Source: Candidatus Latescibacterota bacterium
GTDB lineage: Bacteria > Latescibacterota > UBA2968 > GCA-2709665
Direction of reading: 5' to 3'
Assembly: GCA_963667175.2 (NCBI GenBank)
Contig: CAXXXF010000006.1
Location: 416,001-480,000, forward strand
DNA: 64,000 nucleotides
Part shown: positions 1 through 64,000 of the stretch, piece by piece
Numbering within the stretch: position 1 is the first letter of the stretch
How the letters are laid out: each line of letters opens with the position of its first letter
Notes under the pieces: generated by a model
Seen by the model: the letters and a program-made list of their open reading frames with translations, nothing else
Databases searched by the model: none
Told to the model about the DNA's origin: nothing
Translations under genes and position numbers: made by a program

Positions 1-788
1 GCCTGAAACCCCTCGACAACGGGGGGCAGCGCGTCGTCCATTTTGAAATCGAAACGAAACCCCAGGGCGCCCTGAGCGCTGAAAAGGACCCCTTCGGCAA
101 CACGCGGCACGTTCTCAACGTCCACGCGAAACACGCAGCGCTGGAGATTGCAGCTCAATCCACCGTAAGACCGGCACGCTCCAGACCGCTGCCACCCGGA
201 CTGGGCGCCGATGCGTGGAAGGAGATCGACGCCCGGAGGGACTCGTTTCTTCACTGGGACTTTACGCAGCCAAGCGCGATGGCGACGCCGTCCCGCGCGC
301 TCGCCGATTTCACGAGAAAAAATGGCATCGCGCGCGGGAACGACCCACTCGCGGACCTGACCCGGCTGTCCGAAACGTTGCACAATGCGTTTCAATATAC
401 ACCGGGAAGCACGTCAGCCGCGTCATCGATTGACGAAATCCTGAGCACGGGCCAGGGAGTCTGCCAGGACTACGCCCACGTCATGATCGCGGTTGCCCGC
501 TCCTGGGGCGTTCCCGCGCGTTACGTCTCGGGCTATCTCTACGTTTCCGGGTCTCCCGAAGGCCGGGCCTGGAGTAACGCCACGCACGCATGGGTGGAGT
601 GTCTGCTGCCGAGACTCGGCTGGGTGGGCTTCGACCCCACCAACCGAAGCGTCGTCGACGAACGACACGTCCGGATCGCGACGGGGCGCGATTATCTGGA
701 TGTCTCTCCTACCCGGGGCGTCCGGCAGGGCGGCGGTGAGACGCAGCTGGAAGTCAACGTCCGGATGCGTCCCCGGACCAACCATTAA
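1..788 (+). CDS. Transglutaminase-like family protein (5' end outside the window)
   Basis: Frame open from base 3 (LKPLDNGGQRVVHFEI...DPFGN); catalytic motifs GVCQDYAH, HAWVE, GFDPTN. Confidence 0.9.
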   Translation, partial: LKPLDNGGQRVVHFEIETKPQGALSAEKDPFGNTRHVLNVHAKHAALEIAAQSTVRPARSRPLPPGLGADAWKEIDARRDSFLHWDFTQPSAMATPSRALADFTRKNGIARGNDPLADLTRLSETLHNAFQYTPGSTSAASSIDEILSTGQGVCQDYAHVMIAVARSWGVPARYVSGYLYVSGSPEGRAWSNATHAWVECLLPRLGWVGFDPTNRSVVDERHVRIATGRDYLDVSPTRGVRQGGGETQLEVNVRMRPRTNH

Positions 789-796
789 TTCCGGCC

Positions 797-825
797 TTGA
801 CAGGTTTCTTTTTCCCCTTTATCTT
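797..825 (+). promoter_or_regulatory. Sigma70-type promoter for the riboswitch/thiC transcript
   Basis: TTGACA (797-802), 17-nt spacer, TATCTT (820-825), directly upstream of the aptamer. Confidence 0.75.
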
Positions 826-834
826 CTACGACAG

Positions 835-912
835 ATCCGCGCGGGGTGCCGAACGGCTGAGATCATACCCTTGGAACCTGATCTGGATTATGCCAGCGTA
901 GGGAAGCGGAAC
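835..912 (+). ncRNA. TPP riboswitch aptamer (THI element)
   Basis: Conserved GGGGTGCC...GGCTGAGA..ATACCC..GAACCTGATCTGGATTATGCCAGCGTAGGGAAG upstream of thiC. Confidence 0.97.
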
Positions 913-930
913 AAAGGTCTTGTAACCAAC

Positions 931-972
931 AAAAGAGGCCGTTCCTTCCAATGGGACGGTCCTTTGTGTTTA
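931..972 (+). terminator. Probable terminator of the riboswitch expression platform
   Basis: Hairpin GGCCGTTCC-loop-GGGACGGTC followed by CTTTGTGTTT, just 3' of the aptamer. Confidence 0.6.
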
Positions 973-1027
973 TGCGCGCCACGACCCTTCAATACGGGTG
1001 GATTTGACCAACGCCGACCGGCGCTTT

Positions 1028-2809
<1,782 letters not shown>

Positions 2810-2926
2810 TACGCGGCCGCGTTGTACCCTTCGAACGGTCACCGGGCGATTGCGGTTGATTCGCAACTCGCGGGTGGCCGTTCGAGTTTCTCGGAAGTAC
2901 GCTGTCAGGTAGTCTTCCCACGTCGA

Positions 2927-4291
2927 TCAGTTCAGTGCTTCCTCCGCGGACACCCGTCGTTGCCTGGCTTCTCTGGCATCGGCCGGTTCGACGTGGGGCG
3001 CATCCTCGCCGGCTGCGACCATGCGCCGGATCAAGCGCTTTCTCATGATCCGCGCAACCTCCTGGTGGGACGTCATCCCGATCAGGTTGCACAACTCATA
3101 GGGGTCCGCCTCCAGGTCGTACAGATATTGTTCCACGTACCGGTCCGACCCCGAGTGTTGGCCACCGTGGCATTCCGGCGCGTCCACACCGTACTTCCAC
3201 CGACGGGTGCGCACTGCCCGTCCCACCTGGGCCTCGCTGATCTGCACAAACGTCTCCTCTGGCCATCCGTCGCTGTTCCCAACCGTCAGCGGCAGGATTG
3301 ACCGGCCCTGCATCTCTGCAGGCGCCGCGACCCCCGCCGCATCCAGCAGCGTGGGCGTCAGATCGACCGTACTCACCAGATCGCGCACCTGACCCCCGCC
3401 GTCGAATCCCGGTCCCTGGAACGCGGTTGGCACACGAATCGAGCTCTCGTGGCAGGACCGCTTGTACTCGGCATTCCGCGTTTTGAAGTGGCAACCGTGG
3501 TCGGACGTAAACAACACGACCGTCCGTTCCGTCAGGCCCATACTCTTCAGCGCGTCCAGCATCCTGCCAAGCGCCTCATCCAACCGCTTCACCATTCCGT
3601 AATAGCCGCCCAGATGGCGATGGGCGGACCCTCCCAGCGCCGCAAGATCCGGTGGGACCCACCCGCCGGTATACCGTTCACGGTACCCGTCCGGCGGCGG
3701 ATAGTCGTCGATATGGTTCTGGTGATGAGGCTCGATAGTTGACACGAAAAGAAAAAACGGCTGTTCCCGGTTCCCGTTAATGTACCGGATGGCTGCATCC
3801 GTTACGGCATCGACCCTGTATCCCGGCAATTCAACCGGGGCGCCCTCGTTGTCGTACATCACCGTCCGGTATGCCTCGGACGTAGACTCCAGGGTGTTCG
3901 ACGCCAACCAGTACTCGTAGCCTCCACGCCCCTCTGGAGGCACCGGTCCGGTCGATCCGCGTCCGTTCAGATGCCACTTGCCGATGTAAGCCGTTCGGTA
4001 GCCCGCGTCTCCGAAATGGTGCGCCAGGGTCCGACGGTCCGGCGGGAGAGGAATCCCGTTGCGAAAGCAACCCGTCGTGGTGGCATACAACCCGGTCTGC
4101 AGGCAGGCGCGCGCGGGACCACATACGGGCTGGCAGGTGAATGAGTTGAATGCATGGGTGCCCCGTTGCGCCATCCGGTCGAAATTGGGCGTCAGGTCCA
4201 TAGGATTCCCATGAACCCCTGTTGTATCCCACCGCTGTTGGTCCGTAAAGAAGACAACGACGTTCGGCTTCTTTGAAATGCTTTCAACCAT
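2927..4291 (-). CDS. Sulfatase (Cys-type, formylglycine dependent)
   Basis: PNVVVFFTDQQR, CGPAR signature, GKWH, SDHG, LYDLEADPYE. Confidence 0.95.
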   Translation of the reverse strand: MVESISKKPNVVVFFTDQQRWDTTGVHGNPMDLTPNFDRMAQRGTHAFNSFTCQPVCGPARACLQTGLYATTTGCFRNGIPLPPDRRTLAHHFGDAGYRTAYIGKWHLNGRGSTGPVPPEGRGGYEYWLASNTLESTSEAYRTVMYDNEGAPVELPGYRVDAVTDAAIRYINGNREQPFFLFVSTIEPHHQNHIDDYPPPDGYRERYTGGWVPPDLAALGGSAHRHLGGYYGMVKRLDEALGRMLDALKSMGLTERTVVLFTSDHGCHFKTRNAEYKRSCHESSIRVPTAFQGPGFDGGGQVRDLVSTVDLTPTLLDAAGVAAPAEMQGRSILPLTVGNSDGWPEETFVQISEAQVGRAVRTRRWKYGVDAPECHGGQHSGSDRYVEQYLYDLEADPYELCNLIGMTSHQEVARIMRKRLIRRMVAAGEDAPHVEPADAREARQRRVSAEEALN

Positions 4292-4505
4292 GACGACCTC
4301 CATCTCTGTGATTTTTCAGTCCGCCAGGGGCATGATCCCGTTACTTTACGCGCTGCAGACGTTTTTCGGCAAACCGACCCGTCATGACGTTAAACCCTGC
4401 GCCTTACTCCTTCACTAGCCCGTCTCGTCGCTTCAATTCGTGATACACGTACCCGTCGTTTGTGCGGGTTCGATCGCGCCCCTTTCAATCGCACTGCAAA
4501 AGGGC

Positions 4506-4534
4506 GTGACAGAATGCGCCGGCGGGGATATCTT
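4506..4534 (+). promoter_or_regulatory. Putative sigma70 promoter of the 4.6-9.8 kb operon
   Basis: GTGACA, 17 nt, TATCTT; same -10 hexamer as the thiC promoter. Confidence 0.45.
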
Positions 4535-4589
4535 ATGGCGTCCGTAGACGCCGACCCGCCCCCCTCATACGTTGCCCGGAGACGGTTCG

Positions 4590-5885
4590 ATGGATAATCT
4601 GTCGATGCGCGAACTGCTCGTCAAGGCCGACCGGTATCTTGCAGGCGGCTGTCTGGGCAGCTTTCGGATGCCGGATGAAGTCGCAACCGTCATCCAGCGC
4701 GGAAGCGGATGCCGCATCTATGACGTCGAAGGTCGTGAATATATCGACTACATCCTCGGCTCCGGCCCGCTGATTCTGGGTCACGCCCACCCCGCCGTGG
4801 TGGAGGCCGTCCAGCGCCAGGTTGCGCTGGGGTCGACCTTCTACGCGCTCAATGAACCCGCCATCCGCCTCGCCGAACGCATTGTCGACGCCTCGCCCTG
4901 CGGGGAGTCGATCCGCTTCACCTCTTCGGGCACCGAAGGGACATTTTCCGCCCTCCGAATGGCGCGGGCATACACCGGCCGGGAGAAAGTCCTCAAATTC
5001 GAGGGCGGCTGGCACGGCGCGCACGACTATGCCCAGCAGAGTACGACACCGACGCGCCCCACGGACGGGCCGCTGCCCATCCCGGACTCCCAGGGCATTC
5101 CCAGGGCCGTCGGCCAATCCGTCCTGGTTGCCTCCTTTAACGATACCGCCGCTGCCGTAGAACTCATCGACTCGTACGCGGACGACCTGGCGGCCGTTAT
5201 CGTCGAACCCTTTCAGCGCGCCCTCCGGCCGGCGCCAGGCTTTCTGGAATCCATCCGGAAAGCCGCAAGCGCCCGCGGCGTCGTCCTCGTTTTCGACGAA
5301 GTCGTCACCGGCTTTCGCATCGCCTGGGGCGGCGCACAGGAGCGCTACGGCGTCCTGCCCGACGTTGCCGTCTACGGAAAGACGATCAGCGGAGGGTACC
5401 CGATGGCCGCCGTCTGCGGGCGGGCGGACGTACTGGCGTGCGCCGACCCACGTCGGAAGGGGGCCGCGCCGTATACCTTTGTGAGTGGAACGACGAACGG
5501 GAATCCCGTCTCTGCCGCCGCCGGCCTGGCGACGTTGGACGTCTTGGAAACCCAGGGCGTCTATACAAGGCTCTATGACGTCCCTTCCCGCCTGAGGCGC
5601 GGCCTCGAAGCCCTCGGCGCGGAATTCGGGCTGCCGCTTCAAATCCTGGGCGAAGGGCCGGTACTGCAACCCTATTTTGCTGACGGAGAAATTCGAAACT
5701 ACGCCGACACCCTCAAGGCCGATGCCGCCGCCGCTCGAAAACTGGGCATTGAAATGATGAAGCGCGGCATCTTCTTCAATCCGGGCGGCAAACTCTACTT
5801 TTCTCTGGCCCATACCGAAGCCGACGTCGACCGGACACTAGAGGTCGCTCGAGCAGCACTCAAACAGATTGAAGTCAACCTGTAA
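4590..5885 (+). CDS. Class III PLP aminotransferase (GSA-aminomutase-like)
   Basis: DVEGREYIDY, SSGTEG, FEGGWHG, FDEVVTGFR, YGK(PLP)TISGG; GGAG RBS before ATG 4590. Confidence 0.92.
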   Translation: MDNLSMRELLVKADRYLAGGCLGSFRMPDEVATVIQRGSGCRIYDVEGREYIDYILGSGPLILGHAHPAVVEAVQRQVALGSTFYALNEPAIRLAERIVDASPCGESIRFTSSGTEGTFSALRMARAYTGREKVLKFEGGWHGAHDYAQQSTTPTRPTDGPLPIPDSQGIPRAVGQSVLVASFNDTAAAVELIDSYADDLAAVIVEPFQRALRPAPGFLESIRKAASARGVVLVFDEVVTGFRIAWGGAQERYGVLPDVAVYGKTISGGYPMAAVCGRADVLACADPRRKGAAPYTFVSGTTNGNPVSAAAGLATLDVLETQGVYTRLYDVPSRLRRGLEALGAEFGLPLQILGEGPVLQPYFADGEIRNYADTLKADAAAARKLGIEMMKRGIFFNPGGKLYFSLAHTEADVDRTLEVARAALKQIEVNL

Positions 5886-5981
5886 TATCGGCCGATAACA
5901 ATACGGCGCGGCACATGCCGGCGTATTTCTGAAACAACCATTTTAGCGTTGTCGCCCTTCACTGTGGACCCATCCCAATAT

Positions 5982-6962
5982 ATGGACGTTTTCCTGAAAA
6001 AAACCACCGTTGTCGGCGCCGGTCTGATGGGCGGTCAGATTGCCCTCGTTCTGGCACTGGGAAGCAGAGAGACCTGGCTGATCAGCCGACGGAAGGAAAG
6101 CCTGGCCAGTGCGCGAAGAAATATTGAACGGTACGTACAGGATCTCGAACGCCACAACCGGCTTCGAGGCGACTCGCCCGACGCCGTGTTGAACCGCATA
6201 CACACCACCACCGATCTGGAGGTCGCCGTTGGTGAATCCTCCTTTGTCGTGGAATCCATCACGGAAGACCTGACGTCCAAACAGGCGCTCTTTCACCGGC
6301 TGGACGCCCTCGCGGCAAACGATGCACCCCTTGTCAGCAATACCTCCGGCCTGCCCATTACCAGCCTGGCGGAAAAAGCCCGGCACAGAGACCGCATTGC
6401 CGGCTCCCATTTCGTCCAGCCGGCCCACGTCGTGCCCGTTGCCGAAATCGTCCGCGGGGAGAAGACTTCGAACGAAATCATGGGTCGTATCGCAGGAATC
6501 TGGCAGCGGCTGGGCTACATGCCGCTTCGCGTGAACAAAGACGTGCCAGGATTCCTCGTCAACCGGCTTCAACATGCCCTTATCCGTGAGGCCGTCGACC
6601 TGCTGGCTTCCGGCGTCGCCTCCGCCGAGGACATCGACGCCGCCTTCCGACTGGGACTGGCGCCAAGATTCACCACCGCAGGCCCGCTGGAACAGCGCGA
6701 CATCAACGGACTGACCATGCACGTCCGCGTAGCCTCGCATCTCTGGCAGACCCTGGGAGGATGGGAGCAGCCCCTGGCCTACCTCCAGGCGCTGGTCGGG
6801 AAGGGAGCGACCGGGCTGGAGTCCGGAAACGGCTATTACAACTGGTCGGGAAGAGAGCCGCAAACGGTCCGCGCCGAAAAGGACGAGCAACTCCTGCGCC
6901 GGACCGCCGAGGTGATGGCGGACTGGGAGGAGGAACAGGCGACGCGCGGAAAGGGGCAGTAA
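5982..6962 (+). CDS. 3-hydroxyacyl-CoA dehydrogenase family protein
   Basis: VVGAGLMG Rossmann motif, VVESITED, SNTSG, HFVQP, PGFLVNRL. Confidence 0.92.
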   Translation: MDVFLKKTTVVGAGLMGGQIALVLALGSRETWLISRRKESLASARRNIERYVQDLERHNRLRGDSPDAVLNRIHTTTDLEVAVGESSFVVESITEDLTSKQALFHRLDALAANDAPLVSNTSGLPITSLAEKARHRDRIAGSHFVQPAHVVPVAEIVRGEKTSNEIMGRIAGIWQRLGYMPLRVNKDVPGFLVNRLQHALIREAVDLLASGVASAEDIDAAFRLGLAPRFTTAGPLEQRDINGLTMHVRVASHLWQTLGGWEQPLAYLQALVGKGATGLESGNGYYNWSGREPQTVRAEKDEQLLRRTAEVMADWEEEQATRGKGQ

Positions 6963-7015
6963 ACCCGGGATTCACGTTAGATCAAAGGACGTATGTCGTC
7001 GTTTCAGGAGGCACG

Positions 7016-7891
7016 ATGGGCGCCAAACGATACGTGATGTCGGCGGAAGAGCGATATTTCTTCGACCTGAACGGATATCTTGTTGTGCGCAACGCGCTCA
7101 CGGCGGAAGAGGTTGCCGAATGCAATGCGGCCGTGGATCACTTCGCTGAACTCGTCTCCACCCGTTCCGTCGACACCGGCGGCCTCGCCGGCGGGTCGTC
7201 CGTCCTGAAGGGCACACAGGGGCGAAAGGAGCTCACCGGGATGCTGGGCTGGCCGGCGCCGTACAGGGCGCCGTTCCGCCGGCTGCTCATCCATCCCGTT
7301 GTCGTTTCTCGTTTAAATGAAATGTCGGGCAAGGGTTTCCGACTGGACCACGGCCCCCTGCTCATCGGCGCGGAAGCCGGCGCGGAGGGGCACCGGTTGC
7401 ACGGCGCGGGCGAGCCCTTCAGTCAATCCGTGTGGTACCACCAGCAGAACGGCAGGATGTACTGCCGTGGCGTCACGGTGGCCTGGCAACTGGCGGACGT
7501 TCACAAGGGTGACGGGGGCTTCTGCATCGTGCCCGGCAGCCACAAGACGCGCGAACCCACCCCGGCGGGCGTACGTTCCGTGGACGACCCCATGGACCTG
7601 GTTGTACAGCCAGTGATGACCGCCGGCGACGTCCTGTTCTTCGCAGAAACGGCTACGCACGGCGCCCTGCCATGGAAGGGCGGACACGAACGCCGCTCGG
7701 TACTCTATAAATACGCGTCGCGAGCCGCCGCGCGCGCGACCGGGCGCCACTTTACGCCTGAAACCCGCTGGGGAACCTGGGTGCGAGACCTTACACCTGA
7801 ACAGAAAGCTGTCCTTTACGGTCCCGGCGTCCACACCGGTAGGAACTTTCCAAGGCTGGATTCCGACGGCGAGAAGACCCGGGTCGTCTGA
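7016..7891 (+). CDS. PhyH-family Fe(II)/2OG enzyme, HGA variant
   Basis: FFDLNGYLVV, LHGAG, GGFCIVPGSHK, AGDVLFF, THGALPW, RRSVLYKY; AGGAGG RBS. Confidence 0.9.
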   Translation: MGAKRYVMSAEERYFFDLNGYLVVRNALTAEEVAECNAAVDHFAELVSTRSVDTGGLAGGSSVLKGTQGRKELTGMLGWPAPYRAPFRRLLIHPVVVSRLNEMSGKGFRLDHGPLLIGAEAGAEGHRLHGAGEPFSQSVWYHQQNGRMYCRGVTVAWQLADVHKGDGGFCIVPGSHKTREPTPAGVRSVDDPMDLVVQPVMTAGDVLFFAETATHGALPWKGGHERRSVLYKYASRAAARATGRHFTPETRWGTWVRDLTPEQKAVLYGPGVHTGRNFPRLDSDGEKTRVV

Positions 7892-7897
7892 GAAAAC

Positions 7898-8800
7898 GTG
7901 ACAAACGGCGCACACAGTATGCGATCGGAGTACGTCATGAACGCAAAGGAACGCTACCTGTGGGATCTTACGGGCTACCTGATTGCACGCGAGGTTCTTT
8001 CGTCCGGGGAACTCGCAGCCGCGAACGAAGCCGTCGACAGGCAGCGGGACCGGATGCAGGTGGGCGATGACAATCTGGGCGCGCGAGACTCGCACTCCCT
8101 CCGCGGCACCGGCCGTCCGACCATGCACGGCCTGCTGCAGTGGGAACCCCCATATTGCGAACCGTTTCGACAGATGCTTGTCCACCCCGCCGTCGTCCAG
8201 CGCCTGAACGTCATGTGCGGGACGGGTTTTCGTTTGGATCACGGCCCCTTGCTCATCTCCGGTGTCAAAGGCACCGAGGGATTGACCATGCACGGCGCCG
8301 GCGAACCGCACAGACCCCACGTGGCGTACCATCACCAGAACGGCCAGACCTACTGCGGCGGCGTCACGGTGAGCTGGCAACTCGCCGACGTGAACCCGGG
8401 GGACGGCGGCTTCACCTGCGTACCCGGCAGCCACAAATCCGGATTTCCGATGCCGCCGGGCGTACGCACGTGCGACGACGACATGGGTACCGTGGTGCAG
8501 CCGTCCATGCGGGCCGGCGACGTCCTGTTCTTCATGGACGGCGCACAGACCCATGGCACACGTCCCTGGCAGAGCGAGCGGCCGCGGCGTTCGGTACTGT
8601 ACAAATACGCTTCCAGAACCTCCATTCGGGGCGGCCCCGCCAGGGATCTGGCCCCCCCTGAGATTTACTGGGGCGAAGATCTGGTGGAGGGGATGACCCC
8701 TGAACAGCGCGCGGTCATGTTCGGACCCTATTCCAACCACGGGAGCGAGGTTCCATTCCTTGCCGTGGACGAACACGGAAACGTCTGCATTGAACGCTGA
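7898..8800 (+). CDS. PhyH-family Fe(II)/2OG enzyme, HGA variant (paralogue of the preceding gene; start may be 7919)
   Basis: LWDLTGYL, MHGAG, GGFTCVPGSHK, AGDVLFF, THGTRPW, RRSVLYKY. Confidence 0.9.
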   Translation: MTNGAHSMRSEYVMNAKERYLWDLTGYLIAREVLSSGELAAANEAVDRQRDRMQVGDDNLGARDSHSLRGTGRPTMHGLLQWEPPYCEPFRQMLVHPAVVQRLNVMCGTGFRLDHGPLLISGVKGTEGLTMHGAGEPHRPHVAYHHQNGQTYCGGVTVSWQLADVNPGDGGFTCVPGSHKSGFPMPPGVRTCDDDMGTVVQPSMRAGDVLFFMDGAQTHGTRPWQSERPRRSVLYKYASRTSIRGGPARDLAPPEIYWGEDLVEGMTPEQRAVMFGPYSNHGSEVPFLAVDEHGNVCIER

Positions 8801-8811
8801 ATAAGAGCTTT

Positions 8812-9804
8812 ATGGACCCGCCCGAAGCCGAAACAATCACACGCCTGATTCGAAATGCATATCCGTCGTTCGCCCTGCTGGCCGGCATGCAACTCGGCGT
8901 ATTCAGCGCACTGGCCAACGGTCCGCTGGACGCGCGGCAAGTCGCGGAAGAAAGCCAGGGTTCGCCGGAGCGCCTCTCACGGCTGCTTTACGCGCTGGTG
9001 GCGGCTGGCCTGCTGCACGTCGAAGACGATCGCTTTATCAACGGTAGCGAGGCACAGCGTTTTCTTGTAAAGACCAGCCCCGATTACGTCGGAAACCTCC
9101 ACCACCTGCTCTCCGACCTGTGGTCGGCATCGCTCAAGACGGCGGACTCGATCCGGTTCGATCGACCACAGGCCGAACACAGCTTTGGTGACATGTCCCC
9201 CGGTCAGTTGAACGCCTTCTTTCGCGGACTTCACGACGATGCGCTGGCAACCGGACGGGACCTGGCGGCGCGTTTCGATTTTTCGTCCCGCAGGCGCCTT
9301 CTGGACGTTGGAGGAGGTTCGGGCGGCGTGGCCATCGCCGCCACCGAAGCCTGTCCCAGCCTGAACGCAACCGTGCTGGATCTGCCTGACGTCGTCCCTA
9401 TTACAAGGCGTTTCATCCGTGAGGCGAACGCGAGCGACCGGGTCGACACACTCGCATTGGACGTTACCCGAGAATCCGTACCGGAGGAATTCGACGCGGC
9501 GGTCGTGAAAGCCTTTCTTCAGACCCTTTCCCCGTGCCAGGCAGCCCGGACACTCACCCACATAGGCGCGGGGCTCGAGGAAGGGAGCGCCATCTATATC
9601 CTGGGTAACGGCATCCTGGATGACAGCCGTCACTCGCCGCGCGAAGCCGCCCTTTTCAATATCGTCTTCCTCAATATCTATCGCGGGGGGCGCGCCTACA
9701 CGGAAACCGAGTACCGTGCCTGGTTGGAGTGCGCGGGATTCGGAAACGTCCGGCGGGTCAGGCAACCGAACGGGTCGAGTATCCTTACGGCGAGAAAATA
9801 CTGA
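8812..9804 (+). CDS. SAM-dependent O-methyltransferase (dimerisation domain + Methyltransf_2, ASMT-like)
   Basis: N-terminal LGVFSALANGP winged helix; LLDVGGGSG SAM motif; DLPDV; GRAYTETEY. Confidence 0.9.
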   Translation: MDPPEAETITRLIRNAYPSFALLAGMQLGVFSALANGPLDARQVAEESQGSPERLSRLLYALVAAGLLHVEDDRFINGSEAQRFLVKTSPDYVGNLHHLLSDLWSASLKTADSIRFDRPQAEHSFGDMSPGQLNAFFRGLHDDALATGRDLAARFDFSSRRRLLDVGGGSGGVAIAATEACPSLNATVLDLPDVVPITRRFIREANASDRVDTLALDVTRESVPEEFDAAVVKAFLQTLSPCQAARTLTHIGAGLEEGSAIYILGNGILDDSRHSPREAALFNIVFLNIYRGGRAYTETEYRAWLECAGFGNVRRVRQPNGSSILTARKY

Positions 9805-9859
9805 ATGGGATACCGCACCGGTCACGCGGCGCGGAATGCGGATTGCCGCTAGAATCGTG

Positions 9860-9888
9860 TTGACAAACAGGAATTCCCTGTTTACCTG
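9860..9888 (+). promoter_or_regulatory. Putative promoter with overlapping inverted repeat
   Basis: TTGACA at 9860-9865; AAACAGG-aattc-CCTGTTT palindrome fills the spacer. Confidence 0.45.
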
Positions 9889-10004
9889 TAGTCTATCGCT
9901 ACATTCGGGGGGGTTCGGTAGATGCCGTGCACCTGAAACGGAACGGGGCGCGTCTGGCGAAAGCGATCCGTTCCGAGGTTTAACGACAACCCGCAGGAAT
10001 CATC

Positions 10005-10814
10005 ATGGACACCGACCTGGCAACGTACCTGTTTGACCTTCGCGGCTATCTGCATCTCGAGAACGCGCTCTCCGGCGGGGAAGTCGGCGAACTCAACACC
10101 TGCCTGGACGAGATTCCGCCGCTCCGGCCGGGGGAGTGGTTCGGCAACGTCCACGCCCACACCTACGGAGACGACACTTCCGGACTGAACCTCCAGCAGA
10201 TCTACGAAGCCGGGGCGCCCTTCGAGAACCTGATCGACCATCCTTCCTGGTTCGAAATGGTCAAGCGGTTTGTGGGAGGCGAGGGCAGCTTCGACCACCA
10301 CCACGGCCCCCTGTTCATCGACGAAAATTTCGCGAATTTTCGCGAACCCGGCGAAGCCATCGGGCTGCACTCCGGCGGGTACCCGCCCATTCTGCGAAAT
10401 CAGTTTCGCTACCACGGCGGACGCTTCATGTGCGGGCAGATCAACGTACTCATCGCGCTTACCGACGTCGGGTCCGGCGACGGCGGCACCATGGTCATCC
10501 CGGGGAGCCACAAGTCCAACTTCAAACACCCGCACTTCGACAGGCACAGGATGTCCCGAAACGCCACTGTGGAAGGCATCGAGGGCGCCGTGGAAATCCA
10601 TATGAACGCGGGGGACGCGCTTCTCTTTGTGGACGGCATCTCGCACGGCTCCGCCCGGCGCTCCAACCCGGGCACCCGGCGCGTGGTTGTCTACCGGTAC
10701 GGACCATCATGGGGAAACTTCCGACACGGCTATCAGCCCTCACCTGAACTGCTGCAAAGACTCACGCCTGAGCGCCGCCGGATCGTACAGCCGCAACGCC
10801 TCATCCCTCGATGA
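10005..10814 (+). CDS. PhyH-family Fe(II)/2OG enzyme, HSG variant
   Basis: YLFDLRGYL, LHSGG, GGTMVIPGSHK, AGDALLF, SHGS, RRVVVYRY. Confidence 0.9.
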   Translation: MDTDLATYLFDLRGYLHLENALSGGEVGELNTCLDEIPPLRPGEWFGNVHAHTYGDDTSGLNLQQIYEAGAPFENLIDHPSWFEMVKRFVGGEGSFDHHHGPLFIDENFANFREPGEAIGLHSGGYPPILRNQFRYHGGRFMCGQINVLIALTDVGSGDGGTMVIPGSHKSNFKHPHFDRHRMSRNATVEGIEGAVEIHMNAGDALLFVDGISHGSARRSNPGTRRVVVYRYGPSWGNFRHGYQPSPELLQRLTPERRRIVQPQRLIPR

Positions 10815-10899
10815 TCGCAGGAAAGGCCGATTCCACGTGACGGTCGGAACCGGATCGACGTACTTATTTCAGTTTCATACAAGGCCCAAGGAGGCTCAC

Positions 10900-11631
10900 A
10901 TGGCTACCACTCAGAACATGCTGGAAGCATTGAAGAACTTCGACACCCCGTCGATCACGAACGTCGTGGCCACGTATCCCGGCAATCCGCTCTGCCTGAG
11001 CCTCTACAATCCCTGGACGGAAAACTGGTACACGGACCAATCGATCCGGTGCATGTATCCCGAACTGGGCCGCACGGTGGGTTACGCGGTGACGTGCGTC
11101 TTCGGGCTGCCCGATCCCGACTACACCTCTCTGTCGTTTCTGGACGTGATCGACGCGCTCGACGCGTCTCCGAAACCGACCGTGCTCGTCTTCCAGCAGA
11201 AGTTCCCTCCTGAACTCGCGGCCAGGGTCGGACTGGCCGGCGGCAACATGACTTCGGCCATGAAAGCGGTCGGATGCGTGGGCGCCATCTCCAACGGGCC
11301 CTCTCGGGACATCGACGAGATTCGTCCCATGCAATTTCAATATATGCTCAGCGGCGTCACCGCAGGACACGGCGGCATGGACGTGCACGCCGTCAACGTG
11401 CCGGTCTCGGTAGGCGGAATGGACGTGGCGCCCGGCGAGATCATCCATATGGACGAGAACGGCGCGTGCAAATTTCCCGCCGACAAACTGGAAGCCGTTC
11501 TCAACAACGTCCGTGCGCTGCAGAAGGAGGAGGAAGAACGAATGGGCGCCCTGCTGAACGCCTCTTCAGCCGATGAAGTCCGGGCGATCATGGGCGGACA
11601 CACTTACGCTGACGAGGACGAAGAAAACTGA
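10900..11631 (+). CDS. RraA/HMG-aldolase family protein
   Basis: FDTPSITN, VGYAVT, GNMT, NGPSRDIDE, GEIIHMDENG; AAGGAGG RBS. Confidence 0.88.
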   Translation: MATTQNMLEALKNFDTPSITNVVATYPGNPLCLSLYNPWTENWYTDQSIRCMYPELGRTVGYAVTCVFGLPDPDYTSLSFLDVIDALDASPKPTVLVFQQKFPPELAARVGLAGGNMTSAMKAVGCVGAISNGPSRDIDEIRPMQFQYMLSGVTAGHGGMDVHAVNVPVSVGGMDVAPGEIIHMDENGACKFPADKLEAVLNNVRALQKEEEERMGALLNASSADEVRAIMGGHTYADEDEEN

Positions 11632-11759
11632 CGCGGCGATGTCCGCCTTCCCCGACCCGGACCCTTGGACGGGACCTTTCCTCGCCGGGTCGCCGGCATT
11701 GCTCTCAGGGTCACAGAGGGGGCGAGACTCGGATGTTTCAATTCCGGGAGTGACGAATG

Positions 11760-14700
11760 CTACGCGACGATTCTGACGCGATCGCCGACAGCCGTTGAAT
11801 ACACTTCGAATGATTCGTCGATAACCTCCGAAAAATCAAATGCTTCCCTCACGACAAATTTCGTTCGCCCTCGCACCCTGCGAATGCTGAACACACGATC
11901 GCCGATCCGCAGCCGGCATCCCGGATATGCCCCTTCTTTCGGGTGATCCACGTTACTGTCGAACATGGATCGCTTCCCGGATGCCACCTTGCCCCTGCCC
12001 CTCACGAACCTGGGCATGTCCGCCAGGAAGACACGGCTGCCGCCGCTCTCACGCTCGATTCGCCGCACCAGATACACCGTTTCAAGCTTTGACGGATGCC
12101 GGACGTAGACCACCTTTCCGTCAAGCGATCCATCCTCAGGCAACGCGACGTCCAGCACCATTTCGCTCCGCCCCGGTGTACCGGAAATGTCTCCCGCCAG
12201 TTCCGTGACGACCCCTTTGTAGTCGGAAATCCTCTGAACTTCCGATTCGCCGACCCTTAACCGCGACCCTTCAATCACATCGAGATCGAGGTTTGCGGAG
12301 GTCTCGCTCACCACGCCCGCCCGTCCTCTGAGTTCAAATTGCCTGCCGTTCGGCAGGGTCGTAACCAACCCCACGCCCCGGGGATCAATCGCGATTGTCC
12401 GATCCCGGTCGCGTTCATTCACCTGCACCACAACGCCGGACCCATCCCGCGCCACCAGTTTCGCATCTCTCACGAAACCCTCGCCGGCATGGGCTTCGAT
12501 AACCGTAACAAACATGCTCGTGTCGGTTCGATGCCGCAAGCAGACCGTTCGCAGCCAGAAATCGTCCAGCTTGCCGTCGTCCTCCCGCGTCCGGCGGATG
12601 GAGGGCGCCTCGCTGATCAGCAATCGGCCCGCCTGCACGCCCAGAAACCTGACGTCCACCTGCGCGCCTCCACCCTCGAACCGCACGTTGAAATCTCCGG
12701 ACACATCTGCCGCGCGCGTGCGCTTCAGATATCCGTAGAGGGCGCCACCGGTCCCATCTCCGCCCAGAATCATCTCCGCTTCGGCGGCTCGCAGTCCCAC
12801 TTCCGTGGAAATCGTCTGGTCGAAGTCGGCCGATCCGTGCAACAGATAGTCGTGCGCGTCACCGCCCTTCACCTCGAACAGGTCCACCACGTACCCGCTA
12901 TCGGGCCCCGTTGGGACGAGCATCATCGATCGGCGGTACACGGTCGTGTTCTCGAAGGCGCCCGCTGCTTCCGCGCAAACGAACCCAACGCGCGTACGGG
13001 ATGCCGGGCGATAACAGAGCAGCCGCCCGCTTTCTCTGGTCTGCTCCCGTCCGTCGACGACCACGGTATTGTGGCTGCCGACCGTCGTCGCCCACTCCCG
13101 GTAACGGGTATGCGTGTACCCGATATCCGACAGCAGTTCCTGACCGAACGTATCCAGGCCCATCGCGAGGGTATCGTAATGGTGATGTCCGCCCCACGGA
13201 CCGTAACCCAACGTCGCGCGTACGGCTTCCTTCGATCGTCCCACGCCCAGAATTACGTCGCCGGCCGCCGGCAACAGATAATTCGAGGGCACGAGCGCGA
13301 GCAGATCCTCGTCCGTGACGCGCCGGTCGGCTTCCGCCGTCCGTCGAAAGAGCGCATACTCGACGTCGGCGACTGGAATGCGGGAGCCGCCTCTGATTTC
13401 ATCCGCCGCTTCCACGAATTTGCCCATAGACGCAATCTGACTGGAAACACGTGCAAAACCGGTACTCAGCGCCCACGTATCGTTGGCCATGAACGTGCGT
13501 CCGTCCGGCATGAACAACCCCAGCGGCGCGGTATAGATTCGCTGCAGGAAGGGCATCTCTTCGTAGACGTCGATTCCGCCGGGCCCACTGATGACATCAG
13601 GCACACGAAGGGTCCCGCTTGTAATCATATTGAAGTAGTTGAGGGTATTCTCGTGCCAGTACCCGTCGTAATAATAACAGTTATCGATCAACGTACGGTA
13701 CAGGCTGTACGATCTGCTTACGAAATCCGTTTCGTCCAGCGCCCTGCCCACGAGCGCCATCCCGTTGATTCGCCCCCCGTCGTAATTGGTCGAGCCATGG
13801 GGAATCTCCAGTGTGTGCCGGATTGCCTCGTACAGGAGATCGCGCTCAATGGCCTTGCGCACATCCCTGCCCTCGACTTTGGACAGCCTCTCGATGGCGC
13901 CGCTGTCGGAAATCAGGTCGTAAACCTGGGCCAGCCGGAACGCGTTGTACGCGTCCGAAAAGGGGCTGGCATGAAAATTCCCCATTCTGGCGGAAACGAA
14001 TGGAAAGGGCGGATCCTTGTAGAAATGGTTCTCGTAGAATCCCTTCCGATCGGCGTGAAGATAGGCCCGGCCCAATCCGTGAACAGGGTAGTTCTTGTAG
14101 ACTTCCGAAAGCCGGTCCAGGATCACCGCCGCTTTCTGCGCATACGCAATTTCGCCGGTCAGCACATAGGCGATCGACAGGGGATCTGCCATCCGGACCA
14201 CCTGGTATTGCGTGTAGTTCAGCAGCATATTTTCGAAAAAATACCGCATCCCCTCTTCATCCTCCCAATACCGGTATCGCACCGTCCCGCCGGCAGGACC
14301 GATCACTTCGATCTCTCCCACGGGCTGATGTTCCGGGCCCGGGAACACGCTCCCGCAAATCTTGCACCGAACGCGGTCCGGCGCCTCCGGCGACCATTCC
14401 CAGAAATGGATCCGCCAACTCCGCTTTCTCCGGTCCACGGGACATCGCGGGAGTGGAAAGTTAACCTGGTCTGAAATACCGGCACGAATCTGCGCGTCGG
14501 GCATTTCGAGAATCTTGCGGTTGATAATCCACCTCAATTGCCCGTCTCTGAACCGCTCTGCCCATTCGTGCGATTCCACTCGCCGGCGCGCGCGCTCGAT
14601 CTGATCCGGAGTGTAGAAGAGCGGGTGTTCCACCCCTCTGGGAAACGGCCGTTCGCCTTCCCAGTACCGTGTGTCTCTTGAACAGTCGATTCGCTCGATT

Positions 14701-14807
14701 CCCATATCGCTCCTCCACAAAGCCGTATCGCATCCGGCCGCAAGAACCGCGGCGCCCAAACCGGCGTCCCGCAGAAACTCCCGTCTCGTAAGATCCCTGT
14801 CAGACAT
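11760..14807 (-). CDS. Heparinase II/III-like polysaccharide lyase; Tat-exported lipoprotein candidate
   Basis: TRREFLR twin-arginine motif and LAAGC lipobox; DGYWHE..NY, GHHHYD, DIGY, HNTVVVDG. Confidence 0.82.
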   Translation of the reverse strand: MSDRDLTRREFLRDAGLGAAVLAAGCDTALWRSDMGIERIDCSRDTRYWEGERPFPRGVEHPLFYTPDQIERARRRVESHEWAERFRDGQLRWIINRKILEMPDAQIRAGISDQVNFPLPRCPVDRRKRSWRIHFWEWSPEAPDRVRCKICGSVFPGPEHQPVGEIEVIGPAGGTVRYRYWEDEEGMRYFFENMLLNYTQYQVVRMADPLSIAYVLTGEIAYAQKAAVILDRLSEVYKNYPVHGLGRAYLHADRKGFYENHFYKDPPFPFVSARMGNFHASPFSDAYNAFRLAQVYDLISDSGAIERLSKVEGRDVRKAIERDLLYEAIRHTLEIPHGSTNYDGGRINGMALVGRALDETDFVSRSYSLYRTLIDNCYYYDGYWHENTLNYFNMITSGTLRVPDVISGPGGIDVYEEMPFLQRIYTAPLGLFMPDGRTFMANDTWALSTGFARVSSQIASMGKFVEAADEIRGGSRIPVADVEYALFRRTAEADRRVTDEDLLALVPSNYLLPAAGDVILGVGRSKEAVRATLGYGPWGGHHHYDTLAMGLDTFGQELLSDIGYTHTRYREWATTVGSHNTVVVDGREQTRESGRLLCYRPASRTRVGFVCAEAAGAFENTTVYRRSMMLVPTGPDSGYVVDLFEVKGGDAHDYLLHGSADFDQTISTEVGLRAAEAEMILGGDGTGGALYGYLKRTRAADVSGDFNVRFEGGGAQVDVRFLGVQAGRLLISEAPSIRRTREDDGKLDDFWLRTVCLRHRTDTSMFVTVIEAHAGEGFVRDAKLVARDGSGVVVQVNERDRDRTIAIDPRGVGLVTTLPNGRQFELRGRAGVVSETSANLDLDVIEGSRLRVGESEVQRISDYKGVVTELAGDISGTPGRSEMVLDVALPEDGSLDGKVVYVRHPSKLETVYLVRRIERESGGSRVFLADMPRFVRGRGKVASGKRSMFDSNVDHPKEGAYPGCRLRIGDRVFSIRRVRGRTKFVVREAFDFSEVIDESFEVYSTAVGDRVRIVA

Positions 14808-15113
14808 CGGACGCACTCAAAAAAAGCGGGCGGAAGCACGACGATCCCGATTACGCCAGGTGAACATCCCGCGGATTCCACGGGCCCGGTTTCAACCAGG
14901 GCGCACGTTTCGCGCCGATTGCGCAATATACGACGGCCCCCAATTGAAGTCCAGAGACTCCTTAATCACGATTCTGCATTCCGCAGCTACTGAATCTGCA
15001 GGGAACACTGATGCCGGCGGCCGGAACGCGAAACACATCGGATTATACATCATGTCATCCGGTCTTCACGGATAATTCGGGGGAAGCGACAAAAGAAAAA
15101 TGCGCATTTGCAC

Positions 15114-15158
15114 TTGACATTTCCTAATTGATTCGTCATATTACTAATATATTAGTAA
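15114..15158 (+). promoter_or_regulatory. Promoter and BlaI-type operator
   Basis: TTGACA (15114), 17 nt, CATATT; perfect 18-bp palindrome TTACTAATATATTAGTAA (15141-15158). Confidence 0.8.
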
Positions 15159-15185
15159 CTCAATGGTTCTTTCCGGGAGGTTCTA

Positions 15186-15584
15186 ATGAGTAAGAAACAA
15201 CGGCTGGCGCAGGCCGAATGGGAGGTGATGGACGGCATCTGGCAATTCGGTCGCCGGGTTACCGTTCGCGAGGTTGTGGATCACCTCTATCCCAACGGCG
15301 AGAAGGCCTATACGACGGTTCAGACGATCATGAATATCCTGACTGCAAAGGGCGTACTTGACCGGGAGAAGATCGGTCCCGTCAATGTGTACAGACCTGC
15401 GCTGTCGCGGCAGGACGTCGCTCAGGCCGAAACGCGCACCCTGGTATCGCGCATGTTCGAGGGTTCCTTCGGCGCCCTGGCGACGTATCTCGTGGATTCG
15501 GGCGAACTCTCGCAGAAAGAGCTCGATGAATTGCGGGCGCTGATCGAGGAAAGAGAAAGAGCGAAGGAAGGAGACCCGGAATGA
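15186..15584 (+). CDS. BlaI/MecI/CopY family transcriptional repressor
   Basis: LAQAEWEVMDGIW, AYTTVQTIMNIL..KG, FEGSFGAL..YL, LSQKELDEL. Confidence 0.95.
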   Translation: MSKKQRLAQAEWEVMDGIWQFGRRVTVREVVDHLYPNGEKAYTTVQTIMNILTAKGVLDREKIGPVNVYRPALSRQDVAQAETRTLVSRMFEGSFGALATYLVDSGELSQKELDELRALIEERERAKEGDPE

Positions 15585-18418
15585 ACGATCTGATCTACCT
15601 GGCCGAAGCGTGGTGGCCGCTCTACGCGTTACACATGGTCGAAATCTCGTTCTTCATTGTTCTTGTGTGGTCCGTCGACCGGTGGTTGGCGCTGGATTCA
15701 CGGTTGAGATACGCGCTCTATCTGCTGGCACTGGCAAAGGTGTTCGTGCCGCCGGTACTGGCCATTCCGATACCCGCGTTTCTGGTTTCTCCAGCAGGTG
15801 TCGCAGTGGACGCGCCCGCTTATTTCGGTGCGGTATCCGGAGCCGTCGCAGTCTCTGCCGAACCCGCGACCGCGCTTCCGCCGGCGTTCTATCTGTTCTG
15901 TCTGTGGAGTCTCTCTGTCCTCGTCTGGACGGGCGCGGCGCTGTGGAAAAACGCGGCGTTTCGCCGTGCGCTGAAATCGGCAACCCCGGTGGACCTGGCA
16001 AGCGAGGCTGCGTCACTGAACGCACCGGAGACCTTGAAAGTGTATTCCAGGCCAACCCTGCCTTCTCCCATTCTGGTGGGCTTGCGGAGACCGCGTTTGT
16101 TTCTGCCCTCGAAGTGGTCTTCGTGGTCCTCCGAGGAACTGCGGGGCGTCTTAAGGCACGAACTGGCGCACTTTGAACGGCGTGACATCTACGTGCTGAT
16201 TCTGCAGGCCCTGGCCACGGCGCTCTTCGGCGCCAACCCGCTGATCTGGCTCTTGAACCGCAGGTTGGTGTACCTCCGTGAATTGCGTTGCGACGAAGCG
16301 GTCTTGCGCGAAACGAACCTGACGCCCGCCGAATACGGACGCCTGCTGCTGGGCTTTGTCGAAAGGCGGTCCTCACCGAGTGCGCTGACCGTCTTTTTCA
16401 CCGAGCGTGGAACGAAGCTGAAGAAACGCATGGAGCACATCCTCAACTACAAGGAGAGCGATATGGAGCGGTCAAAGTGGCAGATTTCAACGCTATTACT
16501 CGTCGGCCTTGCGATTGTGCCGCTCTCGATCCGAGAGGCATACACCCAGAATGACGTTGGACACGATGTGTCAGATTCTACCAACGAGCGTGAAATCTTG
16601 CCCGCAAAGAGAACCGGCCAAACTCCCACTGAAAATCCCAATCGAGTTACCGCACCAAAACCTGGTCAGGGAGATAATGGCGATCAAAAAACTCTCGAAT
16701 TCTGGTCGGTAGACGAGAAACCAGTCGTCTCGCAGGCCGTTGAGCCCATTTATCCCGATGCGGCCAAAAAAGCAGGACTGACGGGAAACGTGTTCTTGAA
16801 ATTCAAGGTGAACGTGGATGGATCAGTAAGCGATGTAAACGTGCTCAAAGGCAATGTGGTCTTTGAAAAACCGGCGATCGACGCCGCGTCGCAATATCGG
16901 TTCATTCCAGCGAAACACGACGGTAAGCCCGTCGCGGTGTGGATGACGCACAGGATCAAATTCAATCTGCCCGGAAAAGAGGCCGCGCCGCCCTCCGACG
17001 AAGGCGATGTTGAAAATCCCGATCTGCATACCACACCACAATCAAGCCTGGGAAAAAATGGCGACCCAAAGACCCTCGAATTCTGGTCTGTAGACGAGAA
17101 ACCGGTCATCTTGCATGCCGTTGAGCCCATTTATCCAGACGCGGCCAAAAAAGCAGGACTGACGGGAAGCGTGTTCTTGAAATTCAAGGTGAACGTGGAT
17201 GGATATGTGAACGAAATAGACGTACGTGCCTTAAGGGGTCGATCGATATTTGCGCGACCCGCTATTGATGCGATCTCAAAGTATCGGTTCACGCCTGCCC
17301 AGCATAACGGCAAGCCTGTCCCGGTGTGGATGACGCACCGAATCAAGTTTAATCTGCCCGGAAAAGAGGCCGCGCCGCCCTCCGACGCAGGCGATGCCGT
17401 CGTTGAAAAGGTGTTCGATATGTCGTCCGTAGACGTAAATCCTGCGATCATACGTTCCGTTCGTCCTGATTATCCCGACTTGGCACGGAGGATCGGTTTT
17501 ACGGGAATCGTACGATTGAAATTCAAGGTGAACGTAGATGGATCTGTGAGCGACGTACGTACCTTAAGGGGTCGACCGATATTTGTGCGACCTGCCATTG
17601 ATGCGATCTCACAATATCGGTTCACGCCTGCCCAGCACGACGGCAAGCCTGTCCCCGTGTGGACGACGCACACGATCAAGTTTCAGCCGCCCAGACCGAA
17701 TGCCGGGCGACCCGCAGAAAAAACCGACGCCGAAGCTGACAAAGTCTACGAGTTTTGGGACGTGGACATTAAACCTGTCGTTACCCATTCCGTTCAACCA
17801 TTCTATCCAGATTCGGCACGAATAGCTGGAATAACAGGTGCCGTGTTCGTTAAGTTCAAGATAAATACGGATGGCTCGGTGACCAACGAACGCGTACTCA
17901 AGGGCAATGCGATATTTCACGAACCGGCGATTGATGCCACATCGCAGTATCGGTTCAGCCCTGCCAGGAAGGATGGAGATCCAGTCGCAGTGTGGATGAC
18001 ACTTCGTCTCAGATTTCACCCGCCCAAACCGAAGGCCGGACTACCCGAGGACCAGAGCGACACGGATGGTGACAAGGTGTACGAGTTTTTGGAGGCAGAC
18101 GTTAAGCCCGTCAATCTTAACTCGCATTCTGTTCGACCGAATTATCCGGATTCGGCAAAAGAGGCAGGATTAACAGGCAACGTCTTTCTGAAGTTCAAGA
18201 TCAACGTGGATGGATCCGTGAGCGACGTACGTGTCCTGAAAGGCGATGAGATATTTCGCAAGCCGGCGGTTGACGCGATTACACGATTCAAATACACACC
18301 TGCTGAACTTGATGGCAAACCCGTCCCGGTGTGGATGACTCAGCGCATTGCGTTCGCGCTGCCTGAACGTCAGGACGAGGCAGTTTCCGATACGAGCGAT
18401 GCGGAACCTGGAAATTAA
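15581..18418 (+). CDS. M56 (BlaR1-like) membrane metallopeptidase fused to five TonB C-terminal domains
   Basis: TM segments, HELAH, NPLIW, RELRCDEAV; five YP..A...G..G.V...F..N.DG.V...PA..DG.PV repeats; ATGA overlap with the repressor gene. Confidence 0.92.
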   Translation: MNDLIYLAEAWWPLYALHMVEISFFIVLVWSVDRWLALDSRLRYALYLLALAKVFVPPVLAIPIPAFLVSPAGVAVDAPAYFGAVSGAVAVSAEPATALPPAFYLFCLWSLSVLVWTGAALWKNAAFRRALKSATPVDLASEAASLNAPETLKVYSRPTLPSPILVGLRRPRLFLPSKWSSWSSEELRGVLRHELAHFERRDIYVLILQALATALFGANPLIWLLNRRLVYLRELRCDEAVLRETNLTPAEYGRLLLGFVERRSSPSALTVFFTERGTKLKKRMEHILNYKESDMERSKWQISTLLLVGLAIVPLSIREAYTQNDVGHDVSDSTNEREILPAKRTGQTPTENPNRVTAPKPGQGDNGDQKTLEFWSVDEKPVVSQAVEPIYPDAAKKAGLTGNVFLKFKVNVDGSVSDVNVLKGNVVFEKPAIDAASQYRFIPAKHDGKPVAVWMTHRIKFNLPGKEAAPPSDEGDVENPDLHTTPQSSLGKNGDPKTLEFWSVDEKPVILHAVEPIYPDAAKKAGLTGSVFLKFKVNVDGYVNEIDVRALRGRSIFARPAIDAISKYRFTPAQHNGKPVPVWMTHRIKFNLPGKEAAPPSDAGDAVVEKVFDMSSVDVNPAIIRSVRPDYPDLARRIGFTGIVRLKFKVNVDGSVSDVRTLRGRPIFVRPAIDAISQYRFTPAQHDGKPVPVWTTHTIKFQPPRPNAGRPAEKTDAEADKVYEFWDVDIKPVVTHSVQPFYPDSARIAGITGAVFVKFKINTDGSVTNERVLKGNAIFHEPAIDATSQYRFSPARKDGDPVAVWMTLRLRFHPPKPKAGLPEDQSDTDGDKVYEFLEADVKPVNLNSHSVRPNYPDSAKEAGLTGNVFLKFKINVDGSVSDVRVLKGDEIFRKPAVDAITRFKYTPAELDGKPVPVWMTQRIAFALPERQDEAVSDTSDAEPGN
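16681..18360 (+). repeat. Five tandem intragenic TonB_C coding repeats (about 330-380 bp period)
   Basis: Long near-identical DNA blocks, e.g. GCGGCCAAAAAAGCAGGACTGACGGGAA in repeats 1 and 2. Confidence 0.9.
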
Positions 18419-18424
18419 CAGAAT

Positions 18425-18595
18425 ATAGCCGGTTTCTTCGCAGCGTCCATCAGTTCCTATGTGCGCGCCCTTGTTGTAGCGCGCTTCCTTCAGACGCCGC
18501 CTCGCAACGACTCCCTTGCACTTCGCTGCCCCTTCGGCGCCGTCAGGCTGGGTAGAGGACTCTCACCGCCAAGCTAACGATCATGCTCGGCACAC
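18425..18595 (-). mobile_element. 5' fragment (domain I) of a group IIC intron, no RT ORF
   Basis: Minus strand starts GTGTGCCGAGCATG...GGTGAGAGTCC...GCAAGGGAGTCGTTGCGAGGCGGCGTCTGAAGGAAGC, immediately after a terminator-like hairpin, the known IIC target. Confidence 0.78.
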
Positions 18596-18642
18596 ACAGA
18601 GACACCCCTGGGCCGGTAAGCCCAGGGGTGTCTCTGTGTGTG
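18591..18642. terminator. Perfect 23-bp stem hairpin between convergent genes
   Basis: CACACACAGAGACACCCCTGGGC-cggtaa-GCCCAGGGGTGTCTCTGTGTGTG. Confidence 0.75.
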
Positions 18643-18662
18643 GGTGGTTGGACCCCACCCAA

Positions 18663-19493
18663 TTAGCAATCAGCAGGCTGTCCAAATGCTTCCTTTTCAA
18701 ACAACCCTTTATCTTCTTCATTCCATAAAACAGTCTCATCCATGTCTTCGAGCAATGCGTATTTTTCGACCAAATCCTTGAACTTAGAACCTCTCTTGCT
18801 TAGGCAATTATAGAAAAGAAGACCCAACTCATTGCTCGATAATTGAGCACGAATAAGATTTGTATATCGCTTTTGGTCATTAAAATCGGAAAAAATATCT
18901 TGTTGGTCTACAAATTTAACAATATTATATAGACATCGAAAATAATGACCGATTAATGGTTGATATTCTTGAAAAAATCGGCGCCAAATATAATTAATGC
19001 CACTATCAGAGTAAGCTCCACGAATATCATCCAATGATGATAAAAGAAATGTGAAACAAGAACGTCCACTTACTTGCCGACCATTCAAATTAATAGATAG
19101 AGAGGCAACCATTTTGTTGTGAAAATCCAATAGTTGAAAAAATGAATGTTCGAAATTTTGTCTTTTTAACGTTAAAACTTGCGCCTCCAATTGTTCCTTC
19201 TGCCCCTTAATTTCCTTGCGTGTCAATTCCAATTCTTCGTTTTGTGTTTCAAGTACCTTTCTCTGAAGTTTTAATTCTCGCTTTTGCAGAACAATCGCAC
19301 AGATCACGCCAGCAAATGCCCAACCAGAAAATAAAGCATTAATAGAGCCGAACATATCACCCGATTGTCCGCGTTCACTCCAACTCCAATTCGTTCCAAA
19401 TAACCAAAATCCGCTAGGCACAATAGCCCAAATAATGAAAATCGCCACTCCGATATACACCATATGCCGAATTTCAAATTCTCTTTCCTCCAC
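18663..19493 (-). CDS. Putative phage abortive infection protein (putAbiC-like) with N-terminal TM helices
   Basis: GQSGDMFG..NALFS, coiled coil, FEHSFFQLL, GHYFRCLYNIVKF, LIRAQLSSNEL.LLFYN, VEKYALL; GGGGAG RBS before GTG 19493; AT-rich. Confidence 0.8.
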   Translation of the reverse strand: MEEREFEIRHMVYIGVAIFIIWAIVPSGFWLFGTNWSWSERGQSGDMFGSINALFSGWAFAGVICAIVLQKRELKLQRKVLETQNEELELTRKEIKGQKEQLEAQVLTLKRQNFEHSFFQLLDFHNKMVASLSINLNGRQVSGRSCFTFLLSSLDDIRGAYSDSGINYIWRRFFQEYQPLIGHYFRCLYNIVKFVDQQDIFSDFNDQKRYTNLIRAQLSSNELGLLFYNCLSKRGSKFKDLVEKYALLEDMDETVLWNEEDKGLFEKEAFGQPADC

Positions 19494-20029
19494 AGCAAAT
19501 CTCCCCACATTAAAGATGATTGGTAGCATCATCCAATATAGGGAAGGACAAGGAGAAGTGTGAGAAATAAGAAAAACCCTCCGTGACCCCTTATCCTCGT
19601 TTGTGGAGCCCTCAACTTTTGATATTTCAGGAGTTGGATCTTTTAGGGACATCGAGACTTCGGAACCTGGAAGGTCGAGGTTCGAAGGACCGAGACCGAT
19701 CAGGGGAAGTCGAGATGGGGTGTGTGGAGTTAAGTTGGTGGTGGCGACTCGAATTCTTCTATTGTTGTACGCATGAATACTGCCTATTTTTGAACAATGA
19801 TGAGAAATTGACGTAATAGGCAAAAAGGAGTTGGTTTGATCAACCGGCGTGTGGGCTGTTGACGATCCAGAGCAACCAACCACCAGCATCCACCAGGCGC
19901 CTGCCAGTGGCAATTCGTCGTAAACTATCCCACAAATGGCTTGGCCGACCTTGAGATAATGGACAACAAAGCAACATGTGAGCAATTGCTGCTCGCAAAG
20001 CCTTCGACACTTCCTAATGTGAGTGGAAC

Positions 20030-20992
20030 GTGAGCGACAAAGGCCTACAAGCGAGTTCATTCGAAAATCGTCAGCTTGCGCTTTTCGGGCATTCCGTACA
20101 ACCGTGTCCGAACGTAGAGAACGCATCGCAAGAGCCCCATGTTCGAGTTGACACGCTGAACAGAGCGCCATTCGAGGCGATTACTCGCCCAATGGTGATT
20201 TGCGGCGATGCCACGCAAGCTCTGAAGCTTCTCCCTGATAAGTCCGTTCAAACGGTTGTCACGTCACCGCCCTATTGGTCACTGCGCGATTACGGTGTTG
20301 CGGAACAGATTGGGCGCGACGAAAGCCTAAGAGGCTACGTTACGAGCATCGTTTGCGCCTTCGAGCAGATAAGGCGCGCCTTGCGCGACGATGGCACTGT
20401 TTGGCTGAACGTTGGTGATTCCTACACGTCCGGCAATCGGAAATATCGGGCGCCAGACCGGAAAAACAGCGCACGCGCCATGGCAGTGCGACCGCCGACG
20501 CCGGAAGGACTTAAGCCAAAGGACTTGATAGGTGTTCCCTGGAAATTGGCGTTTGCTCTACAAGACGCGGGTTGGTGGATTCGGAGTGAAATCATTTGGC
20601 ACAAGCCGAATGCCCATCCTGAGTCGGTTCGAGACCGGCCAACCAAAGCTCACGAGACTGTTTTCCTCTTGTCAAAAGACAAGCAATATTACTACGACCA
20701 CGAAATCGTCAAGGGGCCGCGTGACCGTCGCCTGCGAACGGTTTGGGAGATTCCCACTGAACCGTTGAAGCGCGTAAACGGGAAAGCAGATGACCATCCC
20801 GCGATGATGCCTCTATCGCTCGCTCGATGCTGTGTAGCCATTACAAGCCGCGATGACAGTATCGTACTCGATCCCTACGCGGGTTCGGGAACAACCCTCC
20901 TGGCGGCACGTGAACTCGGACGAAGGTGGGTTGGAATTGAAATCAAGCCCGCTTTCGTGGACCTCATTGAACGGCGGTTGCGCGCGTCTTGA
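20030..20992 (+). CDS. Site-specific DNA methyltransferase (beta class, probably N4-cytosine)
   Basis: VVTSPPYW (motif IV) precedes VLDPYAGSGTT (motif I); IIWHKPN, HPAMMP. Confidence 0.93.
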   Translation: MSDKGLQASSFENRQLALFGHSVQPCPNVENASQEPHVRVDTLNRAPFEAITRPMVICGDATQALKLLPDKSVQTVVTSPPYWSLRDYGVAEQIGRDESLRGYVTSIVCAFEQIRRALRDDGTVWLNVGDSYTSGNRKYRAPDRKNSARAMAVRPPTPEGLKPKDLIGVPWKLAFALQDAGWWIRSEIIWHKPNAHPESVRDRPTKAHETVFLLSKDKQYYYDHEIVKGPRDRRLRTVWEIPTEPLKRVNGKADDHPAMMPLSLARCCVAITSRDDSIVLDPYAGSGTTLLAARELGRRWVGIEIKPAFVDLIERRLRAS

Positions 20993-21038
20993 CGCCAAAT
21001 GATCAGTAGCAGGATGGCAAACCGAAGAGAGCGACAAC

Positions 21039-21072
21039 AGAGCCCGGCAGGTCGTACCCTGCCGGGCTCTTT
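21039..21072. terminator. Rho-independent terminator between convergent genes
   Basis: AGAGCCCGGCAGG-tcgtac-CCTGCCGGGCTCT followed by TT. Confidence 0.85.
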
Positions 21073-21093
21073 ATCCAGGACGTCATTTCGGGC

Positions 21094-21540
21094 TTAGATC
21101 TCACCAAGCGTTTCAAGGTCGGCGAGGTCTTTCTGTCGTCCGGTTGATCGTTTATTCTGGATCAATTGCCGCCGGCCAACGATAAATACGGAGATGTCTC
21201 CATAAACGCCCCGCTCTTTGCCCGACTCTGCTTCTTCCCACGTAACGCCGGTAATTGAGGTCATAAGATCCACCCGCACGGGAGGAAATCCAAGCTGAAT
21301 AACCCTGTCAGAAGCAGTAAAATCACCTGACTTCAATCCGAAATCTCCGAAGCCGAAGACAGACAAGGCATTGAGAATACGCCGTGCATTTTCCGACGTC
21401 GGAGCAACCAGTATATCCAGATCGCCAGTGTAGCGAGGTGCGCCGTGGTGCGCAAGAGCATACGCTCCAACGATCACGTAGGACACGTTATGATCGTTGA
21501 ACAACGCGAGCAACTCTTTGAAGTCTTGCTGCGCTTCCAT
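21094..21540 (-). CDS. Nucleotidyltransferase-superfamily protein (DUF6036-like)
   Basis: YVIVGAYALAHHGAPRYTGDLDILV, RVDLMT, NKRSTGRQKDLADLE. Confidence 0.82.
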   Translation of the reverse strand: MEAQQDFKELLALFNDHNVSYVIVGAYALAHHGAPRYTGDLDILVAPTSENARRILNALSVFGFGDFGLKSGDFTASDRVIQLGFPPVRVDLMTSITGVTWEEAESGKERGVYGDISVFIVGRRQLIQNKRSTGRQKDLADLETLGEI

Positions 21541-21670
21541 GTTCCTGGCGCCTGAGGGTTTCGACTGCGAGGATTCGCGACTCCGCCGGCTGGCGAAGCC
21601 AATATGCAAGATCCTCTTTCTCCTGGGAAAATACACGCAAGTCTCGAGTTTTGACAACTCTTCGCATCAA
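21488..21670 (-). CDS. Small basic partner protein (about 60 aa) of the nucleotidyltransferase
   Basis: EDLAYWLRQPAESRILAVETLR...RLQRV; overlaps the NTase start, TA-like arrangement. Confidence 0.65.
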   Translation of the reverse strand: MMRRVVKTRDLRVFSQEKEDLAYWLRQPAESRILAVETLRRQEHGSAARLQRVARVVQRS

Positions 21671-21765
21671 GGCCTGTCTCCCTGTCGGATCAAGAGCGAT
21701 GGCACGATAGGCGCTTCAATGATGAACTGGATCCCTTGTAATGCGCTCAATATAGCCGATTCAAA

Positions 21766-22959
21766 CTACAAATGCAATGGCGCCCTGCTCAACATCAGTT
21801 CCTGATATACCTTGGCGCCTCGTTGGAGTTGCTCCAGTTCAATCCACTCGTCCGCCGTGTGGGCCTGCGCAATGTCACCGGGCCCGAGAACGACCGCAGG
21901 GATGCCCGCACGGCTGAAGCTGCTGGCATCCGTACCGTAGCCGACGCCGGTCAGTCCGTCCGGAAGTCCCATCGATCCAAGCACGGAGGCCACAAATGCG
22001 CCGAACGCTTCCCCACCGGCCGGGTCCAGCGGGCTATCCACCATATCGGGCGTTTCCTGAACGACGGTCAGGTGCGGGTTGCTCTCGCGGAGTGCCTCCA
22101 GAATGCGTTCGACCGCCGGGATTACCGTGTCCGGGTCCTCGCCCGGCACCACGCGGCGGTCCACGTGGATCTCGCAATGTTCGGGAATGATGTTGATCTG
22201 GGTTCCACCCCTGATGAGATTGATGCTGCATTGCGCCCGGCCCGTCAGAGGATGTTCTGACGTCAGTCTGAGAATATAGCGCTCCTCGAGCGCCGCGATC
22301 ACCTCCGTCATCATGCGGATGGCGGACCGGCCACGCCCGGGGTCCGAAGAGTGTGCGGCCACGCCTTTCGTGCGAATCCGCCAGCGCACCACGCCGTTGT
22401 GCGCAACCACGGCCCGAAGGCGCGTGGGCTCACCCACGATCACGCCGGCCGGCCGCCAGCCCAGATCCGGCAACTGTGACGCCACGAACGTGCGAACACC
22501 CGTCTTCCCGACCTCCTCGTCCAGGGTAAACAGGATTGCCACGTTGTTCGGGCCGTCTCGCTTGCGGTATCGCGAAAGCGCCCAGAGCATCGTCGCGCCG
22601 GTTCCTTTGGTATCGCACGTCCCCCGGCCGTACATTCTCCCGTCCACAATCCGTCCTGCGAACGGGTCCACCGTCATCTTGTCCACGCTCACCGTATCGA
22701 GGTGGCTTTCAAACAACAGCCACGGCGCCTGCCCGTCCACCTCGTGAGTGACCAGCAGATTGAACCCGTCCCCCGTCACCGGCAACCTGCGCGTGTCCAG
22801 TCCCATCGCCCGGGCCTGCCCGTCCATATAAACCGACAGCGCCAGTTCCGCATCCGGCTTCCCTGAAATTGCCGAATTGACGGTATCGAACCCAACCATC
22901 GCACGAAGCAAGGACTCGCACGTATCATGGGTCCCCGGCGCCGATGTCTCACCTGTCAT
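21766..22959 (-). CDS. M20 family metallo-hydrolase (ArgE/DapE-like deacylase)
   Basis: SHLDTV, GRGTCDTKG, DEE, GEPT, AAHSS.P, GTDA, AHTADE. Confidence 0.93.
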   Translation of the reverse strand: MTGETSAPGTHDTCESLLRAMVGFDTVNSAISGKPDAELALSVYMDGQARAMGLDTRRLPVTGDGFNLLVTHEVDGQAPWLLFESHLDTVSVDKMTVDPFAGRIVDGRMYGRGTCDTKGTGATMLWALSRYRKRDGPNNVAILFTLDEEVGKTGVRTFVASQLPDLGWRPAGVIVGEPTRLRAVVAHNGVVRWRIRTKGVAAHSSDPGRGRSAIRMMTEVIAALEERYILRLTSEHPLTGRAQCSINLIRGGTQINIIPEHCEIHVDRRVVPGEDPDTVIPAVERILEALRESNPHLTVVQETPDMVDSPLDPAGGEAFGAFVASVLGSMGLPDGLTGVGYGTDASSFSRAGIPAVVLGPGDIAQAHTADEWIELEQLQRGAKVYQELMLSRAPLHL

Positions 22960-23990
22960 CGCCAGCGTTCCTCGAAAACCGAAATCGCCGTTCGTGCCGC
23001 CAGCATGGACGTCTCCACGCGCTCCCTGTAGCCGCCCTTCATCGCCATACCCGTCTCAATGGTAAAAGAAGGTCCGTACCTGTTCGCCCCGTAGTCTGCC
23101 AGGTTCAACCCTTCGCCGCGTTCCGCCGCGATCAGCCAGAGCACGCCGGGTTCGCCGATCTCGAAGAACGGACCCGGCGCATACCCCTGTGGCGCAAGCT
23201 GCGCTCCCGAATCGGCGACTGTCCGAATCATCGAATCGGCCATTCGCTTTTCCCACAGTTCGTCGTCTTCGTTTCGCTGGTGCCGCGCCGAAAACCAGAA
23301 TCCGTTGCCGCCATACTCGTGTAGATCCAGCGTCAGACCCGGATCTATCCTCGCCATCAGATCTCGCGCGCAGCGGGATTCCACGGGCGCCCACGGCGTA
23401 TCGTGAAACCGGTTGACGTGCAACACCTCGCCGTCCGGGCTGACAATCAGCGTATAGGCCCTCTGGCAGGGCGCCGTGCCTTCGCCCTCATCGCTGGATG
23501 GATAGAATATGCGTCGTCCGAACAGGGGTTCCAGGAATTCGGCGCCGACCTCGAATCGGCCGAGAAGACCCGTCGTCGAATACCCGTACTCACCGATGAT
23601 CGCAACGACCGTCTCGTCCTCTTCGTAAAGCACCTCGCCCCTCGCCTTCAGAAGTGCCCGGACGTCCTCGACCGACCCTACGTCAGGCTCCTCGCCCAGA
23701 CTCAGGCTCAACGCGTACCCGTACCCATTCATCCCCATGGGATCGCGACTGGGAATCACGCAGACCCGATGCTCGGTGTCCAGGGCCTCAAGGAGCCCGA
23801 GGGCTGACCCTACGCCCGCCTGTTCGGTCGAATGGCTGCCGGCGCTGATGAATATCGCCGGCGGTTTTTCACCTCCTGTCTTGAGACACACCACCGGCGC
23901 CCCGTCAGGCGCGCACCCGAGCACTTCCCGCTGAAAGCCCTTTTGGTCGACCCATTCAAGGAGATCCGCGTATCGATCGAAAATCCGCAT
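22956..23990 (-). CDS. M14-like zinc carboxypeptidase/desuccinylase family protein
   Basis: AGSHSTE (HxxE), VNR, LDLHE, FTIET; GGGAGG RBS; ATGA coupling to the M20 gene. Confidence 0.72.
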   Translation of the reverse strand: MRIFDRYADLLEWVDQKGFQREVLGCAPDGAPVVCLKTGGEKPPAIFISAGSHSTEQAGVGSALGLLEALDTEHRVCVIPSRDPMGMNGYGYALSLSLGEEPDVGSVEDVRALLKARGEVLYEEDETVVAIIGEYGYSTTGLLGRFEVGAEFLEPLFGRRIFYPSSDEGEGTAPCQRAYTLIVSPDGEVLHVNRFHDTPWAPVESRCARDLMARIDPGLTLDLHEYGGNGFWFSARHQRNEDDELWEKRMADSMIRTVADSGAQLAPQGYAPGPFFEIGEPGVLWLIAAERGEGLNLADYGANRYGPSFTIETGMAMKGGYRERVETSMLAARTAISVFEERWR

Positions 23991-24069
23991 GAAATTCCTC
24001 CCGCATTTTGTACAGAAAAAGCCGATTTCCCGCATACAACCGACGGTTTTGCACGGGCACTCTCACGAC

Positions 24070-27057
24070 TCAGTTTTTCGCCTCGAACCAACCGGAGTTC
24101 AATATCGTCAGCGTCTCGGTTGGAATCGCAGGATAGTCCCTGACCGTAACGGCGTTTTCCGTGGCCGATTCAATCTCGAAACCCGTACGAGGCGCCTCGC
24201 CGGCCAACAGATACGACCCCGCGACGCGCGCGGGATCGGGCAACGGTTCCGAAAGATGGTACGTCCGGTCTTCTACAGACCGGACGCGCAACCTCGTGCT
24301 GGCTTCGGGCAGCGAAACATTCAGATCGCCGCACGTCAATTCCGTACCGTTCAACAAATAGCCCTGGACGGCGCCACCGTGCTCGTTCACCGACACAAAT
24401 CCAAATCGACCCGCCAGACGAACGGGACCATATTGACGTTGCTCCTGGTCCGTCGAGGAAATGATATAGTCGGTGCGGCCGGCCAACTGAACTTCGATCG
24501 CCACAACACCGGTTTCCGGATTGTCTTCGATCAATCGCGCACCGGCAACCGGCGAACTTCCCGATATATAAGGCACAATCAGTGCGGTATACTGGCTTGA
24601 GAGCGCGGTACGGTCGTCGCCGGCGCGGTCTTCCGCAAGTAGTTGCCCGATGGATGGCTGTTTCAACTCTTCGGTATCGAATACCCGCCAACCCGGAGCG
24701 TCGGCGACGACCAACCTCTGCGGCGTATTCAGCAGCATGAGATCCAGATTCACGCCCCGATATTTCCACGTAAACGACGTTGATTTATCCGGCAGAGTCG
24801 CCCTCGGATTCTCAAGCCATTCAGCCCAGACATCCGGAAGTTCCATTGCATCGTACTCGGCGAAATCCGGCGACCCTCCCATGAGAGATCCGTTGCAGTG
24901 AAATCCGTATTGATGGGTTCTTCCACCTCTGACGCGGAAAATGTCGACGACGTAACGCTGATTCTCAGGCGCGTCCACCAGAACGCAAACTCGCTGGTAG
25001 ACGTCGCACTGCGGGTACACGTTGACACCCGAAGCCTGCACGACCTCAATTCCCGGAGCCAACCCGAAAAGCTCCAGGTTGGAGCCACACTCGCTTCGCT
25101 CCTGCTCCTGTTCGTCGACGACCACCAGATTGTGTGAAAGGGTACTCCGCATCCACCTCTGCCCGCTCCGACCGTCCGGCAGGCGCTGGTCGCTGCCGGA
25201 AAAATACCCCCGGTCCGACGCCAATTCCTCGCCGAAGGCATACAGACTAAAGCTCAGCACATCCTGGTGCCGATGCCCGGTTTCCACCGTCCACTGGTGC
25301 TCGTTGCCGTTCAGATAGAGCGCCGTATCGTTTGTCTTTCCATCGCCTCGCAAAACAGCCACATGCCATCCTGGAAACCACTCAGAGCGAAGCGGCAGCT
25401 CCGCCGCGACGGACGTCAGACCGGAGGGCCGATACCACAACGCATACTCGCTCCCCTTCCGTGACAATTCCTCACCCTGTACAAGCTCCAGCATTCGACC
25501 ATATTGCCCGCCGAGGCGTGCCGCCAGGATTTCGAAGGAAAGATGGTCCGCGTACGTATCATAACGCGTATCCCCAATTACCGGCATGTGGTTTCCGGGT
25601 GCAAGCAGGCGAACATGTGACTCGACGGACTCACGAAAGCGGCCCCTCGAAAACATGTCCAACGTCTGGATCCGTTCGCCTTCCTCGGGCACGTAATCCG
25701 GCGGGTCGCTGTAACCATGCAGCAGATCGGCCAGTTCGCGCACGTTCGAAAGGTTGTGGGCCGAATAGGACGGCGTTTCCGCGTAGAACCCATCGTGGTG
25801 GTAGCGTGCGTCCAGCATGCGGTGGAAACCGTCCAGCGCGCGCCGGACCCGGTCCGGCTGCCTGAATAGCATCCCCGCTCCTGCGCTCAACACGAAGACG
25901 GCGGTGCCTTTATTCGAAAGAGAATTCCAATGTTCCATGTCCGTGCAACCGGCCAGCAACAGGTCATCGACGATCCGGCGATCGGTAGCCTCATCCAGCA
26001 CGCGGCGACCGTCGGGAAATGATGCATCTCGAACCAGATCATACGCGACCATCAACGAAAACAGCGGGCCTGCATCGCTTCCCTTCCCGTGTACGTTCAT
26101 TCGCCCCGCCCCCCAGAATCCGTTGTTCAGCGTGGACCAGGTCTCAAACTGGTGCAGGCCGTAGGCGTGTCGTATCGCGCCCGGCGGAAAGCGGCCGCCA
26201 TGGGGGCCACCCGCCGATTCCTCCCTGCCCATATTGGCGGCCACCTCCGCGGGCGGCAGGTCCGCGATGCTGCCGTCGTACGAATGGTAGAGATAATTCG
26301 GATAAACACGGGCGAACCGATCCAGTATCCAGACGACCCTCTCGGCGTATTTCACCTCGACTGTAACGGCGTACAGCTTTGCCAACGTCAACGCCTGGCC
26401 CGTGGCCCAACCCACCTTGCGATCTCGAATATGACCCGTGAAACTGGTCATCGTTGGACGTTCCCCGAGCCACTTGAGCGCGTGTTTCGCCCGGTTTTCT
26501 GGATCAGCCACTTCCTCGGGGGTCTGGTAGTAGGTAAACTGCTGTCCCATCCTGGGGCATTCGAGCACGCCGGTTTCCGGATACCGTGCGTTCGGATACA
26601 CCGTCCCACAGGCGCTGCAGGCTATCTCGTCGGGACGCGCAATATTCCATCTGAACCGCCCGCCGCCCATCAGCGACTGTGTCCCCACGCAGTGGGGGCA
26701 ATTCTGACCATAGTGGGTCCCGGGCGTCAACTCCGGTATCAGCGCATCGAAGAACGCCCGGTCCTTCCGCATCGCCAGCGCAACGCTCCTTTTCCATCCC
26801 GCCACGATTTCATTCGCCCAACCGTAGCGCGTCACGTTTCGGCGGGCATTTTCGATATCCCCGGGTTTGTACATCGTCCGCGGTTGCGCGTGCGCCGCCT
26901 TACACGCCAACAGCAGTGCGCTCGCAGCCAACAGGAGCGCCGGCGCCGGGACACTCCTCAACATCCACACGGCGAGCACCGAAAGGGCAACTCCGGGGAT
27001 CACCAGGGCGGCGATAGCGACCACCCGCCCGACGTCTTTCACGGTCGTCCTTCTCAT
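24070..27057 (-). CDS. Heparinase II/III-like polysaccharide lyase with N-terminal membrane anchor/signal
   Basis: AAGGAGG RBS before ATG 27057; DGFYAETPSY, GHRHQD, DRGY, HNLVVVD; CPHC...CSAC. Confidence 0.82.
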   Translation of the reverse strand: MRRTTVKDVGRVVAIAALVIPGVALSVLAVWMLRSVPAPALLLAASALLLACKAAHAQPRTMYKPGDIENARRNVTRYGWANEIVAGWKRSVALAMRKDRAFFDALIPELTPGTHYGQNCPHCVGTQSLMGGGRFRWNIARPDEIACSACGTVYPNARYPETGVLECPRMGQQFTYYQTPEEVADPENRAKHALKWLGERPTMTSFTGHIRDRKVGWATGQALTLAKLYAVTVEVKYAERVVWILDRFARVYPNYLYHSYDGSIADLPPAEVAANMGREESAGGPHGGRFPPGAIRHAYGLHQFETWSTLNNGFWGAGRMNVHGKGSDAGPLFSLMVAYDLVRDASFPDGRRVLDEATDRRIVDDLLLAGCTDMEHWNSLSNKGTAVFVLSAGAGMLFRQPDRVRRALDGFHRMLDARYHHDGFYAETPSYSAHNLSNVRELADLLHGYSDPPDYVPEEGERIQTLDMFSRGRFRESVESHVRLLAPGNHMPVIGDTRYDTYADHLSFEILAARLGGQYGRMLELVQGEELSRKGSEYALWYRPSGLTSVAAELPLRSEWFPGWHVAVLRGDGKTNDTALYLNGNEHQWTVETGHRHQDVLSFSLYAFGEELASDRGYFSGSDQRLPDGRSGQRWMRSTLSHNLVVVDEQEQERSECGSNLELFGLAPGIEVVQASGVNVYPQCDVYQRVCVLVDAPENQRYVVDIFRVRGGRTHQYGFHCNGSLMGGSPDFAEYDAMELPDVWAEWLENPRATLPDKSTSFTWKYRGVNLDLMLLNTPQRLVVADAPGWRVFDTEELKQPSIGQLLAEDRAGDDRTALSSQYTALIVPYISGSSPVAGARLIEDNPETGVVAIEVQLAGRTDYIISSTDQEQRQYGPVRLAGRFGFVSVNEHGGAVQGYLLNGTELTCGDLNVSLPEASTRLRVRSVEDRTYHLSEPLPDPARVAGSYLLAGEAPRTGFEIESATENAVTVRDYPAIPTETLTILNSGWFEAKN

Positions 27058-27077
27058 GTCAGCCCCTCCTTGGATTA

Positions 27078-27257
27078 GCAGCCCGTTGAAAAAGTCCATC
27101 CGGTCTGCGTCCGGCCTTTGTGGCCGAAATACGGCGTTGCCTGCCTGCAGCAGGCAGGCGCTCCCTCCCCGAATCCAGGGATGCGCGTCGGTCGCGCGCC
27201 TTGTCTTCGGCCACAATGACTCGGCCTCGCCTGCAGAGCGACTTTTTCAACGGACTG
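27078..27257. mobile_element. MITE copy 1 (carries a 19-bp internal insertion)
   Basis: Terminal IRs CAGCCCGTTGAAAAA / TTTTTCAACGGACTG, TTA on both sides; near-identical to 57709-57870. Confidence 0.9.
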
Positions 27258-28079
27258 TTACGAACCATACAGCGAATCCGCTGTTTTGCCCAGAATCCAG
27301 GCCTTGTCTTCGTCAGAAAGAAAATCCATCGCTTCTTCGATCACGCGGAAGCCGACGGCCTCGCCACGCTGAGGGTCTTCTGGAAAACCCGTACATCCCA
27401 GCATCCGGTGAGACCCGAACGCCTCGTAAACGGCTCTGACGTAGGGATGAACGTCTTCGTGCGGCCATGGCTTCGTGGATATCCCGTCAATCCTTGTGGC
27501 CTTCACGTAGAGATTGGGATATTTCGCGGCGTGCAGGAGGTGCTGAAAACTGCCATCCACGCCCTCCGCAAGAAAGGGCTCTCCCAGGTGATCCACGATC
27601 ACGTTCACCTCGGGGAATCGCCGCAATATCGGTTCCAGCAACGGAATCTGATGGCACCGGCCGAACCAGGTGAACGGAACGCCCAGACGTCGGGCCGTCT
27701 CCCATAGCGGTGTCTGATCATCGCGTGACAACCACGATGCGTCCTTATCCTTGACCGGATACAACCGCATCCCCTGTACCCCATGTTCGCGGTGCAGCCG
27801 CTCCATCTTATCAGCAGCGCCGGGTTTCAAGGGATCGATCAACGCCACGCCGTGCAGACGACCGGGAAATCGGCGCATGCAGTCACACATATAGCTGTTG
27901 TCATATCCGTGATACATGCACTGAATGAGTACGGTCCGGTCGATGGCGTTCAGGTCCATAAACCTGATGAGATCCTCGACAAGACCCGGATACACCGGCC
28001 TGTTTGTCGACATCTGGTCGTTGTGGATGAACGGTGGCGCCCCCATGGTCCACACGTGCACGTGAGAGTCGATTCGCAT
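27258..28079 (-). CDS. Amidohydrolase family protein (Amidohydro_2)
   Basis: IDSHVHVW, GYDNSY, GMRL, VDHLGEP, YPNLYVK, AFGSHR. Confidence 0.92.
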   Translation of the reverse strand: MRIDSHVHVWTMGAPPFIHNDQMSTNRPVYPGLVEDLIRFMDLNAIDRTVLIQCMYHGYDNSYMCDCMRRFPGRLHGVALIDPLKPGAADKMERLHREHGVQGMRLYPVKDKDASWLSRDDQTPLWETARRLGVPFTWFGRCHQIPLLEPILRRFPEVNVIVDHLGEPFLAEGVDGSFQHLLHAAKYPNLYVKATRIDGISTKPWPHEDVHPYVRAVYEAFGSHRMLGCTGFPEDPQRGEAVGFRVIEEAMDFLSDEDKAWILGKTADSLYGS

Positions 28080-28110
28080 CGTTTCCTCCTATCTGAAAAC
28101 AGGCTCAAGA

Positions 28111-28267
28111 AAGGCACGAGAAAACGAACAACGGAAACTACGAAATACGCGAAAAAAACGAAAAATCCGTGGCTGCAATCAACTGTGCCCCTGGCGGCCA
28201 GCATGCGGCCGCCTGCCTTGCCTGCGGCAGCAGGCAGGCGCGAATACCGCTGGGAATTTCAAAACAG
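28111..28267. repeat. Composite intergenic repeat (A-rich CGAAA module + AATCAACTG + GCCTGCC palindrome)
   Basis: Homologous to 40541-40690 and, at its 3' end, to 1028-1091. Confidence 0.8.
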
Positions 28268-28354
28268 TTGTCATGCCCCTTTGGGGCACCCATAATGATG
28301 AAAATGGTTGCGTCAACAGACTTGTGTGGTAGGTTGTTGGCCACCATAACCCTT

Positions 28355-28499
28355 GGCTGGTCGAAGGTCGTTTTGTAGATGGTGCTATGAGCCTGAAAAA
28401 CAGTTGGACCTGGGTATCTGGAGGTATCCATTATTGTCGCCCCCTGTAAAGGGAGAGCCCGCCAAGTAGACTCTTATCCCAGCAGATACCCGACCAGCC
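28355..28499 (+). ncRNA. Candidate IS110 bridge RNA
   Basis: Closing stem GGCTGGTC/GACCAGCC enclosing two hairpins (AGGTC/GACCT; GGGTATCTG/CAGATACCC); TTGTGT-17-CATAAC promoter-like motif just upstream. Confidence 0.55.
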
Positions 28500-28522
28500 G
28501 GATCAGACACAGGAGGCCTGCG

Positions 28523-29863
28523 ATGCATGTCATCTACCCTTGTTGCGCTGGTTTGGATGTCCACAAAAAGACGGTCGTTGCCTGCCGGATGAAGGCCGAA
28601 GGGTCAAAGCCGAGCCGGCGAGAGGTAAAGACCTTCTCCACAATGACCCGGCAGTTGCTGGCGTTGAGCGATTGGCTTTCTCAGTGGGGCTGCACCCACG
28701 TGGCGATGGAAAGCACCGGCGAGTATTGGAAGCCCATCTTCAACGTGCTGGAAGCCAACTTTGAAGTCTTGCTGGTCAATGCGCAGCACGTCAAACAGGT
28801 GCCAGGACGCAAGACCGATGTCCGGGATGCTGAGTGGCTGGCCGGGCTGCTGCAACACGGCTTGCTCAAAGCGAGCTTTATCCCCCCTGCCCTCCAGCGG
28901 GATTTGCGTGATCTGACGCGGTATCGCACCACATTGGTGCAGGAGCGCACCCGGGTGATCAATCGGGTGCAGAAGGCTTTGGAGGGCGCCAACATCAAGC
29001 TGTCCAGTGTGGCCAGCGATACGCTGGGCGTGTCGGGTCGGGCCATACTAAAAGGGCTCATCCAAGGCCAGGAAGATCCAGCAGCGTTAGCGGAGTTGGC
29101 CAAGGGCCGCTTGCGCAACAAGAAGGCCGACCTAGAGCAGGCGCTGACCGGCTTTTTCCGACCCCACCATCGCTTTTTGTTGAGCCACTTGCTGGTGCAT
29201 CTGGACTTTCTGGAAACACAACTTTCTCAGCTGTCCGACCAGATCGCTCAACACATTGAGGCGATGGGTGTGCCCCCAAAAGACCCGCAGCCTCCTTCGG
29301 GCGGTTCGCCCAAGCCTGCGCAGTCACCAACCGCCGCCTCGTCCAAGCCTGCGCAAGCTTCTCGGCTCCTTCCCAATCAGGCCATGGCCTTGTGGGATAC
29401 GATTCCTGGCGTCAACCAGACCGTGGCCGAGGTTATGGTGGCCGAAATGGGCGTGGATATGGGCCGCTTCCCCACCCACCGGCATCTGGCCTCCTGGGTC
29501 GGCTTAGCGCCTGGAAACCATGAAAGCGCAGGGAAACGTCAATCGGGGCGCACCACCAAAGGCAATCCTGCGTTGCGTCTTGCCCTCGTCCAGGCGGCCT
29601 GGGCGGCCTCGCGCACCAAAGACACTTATCTGTCCGCTCTCTATCGTCGGTTGGCCGCACGACGGGGCAAGAAACGCGCCTTGGTGGCAGTGGCTCATTC
29701 CATTCTCACAGCCGCCTATCATATGGCCTGTCACACACAACCCTATCAAGATCCGGGCAGCAACTATTTCGATCAGCGCAAGAAACACGACGTTGTCTCT
29801 CGGCTCTCCCATCGCCTGGAAAAGTTGGGGTACAACGTTGCGCTTACGCTACAAGCTGCTTAA
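28523..29863 (+). CDS. IS110-family transposase/recombinase
   Basis: AGLDVHK, MESTG.YW, KTD.RDA (DEDD RuvC fold); IPGV, GLAP...ESAG, KKRALVAVAH; AGGAGG RBS. Confidence 0.97.
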   Translation: MHVIYPCCAGLDVHKKTVVACRMKAEGSKPSRREVKTFSTMTRQLLALSDWLSQWGCTHVAMESTGEYWKPIFNVLEANFEVLLVNAQHVKQVPGRKTDVRDAEWLAGLLQHGLLKASFIPPALQRDLRDLTRYRTTLVQERTRVINRVQKALEGANIKLSSVASDTLGVSGRAILKGLIQGQEDPAALAELAKGRLRNKKADLEQALTGFFRPHHRFLLSHLLVHLDFLETQLSQLSDQIAQHIEAMGVPPKDPQPPSGGSPKPAQSPTAASSKPAQASRLLPNQAMALWDTIPGVNQTVAEVMVAEMGVDMGRFPTHRHLASWVGLAPGNHESAGKRQSGRTTKGNPALRLALVQAAWAASRTKDTYLSALYRRLAARRGKKRALVAVAHSILTAAYHMACHTQPYQDPGSNYFDQRKKHDVVSRLSHRLEKLGYNVALTLQAA

Positions 29864-30053
29864 ATAAAAGAAAAACAACAGGATTCTTCGAAATCTGAAA
29901 GGTTATTTTCTAAGTAGCTTCTTGGAGCGCGCTTTTGAGCGAAAGCTTACACAATGCATCCAGCGTACTGCCCTCCGGACGCATCCCCATCCGCCGGCAA
30001 GGGTCCGGTGTTGTCTTGAGGATCAGTTCACGTACGAAGAGAATAGTCTGGCA

Positions 30054-30923
30054 CTATCCTCGCCAATCCACGTCGATGCTCGTATAGCCATGGGTATATT
30101 TCTTCAAGTGTTCCGGCAGATTCTCCAGAAACCATCGTCCGGATTGCGGGATCTCCCACGGAACGTCGATTCTGTGCCCGCGGTCCCTGAACCCGATGGC
30201 GCACGACAGTCTCGTCTCCCCTGTCCGGTTGGGAAACGCGCCGTGGTACGTCCGGTGCGCAAATACGATCATATCGCCACCCTGCGTAAACAACGGCACA
30301 AGCCCGGGAATGTCAAACCCGGCGTAGGGTCGCTCTTCCCCGCCTTCGGGGTAGAACGACCGCCTGTCCGCCGTCATCCTGAACCCCTCCGGCCCTTCCC
30401 AACCGCCCACGTGGGAATCTTCGATGACACACAGTCCGCCATGTACCGGGCGGGACCCCGTCAGGTAGAACCACTTGCCCGACGGCCAGTGACCGCGGTT
30501 CAAAACATCGCCGGAATTCCTGATCTTCGTAGAAAACCCGCCCCAGTCCGTATGCCATGCCACGGGTTGGGACCCCGGCATCCTGATGATTGCGGCCGAC
30601 CGGTGTACGGTCAACTCGTCGGTACCGATCAGATGGCGATGAATGGCCATGAACGGTTCGTATTCCAGGAGCGACCATGCGCCGGGCCCGGATTCGATCC
30701 ACGCGTGGCGTGTACGACTCTGACCCGGCGCCAGCGCGCCCTCCGGATCCGTGCCGTCGTACACGGCCTGCTTCAGCCGCTCAACCCAGTCAGGAGGCAG
30801 CACGTCCTTGATGACCGCAAACCCGTGCGCCTCCAGACATTCGCTCATTGCGTCCAGATCCTCAATCCCGAACTCGTACTGATATTCAACGTCGGGTTTC
30901 TGCACGTGTGAATCGTCTTCCAT
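30054..30923 (-). CDS. PhyH-family Fe(II)/2OG dioxygenase, canonical HxD
   Basis: HGFAVIKDVL, WHTD, GGLCVIEDSH, GDMIVF, YHGA.PN, TRL. Confidence 0.88.
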   Translation of the reverse strand: MEDDSHVQKPDVEYQYEFGIEDLDAMSECLEAHGFAVIKDVLPPDWVERLKQAVYDGTDPEGALAPGQSRTRHAWIESGPGAWSLLEYEPFMAIHRHLIGTDELTVHRSAAIIRMPGSQPVAWHTDWGGFSTKIRNSGDVLNRGHWPSGKWFYLTGSRPVHGGLCVIEDSHVGGWEGPEGFRMTADRRSFYPEGGEERPYAGFDIPGLVPLFTQGGDMIVFAHRTYHGAFPNRTGETRLSCAIGFRDRGHRIDVPWEIPQSGRWFLENLPEHLKKYTHGYTSIDVDWRG

Positions 30924-30974
30924 CTCACTCTCGCTTTGGTTCAACCGCGTTGTGTGACCGGAAATGACAGCCTC

Positions 30975-31784
30975 TCAATCCCCAATGGCCGTGCGCATCG
31001 TTGGATCCGCCGAACTCAGAAAGTGGTCCACTGTATTCCGGGTTGCAGGCCGGGTACGGAAATCGGCGATCCATGGCTCGCGAAACCAGGCCCGCTTCTC
31101 CCTCGGCAAACCGTTCAAAACAACGGGAGGCACGTTCAGCCGGTGCCAATGCGTCGCCAGGTGTGAGTAGGCGTGCAACACGGCGATACGCGGCGTATCG
31201 CGAGTCCACTCGGGGCCGACGTGGCACACGTTCTCGGTGAAAAACACCGCGCTTCCGGCGGGGCAGGCATATCCCATAAGGAATGGGCTCCGCTTTCCCG
31301 GCTCCATCGAAAGGTGGTCGGGATGCATGTCAAAATTCGCCTTATGGCTGCCGACGATGAAATGCGTGCCTCCATCTTCCTGCTGCACTTCCGTCAGCTC
31401 GAAGACCACGCGCACCATGCCAGCGTGAATCCGCCCGTTCTGGCATCGATATCCGAATATGGGATCGATCTGGCTCGGACCGCCTCCGTGAAGCCCCCCG
31501 CCGTGAGACTCTCCCTTTTTTCTGACTACGCAGTAGCACCCTTCCATCCGGATCTCAGGCCCGATGATCTCGTGCAACACCTCCACGACTTTCGGGTGAT
31601 CGATCAATAGACTGGACGCCCCCCCTGGAACGGTACGGTGTTCGGGCGGCAGGGAGTCCGGATCGTGGACGATGCGATCGATCTGCTCGACGATGGATGC
31701 AATCTCCTCCTGATTCAGAATGGCGGGACGCACCAGAAAACCCGTCAGATCGAACCGGAATTTCTCTTCATCCGTCATTCCCAT
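30975..31784 (-). CDS. PhyH-family Fe(II)/2OG enzyme, HGG variant
   Basis: MTDEEKFRFDLTGFL, LHGGG, GGTHFIVGSHK, AGSAVFFTE..CH, PRIAV; GGAGGA RBS. Confidence 0.88.
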   Translation of the reverse strand: MGMTDEEKFRFDLTGFLVRPAILNQEEIASIVEQIDRIVHDPDSLPPEHRTVPGGASSLLIDHPKVVEVLHEIIGPEIRMEGCYCVVRKKGESHGGGLHGGGPSQIDPIFGYRCQNGRIHAGMVRVVFELTEVQQEDGGTHFIVGSHKANFDMHPDHLSMEPGKRSPFLMGYACPAGSAVFFTENVCHVGPEWTRDTPRIAVLHAYSHLATHWHRLNVPPVVLNGLPREKRAWFREPWIADFRTRPATRNTVDHFLSSADPTMRTAIGD

Positions 31785-31977
31785 CTCGATTCCTCCTGAG
31801 TGTGGTTCGGTATTGGCCAACCATACCGCAATATATCCAAACACCCTTCGCTTGCAAACTCCCTTCAAGGGGTCCCGGCCCGGGCCCGAAAACAGCTTTC
31901 AACCAGGCGCCAGGATATTATCTTGTCTCCGTACAGCACAGCCGCAAAGGATGATGGAAAGCAGGGGAGACGAACGG

Positions 31978-34494
31978 ATGGGCGACGACAAACGTCAATG
32001 GGTACACCCCGCCGGATTCGTGGACGTGGCGACCCTGGAAGAGATCGGGCGGAAAATTCGGACCCACGACTGGGCAAAGAAAGCGCTGGGACAACTGAGG
32101 GAGAGTGTCCAACCCTGGCTGGCGCAGCCGCTCGAACGCATCGAGTCGCTGATGCCGAAACGGAAGATGCAGGTGTACTGGCTGCTGATGTGCCCGCGAT
32201 GTCGCGAGAGAATGAGGTTCTATCCGTTCAACGACCGTGAAGTCACCTGCCTGAATTGCGACGAAACCTATCCGCTGAGCCAGCAGTCGACGGCGGTGCA
32301 TCTGACCGGCAGGTATTACGGCACGCTGTACGAAGGCTGGGGCTGCTCCTTCATCCAGGCCATGGCAAACGCGGCACAGCAACTTGCATTCCTGTACGCT
32401 CTGGGCGCGGAACGCAGTTACGCGGAAAAGAGCGCCGGGATCCTGAAACTATTCGCGAGAAATATCCAATCCCTGCCCGTTCAGGGAAGCGGTACCCAGC
32501 ATGTCATCTGGACCTATAATATGGAAGGCGACTGCGTCATCGTGCTGGCGCTGGCGGAAGCCTACGAACTTCTGAGATCGTCGGCCGGCCTGTTCACCAC
32601 TCAGGAACACCGTCAGATCCGGGAAGACCTGCTCCGGCACTGGGCCGATGCTGTCTTTCGCGTCGAAACGGACAGCAGCCCGCGCCACAACGGCATGTTC
32701 GCCTATCTGAGTTCCGTGGCGATGGTGGGCTGCGCGATCGAAAGCGCGGATTACGTGGACTGGGCGTTCGGTCATCGGAAATACGCCTCTGAACGGCGCC
32801 CGCGTCACCGGGGTATCCGCTGGCTCACCCGGAACAACTATCTGGCGGACGGGGCATTCTGGGGTCTGTGCAGCGCCTACCACCTGTACGCCCTGGGTCC
32901 GAACTGCCGTGCGCTCGTACTCGGTCACAGGCTTTCACGCCAGATGCCGGACCTGTTCCCGCCTGACGTCTACGATGAACTGAACCCGGGCAACGACAGT
33001 TACCGAAAGGTGCGCGGCGCCATCAAATGGTTCACCGCCCAGGCATTTCCCGATCTGACGGTTGCGCCCACCGGAGATATGGGAGGGCGCGCCAGTCTTG
33101 CCAGTTATCCGCTCACGGCGGAAATCGGATATCGCTACCTGGACACTGAAGAAACGGGTTCGTACCGCGAACTTCGAGAAGGCGACAGAGGATTGACCGG
33201 ACTCCTTTTCGGGGCGGACGCTATAGAGAAGCAACCTGTGCCCTATCGGAGCGCCAACCTTTCCAGCGGGTACGTGGCGTTGAAGCGGGAGGCCGGAGGC
33301 AACCGGCTGTACGCCGGTCTGAACGCGCTCCTGCCCGGATCCGGTCACGCCCACGGGGATCGACTGAATCTCATCACCTACTCGCACGACCGGATGCTGA
33401 CCGGCGAGAAGCGCACCCGGTACGAAGACCCCGATCAGCGCATATATAGCGGGGCGTCGTACGCACACAATACGGTCACCGTCGACGAAACGTCGCAGGT
33501 TCACGGCGACGCACTGACGGGAGACCGGGTCCCGCACATCCGTACCTTCGTCGACCTTCCCGCAGGCCAGGTGGCCGAAGCCCACGGTGACCGGGTGTAT
33601 GGACAGACGGATATCTACCGCCGCATTCTGATCCAGGTCGACGCCTACCTGCTGGATATCTTCCGTGTGGAGGGCGGAGGGACACACGACTGGTTCTATC
33701 ACGGTATCGGAGAGGAACCGGAGATCGGTCTGTCGATGAAGGAAGGAAGCGGATTCGAACCGGCCCTCTACGTCAGGAGGGGCGAACCGCGATACATGGA
33801 AGGTCCGGCGGAGAAATCGTTCGCGGCGACCTGGCGCGTGCCGCCGGACCCTGAATCTGGTAACGGCGCCACTCGATCCCACGTATTCAACCGGGTGACG
33901 GTGTCCGGTTCGCGGGGACAGGCTGCCTACATGCTGAACACCTATCCGGACCCGGGAAGGCACAGCCTGATGGTCCGCCATCGGGAGACTGCGGCGCCCT
34001 TTGTCGCCGTCCACGAGGCCTACGTTGAGAGACCCGTGGCCACGGACGTTCGGATGCTGCCGGGGAATGCGGCCGCGGTGGTCCACGTCGAACACGCCGA
34101 CGGCGGAAGCAGGCAGGCGATTTACGAGACCGGATCGGGACCGGGGGGGCTCCGGCTGGACGGGCGTTTCGCATCGATATGCCGCGACGCCGCGGGGCGG
34201 GCGTTGAGCATCCTCCTGGTGCACGCGACGGAATTCGGTTCGGGCGGAATCCGAATACGGTCGCGCAGTCCCGTCACTCTCTCGGCCGCCTTCGAGGACG
34301 ACGCGATCCAACTGGTGTCCTGTCCGGCCGTGGGCTATGAAACGCTGGAGGGCCGGCCCGTGTACGACATTGGCCACGACGCGGACGTCTGTATCGAACT
34401 CCCGCCGGAGGGGGCGCGGGCAGGGAGAAAGATAGATGCCCGGTTGCCGGCACAGACCGCGAGTGGGCCGGTCAGCATCGAAGTGTCGAGATAA
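31978..34494 (+). CDS. Heparinase II/III-like protein, no obvious signal peptide
   Basis: CPRC...CLNC, RHN, DGAFW...AYH.Y, GHAHGD, AHNTVTVDE. Confidence 0.8.
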   Translation: MGDDKRQWVHPAGFVDVATLEEIGRKIRTHDWAKKALGQLRESVQPWLAQPLERIESLMPKRKMQVYWLLMCPRCRERMRFYPFNDREVTCLNCDETYPLSQQSTAVHLTGRYYGTLYEGWGCSFIQAMANAAQQLAFLYALGAERSYAEKSAGILKLFARNIQSLPVQGSGTQHVIWTYNMEGDCVIVLALAEAYELLRSSAGLFTTQEHRQIREDLLRHWADAVFRVETDSSPRHNGMFAYLSSVAMVGCAIESADYVDWAFGHRKYASERRPRHRGIRWLTRNNYLADGAFWGLCSAYHLYALGPNCRALVLGHRLSRQMPDLFPPDVYDELNPGNDSYRKVRGAIKWFTAQAFPDLTVAPTGDMGGRASLASYPLTAEIGYRYLDTEETGSYRELREGDRGLTGLLFGADAIEKQPVPYRSANLSSGYVALKREAGGNRLYAGLNALLPGSGHAHGDRLNLITYSHDRMLTGEKRTRYEDPDQRIYSGASYAHNTVTVDETSQVHGDALTGDRVPHIRTFVDLPAGQVAEAHGDRVYGQTDIYRRILIQVDAYLLDIFRVEGGGTHDWFYHGIGEEPEIGLSMKEGSGFEPALYVRRGEPRYMEGPAEKSFAATWRVPPDPESGNGATRSHVFNRVTVSGSRGQAAYMLNTYPDPGRHSLMVRHRETAAPFVAVHEAYVERPVATDVRMLPGNAAAVVHVEHADGGSRQAIYETGSGPGGLRLDGRFASICRDAAGRALSILLVHATEFGSGGIRIRSRSPVTLSAAFEDDAIQLVSCPAVGYETLEGRPVYDIGHDADVCIELPPEGARAGRKIDARLPAQTASGPVSIEVSR

Positions 34495-34564
34495 CGCCGG
34501 TCCGGCAGGCTCAGTATCCTCGTCAGGTGTCCGATCAGGCGACGTCCGGCTGCGTCTGGCGCGT

Positions 34565-35533
34565 TCACTTCCGACTGCCGCTGGCGTCCTGGATTTTCGG
34601 ACTGCCGGGCCCCACCGTATTTCGAACCGCGAAACAGTCTTCGCGAGACAGGCATTTCCCCGCCGCTCCCACGGCTTCGGCGATCTGGTCGGGCGTCTTG
34701 ATCCCGCAGACGGCCACATGAATCGCCGGATGCATCAGCGTGGCGGACAGCGCCAGCTGGTAGATCGTGAGGTTGTTGCGTTCCGCGATCGGTTTCAGGC
34801 TTTGCACCTTCGCGCACAACTCCCTGAACCGGTCTCCCTGAAAATCAGGATGATTCATCCTGAAATCCTCAAACGTCTCGTCTCCGGAGTACTTTCCGCT
34901 GAGCAGTCCCTTGTGCATGGGTGAATAGATCATCACCCCGATATTCTCCGATTGGCACCAGGGCAACAGGTCGTTCTCCCCGGCAGGTTCAATCAGGCTG
35001 TACGGAGGCTGTACAACGTTATACGCGCCGAAGCGGCGCTGGGCCCGGCACTGCTCGACGGAATGGTTGCTCACCCCGTATGACCGGATCTTTCCCTGAT
35101 CGCGAAGTCTCTCCAGGGTTCCCGCGATATCGGCGAGCGGCGTCATCGGATCGTACATGTGAAGCAGATAGAGATCGATTGTCTCGATTCCCATCCGTCC
35201 GAGCGATACGTCGCAGCGCGCCATGACGTGTTCGGGTGAAAGATCCGGATACCGGGAACCGTCCGGGTTGAAGTGGTTGAACACTTTGGTCGCCAGCACG
35301 AGTTCGTCCCTCGGCAGATCCCTCACGACCTCGCCCAGCACGGTCTCGGCATACCCATCGCCGTAGGCCTCCGCCGTATCGAAAAAGTTGATTCCGCGAT
35401 CGAACGCGAACTTCATCGCGGCCATCGCGTCGTCCTTCGACTGCGGCCCCCAGAACCGGGGACTGAGTTGCCACGTGCCGACGGCAATCGGGGATACCGA
35501 AAGGCCGCTTTCGCCAAGCACGACACGGTCCAT
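34565..35533 (-). CDS. Aldo/keto reductase
   Basis: GINFFDTAEAYG, LATK, IDLYLLH, GKIRSYGVSN, YSPM..GLLSGK. Confidence 0.96.
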   Translation of the reverse strand: MDRVVLGESGLSVSPIAVGTWQLSPRFWGPQSKDDAMAAMKFAFDRGINFFDTAEAYGDGYAETVLGEVVRDLPRDELVLATKVFNHFNPDGSRYPDLSPEHVMARCDVSLGRMGIETIDLYLLHMYDPMTPLADIAGTLERLRDQGKIRSYGVSNHSVEQCRAQRRFGAYNVVQPPYSLIEPAGENDLLPWCQSENIGVMIYSPMHKGLLSGKYSGDETFEDFRMNHPDFQGDRFRELCAKVQSLKPIAERNNLTIYQLALSATLMHPAIHVAVCGIKTPDQIAEAVGAAGKCLSREDCFAVRNTVGPGSPKIQDASGSRK

Positions 35534-35604
35534 TGTCGTTCCTCCCATCATCGACCGACGTCCTGATTCTCTCTCGTCAAACCCGCACAGCGCGGGCGCC
35601 ATCG

Positions 35605-36681
35605 CTAATCGGCTGCGCGGACGCCTGCTTCTTCCATCGTACCGAGGCCCAGCCCCCTCAGGTCAGCCACCGTGTCCGTTTCCTCCGCCTCGTACAGTTT
35701 CCAGATCACCTTGAGCCCTTCGAGGCTGGATACAGGGTCGGTCAACGGCTTCCGGCCGGTCTCGATACAATCAATAAAGTGCGCCATCTCCACTTCCGTC
35801 GGTTTGGCGTGCTTTTCTTCCATCAACACGATCTCCCGCTGACCGGGGTCGTGCTCGCCGGGTACGTGTTTCTCGACGTCACCCAGGTACACGACCCGTC
35901 CCGTGCGCAGATGCAGTTCCACCATGCCCTTCTCGCAGTGCGCGTGAAAGGAATATCCGAGTCGCGTGCCCCGGGCCCCCCAGGTGCCGAAGTGATATCC
36001 CAGGATGCCGCCCTCGAACTCTATGCTGACGTTACTGGTTCCCTCTCTCTCCATCCACGGCGTACCTCGATTGGTGCCCAGGTGCACGCCCTTCACCGGC
36101 CTGCCAAGCATCCACAACATCAGATCGATATAGTGGCAGCCGTGGCTGAAGAATTGCCCGCCTCCAAGGGTTCCTGCCCTGCAGTGCCAACTCTCCGGCT
36201 CACGCTGGGTGTGTTGTTCGGTCCAGATCGATAACTGGAAGACCTCGCCGAACGTCTTGCTGTCCACCACTTCCTTGAATTTCAGAACCAGCGGATGAAA
36301 CCGCATACAGTAGGCAACCATCAGCACACGGTCGTTCCGCTGCGCGGCTTCGATCATCTCCAGGCATTCCCGCTCGCTGTTGGCCATCGGCTTTTCCACG
36401 AGCACGTGCTTGCCCGCGTCCAGGCACCGGACCGTTACGGGATGGTGGAGATGATGGGGCAGCACGACGAGTACGGCGTCGACGTGATCCAGTACCTCCT
36501 CATAGTCGGCGGCAACCACGGGGTCATTGGGAAAGTGTTCGGCCACCGCCCGGGCCCGCTCGAGGTCGATATCCACCACCGCCGTAATCTCGACCCTGTG
36601 GAGCACCTCGCTCATGCGGCTGGCGTGGGACCGGGCCATGCCGCCGCAGCCGATGATTCCAACCCGTGTTCTCCGTGTCAT
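35605..36681 (-). CDS. Gfo/Idh/MocA family oxidoreductase
   Basis: VGIIGCGGMA, PHHLH, GKHVLVEKPMA, GGG..SHGCHYID. Confidence 0.95.
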   Translation of the reverse strand: MTRRTRVGIIGCGGMARSHASRMSEVLHRVEITAVVDIDLERARAVAEHFPNDPVVAADYEEVLDHVDAVLVVLPHHLHHPVTVRCLDAGKHVLVEKPMANSERECLEMIEAAQRNDRVLMVAYCMRFHPLVLKFKEVVDSKTFGEVFQLSIWTEQHTQREPESWHCRAGTLGGGQFFSHGCHYIDLMLWMLGRPVKGVHLGTNRGTPWMEREGTSNVSIEFEGGILGYHFGTWGARGTRLGYSFHAHCEKGMVELHLRTGRVVYLGDVEKHVPGEHDPGQREIVLMEEKHAKPTEVEMAHFIDCIETGRKPLTDPVSSLEGLKVIWKLYEAEETDTVADLRGLGLGTMEEAGVRAAD

Positions 36682-36744
36682 CTCCCTTTCCTCCGTTTTT
36701 TCTCGTTCAAATTCAGATTCCGTCGCCGTCGTCCCATTCGAAAA

Positions 36745-36864
36745 TCACTTTACCCGTCTCCCCGCGACCCTCATTTCGATGACTACCTGTCCGGGCCCCG
36801 GTTCCGGGCGATTGAAATCCCTGACTTCCACGTTACTGTCGCCAAGATAGACAACGCCCCTCAT
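36745..36864 (-). pseudogene. N-terminal stump of a Zn-dependent (MDR) alcohol dehydrogenase
   Basis: MRGVVYLGDSNVEVRDFNRPEPGPGQVVIEMRVAG, then similarity ends where xCGSD is expected. Confidence 0.7.
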
Positions 36865-37142
36865 ACCCTCATCTCCCAAGAATTGAATTCGCCGGTTTGA
36901 TTGCCTATCTTTGTACCCCGTCGTCCGGATGTCATGTCCGAACCGCCACTTCCGATTTCGGCCGCGATACATCGCATCCCCTTCCTCGCAGAAACGGGAC
37001 CGGGGATGGAAGCGGGATTCCCGCCACGGCAGCGTAGCAATGATACTGCGAACCCCGATCGTTCGCAAGGAGACATTGCAAGCGAATACCGATAGGTCAG
37101 GGGTTCCGTCGGGTCGGAACATACAAAGAACAGGAGAATCCC

Positions 37143-38873
37143 ATGCCTGAAACGGTACTGTCCGAACCACGACATACAGTGTGCGTAGAACGTAATATTC
37201 CCGTGAAGATGCGAGACGGCGTTGTCCTTCGAGCCGACGTCTACCGCCCCGAAGCCCGGGGCCGGTATCCGGTCATCCTGGAACGGGTTGCCTACGAACT
37301 GGTCGGCCGGTGCACGTCGAACGGCGAATTCTTCGCGAGCCGGGGATACGTCTTCGTGGGACAGAACGTACGGGGCGTCTTCGCGTCGGAGGGGGACTGG
37401 AGACCCTTCCGGGACGACGGTTGGGGCGCCAACCGCGACGGATACGACACCATCGAATGGGCGGGCGTCCAGCCCTGGTCCAACGGCAACGTGGGGATGG
37501 CCGACGGTTCCTACTCCGGATTCTCACAGTACATGGTTGCTCCGACCCGGCCGCCGCACCTGAAAGCGCTCTACGTGCGGCAGGGCGGACCTGACTATTA
37601 CAGCGGCTTCTGGTACCGTTACGGCGCCTACTCGCTGCCCTTCCAGAAATGGGCGATGCAGACCCTTCTGGCGCAGTTGGAACACGAAAGCGCGCCGCCG
37701 GGTCTGGAGGCCGAGACGGCGCGTCTTGCAACGGCACTCGATGAATACGAAAGCTGGGAGCGGCACCTCCCGCTCAAGTCCTTTCCGCCGTTGGACGGGC
37801 TTCTGGACTGGTACTTCGAAGACCTGCGCCATCCCGAAGACGGACCCTACTGGTGGCCCACCAACGTCACGTCGAAATTCGGGGAGATCGAAACACCCAT
37901 GCTTCATTTCGGCGCGTGGTTCGACGTCTTCCTGGACGGAACGCTGCAGTGCTTCCGGGGCATTCGAAAAAACGGCCGTACCCGGGCCTGCCGGGAAGGG
38001 CAGCGCCTGCTCATCGGACCCTGGATCCACGGTCCGGGAAACGCCGCAAAACGCGTCGTCGGCGAACTGGACTTCGGCCCGGAGGCGGCGTTCGACATGA
38101 ACGCGCACCGTCTGCAATGGTACGATTACTGGCTGAAGGGAATGGATAACGGAATGATGGATGGCCCGCCGGTACGCATCTTCCTGATGGGAAAGAACGA
38201 GTGGCTGGACCTGGACGACTGGCCGCCGCCGGGCGTCACGTACCGGACTGCGTATTTGCGGGAAGGTCCCGGGAAGAATGAGAACTCGCTCAACAACGGC
38301 GGCTTGACTTTCGACGCTCCCGAGACCGCCGAACGTCCGGACAGCTTTTCGTACGATCCGAACGACCCCATGCCCGGGCTGCGTTTCTATCCCACGCTGG
38401 GGCCCGTGGACCATCAGCACCTGGAAAGCGGCATGCTCACCTATACCTCTGCCGTGCTGAAGCGCGACCTGACCGTCATCGGGCCCGTCAAGGCAATTGT
38501 ACACGGCCTGTCGTCAGCCCCGGATACGGACTGGGTGGTCAGACTTTGCGACGTCTGGCCGGATGGCCGGTCCATGCCCGTCTGCGACGGGATCCTGAGG
38601 GCGCGATTCCGCAACTCTCTGCAACGCCCTGAACTCCTGATGCCGGGAAAGATCTACAGATTTGAAATCGACATGTCCGCCACGGCGCAGGTATTCCAAT
38701 CGGGGCACTGCCTGCGGGTGGAAATCACAAGTAGCGATTTCCCCCGGTACGATCGAAACCTGAACACGGGAGGGCCCTTCGGCGAAGAAGCCACCGGCCA
38801 GGTTGCCGTCAACACGGTCTTTCACGACGCAGACCGGCCGTCATACGTCGTCCTGCCCATTGTGGACGACTGA
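37143..38873 (+). CDS. CocE/NonD family hydrolase
   Basis: MRDGVVLRADVYRP, DGYDTIEW, GSYSG nucleophile, WFD, IGPWIH, SSDFPRYDRN. Confidence 0.96.
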   Translation: MPETVLSEPRHTVCVERNIPVKMRDGVVLRADVYRPEARGRYPVILERVAYELVGRCTSNGEFFASRGYVFVGQNVRGVFASEGDWRPFRDDGWGANRDGYDTIEWAGVQPWSNGNVGMADGSYSGFSQYMVAPTRPPHLKALYVRQGGPDYYSGFWYRYGAYSLPFQKWAMQTLLAQLEHESAPPGLEAETARLATALDEYESWERHLPLKSFPPLDGLLDWYFEDLRHPEDGPYWWPTNVTSKFGEIETPMLHFGAWFDVFLDGTLQCFRGIRKNGRTRACREGQRLLIGPWIHGPGNAAKRVVGELDFGPEAAFDMNAHRLQWYDYWLKGMDNGMMDGPPVRIFLMGKNEWLDLDDWPPPGVTYRTAYLREGPGKNENSLNNGGLTFDAPETAERPDSFSYDPNDPMPGLRFYPTLGPVDHQHLESGMLTYTSAVLKRDLTVIGPVKAIVHGLSSAPDTDWVVRLCDVWPDGRSMPVCDGILRARFRNSLQRPELLMPGKIYRFEIDMSATAQVFQSGHCLRVEITSSDFPRYDRNLNTGGPFGEEATGQVAVNTVFHDADRPSYVVLPIVDD

Positions 38874-38902
38874 AGTGCGGTTCCGCGTATGCCTCCGGCG
38901 GT

Positions 38903-40366
38903 TCATGCTTCCGGAAACACGTTACAACCCGGCGGCGACTTCCAGAAATCCGCCAGGTCGTGTTCCACGGCGCCGGCCCACCGGCGCAACACACGCCTCC
39001 CCTCGGCCCGCCGTTGCAGCGTTGGCCCGATCGATCCCCCGTCCCAGCCCTCCCGGACCCTGGCCAGGAGTTCAGCCTTCACCTCCGCGCAGTCCGGGTC
39101 GCGCGCACGATCCTCAAACTCCACCGGGTCTTCCGCGAGATTGAACAGCTGCGGTTCATCGTATCCGTGATAGCTGTTCAATTTCCACGGACCCTGCCGG
39201 ACCATCCGTCCGGGCGGCTCATCGGCGCCGCCGTAATTCTCCGAAAGTACCTCATCCGCCCAACCCTGCGGCGGCTCGCCGCCCTCGAGAAAACACCTCA
39301 GGCTCCGTCCGGCGACCTCCGGCAGGGGTTCTCCGCCGGCCAGGTCGATCATCGTGGGGCCGACGTCCATCAGACTTGCCAATGCATCCACGCGCCTTCC
39401 TTCATCGAATCGCCCGGGAAACGACGCGATCATCGGAACGCCGACAGACCCCTCGTAGAAGCTGCTCTTCCACCACATCCCGTGCTCGCCGGCCATCTCG
39501 CCGTGGTCCGAGAGATAGATCACCGCGGTGTTGTCCGCGAACGACGTCGAGGCCAGCGTCTCGATCAGCCGGCCGATCAGACCGTCCATAAACGTGACCA
39601 GGCCGTAGTAGGCCGCGCGAGCCCGGCGTACCGCGTCATCGCCCAGTCCGTTCACGCCGCGCTTCTCGCGCCAGAGCCGGATCGCCGGATGAAGCCGGTC
39701 CAGGTAGCCCTCCGGTACGGCAGGAACCTCCACGCGAGGGTAGTACTCTTCGTACAGGTCCCTGGGACAGATGAAGGGACAATGCGGAAGCACGTACCCC
39801 ATGACCAGGCAGAACGGTCTATCGTGACCAGTCCGGTCGCGACGGGCGATAAACTCACGGCACGCGTCCGTGACCGCCACGTCGTACGCCTGGTAGGCCG
39901 TGCGCCCGGGTCCGGAAATTTCGACCGAGTTGCGGGATTGGCCCGTTGTCCCCGTGGGGATATGCCCCAGATCGGGACCCGGGCCGCCCGGAATTGGACC
40001 GGAAACATCTCCTATAATACGCGATTCGAATCCGTGTCGCTGATCGGGCCCCACAAAATGCATCCTGCCGCCCAGCACCGTTTCGTATCCCGCCAGCCCC
40101 AGACCATGCGCGAAGGTAGGGACGTCGGACCTAAGAAAACAGGCATTGGACCACACTTCGATGTCTGAAGAATGACGGCCCGTGAGAAAGGTCATACGGG
40201 AAGGCACGCAAAGCGGTGACCCGCAATAGGTGTTTTCGAACAATACGCCGCGTCCCGCCAGAGCGTCCAGGTGCGGGGTACGGACGATTGGATCCCCGGC
40301 GCAACCCATAAACCGCCGGTTGTGCTGGTCCGACATGATGACCAGAAAATTCGGTTGATCCGGCAA
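38903..40366 (-). CDS. Sulfatase (choline-sulfatase-like)
   Basis: PNFLVIMSDQH, CVPSR, GRMH, PHCP, SDHGEM, KSSFYEGS. Confidence 0.95.
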   Translation of the reverse strand: MPDQPNFLVIMSDQHNRRFMGCAGDPIVRTPHLDALAGRGVLFENTYCGSPLCVPSRMTFLTGRHSSDIEVWSNACFLRSDVPTFAHGLGLAGYETVLGGRMHFVGPDQRHGFESRIIGDVSGPIPGGPGPDLGHIPTGTTGQSRNSVEISGPGRTAYQAYDVAVTDACREFIARRDRTGHDRPFCLVMGYVLPHCPFICPRDLYEEYYPRVEVPAVPEGYLDRLHPAIRLWREKRGVNGLGDDAVRRARAAYYGLVTFMDGLIGRLIETLASTSFADNTAVIYLSDHGEMAGEHGMWWKSSFYEGSVGVPMIASFPGRFDEGRRVDALASLMDVGPTMIDLAGGEPLPEVAGRSLRCFLEGGEPPQGWADEVLSENYGGADEPPGRMVRQGPWKLNSYHGYDEPQLFNLAEDPVEFEDRARDPDCAEVKAELLARVREGWDGGSIGPTLQRRAEGRRVLRRWAGAVEHDLADFWKSPPGCNVFPEA

Positions 40367-40416
40367 GACAGGCCCCCTCGTCTTCAGGCCATTAATTCAT
40401 GAAACGGAACAAACAT

Positions 40417-40690
40417 GGATGGACAGGATGGACAGGATGGACAGGATGAAAACCGAAAAACACGACAAAACCAACATCGAAAACTACGAAATACACGAAA
40501 AAGCGCGAAAAAAGCACGAGAAAAACCGAAAAACACGTCAAAGGCACAAGAAAACGAACATCAGAAACTACGAAACACGCGAAAAAACGAAAAACGACGA
40601 GACAGAAAAAATAGTGATCCGTGGATGAAATCAACTGCGGCAAGAGGCCTGCATGCAGCGCATGCCACTGCGCGGGCAGGCGCAAAACCG
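40417..40690. repeat. Repeat tract: (GGATGGACA)x3, A-rich CACGAAA-type units and the composite repeat
   Basis: Tandem 9-mer at 40417-40448; strongly strand-biased A/C tract; homology to 28111-28250. Confidence 0.8.
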
Positions 40691-40764
40691 AAATGTTGCA
40701 CTTCAGCCTGGCAATGCAACGATTTTCATCATTACAGACGCTCCAAAGGGGCCTGACAACTGTC

Positions 40765-42021
40765 TTAAAATCCCCCGGGAGTTCCCGGCCCCGAAAACGT
40801 GACGAGCCGGATACGATGATTGTACGTATCGGCAATGTAAAGGAGTCCGTTTGCCTCGTCGAACCCGACGCCGGCGGGCCGGTTCAAAGCGGCCGACGTG
40901 GCTGGGCCTCCGTCTCCGCTGAATCCCGCCTGTCCGTTCCCGGCTACCGTCTCGATGATCCCGGAAGCCAGGTCGATTGCCCGGATGCGGTGGTTCATCT
41001 CATCGGCGACGTACAGCCGCCCATCCGGGCCGAACTGAATATCGCGCGGGTTGTTCAGATTCGCTCGGGTGGCCGGACCGCCGTCGCCACCGAACCCCGC
41101 GTCGCCCGTGCCCGCCACGCTATCGATCCGGTCCCTCTCAAAGTCCACGCGCCGGATCCGCTGATTGAGCGTATCGGAAATATAGAGCTTTCCATCCGGT
41201 CCAAAGGCCAAACCACCCGCGGGCGGAGGACTGTTGCCCGCCGGGAAGTTCAATTGTGCCATCAGGGGAGGGCCGCCGTCGCCGCCGTATCCCGCCGCGC
41301 CCGTTCCCACCACTGTCCTGATGACGCTGTCGAGATCGATCTTACGCACCCGCAGGTTGCGCTGATCCAGAACATAGAGCGTATTGTCCGGCGCAAGCAC
41401 CGTCTGCGAAGGATAGCTCAGGAGCGCGTCCTCCGCGGGGCCGCCGTCGCCCGCAAACCCCGGTGCGTCTCCAAGGAATACCCGCACCCTGCCGCTGGCA
41501 GGATCGAAAAGCCGCAGCTTGTGGTTTCGCCAGGCCGTCAGCAGAAAGGCCCCGCCCGAGAGCTGAGCCAGGTGCGTCGGATGACTCAGGTTGACGGATC
41601 TCCCGGGCGCGCCCGGCGGGATCCGCTCGGACTGCGCGTAAGAACCGTCGCCCATGAAACCGCTGCCGATCGCGGTCTCCAGCGTGCTGTCGCCGATGGC
41701 CGCACGACGCACGCGATGATTGTTCCAGTCCAGAACGTACACCCGGCCTTCGGGCGTGACCATGACGTCCACAGGCCAGTAGAACGTGGACAGCAGATAC
41801 ACGTTGCCGTCTCCGTCCCAACCCGCATCGCCGGTGCCCGCCCAGGTGCAGATCGTTCCGGGCGTGTCCGAACACAGCGACGGCGGCGCAATGGGTTCTT
41901 CGTCGTCATCGGATTCGATCGGATTGTCGTCTCCACAGGCCGCCAGAAAACAGGCCAGCAACCCGACACAGAACCACAACATGCCCTGCCGAATTCTGTC
42001 CGTAATGAGATGCATCTTCAC
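40765..42021 (-). CDS. NHL-repeat beta-propeller lipoprotein
   Basis: LAAC lipobox; repeated AGTG.AG..GDGGPA..A.LN.P and LYIAD..NHRIR. Confidence 0.9.
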   Translation of the reverse strand: MKMHLITDRIRQGMLWFCVGLLACFLAACGDDNPIESDDDEEPIAPPSLCSDTPGTICTWAGTGDAGWDGDGNVYLLSTFYWPVDVMVTPEGRVYVLDWNNHRVRRAAIGDSTLETAIGSGFMGDGSYAQSERIPPGAPGRSVNLSHPTHLAQLSGGAFLLTAWRNHKLRLFDPASGRVRVFLGDAPGFAGDGGPAEDALLSYPSQTVLAPDNTLYVLDQRNLRVRKIDLDSVIRTVVGTGAAGYGGDGGPPLMAQLNFPAGNSPPPAGGLAFGPDGKLYISDTLNQRIRRVDFERDRIDSVAGTGDAGFGGDGGPATRANLNNPRDIQFGPDGRLYVADEMNHRIRAIDLASGIIETVAGNGQAGFSGDGGPATSAALNRPAGVGFDEANGLLYIADTYNHRIRLVTFSGPGTPGGF

Positions 42022-42109
42022 TTCACCTCACACCGACTCCCAACTGACCGGCCGGTTGAAGCCGGATGCCTCCTCTCCTCAAAAGCGCCGCTTGCGGCCG
42101 GGAGGACCA

Positions 42110-43252
42110 TCAGAAATCGCTCGCACAACGAAATCCGATCTGCTCATCCGTCGCAAACGGCGCATCGAACCACCGGGTGGTCGTGTCGGCCAGGTCCCGG
42201 AACTTCCATGAACCGCCCCGCATCACGCGGTTGAGTCCGATTTCCGGCCCTTTTGGATTGTCTTTTGGCGTATCACGATAATAATCGGGGTTGAACCAGT
42301 CCTCACACCACTCCCATGCGTTGCCGGACATATCGTGCACGCCGTACGGACTCGCGCCCTTCGGATGGCTGCCCACGTCCACCGTACGTCCCACGAGATC
42401 GGCGATATTCGCGTGTTCAGGGGTAGGCGTCGCCGTTCCCCATGGATAGGGTCGCTTGTCCGTGCCGCGTGCCGCCTTTTCCCATTCCGCTTCGGTAGGG
42501 AGGCGCATTCCCGCCCATTCGCAGTAGGCTTTGGCGCCAAACCAGGTCACGTTTGTCACGGCCCGGTTGGCGAGATAAAACGCCTTGAGCACGTACTCAT
42601 CCTTGATGGTGCGCCCCAGTTCCTCGCTTTCCTCATCATCGTCCCCCTGCCGTCCCGCCAATACGTCGATCGAAATCCTTATATCCGCCCTTCTCGATTC
42701 CAGATTGTAGAGCACGTTGCCATCCGGGTCCAGGTTCCGGTTCGCCGCGTTCCGGTATGCGATATCCTCGTCCGTCTGCCAGGGCGCCGTACGGCCCACG
42801 GTTTTGGTGTTCCGGTTTCTGTCATTCAGGAAGGCGATAAACTGGACGTTGTTCACCTCGTATTTGTCGATCCTGAACGCATCCAGATAGACGACGTGTT
42901 CGGGACCGTCGGGCGGCAGCCCGCCCCGATCGGTACCCATGACGAATTCCCCCGCGGGCACCTCAAGCAGGTCGTGCCTGAGTATCGGCGCCACGGGCCC
43001 GTCGACCACTTTCTGTCCGAAGAACGTTGCGAAGATTTCGAAGTCGGGCGCGTCCACCGTGCGGCTGCCGTCCAGATCGTAAATCGGGTCTTCCGATTGA
43101 AACGCCCGCGCAAAAAGGATAAAATCGGTCAGATCGATGGTTCCATTGCCGTCAAAGTCCACGTCTTCTATGGTGACCCGTTCCGCCCACACACGCGCCG
43201 GGCCTATCGCGAGCAGGAAAATCAGGCCAACGGAAATCAGTACACGCGCCAT
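42110..43252 (-). CDS. Secreted FGE/SUMF1-domain protein with N-terminal EF-hand/dockerin-like motif
   Basis: Signal peptide; DFDGNGTID / DLDGSRTVD; FVMG, RLPTEAEWEKAARG, DMSGNAWEW, RGGSW, GFRC. Confidence 0.9.
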   Translation of the reverse strand: MARVLISVGLIFLLAIGPARVWAERVTIEDVDFDGNGTIDLTDFILFARAFQSEDPIYDLDGSRTVDAPDFEIFATFFGQKVVDGPVAPILRHDLLEVPAGEFVMGTDRGGLPPDGPEHVVYLDAFRIDKYEVNNVQFIAFLNDRNRNTKTVGRTAPWQTDEDIAYRNAANRNLDPDGNVLYNLESRRADIRISIDVLAGRQGDDDEESEELGRTIKDEYVLKAFYLANRAVTNVTWFGAKAYCEWAGMRLPTEAEWEKAARGTDKRPYPWGTATPTPEHANIADLVGRTVDVGSHPKGASPYGVHDMSGNAWEWCEDWFNPDYYRDTPKDNPKGPEIGLNRVMRGGSWKFRDLADTTTRWFDAPFATDEQIGFRCASDF

Positions 43253-43381
43253 GTGCGAACTCTCCTTCTCCGGCGTTTTCCCCCCGATGACAGACGACTT
43301 CTCCGGCCTTTTCCGGCGCGCGCAACCGACCGTGCGCGGCCTCTTCGCATCGACACCCTTTGAAGACGGATCGGAGTCGTC

Positions 43382-46300
43382 TTACTTCTGCACCACGAAC
43401 GTGGTCTCCTTCGAAAAGGACTTGCCGCTGTTTAAATCCGTAACCTCCACCGTCAGGTAGTATTTTCCCGACCGCGCTTCCCCCAATTCCAGTTCCGTAT
43501 ACGCCACCTCCGAGTCCTGGAAGCCGAGTTGCTCATAACCCACCGCCACTTCCCTCTTGCTCGACCGTCCCCTGAGCGTTTGCGCCAGCGTGGACAATAC
43601 GCCGCCCGCCTTCGGTCCCATCGTGTACTCTACGCGGTACTGGGTCTGTCCGAATTCATCCTTCTTCAGGTTGTAAATCTCGTAATACACAAATACGTTC
43701 TGGCCCGTCCCGTAGGTTCGAGACGGCATCGGTACCACGTTCAACCCATGTTTTCCGAACTTGCCGGCATCCGTGGCGGCCTCGCTGACCCGGTATGCCA
43801 ACTCCAGGTCGCTCACGCGGAGACCTTCCCGATGGTAGGACTCCACGTCGACCTGCTGCCGGTATATTCCCAATCGGCCCGTCATCCGGTCCCGAGCCTT
43901 CACTTCCAGCCGGTACGCGCCCGGCGGCACTTCGAGCCTGACCACGTCAGGGAGGACAACCTCGGGACCCGTTCGATTGCCCGGCTGCTTGTAAAACACT
44001 TCCGCCGTCTTCCGGTAGACCTTGCCGGAAAGGGACGAGAGCAGCGCCAACTGCCGCCGGACCACCACCTGGGTGACGTTGTGTTCGGGAAGGTAATTCG
44101 GCGCCGTGCAAGGAATGCCGTAATAGATCTCCAGCACACTCTTGCCGTCTCGCCCTTTAAAGTCGGCCAGCGCATAATAGAAGTCGAACGGCGCTTCCGC
44201 GTATTCCGGCGTGAACGTATCCGGGGTGAGCGCAACCGCCTGCTTGAACACCTGTTCCGGCGAAAAACGTCGAAACCTCGAAACCTGTTCGACGTTCAAG
44301 TCGGGCGCGCTCGGCACCGGCGCAAAATCAAAGGCCCGGGAGTTGAACTCGTCGGTAAACGTAATCTCTATACCTCCGTCGATATCGAGATAGACCCACG
44401 ACTCCCAGGGCGTTGACCCGAGGTCGGCGCCGGCGCTGAGAACCGGACTGAAACCCGACCCCGCGAAGATTTCCGTGTTGACGTTGGAAGGGAGGGGTCG
44501 TGTAACCGTGCTCGCGAGTTCAGTCTGTCCGATATCTCCTCCCGCGCCGATCGTACCGGCGGTGCTGCGGCGCTCCGTGTTATTGCGGTCGGTGGACGAG
44601 CCCCCGTCCCGGCTTCCCGCCGACGTTGTCATCTGCCTCAGGTTCGAGTCCGCGCCATCCGGGTCTCCTCCCGTGAACGCGTCCCGCTCGCCCTCGATGC
44701 CCAGATCGGCCGCCGCGCTTTCGAAACCGAGAATATCGCGCTCCAAAGAGAAATTGCGGATGGGGAAGACGGGACCCATAAACGACGCGCCGATGGCCTC
44801 GGCGCCGTAGAGTTGCCTGGCCAGCCGCTCCTTCACGCGCAGCACGGGCAGATTCTGCCGGAAATTCACCTTTCGCGAGCTCGTCACGTGGTCCGGCTCG
44901 CCGAACCGGATGTACACCTCGCCGCGCCGGTCCCACGGTTCCTTACCCTTGGAAAATTCCAATTGGGCGTACCAGACTCTGCGGTAGTGTTCCAAGAGCC
45001 TTTCGTTTACAGGCGTGCCAATGTCGGGGTCGCGTACGCTCCAGAAACGCTCCAGATACGCCTCACGGTCGGCGCCCGCCGTATTTTCGTATTCCGCCAT
45101 CTCCTCCGGTAAGGCAATCAGACCGATATCGTAATAACGGGCGCGCCGCTCCGGTTCCAGCCGCGAAAGGTACGTGGAGAAAAACCCCATCGCCATATCG
45201 TATTTGTTGCGCTTCGCGCAGGCCTGAGCCAGGATCGGCATCAGTTCGATTGCGTCGGGGTATTCGTGGGTAAACGCCCGGACCTTTTCCAGAATCCGGT
45301 CGTAGTCCTTCACTTTCAGGTACGCGTGGCCCAGCCGTCTGCCCACTTTCCGGTCCGTCGGCCGCATGGCCAGATACCGGGTGTACCAGACAATGGCTTC
45401 CTCGTAATCCTCCATGAAATTGGCGTACCAATCTCCCATCAGCAGATAGGCGTCGGCGTACTCCGGGTCCGTCTTCAGGACGCGGTCCAACTCCGGCTTC
45501 ACGTCGTGCTCATTGAGCATATATCGCACGAGCGCGATCTTATATTGGGCATCCACGAAGTCCCGATCGCGCATCAAGGCCTTTCTGAAATAGCTGATGG
45601 CCTGGTAGCGCTCGTTGTGGAGTTCCATCAGCACGAGGCCGAGACCGTAGTAGGGTTCCGGATCGTCGCCTGTCAGCGAGGCCGCCTTCCTGAATGCCCA
45701 TTTTGCGCCCCTGTAGTATTTGTCTTCGAGGAACGCGTACCCCAGTTTCAGATGTGCGTCTTTGTCCCGGGGGCGCTGGTGGGCAACCACGCGGAGCGGA
45801 AAGATCGCCTCGTCCACGTCATGCCTGTCGAGCCGCGCCACGCCCAGGTCGTAGAGTGAATCGACCCCGGCGCGCGGCAGATTGCGCGACGCCACCGCGT
45901 ATCCACCGGGACCTCCAAGGAGGGTCTGCACCCGACCCCGGTGCCAGTAACAGGTCAGTACGGGACCGCCGGCGCGAACGTTCGGACGGAAAAAATATCC
46001 GACTTCAGGCATATGCGGTTCGTCGGTTGCCGGACATTGGAAGAGATGCCTGAGCTGCGCGAGGTCCCGCGCTCTTGCGGACGCGTCCGGCTGTCGCTTT
46101 TCCAACTCAGCGGACGCCCACGACAGGAGTCCGCTCAACTCTGCAGATTTTTCTTCGCCACGCGCGGCGTTGAACTCGGACATCAGATCGCCTACCACCA
46201 GCAGGCGTTCCGAGCAGACCGCTTCCTTCAATACTTCGTCGTTCTTGATGCGGCGTCGAATCCCATCGATGTAACTCTGACAGCTTCCACGCGACAGACC

Positions 46301-47131
46301 CATCGGCGCATACGCCGCTCGAAGTTCCTTGAAACCTCTCACGGCCTCCCGGTAGGCATCCCTGGCGCTTCGGTACTCGCCCCGATGCATGGCGTGGTGA
46401 CCCCGCACCCACCAGTTCAACGCCTGGTGAACCATCAGCATGGCGGCGTCGATTTCCGATTCCTGCGCCAGTTGCGGAGGGCTGCCGCCACTGGCATTGT
46501 CCGGACCGGCCCACGCCGGCACGCTGCCGCCGTTCATTCCGATAAAGGAAACCTTTCCGTCGACCACAGCGGTCACGGCGTCCGCGGCTGCGGACCACGC
46601 CAACGGGCCTCGCACGCGTCCGGCCGCGAGCAACGTGCCTCGTCCGAATGCATCGACGGTCCACAATCCGCGGCGGTCCGTTACGGCCAGCCGGCTTCCG
46701 TCGGGCGAAACGGCCATATCGACGGGATCCATTCCCTCAGGCAATCGCCAGAGAGACTCCCCGGATGCATCTATCCGCCAGATGCGGTTGCGGATCAGGG
46801 CCAGGCGCCGCTGTTTTCGGGTGTCGGACGTCAGCCTCCCCAGGGGCGTCGTGCCGAACGCAACGTGATCCAGCCCCCGCTCCAGGTAAACCAGTCCACC
46901 GCCGGGCAGGCAGCCCACGTCACCAGGCGGGCCCAGGAAGATTCCCACCCTGGTGGGCGGCGTCCCGTCTGTTCGCCCCTCCCAGACCTGGGTAAACAGG
47001 ACCATCGGCTTCCCGGAGGGCGCCAGCCACACCACTCGCTCACCGTCAGGCGAGGACGTCGCGGACGGCACGGATTGAGCCCGGGTCGCAAGCCCCAGCA
47101 GGGCGACTGCGACAGTGAGAAATCTCAACAA
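43382..47131 (-). CDS. Large GWxTD-domain protein with TPRs
   Basis: Signal peptide, TPR array, FWSVRDPD..TPVNE...EHYRRV.YA...F...WDRRGEVYIRFGEPD, C-terminal beta-sandwiches. Confidence 0.85.
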   Translation of the reverse strand: MLRFLTVAVALLGLATRAQSVPSATSSPDGERVVWLAPSGKPMVLFTQVWEGRTDGTPPTRVGIFLGPPGDVGCLPGGGLVYLERGLDHVAFGTTPLGRLTSDTRKQRRLALIRNRIWRIDASGESLWRLPEGMDPVDMAVSPDGSRLAVTDRRGLWTVDAFGRGTLLAAGRVRGPLAWSAAADAVTAVVDGKVSFIGMNGGSVPAWAGPDNASGGSPPQLAQESEIDAAMLMVHQALNWWVRGHHAMHRGEYRSARDAYREAVRGFKELRAAYAPMGLSRGSCQSYIDGIRRRIKNDEVLKEAVCSERLLVVGDLMSEFNAARGEEKSAELSGLLSWASAELEKRQPDASARARDLAQLRHLFQCPATDEPHMPEVGYFFRPNVRAGGPVLTCYWHRGRVQTLLGGPGGYAVASRNLPRAGVDSLYDLGVARLDRHDVDEAIFPLRVVAHQRPRDKDAHLKLGYAFLEDKYYRGAKWAFRKAASLTGDDPEPYYGLGLVLMELHNERYQAISYFRKALMRDRDFVDAQYKIALVRYMLNEHDVKPELDRVLKTDPEYADAYLLMGDWYANFMEDYEEAIVWYTRYLAMRPTDRKVGRRLGHAYLKVKDYDRILEKVRAFTHEYPDAIELMPILAQACAKRNKYDMAMGFFSTYLSRLEPERRARYYDIGLIALPEEMAEYENTAGADREAYLERFWSVRDPDIGTPVNERLLEHYRRVWYAQLEFSKGKEPWDRRGEVYIRFGEPDHVTSSRKVNFRQNLPVLRVKERLARQLYGAEAIGASFMGPVFPIRNFSLERDILGFESAAADLGIEGERDAFTGGDPDGADSNLRQMTTSAGSRDGGSSTDRNNTERRSTAGTIGAGGDIGQTELASTVTRPLPSNVNTEIFAGSGFSPVLSAGADLGSTPWESWVYLDIDGGIEITFTDEFNSRAFDFAPVPSAPDLNVEQVSRFRRFSPEQVFKQAVALTPDTFTPEYAEAPFDFYYALADFKGRDGKSVLEIYYGIPCTAPNYLPEHNVTQVVVRRQLALLSSLSGKVYRKTAEVFYKQPGNRTGPEVVLPDVVRLEVPPGAYRLEVKARDRMTGRLGIYRQQVDVESYHREGLRVSDLELAYRVSEAATDAGKFGKHGLNVVPMPSRTYGTGQNVFVYYEIYNLKKDEFGQTQYRVEYTMGPKAGGVLSTLAQTLRGRSSKREVAVGYEQLGFQDSEVAYTELELGEARSGKYYLTVEVTDLNSGKSFSKETTFVVQK

Positions 47132-47199
47132 GCGCTCCTCCGGACCTCACAACTGGCAGAGAAGGACACGCGACGAGCAATGCCTACAAGATAAGAAAC

Positions 47200-48429
47200 T
47201 TACCCGCCTTTAAACAACCCTTCTATCGCGATGACTTCCAACGCCTCGCCCATCGCACGGACGGCCTGGTCGATATCCGCCTCCGTGTGCGAATAGTTCG
47301 TATAGCAGACCGAATAGACGATGATCCCTCGCTTCAGTACTTCCTCGTTGAACCTGAGAAACAGCCGGCCCGCATCGGGATGGTCGAACACCAGTTGACC
47401 GACGGGGGGCGCCCCCACGAAGCTCACCGGCAGCCCCAATCTCTCGCTGCAGGCATTGAAGCCTTCGTGAAGCTGTTCGCCGCGATTCCACAACGTGCCG
47501 ATCACGTCCTCACGTTCATAGACGTCCAGCACGGCGCGCGCCGCGGCCAGTCCAAGGGTGTCCCCTCCGAACGTGGACGACACCACGCAATCCTTCACCG
47601 TCTCCATCACCGCCGCATGTCCCACAAAGCAGGAGAGCGGCACGCCGTTCGACAACCCCTTGGCAAACACCGCCAGGTCGGGAACCACCCCGAAGTACTC
47701 CTGCGCGCCAGCGCGCCGCAGGCGGAACCCCGTGACGATCTCGTCGAAAATGAGGACGGCCCCGCGCTGTTCGGTCAACTTCCGCAATTCCTTCAGAAAC
47801 GAACGCCCCTGTTCAACTTCCGCGTACGCGCAGGCCACGCTGACGGCCGCAATCTCATCCGGCGCGGCCTCGAATGCCGCCGCATACGGACCGATTTCGC
47901 CCCACGGCAACGCCATGTACGTCTTTCGAGTTGCCTCCGGCACCCCGCCGCGAGCCATTGTATTGACCCAGCCGTGATATCCGCAGGTCAGGATGAGTTC
48001 CCGTTCCGTAAACGCCCTCGAGAGGCGGTGGGCGGCCGCCATCGCCTCGCCGCCCGTTTTCAGGAATCGGACCCGTTCCGCGCACGGCAATCCCTCGACC
48101 AGCCGCTGTGCGACTTCGACCTCCAGCGGGTGGGGATAGCTGAACACGATCCCACTCTCCAGTTGCGCTTTGACGGCCTCATCCACCGCAGGGAAACGGT
48201 AGCCCAGGGTGATCGGTCCCAGTCCGTTCCTGAAATCGATGTATTCATTGCCGTCGGCGTCCCACACCCGGCATCCGTCACCCCGAACCAGGTAGCAAGG
48301 CTCCACGCCCCGCAACGCCTCTCGCGGAGCCTTGGAATGGGTCTGTGTGCCCAGCGGGATCACCTGCTGCGCCAGGTCATACAGCTCCCACGAGCGCGCA
48401 ACCGATCGCCCGACCTCCGTTGTCATCAT
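47200..48429 (-). CDS. Class III PLP aminotransferase (GSA-aminomutase-like)
   Basis: WDADGNEYID, KTGGEA, GYHGW, FDEIVTGFR, FAK(PLP)GLSNG, SSTFGG. Confidence 0.92.
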   Translation of the reverse strand: MMTTEVGRSVARSWELYDLAQQVIPLGTQTHSKAPREALRGVEPCYLVRGDGCRVWDADGNEYIDFRNGLGPITLGYRFPAVDEAVKAQLESGIVFSYPHPLEVEVAQRLVEGLPCAERVRFLKTGGEAMAAAHRLSRAFTERELILTCGYHGWVNTMARGGVPEATRKTYMALPWGEIGPYAAAFEAAPDEIAAVSVACAYAEVEQGRSFLKELRKLTEQRGAVLIFDEIVTGFRLRRAGAQEYFGVVPDLAVFAKGLSNGVPLSCFVGHAAVMETVKDCVVSSTFGGDTLGLAAARAVLDVYEREDVIGTLWNRGEQLHEGFNACSERLGLPVSFVGAPPVGQLVFDHPDAGRLFLRFNEEVLKRGIIVYSVCYTNYSHTEADIDQAVRAMGEALEVIAIEGLFKGG

Positions 48430-48508
48430 CCACCTCCTGAGGAATCCTGTATAGAGGCCTCGATCGAGAGCGGGGTCCAACTTCCGCCGGGCGCCCGCAG
48501 CCAGCGGA

Positions 48509-50485
48509 TCAATACCCGTGGATCGAATGCCCGCCGCCCGGAAACCAGACCATATCCACAATCAACGAAACCCCCACGCCCGTGGAATAACCGACCAGAA
48601 CGCCGAGGAAAAACGGCACGTAGCGACGGTAGAGCGCGGCCCCGCCGATTCGCAATATGAGGAATTTGATGGCCCATGCCAGAAAGACCGAAAACACTGT
48701 ATATCGTACAGACGTTCCCGTTCCGGCGAGCGCGAATCCGACGGGGTGGAACGGCCACCACGGAAACCGGTACTTCAGAAACGTCAACAACGACATCACG
48801 CCCGCGCCGATGCCGAACAGACTCAGCTGCAGACGATGGGGCGGCTCCGGGTTGTTCATCTGGGTCAACACGCCGGCGAAGCCGGATTTGCTGTAGCGGG
48901 CGAACGGATAGTCGTTGAAATTGAAGGCCCCGTACGTGTAACCGAGGTACAACGTGAACAGAATCGAAAACACACATCCCACACCGAATGCCAACAGCAC
49001 CGCCGCAAGCACACGCCGCCGCCCGCTTACCGGACAGACGTCCGCCAGTTTGGCGCCGTGAATGACCGACGGCATAAACAGGCCCTTGCCGTAGGACGCA
49101 ATGCCATTCGTGAATCCCAACGTTGTCAGGCTGGAACCCGACAGATTCCGAGACCCGAACAGCGACGTAACGAACCGCTGCGGACCCACCGGCATGCTGA
49201 TGAATACCAGTCCCACGTCTGACACGATGCGCGCAACGCCCAGATACAGGACGAATGCCGCCAGAACGAACGCACACGCCAGAACCAGACTCATCCCCGC
49301 CTGCCACCACCAGAAAACGGCGAACAGAACGCACGCAGCCAGCCCGAACACCGCCGTTCGGAATGACATCATTTCGTCTTTTTCGTCGAGCGGCGCTACC
49401 CTCCCGAGCGCTTTCATGAAGACCAGCCTCAAGTGGTTCCGAGAGGTCCAGAATCCCCAACCCACCATCGCGAAAAACGCGCCAAGCGGCAGCCACTGAA
49501 AATCGGCGGAGGCGTGGGACCACGAACTGGCGTTGTAACCCAGCCGGTTCAGGATTCCGCTACGAATGATGAACAGAAGATCGAAAAACCAGAGGCTGAA
49601 CAGGACGTCGATATTCGCAAAATAGCAGAAGGAGATCGTGAACATGTTGATCCTGGTCCACAATCCCGGGAAATACCGTTCGAACTTGATCCACGGTCCC
49701 CAGCGTATATTGGGAACCTGAGGGAATCCCGGTATGAAATAGTTGATCATATTCCACGCCAGGATGCCGAAAGCGACCGCGAAGCCAATCCAGAAGAGCC
49801 GTGGGAACGCCAATGACCGGGCGCGTTCCGTAAGGTCCGTGACCGGGCGCAGAATCGGAAACGAAATGCGTTCGCTTTCCACCCACTGCTTTCGCAGGAT
49901 CACCGCGAGGCAGACGGAACCGAAGAAAAGAGCGGAAATCAGCCCCATCCAGCAAGCCACCGGAACGAACCAGGCATTCCAGGGAATGGCATCGCCGGGC
50001 GGCAGTCCTTCAAACAGGTGATTGAGCGTGCCGTTCGTATTTCTTGGCGCGAGCCAGTGCGGAATATAGGGATGGAAGAACTCTCCCCACTGGTTCTCCG
50101 GCGTCGCGAAGTAGAAGGGCGCCGCGATCGCCCCCAGGAAATACCCCGTCAGGCCCACGGACGGAATCGCGCCGCCGACCAGACCGCCCGCGAGCACGAC
50201 CAGGAGTTCCGTCGACGATAGCGCGTACCGACGCGAAAGGACCCGGCACAGCGGGTTCAGTCCCAGGGCAAGCAGGAGGTAGGGCAGCAGCGTACCCATC
50301 GGAAAATGACTCAACGTCATACGCGACGCGTGGACGACGTACTCCACGTAATTCACGACGACGTTCACCCCGACGGCCAATACTCCCGCCAGCAGTACGC
50401 TGCGCAGCGTCACCGACTGCCTGTCACGTCCACCCTCGACGTCGGTCGATACGGCAACGGCGGATGCTTCTGCCATCGTACCCAT
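48509..50485 (-). CDS. Polytopic membrane protein (DUF6785/DUF6784-like putative transporter)
   Basis: Many TM helices; RKQWVESERISFP, ARIVSDVG, WWPFHPVG, PFFLG. Confidence 0.75.
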   Translation of the reverse strand: MGTMAEASAVAVSTDVEGGRDRQSVTLRSVLLAGVLAVGVNVVVNYVEYVVHASRMTLSHFPMGTLLPYLLLALGLNPLCRVLSRRYALSSTELLVVLAGGLVGGAIPSVGLTGYFLGAIAAPFYFATPENQWGEFFHPYIPHWLAPRNTNGTLNHLFEGLPPGDAIPWNAWFVPVACWMGLISALFFGSVCLAVILRKQWVESERISFPILRPVTDLTERARSLAFPRLFWIGFAVAFGILAWNMINYFIPGFPQVPNIRWGPWIKFERYFPGLWTRINMFTISFCYFANIDVLFSLWFFDLLFIIRSGILNRLGYNASSWSHASADFQWLPLGAFFAMVGWGFWTSRNHLRLVFMKALGRVAPLDEKDEMMSFRTAVFGLAACVLFAVFWWWQAGMSLVLACAFVLAAFVLYLGVARIVSDVGLVFISMPVGPQRFVTSLFGSRNLSGSSLTTLGFTNGIASYGKGLFMPSVIHGAKLADVCPVSGRRRVLAAVLLAFGVGCVFSILFTLYLGYTYGAFNFNDYPFARYSKSGFAGVLTQMNNPEPPHRLQLSLFGIGAGVMSLLTFLKYRFPWWPFHPVGFALAGTGTSVRYTVFSVFLAWAIKFLILRIGGAALYRRYVPFFLGVLVGYSTGVGVSLIVDMVWFPGGGHSIHGY

Positions 50486-50734
50486 CCTTGCGTCTTGTGA
50501 TACCCACTGTAGCGAGCCGCCGGTTCACCCCGGATTCAGGACGAATGAGATCGGGGTCAGCGATTCTCACGCCCGGCCCGAGGCGTACTATCGGACACAG
50601 CAATATACAAAACGAACGTAACAAACACAAAAAAACGGGCTTCAGCGATTGAGCCCGGTACGTGAAACGTCGCCATCGAATCTGAATCCCCACGGGGAAT
50701 GGCTGTCCTCGTGGGAACGGTATTTGCTTTAAAA

Positions 50735-50763
50735 TTGACTCAGGGGCGATCGTTGTTTACTTT
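50735..50763 (+). promoter_or_regulatory. Sigma70 promoter of the DUF4160/DUF2442 pair
   Basis: TTGACT, 17 nt, TACTTT. Confidence 0.6.
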
Positions 50764-50796
50764 AATTCAACGGACGCAGGCGGAGCGAATTCCAAA

Positions 50797-51030
50797 ATGC
50801 CGACGATTTCGATTGAAGGGTACAAGCTTCGGTTCTATTCTTCAGACCGGTTCGAACCGCCGCACGTCCATGCGATAAAGGGAGGCAACGAAGCGAAAAT
50901 CTGGCTTCAGCCGATAGAGGTAGAACACAACTACGGTTTCAATCCGGTGGAATTGAATCGCATTGTCAGATTAACTAAACGGAATCGACAAAGGCTACTG
51001 GAGGCGTGGAATGTCTATTTTACCCGATGA
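50797..51030 (+). CDS. DUF4160 family protein
   Basis: MPTI...GYKLRFYS...EPPHVH....EAKIWL...LLEAW..YF. Confidence 0.9.
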   Translation: MPTISIEGYKLRFYSSDRFEPPHVHAIKGGNEAKIWLQPIEVEHNYGFNPVELNRIVRLTKRNRQRLLEAWNVYFTR

Positions 51031-51277
51031 AACCACCAGTCAGGTCAAGGCAATCGGGGTTCGATTCGTCGACAACAGGCTACACATTTCGTTGGACGAC
51101 GGCCGGGACATCAGCCTCTCCGTCCACAGGTTCGATTGGCTGGACTGGCTTGCAAAAGCAACTCCTGAGCAACGGGACAACTGGTCCATCGAGCCCGGAG
51201 GCTTCGCGGTGTATTGGGTAGACCTGGACGACGGCATCGAAATCAGGCATCTATTAAACATGCAGCCCCTTTCATAG
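51011..51277 (+). CDS. DUF2442 family protein
   Basis: L.DGR.IS....WL..ATPEQR.NW.I...G..VYW.DLDDGI; overlaps the DUF4160 gene. Confidence 0.9.
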   Translation: MSILPDETTSQVKAIGVRFVDNRLHISLDDGRDISLSVHRFDWLDWLAKATPEQRDNWSIEPGGFAVYWVDLDDGIEIRHLLNMQPLS

Positions 51278-51439
51278 CCACGCGGACGCCTTACGGCATT
51301 CAATCAAATTCAGCAAATTGAACGTTCCGCACAGGATGTGGAACGGCACGACCTGCCCTTCTCAATTAGATGGTTCCGGGCAGGATCGTTCTCTTTTTGC
51401 GTATTTATCGGGGCACGGGAGCCAATTACAGCATACTCT

Positions 51440-51811
51440 TTACGGAAGCACTCTTATGCCGACTCTGCCGCCGTCGATAACCTGAACCGTCAACTCATGG
51501 CCGTCCAGCAAAGACATACCAACCAGCGGGTCGCTGTCCACACAATCCACTGCAATACGACGCATTCTGCCGTCCCAAATAACAGTCGCTTCGTAAACGT
51601 CGAATAGGGCTTCATTCCCATCAGCCAGCATGGCCCGGCCTCGCCTGCGCCAGGGAAGGCCAAGGGATGCGATCTGCAATTTAGGCAGGGTCAACCAGCC
51701 ATCGAACCCTGTGTCAATAACTGCCTCGACATCTTGTTCCTGCTCCTCGACGCCTCGCACCGTTACGGGAATCACGGCCTCTCGGTCGGCGGTAACGACT
51801 CCGACAATCAC
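51440..51811 (-). CDS. Retropepsin-like (clan AA) aspartic protease
   Basis: AVIDTGFDG, LADG, LVGMSLL; GTGA overlap with the upstream gene. Confidence 0.88.
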   Translation of the reverse strand: MIVGVVTADREAVIPVTVRGVEEQEQDVEAVIDTGFDGWLTLPKLQIASLGLPWRRRGRAMLADGNEALFDVYEATVIWDGRMRRIAVDCVDSDPLVGMSLLDGHELTVQVIDGGRVGIRVLP

Positions 51812-52083
51812 GTGTTTAGCGACCGGTAGCGCGGTCCAAAGCGGCGGGTAAAGCGAGAACCTATTCGCCTCATCCATATTTGCGCGTCAGGCCTGCGGGA
51901 CAGAAGACGATCTGACGCCGCAAGTTCGTCCGTATCAACCTCATAATCACCTGTCTCTATATCGATGACAATAATCTTCCCCTTGTTTTCCGCCTCAACG
52001 CGTTGGCGTATGTCCCGCTCGTAAATCTCATCCCCGCGCCGGGCAAATTGTTCTTTGGCATAGCGGGGGTGCGATACGGGCAT
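51808..52083 (-). CDS. Small acidic partner protein (DUF5678-like)
   Basis: ARRGDEIYE...GKIIVIDIETGDYE...PDA....RIG; GAGGAGG RBS. Confidence 0.75.
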   Translation of the reverse strand: MPVSHPRYAKEQFARRGDEIYERDIRQRVEAENKGKIIVIDIETGDYEVDTDELAASDRLLSRRPDAQIWMRRIGSRFTRRFGPRYRSLNT

Positions 52084-52250
52084 CGTCTTCCTCCTCTTCT
52101 ATGGTTTCATATTTTTTTCATGGCAATGTGAACACAAACATCTACTTGAGAAATATACAACTTGAATAGAGTAAAGTCCAGGTTCGACGTATCCTGCTTT
52201 TAACTGGGGTGGACAGAAAACAGGATCAAGGGAGGACTTGCACAACGGGA

Positions 52251-53864
52251 TTAGACACCAGCGGCCCACGTGTTTCCGCCTGCCCGCACCTTCCCCTCCG
52301 GCTTCAGGAATTCGGCGCAATGCGCGCCGCCCGCGACGCCACCCACCACGTCCAGATCGTGGCCCATTTCGAGCAGCCCGTCCCGAATGGATTCATCCAG
52401 AGACCTCGTCACCATGAGTGGTTCCTCCATCTGAACGTGCATCCGGGGGCCGGACACGGCCTCGAGTGAAGTCGCGCCGAAATCCACGATTTTCTGCGCA
52501 ACCCGCGCGTTTACGCTCACGAGCTTTCGCCCCCCCGGCAACCCCGTTGCGACGTCGCGGTCCGGGAGGCAAATGATCAGCGGCGCCGTATTGTTCAGCG
52601 GGCGTTTTCGCGGCCCCACAGAGTTCGGGCGTCCGGGCCTCGGATCCAGCCGGCACATCCCGTGCCCCAGAATCAGCCCCGTTCCGGGCACCGTGACCAG
52701 GGACCCGAATGCGCCGCCCTGCGAGATCGTCACGGACGCCACGTTGCCTTCCACGTCCGCCGCGGAGACGTGGAGCGTCCCCTCGGATGAATCTCCCTCG
52801 GGCCCCGGGGACCGCCGGTCCACAAGCTGCGGAAACTGCCGCGCGGACTCTGCGCGTCCTGCCGCGTAGTCTTTACTCAACAGCCGCTCGACCCGGACCT
52901 CCACGTGATCCGGATCCCCCAGATACAGCAGCCGGTCGCGCCAGGCCAATTTCAGCACTTCGGCCAGCCGGTGCCAGTACGTCACCGTATCCTCCGGCAC
53001 GGGATCGAAGCATTCCAGCATATTGAGCGCCTGGAGGGCCGTCAACCCGCCGTTCGGCAATATCGCCGCGTACACGGTCGCGTCGCGGTAGGTGGTTTCG
53101 TAAGGCGCCGTGACGCGCGGCACATAAGCCGCCATATCCTCCCGCGTAAGCGCCCCGCCCCCGCTGCCCACGTGATCCGCGATCTTCCGCCCGATTTCTC
53201 CATCGTAGAAGTCGCGCCACCCGGCCTCGCACGCGCGCGTCAACGACTTTTCCATATCGCGCCTGTGCCATCTGTCGTCGGCATTCGGCAGACGCCCTTC
53301 CGGCATCAGATGCTTCTCTGTTGCCGGGAACCGCCGGATTACCGGTTCCAGATGGCGAACGGCGGCGGCCGTGGAACCGAACGGGAATCCATTCTCCAGC
53401 AGCGTCAGCGACGGCGCCACGATATCCGACCACTTCAAGCGGCCCCAGCGCTCCCACAACAGCCCCATCCCCGCCATCATCCCCGGCGGGCCGACCGCCC
53501 GCGGTCCGTGCACGTTGGCGTTGTCCCGTACGGAACAGAGGTACTCGTTTTCGTTGATCCCCTTCGGCCCGTCGCGCATCGGCGTCACGTCGTACATCGT
53601 CTCACTCGCCGATGCCGGCGCAATGGAGTTGGCATCCAGAGACCATACCTTCCCGGTCCGCCCGTCCAGCACCAGGGCGCACAGTACGTATCCCATCACC
53701 CCCGTGGACTGCGGCTGCAGCATGCAGCAGGCCATGCTGGTTGCGGCAGCCGCGTCCATCGCGTTCCCGCCCAGGTCCAATACGCGGGCGCCCACACGGG
53801 CCGCCTCCTCCGGGCCGGCGGCGACGGCGCCTCGAGACGTGAGAATTTCCTTGCCTTCAGTCAT
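52251..53864 (-). CDS. Gamma-glutamyltransferase family Ntn-hydrolase
   Basis: GGNAMDAAAA, FYDGEI, LTREDM..Y, GT(nucleophile)LHVS..D.EGN, FGS, RPNSVGPRKRP. Confidence 0.92.
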   Translation of the reverse strand: MTEGKEILTSRGAVAAGPEEAARVGARVLDLGGNAMDAAAATSMACCMLQPQSTGVMGYVLCALVLDGRTGKVWSLDANSIAPASASETMYDVTPMRDGPKGINENEYLCSVRDNANVHGPRAVGPPGMMAGMGLLWERWGRLKWSDIVAPSLTLLENGFPFGSTAAAVRHLEPVIRRFPATEKHLMPEGRLPNADDRWHRRDMEKSLTRACEAGWRDFYDGEIGRKIADHVGSGGGALTREDMAAYVPRVTAPYETTYRDATVYAAILPNGGLTALQALNMLECFDPVPEDTVTYWHRLAEVLKLAWRDRLLYLGDPDHVEVRVERLLSKDYAAGRAESARQFPQLVDRRSPGPEGDSSEGTLHVSAADVEGNVASVTISQGGAFGSLVTVPGTGLILGHGMCRLDPRPGRPNSVGPRKRPLNNTAPLIICLPDRDVATGLPGGRKLVSVNARVAQKIVDFGATSLEAVSGPRMHVQMEEPLMVTRSLDESIRDGLLEMGHDLDVVGGVAGGAHCAEFLKPEGKVRAGGNTWAAGV

Positions 53865-54156
53865 ACGATTCCTTAACGGGCGCGGTGATAATCTCATCGC
53901 CCGGCTCCGGGTTCACGGCCCCCACCGCAAGGTGGATGGCGGCCGATCCGCCCGTGGAACTCTGTGCGTACCTGACGCCGTAAAAGTCGGCAAAGGCCTT
54001 TTCAAACTCCTTTACGAACCGGCCGCTCTTGCCGAACAGATTCTGGCTGCGGACGGCATCGATCAGCAACTCCTCCTCCCGTTGCCCGAACGGCGTCCTC
54101 TCGGGAAACGGTCGTGTTCGTACTTTCGGGCCTCCATGGATTGCCAGCCTCGCCAT
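53857..54156 (-). pseudogene. N-terminal stump (about 99 aa) of a DegT/DnrJ/EryC1/StrS aminotransferase
   Basis: MARLAIHGGPKVR, VKEFEKAFA, GSAAIHLA, PGDEIITAP, then runs into the RBS of the GGT gene; no PLP-lysine region. Confidence 0.85.
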
Positions 54157-54212
54157 TTTTCCTCCGGCTACTGATGTCCAGGACACAAACCGTTGATGGA
54201 GACGTGTGTCCC

Positions 54213-54410
54213 TTTGTGTTTTTGTGCCTCTTGTGGCCATTGCTTTCGCGTGTAAGAATCAACTGCGTAGCCAAAAAAAGCACAAAAGGCACAGAAACTG
54301 TACCGGACAGGCGTAGCCGCAGCTAAAAGAAGAATCCAGAAGCTGGAAGTCAGAATCCGGTAGTAAAACCGATATATATTCTGATTCTGACTCTCAACTC
54401 CTGGATTTCT
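54213..54410. repeat. Two imperfect inverted-repeat elements made of short periodic units
   Basis: TTTGTG...TTGTGGC / GCCA...GGCACA (54213-54296); AGAATCCAG...GTCAGAATC / GATTCTGAC...CTGGATTTCT (54331-54410). Confidence 0.65.
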
Positions 54411-54461
54411 GAACGATCGCTCCGCCCGGACTTGCCTTCCCGCCCCCCGATTCTTACCCCT

Positions 54462-56864
54462 TTACCTCTCCAACCGGAACAGGACCTCCTTCTCCGCCTC
54501 TGCATTGCCGTTCTGATCCACAACGCGAACCGTCAGCCGGTTCACGCCGGCCTTGGCGTTGCTCAGGTCCATCTCGAAATACTCCTGAAGGTCCGTTTCA
54601 CCCCGGACCTGCTCCGTGGTTACGGAAACCTCCGGGGTGCGTTCGCCCCTGCGGAACAGAGAGCCAACACCCGCCCACAGGCGCCCGAACGTGCCGCCTT
54701 TCTCCGGCATCGAATGGATCGTGTAATGCAGCGTAAACCGGCTCTGGCCGAACGTGTCCGGTTTCAGACCGTAGGCTTCGTAATAGACAAACGGGTGCTG
54801 GTTCATCCGATAGGTCTTGGTGGTCATCGGAATCACCCAGACGCCTCCTCCCTTGGCGTATTTTTCCAGGCCGCCTTCCGTCGAAATCTGAAATCCCAGT
54901 TCCAGGCCGCTCAGTTTCAACGTATCCAGGGAATAGTCCTCGACCTCGAGTCGTTCCTTATAGATGCCCGAATGGCCGGAAACCAGGTCCTTGACCTGTA
55001 CGCGCATGTCGTATGCGCCCGGGCTCACGTCCAGCGCGAGCTGATTCGGAATAAAGGTCCCCTTGCCCGTATAGAGCTCCTTCGACGTGCGCAACGCCAG
55101 TTCCTCGCTGTCCTGCAGCGTCTGCCCCGACTCCGGATCGTACAGCGCGACCGCACACCCCAGCTGGAAAACGGTCTGTTCGTCCGATTCCGACTCGCTC
55201 AGGCTGCGCGGCGGAATTCCATAATAGACTTCCACTCGCGTCTTGCCATTGGATCCCCGGAACGTCGCTCGATCGTAGTAGAAATCCAGAAATGCCTCGC
55301 GGCCGCCCGGAAGATAGTGCTCCGGCATCTGCCGGATACTCCGGTTCATCACCATCGCGGGCGAGAACTTCACCATCCGGCTGGTCCGCCGCAGCGCGCC
55401 GTCGTCGAATTCCGCCGCGGGCACGGGCGCGAAGTCGAACTTCCCACCCCCCAACTCGTTGGTGAACACCACCTCGATCCCCCCCGCGACGCCCGTATAT
55501 ACCCAGGACTCCCACTTGATGAAGGACATGAAGTCCCCTCCCGTAACCTGCGCGCGGTTCGGGGACAGGGTGACCACGTAATTGTCTCCATCCAGCGCCG
55601 ACATGTCCGCGGGGGCCAGGGGATCGTCGGCCAGAGCAGGCGCTCCCAGCTCCACCTCAAGAGGATCCGGGGCCTCGCCCTGATCCGTGCCCGGCGGCAA
55701 TTCAGCCGGGAAATCCAGGCCCACCTCGTGCATCCTGCGAACCGGGAACACGGGCCCCCGTCCCACGTCCGCCATGCCCAGCGGCCCGTAGATATCGTGG
55801 GCGACGCGCTCCTTGATCCGCTCGACGGAAACCGGCATGGGCGGCGCCACCCTGCCGGACGTCGACCGGTATTCCGGCTCGCCGTACCGGATATAGACCT
55901 CCCCGCGCCGGTCCCAGGGATTCGCCATCTCGGAAAAAGCGGTTCGCGAAACCCACACGCGCCGAAAATGTTCCAGCTTCCGCTCGTTCACCGAAGTCAT
56001 CAGGTCCGGGTCTCTCACCGACCAGAACCGCACGAGATACTCCCTCCGCGCGGCCGCGTCCTCCGCGGTCTCCCGATAGGCGAGGAGCTCTTCCTTCGAT
56101 GCAATCAGGCTCACGTCCTGGTACAACCGGCGTTCTTCGGGCGGCATCCGGGAAAAGCCCCGGCCGTAGTATTGCATGGCCAGGTCCAGGGCCTCGCGGC
56201 TCGCGCAGGCCTGCGCCACCAACGGCAACAGCAACCCCTCGTCCGAGGTTACCTCCAGGGAGTCCAGCGCTTCCGATGGCAAGCCCTCAAAAACGCCCGT
56301 CCGGACAAAGGCCCTGACCACGGCCTGGACCACCGCCGGTTCCCTCGTCGGATCCACCGACAGAGAGCGCACGTAGGCGTCGACCGACTTGCCATAGTCC
56401 TCGATGTCGGAATACAGTCGCCCGAGGAGCCTGTGGGTCAGTTCGAAATCCGGCGAGAGCGAGGCGGCCCGCGACGCGTGGTAAATCGTCTGCTCGGAGA
56501 ACCTTCCCTTTTCGCCCTCAGCGGTCCCGGCTCTGTAGGACGCCAGCGCCATGCCGAAGTGGGCCGGCGCGAACCCGTCGTTCAGCGAGAGGGCCGACTG
56601 GAACGCCTCCCGCGCCTCAGTCAGGTCCGACTTCAGCAACCGGGAGTATCCAATGCGGGTAATGTGACCGGCCGGATCACTCGTCAACTGCGGCCAGTAC
56701 GCCCTTACGGCCCGCTGCACCTCCCGGTCCGAGCCCGGTACGGCGGTTGAATACCCTGTCGCTTCCGGTTTTGTCTGTTCGGCGCGGGTAGGGAGACCGT
56801 TCGTCAGCAGAAAGGTCAGAGCGGCGAACCAGAGAACCGTCCTCAATGATCGAATCCGGTACAT
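54462..56864 (-). CDS. GWxTD-domain protein with TPRs
   Basis: Signal peptide, TPRs, FWSVRDPD..TSVNE...EHFRRV...WDRRGEVYIRYGEPE. Confidence 0.85.
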   Translation of the reverse strand: MYRIRSLRTVLWFAALTFLLTNGLPTRAEQTKPEATGYSTAVPGSDREVQRAVRAYWPQLTSDPAGHITRIGYSRLLKSDLTEAREAFQSALSLNDGFAPAHFGMALASYRAGTAEGEKGRFSEQTIYHASRAASLSPDFELTHRLLGRLYSDIEDYGKSVDAYVRSLSVDPTREPAVVQAVVRAFVRTGVFEGLPSEALDSLEVTSDEGLLLPLVAQACASREALDLAMQYYGRGFSRMPPEERRLYQDVSLIASKEELLAYRETAEDAAARREYLVRFWSVRDPDLMTSVNERKLEHFRRVWVSRTAFSEMANPWDRRGEVYIRYGEPEYRSTSGRVAPPMPVSVERIKERVAHDIYGPLGMADVGRGPVFPVRRMHEVGLDFPAELPPGTDQGEAPDPLEVELGAPALADDPLAPADMSALDGDNYVVTLSPNRAQVTGGDFMSFIKWESWVYTGVAGGIEVVFTNELGGGKFDFAPVPAAEFDDGALRRTSRMVKFSPAMVMNRSIRQMPEHYLPGGREAFLDFYYDRATFRGSNGKTRVEVYYGIPPRSLSESESDEQTVFQLGCAVALYDPESGQTLQDSEELALRTSKELYTGKGTFIPNQLALDVSPGAYDMRVQVKDLVSGHSGIYKERLEVEDYSLDTLKLSGLELGFQISTEGGLEKYAKGGGVWVIPMTTKTYRMNQHPFVYYEAYGLKPDTFGQSRFTLHYTIHSMPEKGGTFGRLWAGVGSLFRRGERTPEVSVTTEQVRGETDLQEYFEMDLSNAKAGVNRLTVRVVDQNGNAEAEKEVLFRLER

Positions 56865-57129
56865 TGTCCTCGTCCTCGTTTCAGGTTGGCGCCAACAGCG
56901 TTCCTGGAAATACGACGGGCAAAACCTGCAACCTGCTCCCGTTTACTATAGGATGCTCACAGGCGGAAATGGTTGCATAAAATAGGGGAGACGTAAGACG
57001 TGAGTCACGGTAGAGATTGCCTGCCCGGTGAGGTTTTGGTTCAGACCGGAGGCATTCAGGTAGTTCAGGTAGACCAGATCGGGCGAGGATTTTTTCTGCC
57101 GTCTACCGTTTCACGTCTTCCCGCCTTCG

Positions 57130-57242
57130 AGACCTACCCCCTATCCCCCTTCCCGGGGGGAAGGGGGGACCTGTAACCCGCTAAGAGTCTCCTGCTCTTC
57201 TCCCCCTTTCCCTCCGGGAGAGGGGGCCGGGGGGAGAGGTCT
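57130..57242. repeat. REP-like double-hairpin element
   Basis: AGACCT.CCCCC...CCCCCTTCCC/GGGAAGGGGG...CCCCCTTTCCC/GGGAGAGGGGG...GGGGG.GAGGTCT. Confidence 0.75.
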
Positions 57243-57456
57243 GCGCCAGTTGTAGTGTTGTCATCTGACGCATCGGTAGTTGTACTTGTCATTCAAACGC
57301 CAATCGCTCTACGAAGAAATTTCCTGACTGGAGAACTACCAGAGCAGAGCGCGCTGATCCGTCCAGCAACGGGGTTCGATGTTCCTGCGCGGGTGCCAGG
57401 CCAGCGCATTGTGTGTATCCTGTAAGCGTGTTCGCGCTATGCATATGGCAGGCCCC

Positions 57457-57491
57457 GCCTGCCTGCCGCGCAGGGCTTGGCGCAGGCAGGC
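57457..57491. repeat. GCCTGCCTGC/GCAGGCAGGC palindromic unit
   Basis: Same 10-bp arms as 27139-27159, with a 15-nt spacer. Confidence 0.8.
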
Positions 57492-57599
57492 GCCCAGCGG
57501 CGACTTTTGGTTCCTTTTGGTCGCTTCAAAAGGAACACGCCGTAGGCAGGGAATTTGGGGAGACGTGGACATTGATTTTGATTCTTGCGTTTGATTTTA

Positions 57600-57630
57600 G
57601 CTGACCGCTGACTGCTGATAGCTGAATGCT
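57600..57630. repeat. Heptamer tandem repeat (GCTGAnn)x4
   Basis: GCTGACC GCTGACT GCTGATA GCTGAAT GCT. Confidence 0.75.
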
Positions 57631-57647
57631 TCTTTTGTCTCACAGGC

Positions 57648-57685
57648 AAAGAGAAAGGAGGACGGTCTCGCGGACCGCCCCCCTT
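57648..57685 (-). terminator. Terminator of the receptor/CTD/PorV operon
   Basis: Minus strand GGGGGGCGGTC-cgcga-GACCGTCCTCC followed by TTTCTCTTT. Confidence 0.75.
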
Positions 57686-57708
57686 GTGTTCACCGCCCGT
57701 CAGGCTTA

Positions 57709-57870
57709 GCAGCCCGTTGAAAAACCCCATCCGGTCTGCGTCCGGCCCTTGTGACCGAAATACGGCGTTGCGCTCCCTCCCCGAATCCAGGGATTCGCGT
57801 CGGTCGCGTCGCCTTGTCTTCGGCCACAATGGATCGGCCTCGCCTGCAGAGCGACTTTTTCAACGGACTG
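57709..57870. mobile_element. MITE copy 2 (162 bp)
   Basis: Same terminal IRs and body as 27078-27257; TTA(G) on both sides. Confidence 0.9.
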
Positions 57871-58917
57871 TTAGAACGTTCCGCCCACGGACAGACGCAA
57901 CGGCGGATCGAAAATGCCCAGATCCGCGTTATGGTAAGAGAGATCCACGGTGATCAGCTGACCCCCGGGGAGTTCGTGCTTCAGGCCGGCGCCGACGCTC
58001 CAGCTTTCGAGGGCCGTGTGCGTCCGGTATCCGGCGCGAAGCGCCAGCGTGTTCTCCAGCCAGAGTTCCCCGCCCATGCGGGTAATCGGCCGGAAGTCCG
58101 TTACGAACTCGTGCTCGAGCGAAAGCGTGAAGTATCCCGGATCGCCCTTCTGACCGAAAATCTCCATCGCTCCGCCGAGGGAGTACGTGGTGGGCATCAC
58201 TGCCGTGAACCCGCCTTCCGTTGCCTTGACGTTCGGGCCCAGGTTCCGGAAACTCATGGCAATCCGGCTGCTCCGGTACCCGGTGTAGAAGTGGGTGCCG
58301 ATGCTGTAGTCCAGCGTGGACACCTTCTCCAGGTGAAGGTCTTCCTGGATCCAGCGAATCTGACCGCCCAGCATGAATTTATCGGTCATCTTCTTGGCAA
58401 AAACGGCGCCCAGGGCGATATCACCCGCGCGAAACTTGGTTCCCGTGCCCCACGGCGCCGTCGGGGTGGTGACCTCCATCTCCTCCGTCGTAAAGCTGTT
58501 TACGGTAAACCCGATGACCCCGAAGCCCGCGTTGAACGCCAGCGCCCCGGAAATCGTTGAGGAATTGGTCAACCAGCGGGTGTAGTTCAGGGTATAGGCC
58601 ACGTTTTCAATGTGCCCCAGGCCCGCGGCGTTCCAGAACGCGGACGAGATGTCGTCCGAAATTGCCGTGTAAGCCCCGCCCATGGCCTCGGCGCGGGCGC
58701 TCTGGCCGATCTTCAGGAACGGGAACTCGGAGAGTCCCACGCGCTCGACCCAGAGACCCCAGGCCTTGTCGACGTTCTCCATCTTCGGATCGATCAACGC
58801 TCCGTCGCGCGACCCGGTGCCGGGCGCCGGCTGCTCAACCGCCCCCGCCGGCTTCACGGACAGGAGAGCGACGGTCACGAGGGCCAATCCCAAGATGATC
58901 CATCCTTTTTTCATCAC
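57871..58917 (-). CDS. PorV/PorQ family outer-membrane beta-barrel
   Basis: FLKIGQSARAEAMGGAYTA..DD.SS.FWNAAGL, LALRAGY, terminal Phe. Confidence 0.9.
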   Translation of the reverse strand: MMKKGWIILGLALVTVALLSVKPAGAVEQPAPGTGSRDGALIDPKMENVDKAWGLWVERVGLSEFPFLKIGQSARAEAMGGAYTAISDDISSAFWNAAGLGHIENVAYTLNYTRWLTNSSTISGALAFNAGFGVIGFTVNSFTTEEMEVTTPTAPWGTGTKFRAGDIALGAVFAKKMTDKFMLGGQIRWIQEDLHLEKVSTLDYSIGTHFYTGYRSSRIAMSFRNLGPNVKATEGGFTAVMPTTYSLGGAMEIFGQKGDPGYFTLSLEHEFVTDFRPITRMGGELWLENTLALRAGYRTHTALESWSVGAGLKHELPGGQLITVDLSYHNADLGIFDPPLRLSVGGTF

Positions 58918-58944
58918 TAATCTCCTTAATCGTCGCGAGGTCCG

Positions 58945-61332
58945 TTAACGGATCACCACAAACGTGCCGGTCTTGATCTTCCCGGCGGCCGCCGAACCTT
59001 CAACGCCATGCACGGCATAGAAATAGATTCCCGGGCCCACAAGCGCCCGGATTGTGGAATAAGGACGGCCCGTCCAGCTGGTCTCACTGGATGAAATGGC
59101 CTTCTGCCGCAAGACCTGGATCAGCTGTCCGGCGGTATTGAAAATATAGATGAACGAGTTTGACGGCACGTTCACAAACCTGATTTTCAGACCGCCGCCG
59201 TATTCGTTGGTACCGTTGGCCATATACGGATTCGGCACCACCACGATATCCCGTTCAAGCGCGTCCGCAGCCGCCACGTACGGCAGCACGGGCGACCCGC
59301 GGTTGACCTGCAGGAAGTTGGAATAAGGCCCTTCCTGCCCGTTCTGCAGGAACTTCTGCGCCCTGGGCGGAAGGTCTGCAAACTTCATGTTCCCGTCGTT
59401 GTTCGCCCAGTCGTTGTGCGGTTCCTGGTAAGCCCGAATGCTGTAGTAATAGAAGAATCCGGCGTTGGAACTCGCGTCGGACCAGCCGTACATCCCCGGA
59501 CGGGCGGCGCGCCGGCCGTCATTCGCCTGGTTCGCCAGCCCAACCGCCTGACTCTCATTCCCTTCAGCTGCCGCCACCGGCCAGTCGGCGCCCGCGTCGT
59601 ACGTGACGCCCGCCGGCAACGGCCCGCCCACCGGAATGTCGCCGACCAGCGAGAACGGACCCGTGGCCGTGAGTGTTCCCCGGAGCCCGCGGTAGATACG
59701 GAACCCTGCCACGTCCGCGGCGCCGTAATCGGGATGGACGGCGCCCTGGGCCTCTGCGGCCCAGAACAGCTTCACCTTGGCGTTCTCGTCACTCTTCACG
59801 TACACGTCAATGTCCGGGGGGCCGTCCGGAATGTCAAAGCCGCTCTGATAGGCGAACAGCGCGTGTTCCAGGTGCTCGACGAGCGCCTGCTCGCCCTGCA
59901 GGAAGCTGGCCTTGTCGGCCGTGAGCGACCACTGCCAGATGTCGATGGGGCTCTTCCCGGGGCCGCCGTACTCGGCGCCGGAACCGGCCACGAACGCCAC
60001 GATGACCTTGGCCTTGTCGCCAGGCCCGAGCGCCCACGGTCCGTACACCTGCGCGTTCGTGAAGCCGCCTACCTCCGTGGGATTGTCCTGGGCGGTCGCG
60101 GCGGTCAACTTGGCAAACGCTTCCGCGGGGGTCTCCCCCTCGAGGACGGGCTCGTCGTAGTCGGCAGTCGTCCGCACGTTCCACCAGCCCTGGTAGACCG
60201 GCTGGTCTCCCGCGGGCTGCACGTACTGACCCGCGTCGTGCATATTGAACGCGTGACGGGGATCGTCCGGACTGTCCGCGAAAGCGACCGGCGCCATGCC
60301 CACGAAGGAATGGGACGCCAGCTTGCCGTCGGGGAACGCCATCTCCTTCAGGTCAGAGGTCTCGATGTCCTTGATCCACGGGTCGCCGGTATCCTCCCAG
60401 GCCTTGAACGGGCTGTCGCCGTCCCACTGATAGCTCAGCTTGAGCCCCTGCGCCCTGGCCGCGCTGATGAACGCCGGGCCCCCGGGGCCGCCGTCCACGT
60501 AGTTTCCGGCTTCCGTATAGCGGAAGTTATCGTCCAGACCGTCGTCCATCCACCGCCACCAGCGGCCGCCGCCGGTGTTGTTGTCGGAGGTCTCGTTGAT
60601 CTTCCAGGTGGCCACCAGCGGCAGGTACACCTCGTTGTGTCGATCGCTGCCGGTGTTTTCCAGGATGAATTCCGCGATCACGAAATCGTCGAACATCTGG
60701 TGGGACCAGTTGTGGACCTTCCGGGTGATCGTGATGTCGAACTTGTTGGTCCACCTGGCAACCAGAATCTCTTCGGCAAACGCATCATCAGGCGTGTATT
60801 CACCCGGAGAGTAGTTACTGATGAGTCTGGGCGGCGCGCTGACGTCATTCTCGTCGGGCACGTTCGCGCCCGGCCAGTAGTTGCTGGCCGGCGAGAACGA
60901 CCCTGAACGCCCCTGTTCCCACTCCGTGGCCGCGCCCAGGTGCGCTTCCGGCCCGCTCGATGGGTCATAGACGAGCGGCGTGATATCGACGCTCTTGCCC
61001 CGCGGTCCGGTCCAGGCCGCATCCACTCCGCCCGGTCCCACGACCATGATCCACGTGCCGAAGCCCACGGCGTTGCCGCCGCGGCGGGTATAATTGGAAC
61101 TGGCGTTGCTGCTGGGGATGTTTGCCCAGCCGGGATACCAGAACATGTCCGGCTCGCCGGTCTGCCCGCTTCCGAGGTTCCACCCGCCCATGGTGCCGTC
61201 CGAGTTCCAGCTGACCTGGACGTGGCTTCGGCTGGTGGACAGCCGCGGGGTGTCGCTCTGGTCTACGGCCCAGGCGCCCACTGGCAGGAGCAAGCCGCAG
61301 ACAAGCGCCATAAGCTTGATGCCTGGTTTCAT
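58945..61332 (-). CDS. Secreted protein with C-terminal T9SS-CTD/FlgD-like sorting domain
   Basis: Signal peptide; GFRIYR; VVPNPY...IRFVNVP....IYIFNTAGQLI...W.G...GIYFY.V...GTFVVIR. Confidence 0.8.
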   Translation of the reverse strand: MKPGIKLMALVCGLLLPVGAWAVDQSDTPRLSTSRSHVQVSWNSDGTMGGWNLGSGQTGEPDMFWYPGWANIPSSNASSNYTRRGGNAVGFGTWIMVVGPGGVDAAWTGPRGKSVDITPLVYDPSSGPEAHLGAATEWEQGRSGSFSPASNYWPGANVPDENDVSAPPRLISNYSPGEYTPDDAFAEEILVARWTNKFDITITRKVHNWSHQMFDDFVIAEFILENTGSDRHNEVYLPLVATWKINETSDNNTGGGRWWRWMDDGLDDNFRYTEAGNYVDGGPGGPAFISAARAQGLKLSYQWDGDSPFKAWEDTGDPWIKDIETSDLKEMAFPDGKLASHSFVGMAPVAFADSPDDPRHAFNMHDAGQYVQPAGDQPVYQGWWNVRTTADYDEPVLEGETPAEAFAKLTAATAQDNPTEVGGFTNAQVYGPWALGPGDKAKVIVAFVAGSGAEYGGPGKSPIDIWQWSLTADKASFLQGEQALVEHLEHALFAYQSGFDIPDGPPDIDVYVKSDENAKVKLFWAAEAQGAVHPDYGAADVAGFRIYRGLRGTLTATGPFSLVGDIPVGGPLPAGVTYDAGADWPVAAAEGNESQAVGLANQANDGRRAARPGMYGWSDASSNAGFFYYYSIRAYQEPHNDWANNDGNMKFADLPPRAQKFLQNGQEGPYSNFLQVNRGSPVLPYVAAADALERDIVVVPNPYMANGTNEYGGGLKIRFVNVPSNSFIYIFNTAGQLIQVLRQKAISSSETSWTGRPYSTIRALVGPGIYFYAVHGVEGSAAAGKIKTGTFVVIR

Positions 61333-61356
61333 ACTTGCTTCTCCCTTTCTTGAATT

Positions 61357-61388
61357 AAAGGGGGGCATGAAGACAGCCGCCCCCCTTT
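61357..61388 (-). terminator. Intercistronic hairpin (attenuator or mRNA stabiliser)
   Basis: AAAGGGGGGC...GCCCCCCTTT between the receptor and the downstream gene. Confidence 0.55.
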
Positions 61389-61403
61389 GGAAAGTTAACG
61401 GGT

Positions 61404-64000
61404 TCAGAAGTTGACTTTCAGGCCCACGCCCACCTCGCGCGGCTTCCCGTAGTACCGGGTCAATTCGTTGTAATCCCCGTACGTCAGGTAGTCCTGGTCG
61501 TTCGGCCTGGGCAGATTCAGACCCCAGCGGACGAAGTCAGGATAGGAACCGGCCACGGGGCTGTCCTGCTGGTTGAACAGGTTGAAGATCTCCACGTAGA
61601 AGACGGCGTTTCGGTGCCCGCCCTCCACGAGCGTCTTCTCGACCTGCAGGTCGGTCCAGGTGCGGATGGGCCTGTGACGCAGTTCCGGCTGCTTCCCGGG
61701 CGGCGTGTACCATTGGGGCCTGCCGCTCTGGATGCGCCAGACCATATTGGCGCGCAGGCCGCCCACCGCGTGGAACTGGCGCAGCCCGGGGCCGAAGTCC
61801 ATGGGCGTGTCCAGGTACAGCGAGAGACTGGACTGGACGCGCAGGTCGGACCCCTTGGGGTTGAACAGGCGGCCGCCGCCGTAGGTGGGCTGCCACACGC
61901 CGTTCATGTTGGCCGGCGCGTCGTAGGCCTTCTGGATGTCCATGAACTCGAAGATCACGAACTGATAGCTGTTCGTGATGCCTCTGGCCCTGCCCCGCCA
62001 CCAACTGGCCACCCGCGTGGCGAGTTTCATCCGCTCTTCCAGCGTGAAGTCCTTGCGGACGTAGGACGAGCCGTCCCATTCCCAGTCGTGATACTGGTCC
62101 GGATTCATCACGTACGAGGAATCCGGGTAGAACATGGTGGCGTTGGAGCCCACGCGCGCCGTGGACGCCCAGCCGAAGTTGACGGCCGCGTTGAACGAGA
62201 AGTAGTGGCTGAAGCCCTTGCGCACGTGCAACTCGAGACCTCTCATGTCCTGGTACGTGCTGGGTTTGCGGCCCCAGACCCACGTTGTCCGCTGCGGCTC
62301 GTACCAGTAGCGGCTGCCGGAGGAAATCTTTCCGATTGCGCTCTTGTAGTAGGCCGCCATACCCGCCGTATAGTCAGCCACGAAGTTCCAGTCGGCGCCC
62401 GCCTCGTACGCCCGGGTACGCGTGAGCGAAACGTAGGGGTTTGCCATCCGGACCTGACCGTGCAGACCGCGGAACGCGTCCCACGCCACGTGGGCGTCGG
62501 GGCCGTTCGCGCGCCACTGTTCACGGAAGTACTCGAACAGATCGGGCACCTTCGCGTACAGGCCGGCGGTAAAGTGGAAGGCGGACCGCTGCGTGATGGG
62601 ATGGGAGATCCCGAAGCGCGGGCTGAACTGGGTCGCCCACTGCGGATCCACCGTGACCATGTCCACGTGCTTGATGAGCCAGCGGTTCTGCGGCGTCTGA
62701 AGCTGCGAGACGTTGTAGAACCTGTGGTTGGTGTAAAGCGCGTCGAACCGGATGCCCGCGTTCATCACCATCCCCTCGAACTCCATCTTGTCCTGCAGAT
62801 AGAATCCGATCTGAATGGGGTTGATGGGGGCCTTCACGTCCGGGAGATTGCCCGAGTGGGTGATGAAGTCCACGATCCGCTGGCTCGGGTTGGGCGAGTT
62901 GTAGTTCAGATAATAGATGCTGAACCGGGTGAGATCGATACCCGTCTTGACGAAGTGCCCCTTGGTGACCTGAGAAGACACGTCCAGCTTCACGTTCAGC
63001 CGGCTGCGGTCGGCGATGGTATAATTCGCGACGTTACTGGGCTTCACGTTGAACCAGCCGTCCAGGTCCTTCTCGCCGAATACCGTTACCGGGAATCCGA
63101 AGCTGTCCTTCGGCCAGTTGGTTTCCTGGGTATCTTCCAGCGTCGTGTAGAACGACACCCTGGCTTCGTAGAACGTCTTCGGGGATACCGTGTGGGTCAG
63201 GGACGCGTACGTGACGCGATCGGAAACCTTGCGACCGCCCGCGCCCGACCCCTCCGGCAGGAAGACGTTCTGCCCGTTGGAGGCCCGGTCGCGCTGGGTG
63301 TTCGTTCCCCTGTTGTAATACTCCGCCACCGAGTAGATCTGCCCGATGCTCACCTTCGCGTCGGCGCCGGGGCGGAACGTCAGCTTGGCGTTCCCGCGGA
63401 AATCCAGCGGCGTTTCCAGCGTGGGAAACCCGCCCGACATCACGCTGGTCAGGCTGGTGGCCCCCAGGCTCGGGTCGAACGTGGCATTGCGTACGGACGT
63501 GTTCAGCACGTCGGTCGGCTGCCTGGTATACCGGGCGCTGGCGAAGAAGCTGGCCTGGTCGCCCAGCGGGCCGGAAATCCCGCCCTCGATGTAGGAACCC
63601 TTAACGTCCGTATAGTCCACGGCCCTGTGCGCCAGGCCCACCTCGTCGTCGGGCGTTCCGGGAACGCCATCCTCGCCGTCGCTCAGGATCACCGTTTCGG
63701 CGCGCCATTCCCGGTCGTCCCACTTGAGCTTGTCGCGGTGATACGCGCTCTCGTACAGGTTGGCGCCCCAGTGCTTCTGGCTCGGCGGCGTATAGCGGAA
63801 ATCTCCCCAGCCGCGGAAGTCCCGCCCGCCGTCTTTCGTAATGATGGAGACCGCGCCGGACTCCAGGTTGCCGTATTCGGCGCTCGCGCCGCCCGAAATC
63901 ACCGTGATTTCCTGGACGGCGGTTTTGGAGGGTCCGGTGAACTGCCGGCCGTACCCGTCGTTGTTCGGCAGGACCACGCCGTCCACCATCAGGATGGCGT
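61404..64000 (-). CDS. TonB-dependent receptor (5' end outside the window)
   Basis: Plug motif VQEITVISGGASAEYGNLESGAVSIITK; YLQDKMEF, AGIRFD, FSPRFGISHP, NLFN, terminal Phe. Confidence 0.93.
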   Translation of the reverse strand, partial: AILMVDGVVLPNNDGYGRQFTGPSKTAVQEITVISGGASAEYGNLESGAVSIITKDGGRDFRGWGDFRYTPPSQKHWGANLYESAYHRDKLKWDDREWRAETVILSDGEDGVPGTPDDEVGLAHRAVDYTDVKGSYIEGGISGPLGDQASFFASARYTRQPTDVLNTSVRNATFDPSLGATSLTSVMSGGFPTLETPLDFRGNAKLTFRPGADAKVSIGQIYSVAEYYNRGTNTQRDRASNGQNVFLPEGSGAGGRKVSDRVTYASLTHTVSPKTFYEARVSFYTTLEDTQETNWPKDSFGFPVTVFGEKDLDGWFNVKPSNVANYTIADRSRLNVKLDVSSQVTKGHFVKTGIDLTRFSIYYLNYNSPNPSQRIVDFITHSGNLPDVKAPINPIQIGFYLQDKMEFEGMVMNAGIRFDALYTNHRFYNVSQLQTPQNRWLIKHVDMVTVDPQWATQFSPRFGISHPITQRSAFHFTAGLYAKVPDLFEYFREQWRANGPDAHVAWDAFRGLHGQVRMANPYVSLTRTRAYEAGADWNFVADYTAGMAAYYKSAIGKISSGSRYWYEPQRTTWVWGRKPSTYQDMRGLELHVRKGFSHYFSFNAAVNFGWASTARVGSNATMFYPDSSYVMNPDQYHDWEWDGSSYVRKDFTLEERMKLATRVASWWRGRARGITNSYQFVIFEFMDIQKAYDAPANMNGVWQPTYGGGRLFNPKGSDLRVQSSLSLYLDTPMDFGPGLRQFHAVGGLRANMVWRIQSGRPQWYTPPGKQPELRHRPIRTWTDLQVEKTLVEGGHRNAVFYVEIFNLFNQQDSPVAGSYPDFVRWGLNLPRPNDQDYLTYGDYNELTRYYGKPREVGVGLKVNF

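Follow-up and report, generated by a model that had tools for sequence, protein, structure and literature searches.

A recently active IS110-group element with an AG core and a bridge-RNA-like left end

Within the window analysed here, a 64,000-nucleotide stretch (C6:416001-480000) of an 18-contig, 5.52-Mb genome, a mobile element with a transposase gene directly adjoins the tip of a repeat. The locus raises two connected questions, namely where exactly the element begins and ends, and what it recognizes when it inserts: the repeat as such, or a short sequence that is carried by the repeat tip. A preliminary description had proposed an IS110 insertion at a 2-nt AG core that targets the end of a genome-wide repeat family. 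Its observation was correct, and its interpretation is right on the element and the core and half right on the target. The features on which our analysis is based are collected in Table 1.

Table 1. Features of the locus and related elements (window positions; coordinates preceded by a contig label refer to the genome)
Feature	Position	Strand	Evidence or remark
Unfilled paralogous repeat copy	1028..1095	+	Tip at 1072-1091, then CTTC; 7-mer AAGACAG, one mismatch to the guide
Repeat copy adjoining the insertion site	28123..28244	-	Same repeat as the MITE-like interiors (profile positions 74-182)
Left target half	28248..28267	+	Tip of a terminal-inverted-repeat element; ends in the guide-matched AAAACAG (28261-28267), of which the last two letters are the AG core
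IS110-group insertion sequence	28268..29917	+	Same-end copies in the genome; 1650-base skip in X1/X2
Left-end terminal ~46 bp	28268..28313	+	Common to the MITE-like elements
Bridge-RNA-like structured region	28353..28501	+	Alignment of 20 elements, covariation-supported fold
Putative target guide AAAACAG (28397-28403) and handshake TT (28404-28405)	28397..28405	+	Match to own left flank and to the left-end start
Putative donor guide CCAAGTAG	28462..28469	+	Equals right end plus AG
Transposase gene, 446 aa	28523..29863	+	PF01548, PF02371, NF033542, IS621 8wt6
Right non-coding end	29864..29917	+	Terminal GTTATTTTCTAAGTAG (29902-29917) common to the MITE-like elements
Right target half CTTC	29918..29921	+	Sequence at the right junction
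Second family element in the window	40554..40759	-	Left-end-type terminus 40716-40759 at the repeat tip GGGGGATTTTAAGACAG/TTGTCAGG
MITE-like elements	C3:37041-37230, C16:134332-134525, C15:818834-819011, C1:5675-5878, C10:53998-54160		Same site type as the IS

Ends, core and copies of the element

The IS110-type element is 1650 bp long and is flanked by AG on either side, without a target duplication. At the left junction, CGCTGGGAATTTCAAAACAG/TTGTCATG (the slash marks the junction), the AG lies at 28266-28267, and at the right junction, TTTTCTAAGTAG/CTTC, it lies at 29916-29917; since these two letters are common to both junctions, the element may equally be written 28266-29915. BLAST searches of the genome revealed ..CAG/TTGTCATGCCCC at the left junctions of the other copies (7/7) and TTTTCTAAGTAG immediately before their right junctions (9/9), with AG as the sole letters common to the left and right sides in all copies.

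The ends were further established by Logan contigs of four public runs, which were placed on positions 27900-30300. An X1 contig of 390 nt covers 27936-28265 and then passes straight to 29916-29975, and an X2 contig of 1816 nt passes from 28221-28265 straight to 29916-30299. In both, the joint from 28265 to 29916 corresponds to a skip of 1650 bases, with 2 letters assignable to either side, and this exact skip thus independently proves where the element ends, that the core is 2 nt long, and that no duplication is present. X1 and X2 come from separate studies, one of which may be the source sample of the genome; whichever run gave the genome, a true empty allele of the locus exists, with LT-AG-RT intact. 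The site is bridged by no contig of X6 or X9, which are uninformative on the empty allele. The junction letters and exact ends of the preliminary description are therefore borne out by the genomic copies and the X1/X2 skip, as are its AG core (CT on the other strand) and its lack of a target site duplication by all copies and the empty allele. The uninterrupted copy CGCTGGGAATATTAAGACAGCTTC is also present at 1072-1095 as had been described. It had been taken for the empty allele within the same window, but it is a paralogous repeat copy and not an allele, and the real empty allele is the one found in the public contigs.

The transposase matches PF01548 (7.1e-34, residues 9-156; the N-terminal DEDD, RuvC-like domain), PF02371 (8.1e-24; the C-terminal Tnp domain), and NF033542, 'IS110 family RNA-guided transposase' (294.4 bits vs a cut-off of 140), as well as chain 8wt6 of the IS621 transposase structure (E 1.4e-13), all of which agree with the earlier family call. 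Residues D12, E63, D99, D102, and S335 fall in motifs aligned to IS621, with HES(335)AG aligned to the IS621 YESGS motif that holds the catalytic Ser. The features of the IS110 group are present, in that the termini are not inverted repeats, the target is not duplicated, and both junctions have a short core in common, and the non-coding ends, 255 bp on the left and 54 bp on the right, follow the layout of the IS110 group as opposed to the IS1111 group. On these sequence features, the element is assigned to the IS110 family, IS110 group. Its left-end terminus includes a palindrome, GCCCC-TTT-GGGGC, at 28275-28287, and a promoter-like pair, TTGTCA (28268-28273) and CATAAT (28291-28296) at a spacing of 17 nt, a consensus match and no more (2 sites vs 1.8 expected from shuffles).

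Three full copies are 100% identical in a BLAST search with the 1650 bases: the window copy, C9:14836-16485, and C4:341604-343253. At C2:256751-260050, two copies form a tandem head-to-tail pair with one AG between them, that is, a right end-AG-left end junction. Two further copies are 1617 bp long (C4:83523 and C14:379559), C15:871916-873310 is internally deleted, C3:1-893 is broken off by the contig end, and C6:511924-511974 is a right-end remnant of 51 bp. The 1617-bp variant recurs in the public runs as a 33-base skip in X6 and X1 contigs (29305-29339 or 29309-29343), by which 11 residues of a Pro/Ala-rich linker are missing. One X6 contig links 29917 to 28277 with 11 other letters intervening; neither this contig nor the tandem pair reveals a circle. 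All seven PF01548 genes of the genome come from this element, and among the 40 relatives searched, the full IS was found in this genome only. Recent activity of the element is evident from the full identity of three copies and from the polymorphism of the locus among public runs.

The candidate bridge RNA of the left end

A scan of species-representative genomes yielded 37 related loci (protein identity at most 62%), mostly in Chloroflexota and cyanobacteria, and the 300 bases 5' of the start codon were aligned for those 21 of them whose N-terminus is complete. Folding was based on 20 elements (not included were L037 and L051, the latter nearly a twin of L031), the left-junction test on the 19 rows in which the AG junction is clear (without L029), and the right-end test on the 15 rows with a placeable right end.

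The alignment revealed two segments that match the junctions of each element. Columns 67-71 equal the element's own left flank at positions -7 to -3 in 18, 19, 19, 18, and 18 of the 19 rows, with each of the four bases found at every position, and are followed by AG. Column 74 agrees with base 1 of the own left end and column 75 with base 2, each in 18 of 19 rows, but at base 3 the agreement with column 76 drops to 3/19. Further downstream, columns 155, 156, 158, and 159 equal the own right end (-7 to -3) in 14, 15, 15, and 15 of 15 rows. In the window's element, the handshake TT corresponds to the two bases that open the left end, and the donor guide agrees with the IS right end, CTAAGTAG, at 7 of 8 positions and with that of two MITE-like copies, CCAAGTAG, at 8 of 8. 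Both putative guides covary in this alignment with each relative's own flank and end, and such guide/target covariation is the signature of bridge RNAs described in the accessible part of the original report (Durrant 2024, PMC11208160).

RNAalifold alone gave 16 pairs, to which further helices were added by eye and then tested on the alignment. The resulting fold comprises 35 pairs in 6 helices, in which 83.6% of cells are paired vs 75.7% in shuffled alignments, and contains 23 double-changed pairs vs 13.6 in the shuffles; for both measures, 0/500 shuffles reach the observed value. When the 3' partners were slid as a control, pairing fell to 29-47%. A possible additional GGUGC/GCACC pairing is 94% paired and near-invariant and would cross two other helices. 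The helix that the relatives form between the donor guide and its 3' neighbour retains only 3/6 pairs in the window's element. Rfam matched no family in 27800-30400 at E up to 1 and, at gathering level over the whole window, the TPP riboswitch only, and folding the left end as a single sequence gave no improvement over shuffles (z -0.92). Taken together, the guide matches and the covariation-supported fold argue that the left-end region is a bridge RNA.

The opposite half of the target is read less clearly. For the 5'-side segment of the first loop, CU is the final dinucleotide in 13/20 rows of the relatives' alignment, and the segment displays weak complementarity to AG plus the right flank (2.36/6 vs 1.60 in mismatched pairs; permutation p 0.005). 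In the window's element, this segment is without CU and scores 0/6 against the right flank. A column-by-column covariation search found no guide to the right flank (n = 14) and none to the left-end start beyond the 2-nt handshake.

Landing sites and the repeat tip

Left junctions number 13 in the genome, of which IS copies contribute 7 and small elements sharing the left end contribute 6. The 7-mer at these junctions is AAAACAG in 8/13 and has one mismatch in 5/13 (AATACAG twice, GAAACAG, AAAGCAG, and AAGACAG), while among the 535,646 NNNNNAG sites of the genome, 729 read AAAACAG and 8,588 lie within one mismatch. Among the 40 relatives searched, 15 other genomes also contain the left end's terminal 38-64 bases, and the 13 left junctions at the fetched loci read AAAACAG (seven), AAGACAG (two), AAAGCAG (two), CAAGCAG (one), and ATAACAG (one). 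Most guide-matching sites are empty, including 8 unfilled AAAACAGCTTC sites, and the 7-mer alone is therefore no predictor of occupancy.

The right side is more variable. CTTC follows the IS in 3/9 cases, the rest being AAC (three), TGG, GTA, and CTA, and it follows the right junction of MITE-like elements in 1/5. Because CTTC stands next to only 8 of the 729 AAAACAG sites, it is nevertheless far above chance at right junctions. The variable right flanks fit the 5'-side segment of the window's element, which is without the core-pairing CU, and from this combination we infer that the element may be a natural half-site reader, strict on the left half and loose on the right.

Five of the small elements, 163-204 bp long, start with the first ~46 bases of the left end and end in ..TTATTTTC(C/T)AAGTAG. 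Their interior is a separate repeat with ~50 further partial copies in the genome, and they carry neither guide. In addition to the two right ends that fully match the donor guide, the remaining three are one base off (CTAAGTAG, CCAAATAG, CCGAGTAG) or two (TCAAGTAG). These MITE-like elements are best read as non-autonomous and moved in trans. Five right-end-only fragments were also observed, followed by CTTC (four) or CTTT (one).

The repeat copies at 1028-1091 and 28204-28267 share 89% identity over 64 bp (E 3e-16). This hairpin-type repeat, of which the genome holds 7 copies, is the right half of a ~165-215-bp element with terminal inverted repeats, both tips of which end in ..ACAG/CTTC (C3:74393-74554 and C9:16486-16694); the IS copy on C9 is inserted in the left tip of such an element. 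Scanning with the 19-nt tip at up to 4 mismatches (at 5, the scan did not outperform the reversed control, with 25 hits vs 16) identified 9 tips. The two filled ones both lie in the window, one occupied by the IS at 28267 and the other by the left-end-type element at 40760, whose far end is of another repeat type without an AG-terminated right end.

Could it be the repeat as such, by its fold or by a longer stretch of sequence, that is recognized, with the 7-mer merely its crossover-proximal part? We consider this possible but rather unlikely. In its favour, the few tips identified nonetheless account for 3/13 of the left junctions in this genome and 6/13 in the relatives. A GC hairpin also lies ~20 nt upstream of the tips, and a target stem-loop increases efficiency in ISPpu10, according to the portion of bioRxiv 10.64898/2026.03.19.712850 consulted. 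The left flanks of distant relatives, moreover, often read (A/T)TT(T/C)(C/G) at -12 to -8, a T-rich run comparable to that of the tip. However, 5/7 left junctions of the IS and 4/6 of the MITE or left-end-type elements lie in repeat-unrelated sequence. Furthermore, 7 of the 9 clear tips are empty, 5/7 hairpin-type copies read AAGACAG, one base off the guide, and the tip at C16:474722 offers a perfect AAAACAG/CTTC and yet is unfilled. The repeat tip is thus a hot spot well above its share of matching sites, and not the only target. Its context probably helps, namely the GC hairpin, the CTTC that follows, and a TTTC/TTTT run located 5 nt upstream.

With respect to the proposed targeting of a genome-wide repeat, the tip as a landing site holds, whereas the genome-wide spread does not, given 7 copies and 9 tips. 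Of the two findings that would have spoken against the proposal, copies with different ends and copies in unrelated targets, the first does not occur and the second does in part, as counted above. It is very improbable that the left repeat segment is the carried end of a longer mobile unit with the transposase gene instead of a target: the flank at 28123-28244 is indeed the repeat of the MITE-like interiors and the tip resembles the right ends of related elements, ATTTT(C/A)-N5-AG, but the left flanks of the other copies are unrelated right up to CAG/, and the X1/X2 contigs keep the repeat tip and lose just the 1650 bases.

Proposed mechanism and comparison with known systems

We consider it highly probable that the locus holds a recently active IS110-group element that undergoes RNA-guided, duplication-free recombination at AG, directed by a bridge-type RNA from its left end. 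In the proposed mechanism, the 255-bp left end would give rise to the bridge-type RNA. Its first loop, AAAACAG followed by UU, would pair with the flank that becomes the neighbour of the left end, the UU corresponding to the first two bases of the element, and its second loop would present CCAAGUAG, a sequence equal to the right end of the element itself with AG added. With its DEDD and Ser residues, the transposase would then carry out strand exchange at AG, with the joined ends on one side and the target on the other. The repeat tip would often be used since it carries the 7-mer, probably with help from its context. By inference, the RNA would be produced and bound by the transposase, and the donor would be circular.

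A more far-reaching reading can be offered only tentatively, and we regard it as less likely than its opposite. The IS621 mechanism would be mirrored in this clade, with a long 3'-side guide and handshake reading the flank at the RNA end and with an AG core. The donor guides of the relatives would be masked by a covarying hairpin with their 3' neighbour, and the guide for the other flank would have decayed in the present element, leaving a half-site recombinase. As the sole source of IS110 transposase in the genome, the element would drive a MITE family that has spread through the genus without the IS.

For work that aims to understand and engineer bridge recombinases, natural IS110 elements are the starting material when many of their landing sites have been mapped. 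With the present one come 13 left junctions in the same genome plus 13 from relatives, a locus truly polymorphic between filled and empty, and a non-autonomous partner family that needs mobilisation in trans. A strict reading of one target half and a loose reading of the other would bear on the question of half-match off-targets of bridge recombinases, as raised in the accessible part of bioRxiv 10.64898/2026.08.31.748434. The current picture of the IS110 family is left unchanged, and elements of this kind are already known.

Compared with IS621, as presented in the available sections of PMC11208160 and PMC11208158 (Hiraizumi 2024), the element shares the two protein domains, the position of the non-coding RNA upstream of the transposase, and the arrangement of two guide loops ~65-70 nt apart, in which the core belongs to the guide sequences and a guide is followed by a 2-nt handshake. 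The core on the RNA sense strand, however, is AG here (19/19 aligned elements with a defined junction) and CT in IS621. In the same sections, the right end of IS621 lies 5' of the CT core on the RNA sense strand, and the handshake follows the 3'-side guide. In our element, the putative guide for the left-end flank lies with its handshake on the 3' side of the loop, before the closing stem (columns 77-81), in the place of the right target guide of IS621, and the two layouts coincide only for a reading of the site on the other strand. The position of the -35 box differs as well, with a promoter-like candidate in the first 6 bases of the left end here and the box in the right end in IS621.

ISPpu10 is likewise an IS110 element with sites in an intergenic repeat, where a GC-rich stem-loop lies 5' of the guide-matched sequence; in the part of bioRxiv 10.64898/2026.03.19.712850 at hand, every ISPpu10 insertion is in the repeat, whereas most insertions here are outside it.

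The closest known system, judged by described features, is ISPpu9, of the IS110 family, with MITEPpu9 of Pseudomonas putida KT2440. The available text of PMC12288879 (Nucleic Acids Res 2025) describes a native promoter inside the left end of ISPpu9 instead of a junction promoter, whereas the present element displays a consensus match only. Tandem copies occur with the small partner in the ISPpu9 system and as an IS pair here, and MITEPpu9 carries an sRNA gene where our small elements hold an apparently unrelated genomic repeat. The hosts differ as well, P. putida for ISPpu9 and a sponge-associated bacterium here, according to the runs that contain the sequence. In the same text, the ISPpu9 crossover is the AG found at each end, its left box measures 43 bp and contains the palindrome GCCC-N4-GGGC, and its right box measures 16 bp; the element inserts into repeats, and a MITE-like partner that carries both boxes is registered for it. 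Compared by description, our element resembles it in the AG crossover, the palindromic left box of ~43-46 bp, the right box of ~16 bp, the insertion into repeat sequences, and the small non-autonomous partner with the same boxes. Since ISPpu9 shares these features, the AG core and the MITE partner described here belong with those already known from that system.

Tandem arrangements and length forms of the IS

In the genome from which the window derives, two full copies of the 1650-bp IS110-group element (the IS; L004 and L005) lie head to tail on contig C2 and have a single AG in common, so that a circle-type junction, right end-AG-left end, is present in the chromosome. Either the tandem is genuine or it is an effect of assembly. 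At a second locus, on C4 (L007, L011), AG stands directly after a 1617-bp copy, and next to it comes a further copy of IS bases 1494-1650, again terminated by AG. This arrangement looks like a tandem pair from which most of the second copy has been deleted, the presumed deletion apparently stopping at an internal ..GGGCAG|CAAC.

The 1650-bp and 1617-bp forms differ by a 33-bp indel, also noted at C4:83523 and C14:379559, which falls within the transposase's Pro/Ala-rich linker (SPKPAQ..SKPAQ), and both forms are contained in the public sequencing runs X1 and X6. In a relative of the IS on a 1734-bp MAG contig (L034), the donor guide and the target guide, the left-end bridge-RNA-like segments matching the element's own right end and its left flank, are the same (CAGGGCAG), and the right end itself is identical to the left flank. 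Both identities would be expected of an element inserting beside itself, or if the contig had been assembled through the junction of a circle or of a tandem.

Coordinates of features in the window and in its source genome
Feature	Location
Head-to-tail IS pair	C2:256751-260050
IS copy with repeated right end	C4:83523-85296
TPP riboswitch aptamer (72 bits)	window 832-921
Inverted-repeat element, half copy	window 985-1095
thiC-like gene, start	window 1113
33-bp linker indel	window 29305-29343
Abundant repeat	window 40470-40560
Small elements upstream of an ATG	C15:818834, C1:5675, C16:134332
Right-end-only fragments	C6:206903, C15:209066, C2:199797, C6:582655, C6:692510

Leader of the thiC-like gene

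Between the TPP aptamer and the start codon of the downstream thiC-like gene lies half a copy of the inverted-repeat element whose tips are hit by the IS, occupying the expected place of the riboswitch expression platform.

Short elements with the ends of the IS

Two relatives' genomes, G015 and G019, carry elements of ~310-620 bp with the first 58-64 and last 51-59 bases of the IS (L056, L062, L071, L078); a full IS copy was not found in either. In the source genome, the interior of the small MITE-like elements is an abundant repeat (..cagccacggatttttcgtttttttcgcgtgtttcgtagtttctgatgtt..) that occurs in the window and at about 50 other places, often as tandem units, and that is also found with conserved flanks of its own (..ggttttcatcctgtccat). 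Five fragments retain only the right-end half of a small element; their left cut points differ and all five are followed by CTTC or CTTT, whereas full-length copies have variable right flanks.

In three of the five small elements, the right end is located 25-35 nt upstream of a co-directional ribosome-binding site and ATG. The left-end promoter-like motif TTGTCA-17-(C/T)ATAAT is retained in these three, which may therefore serve as mobile promoters.
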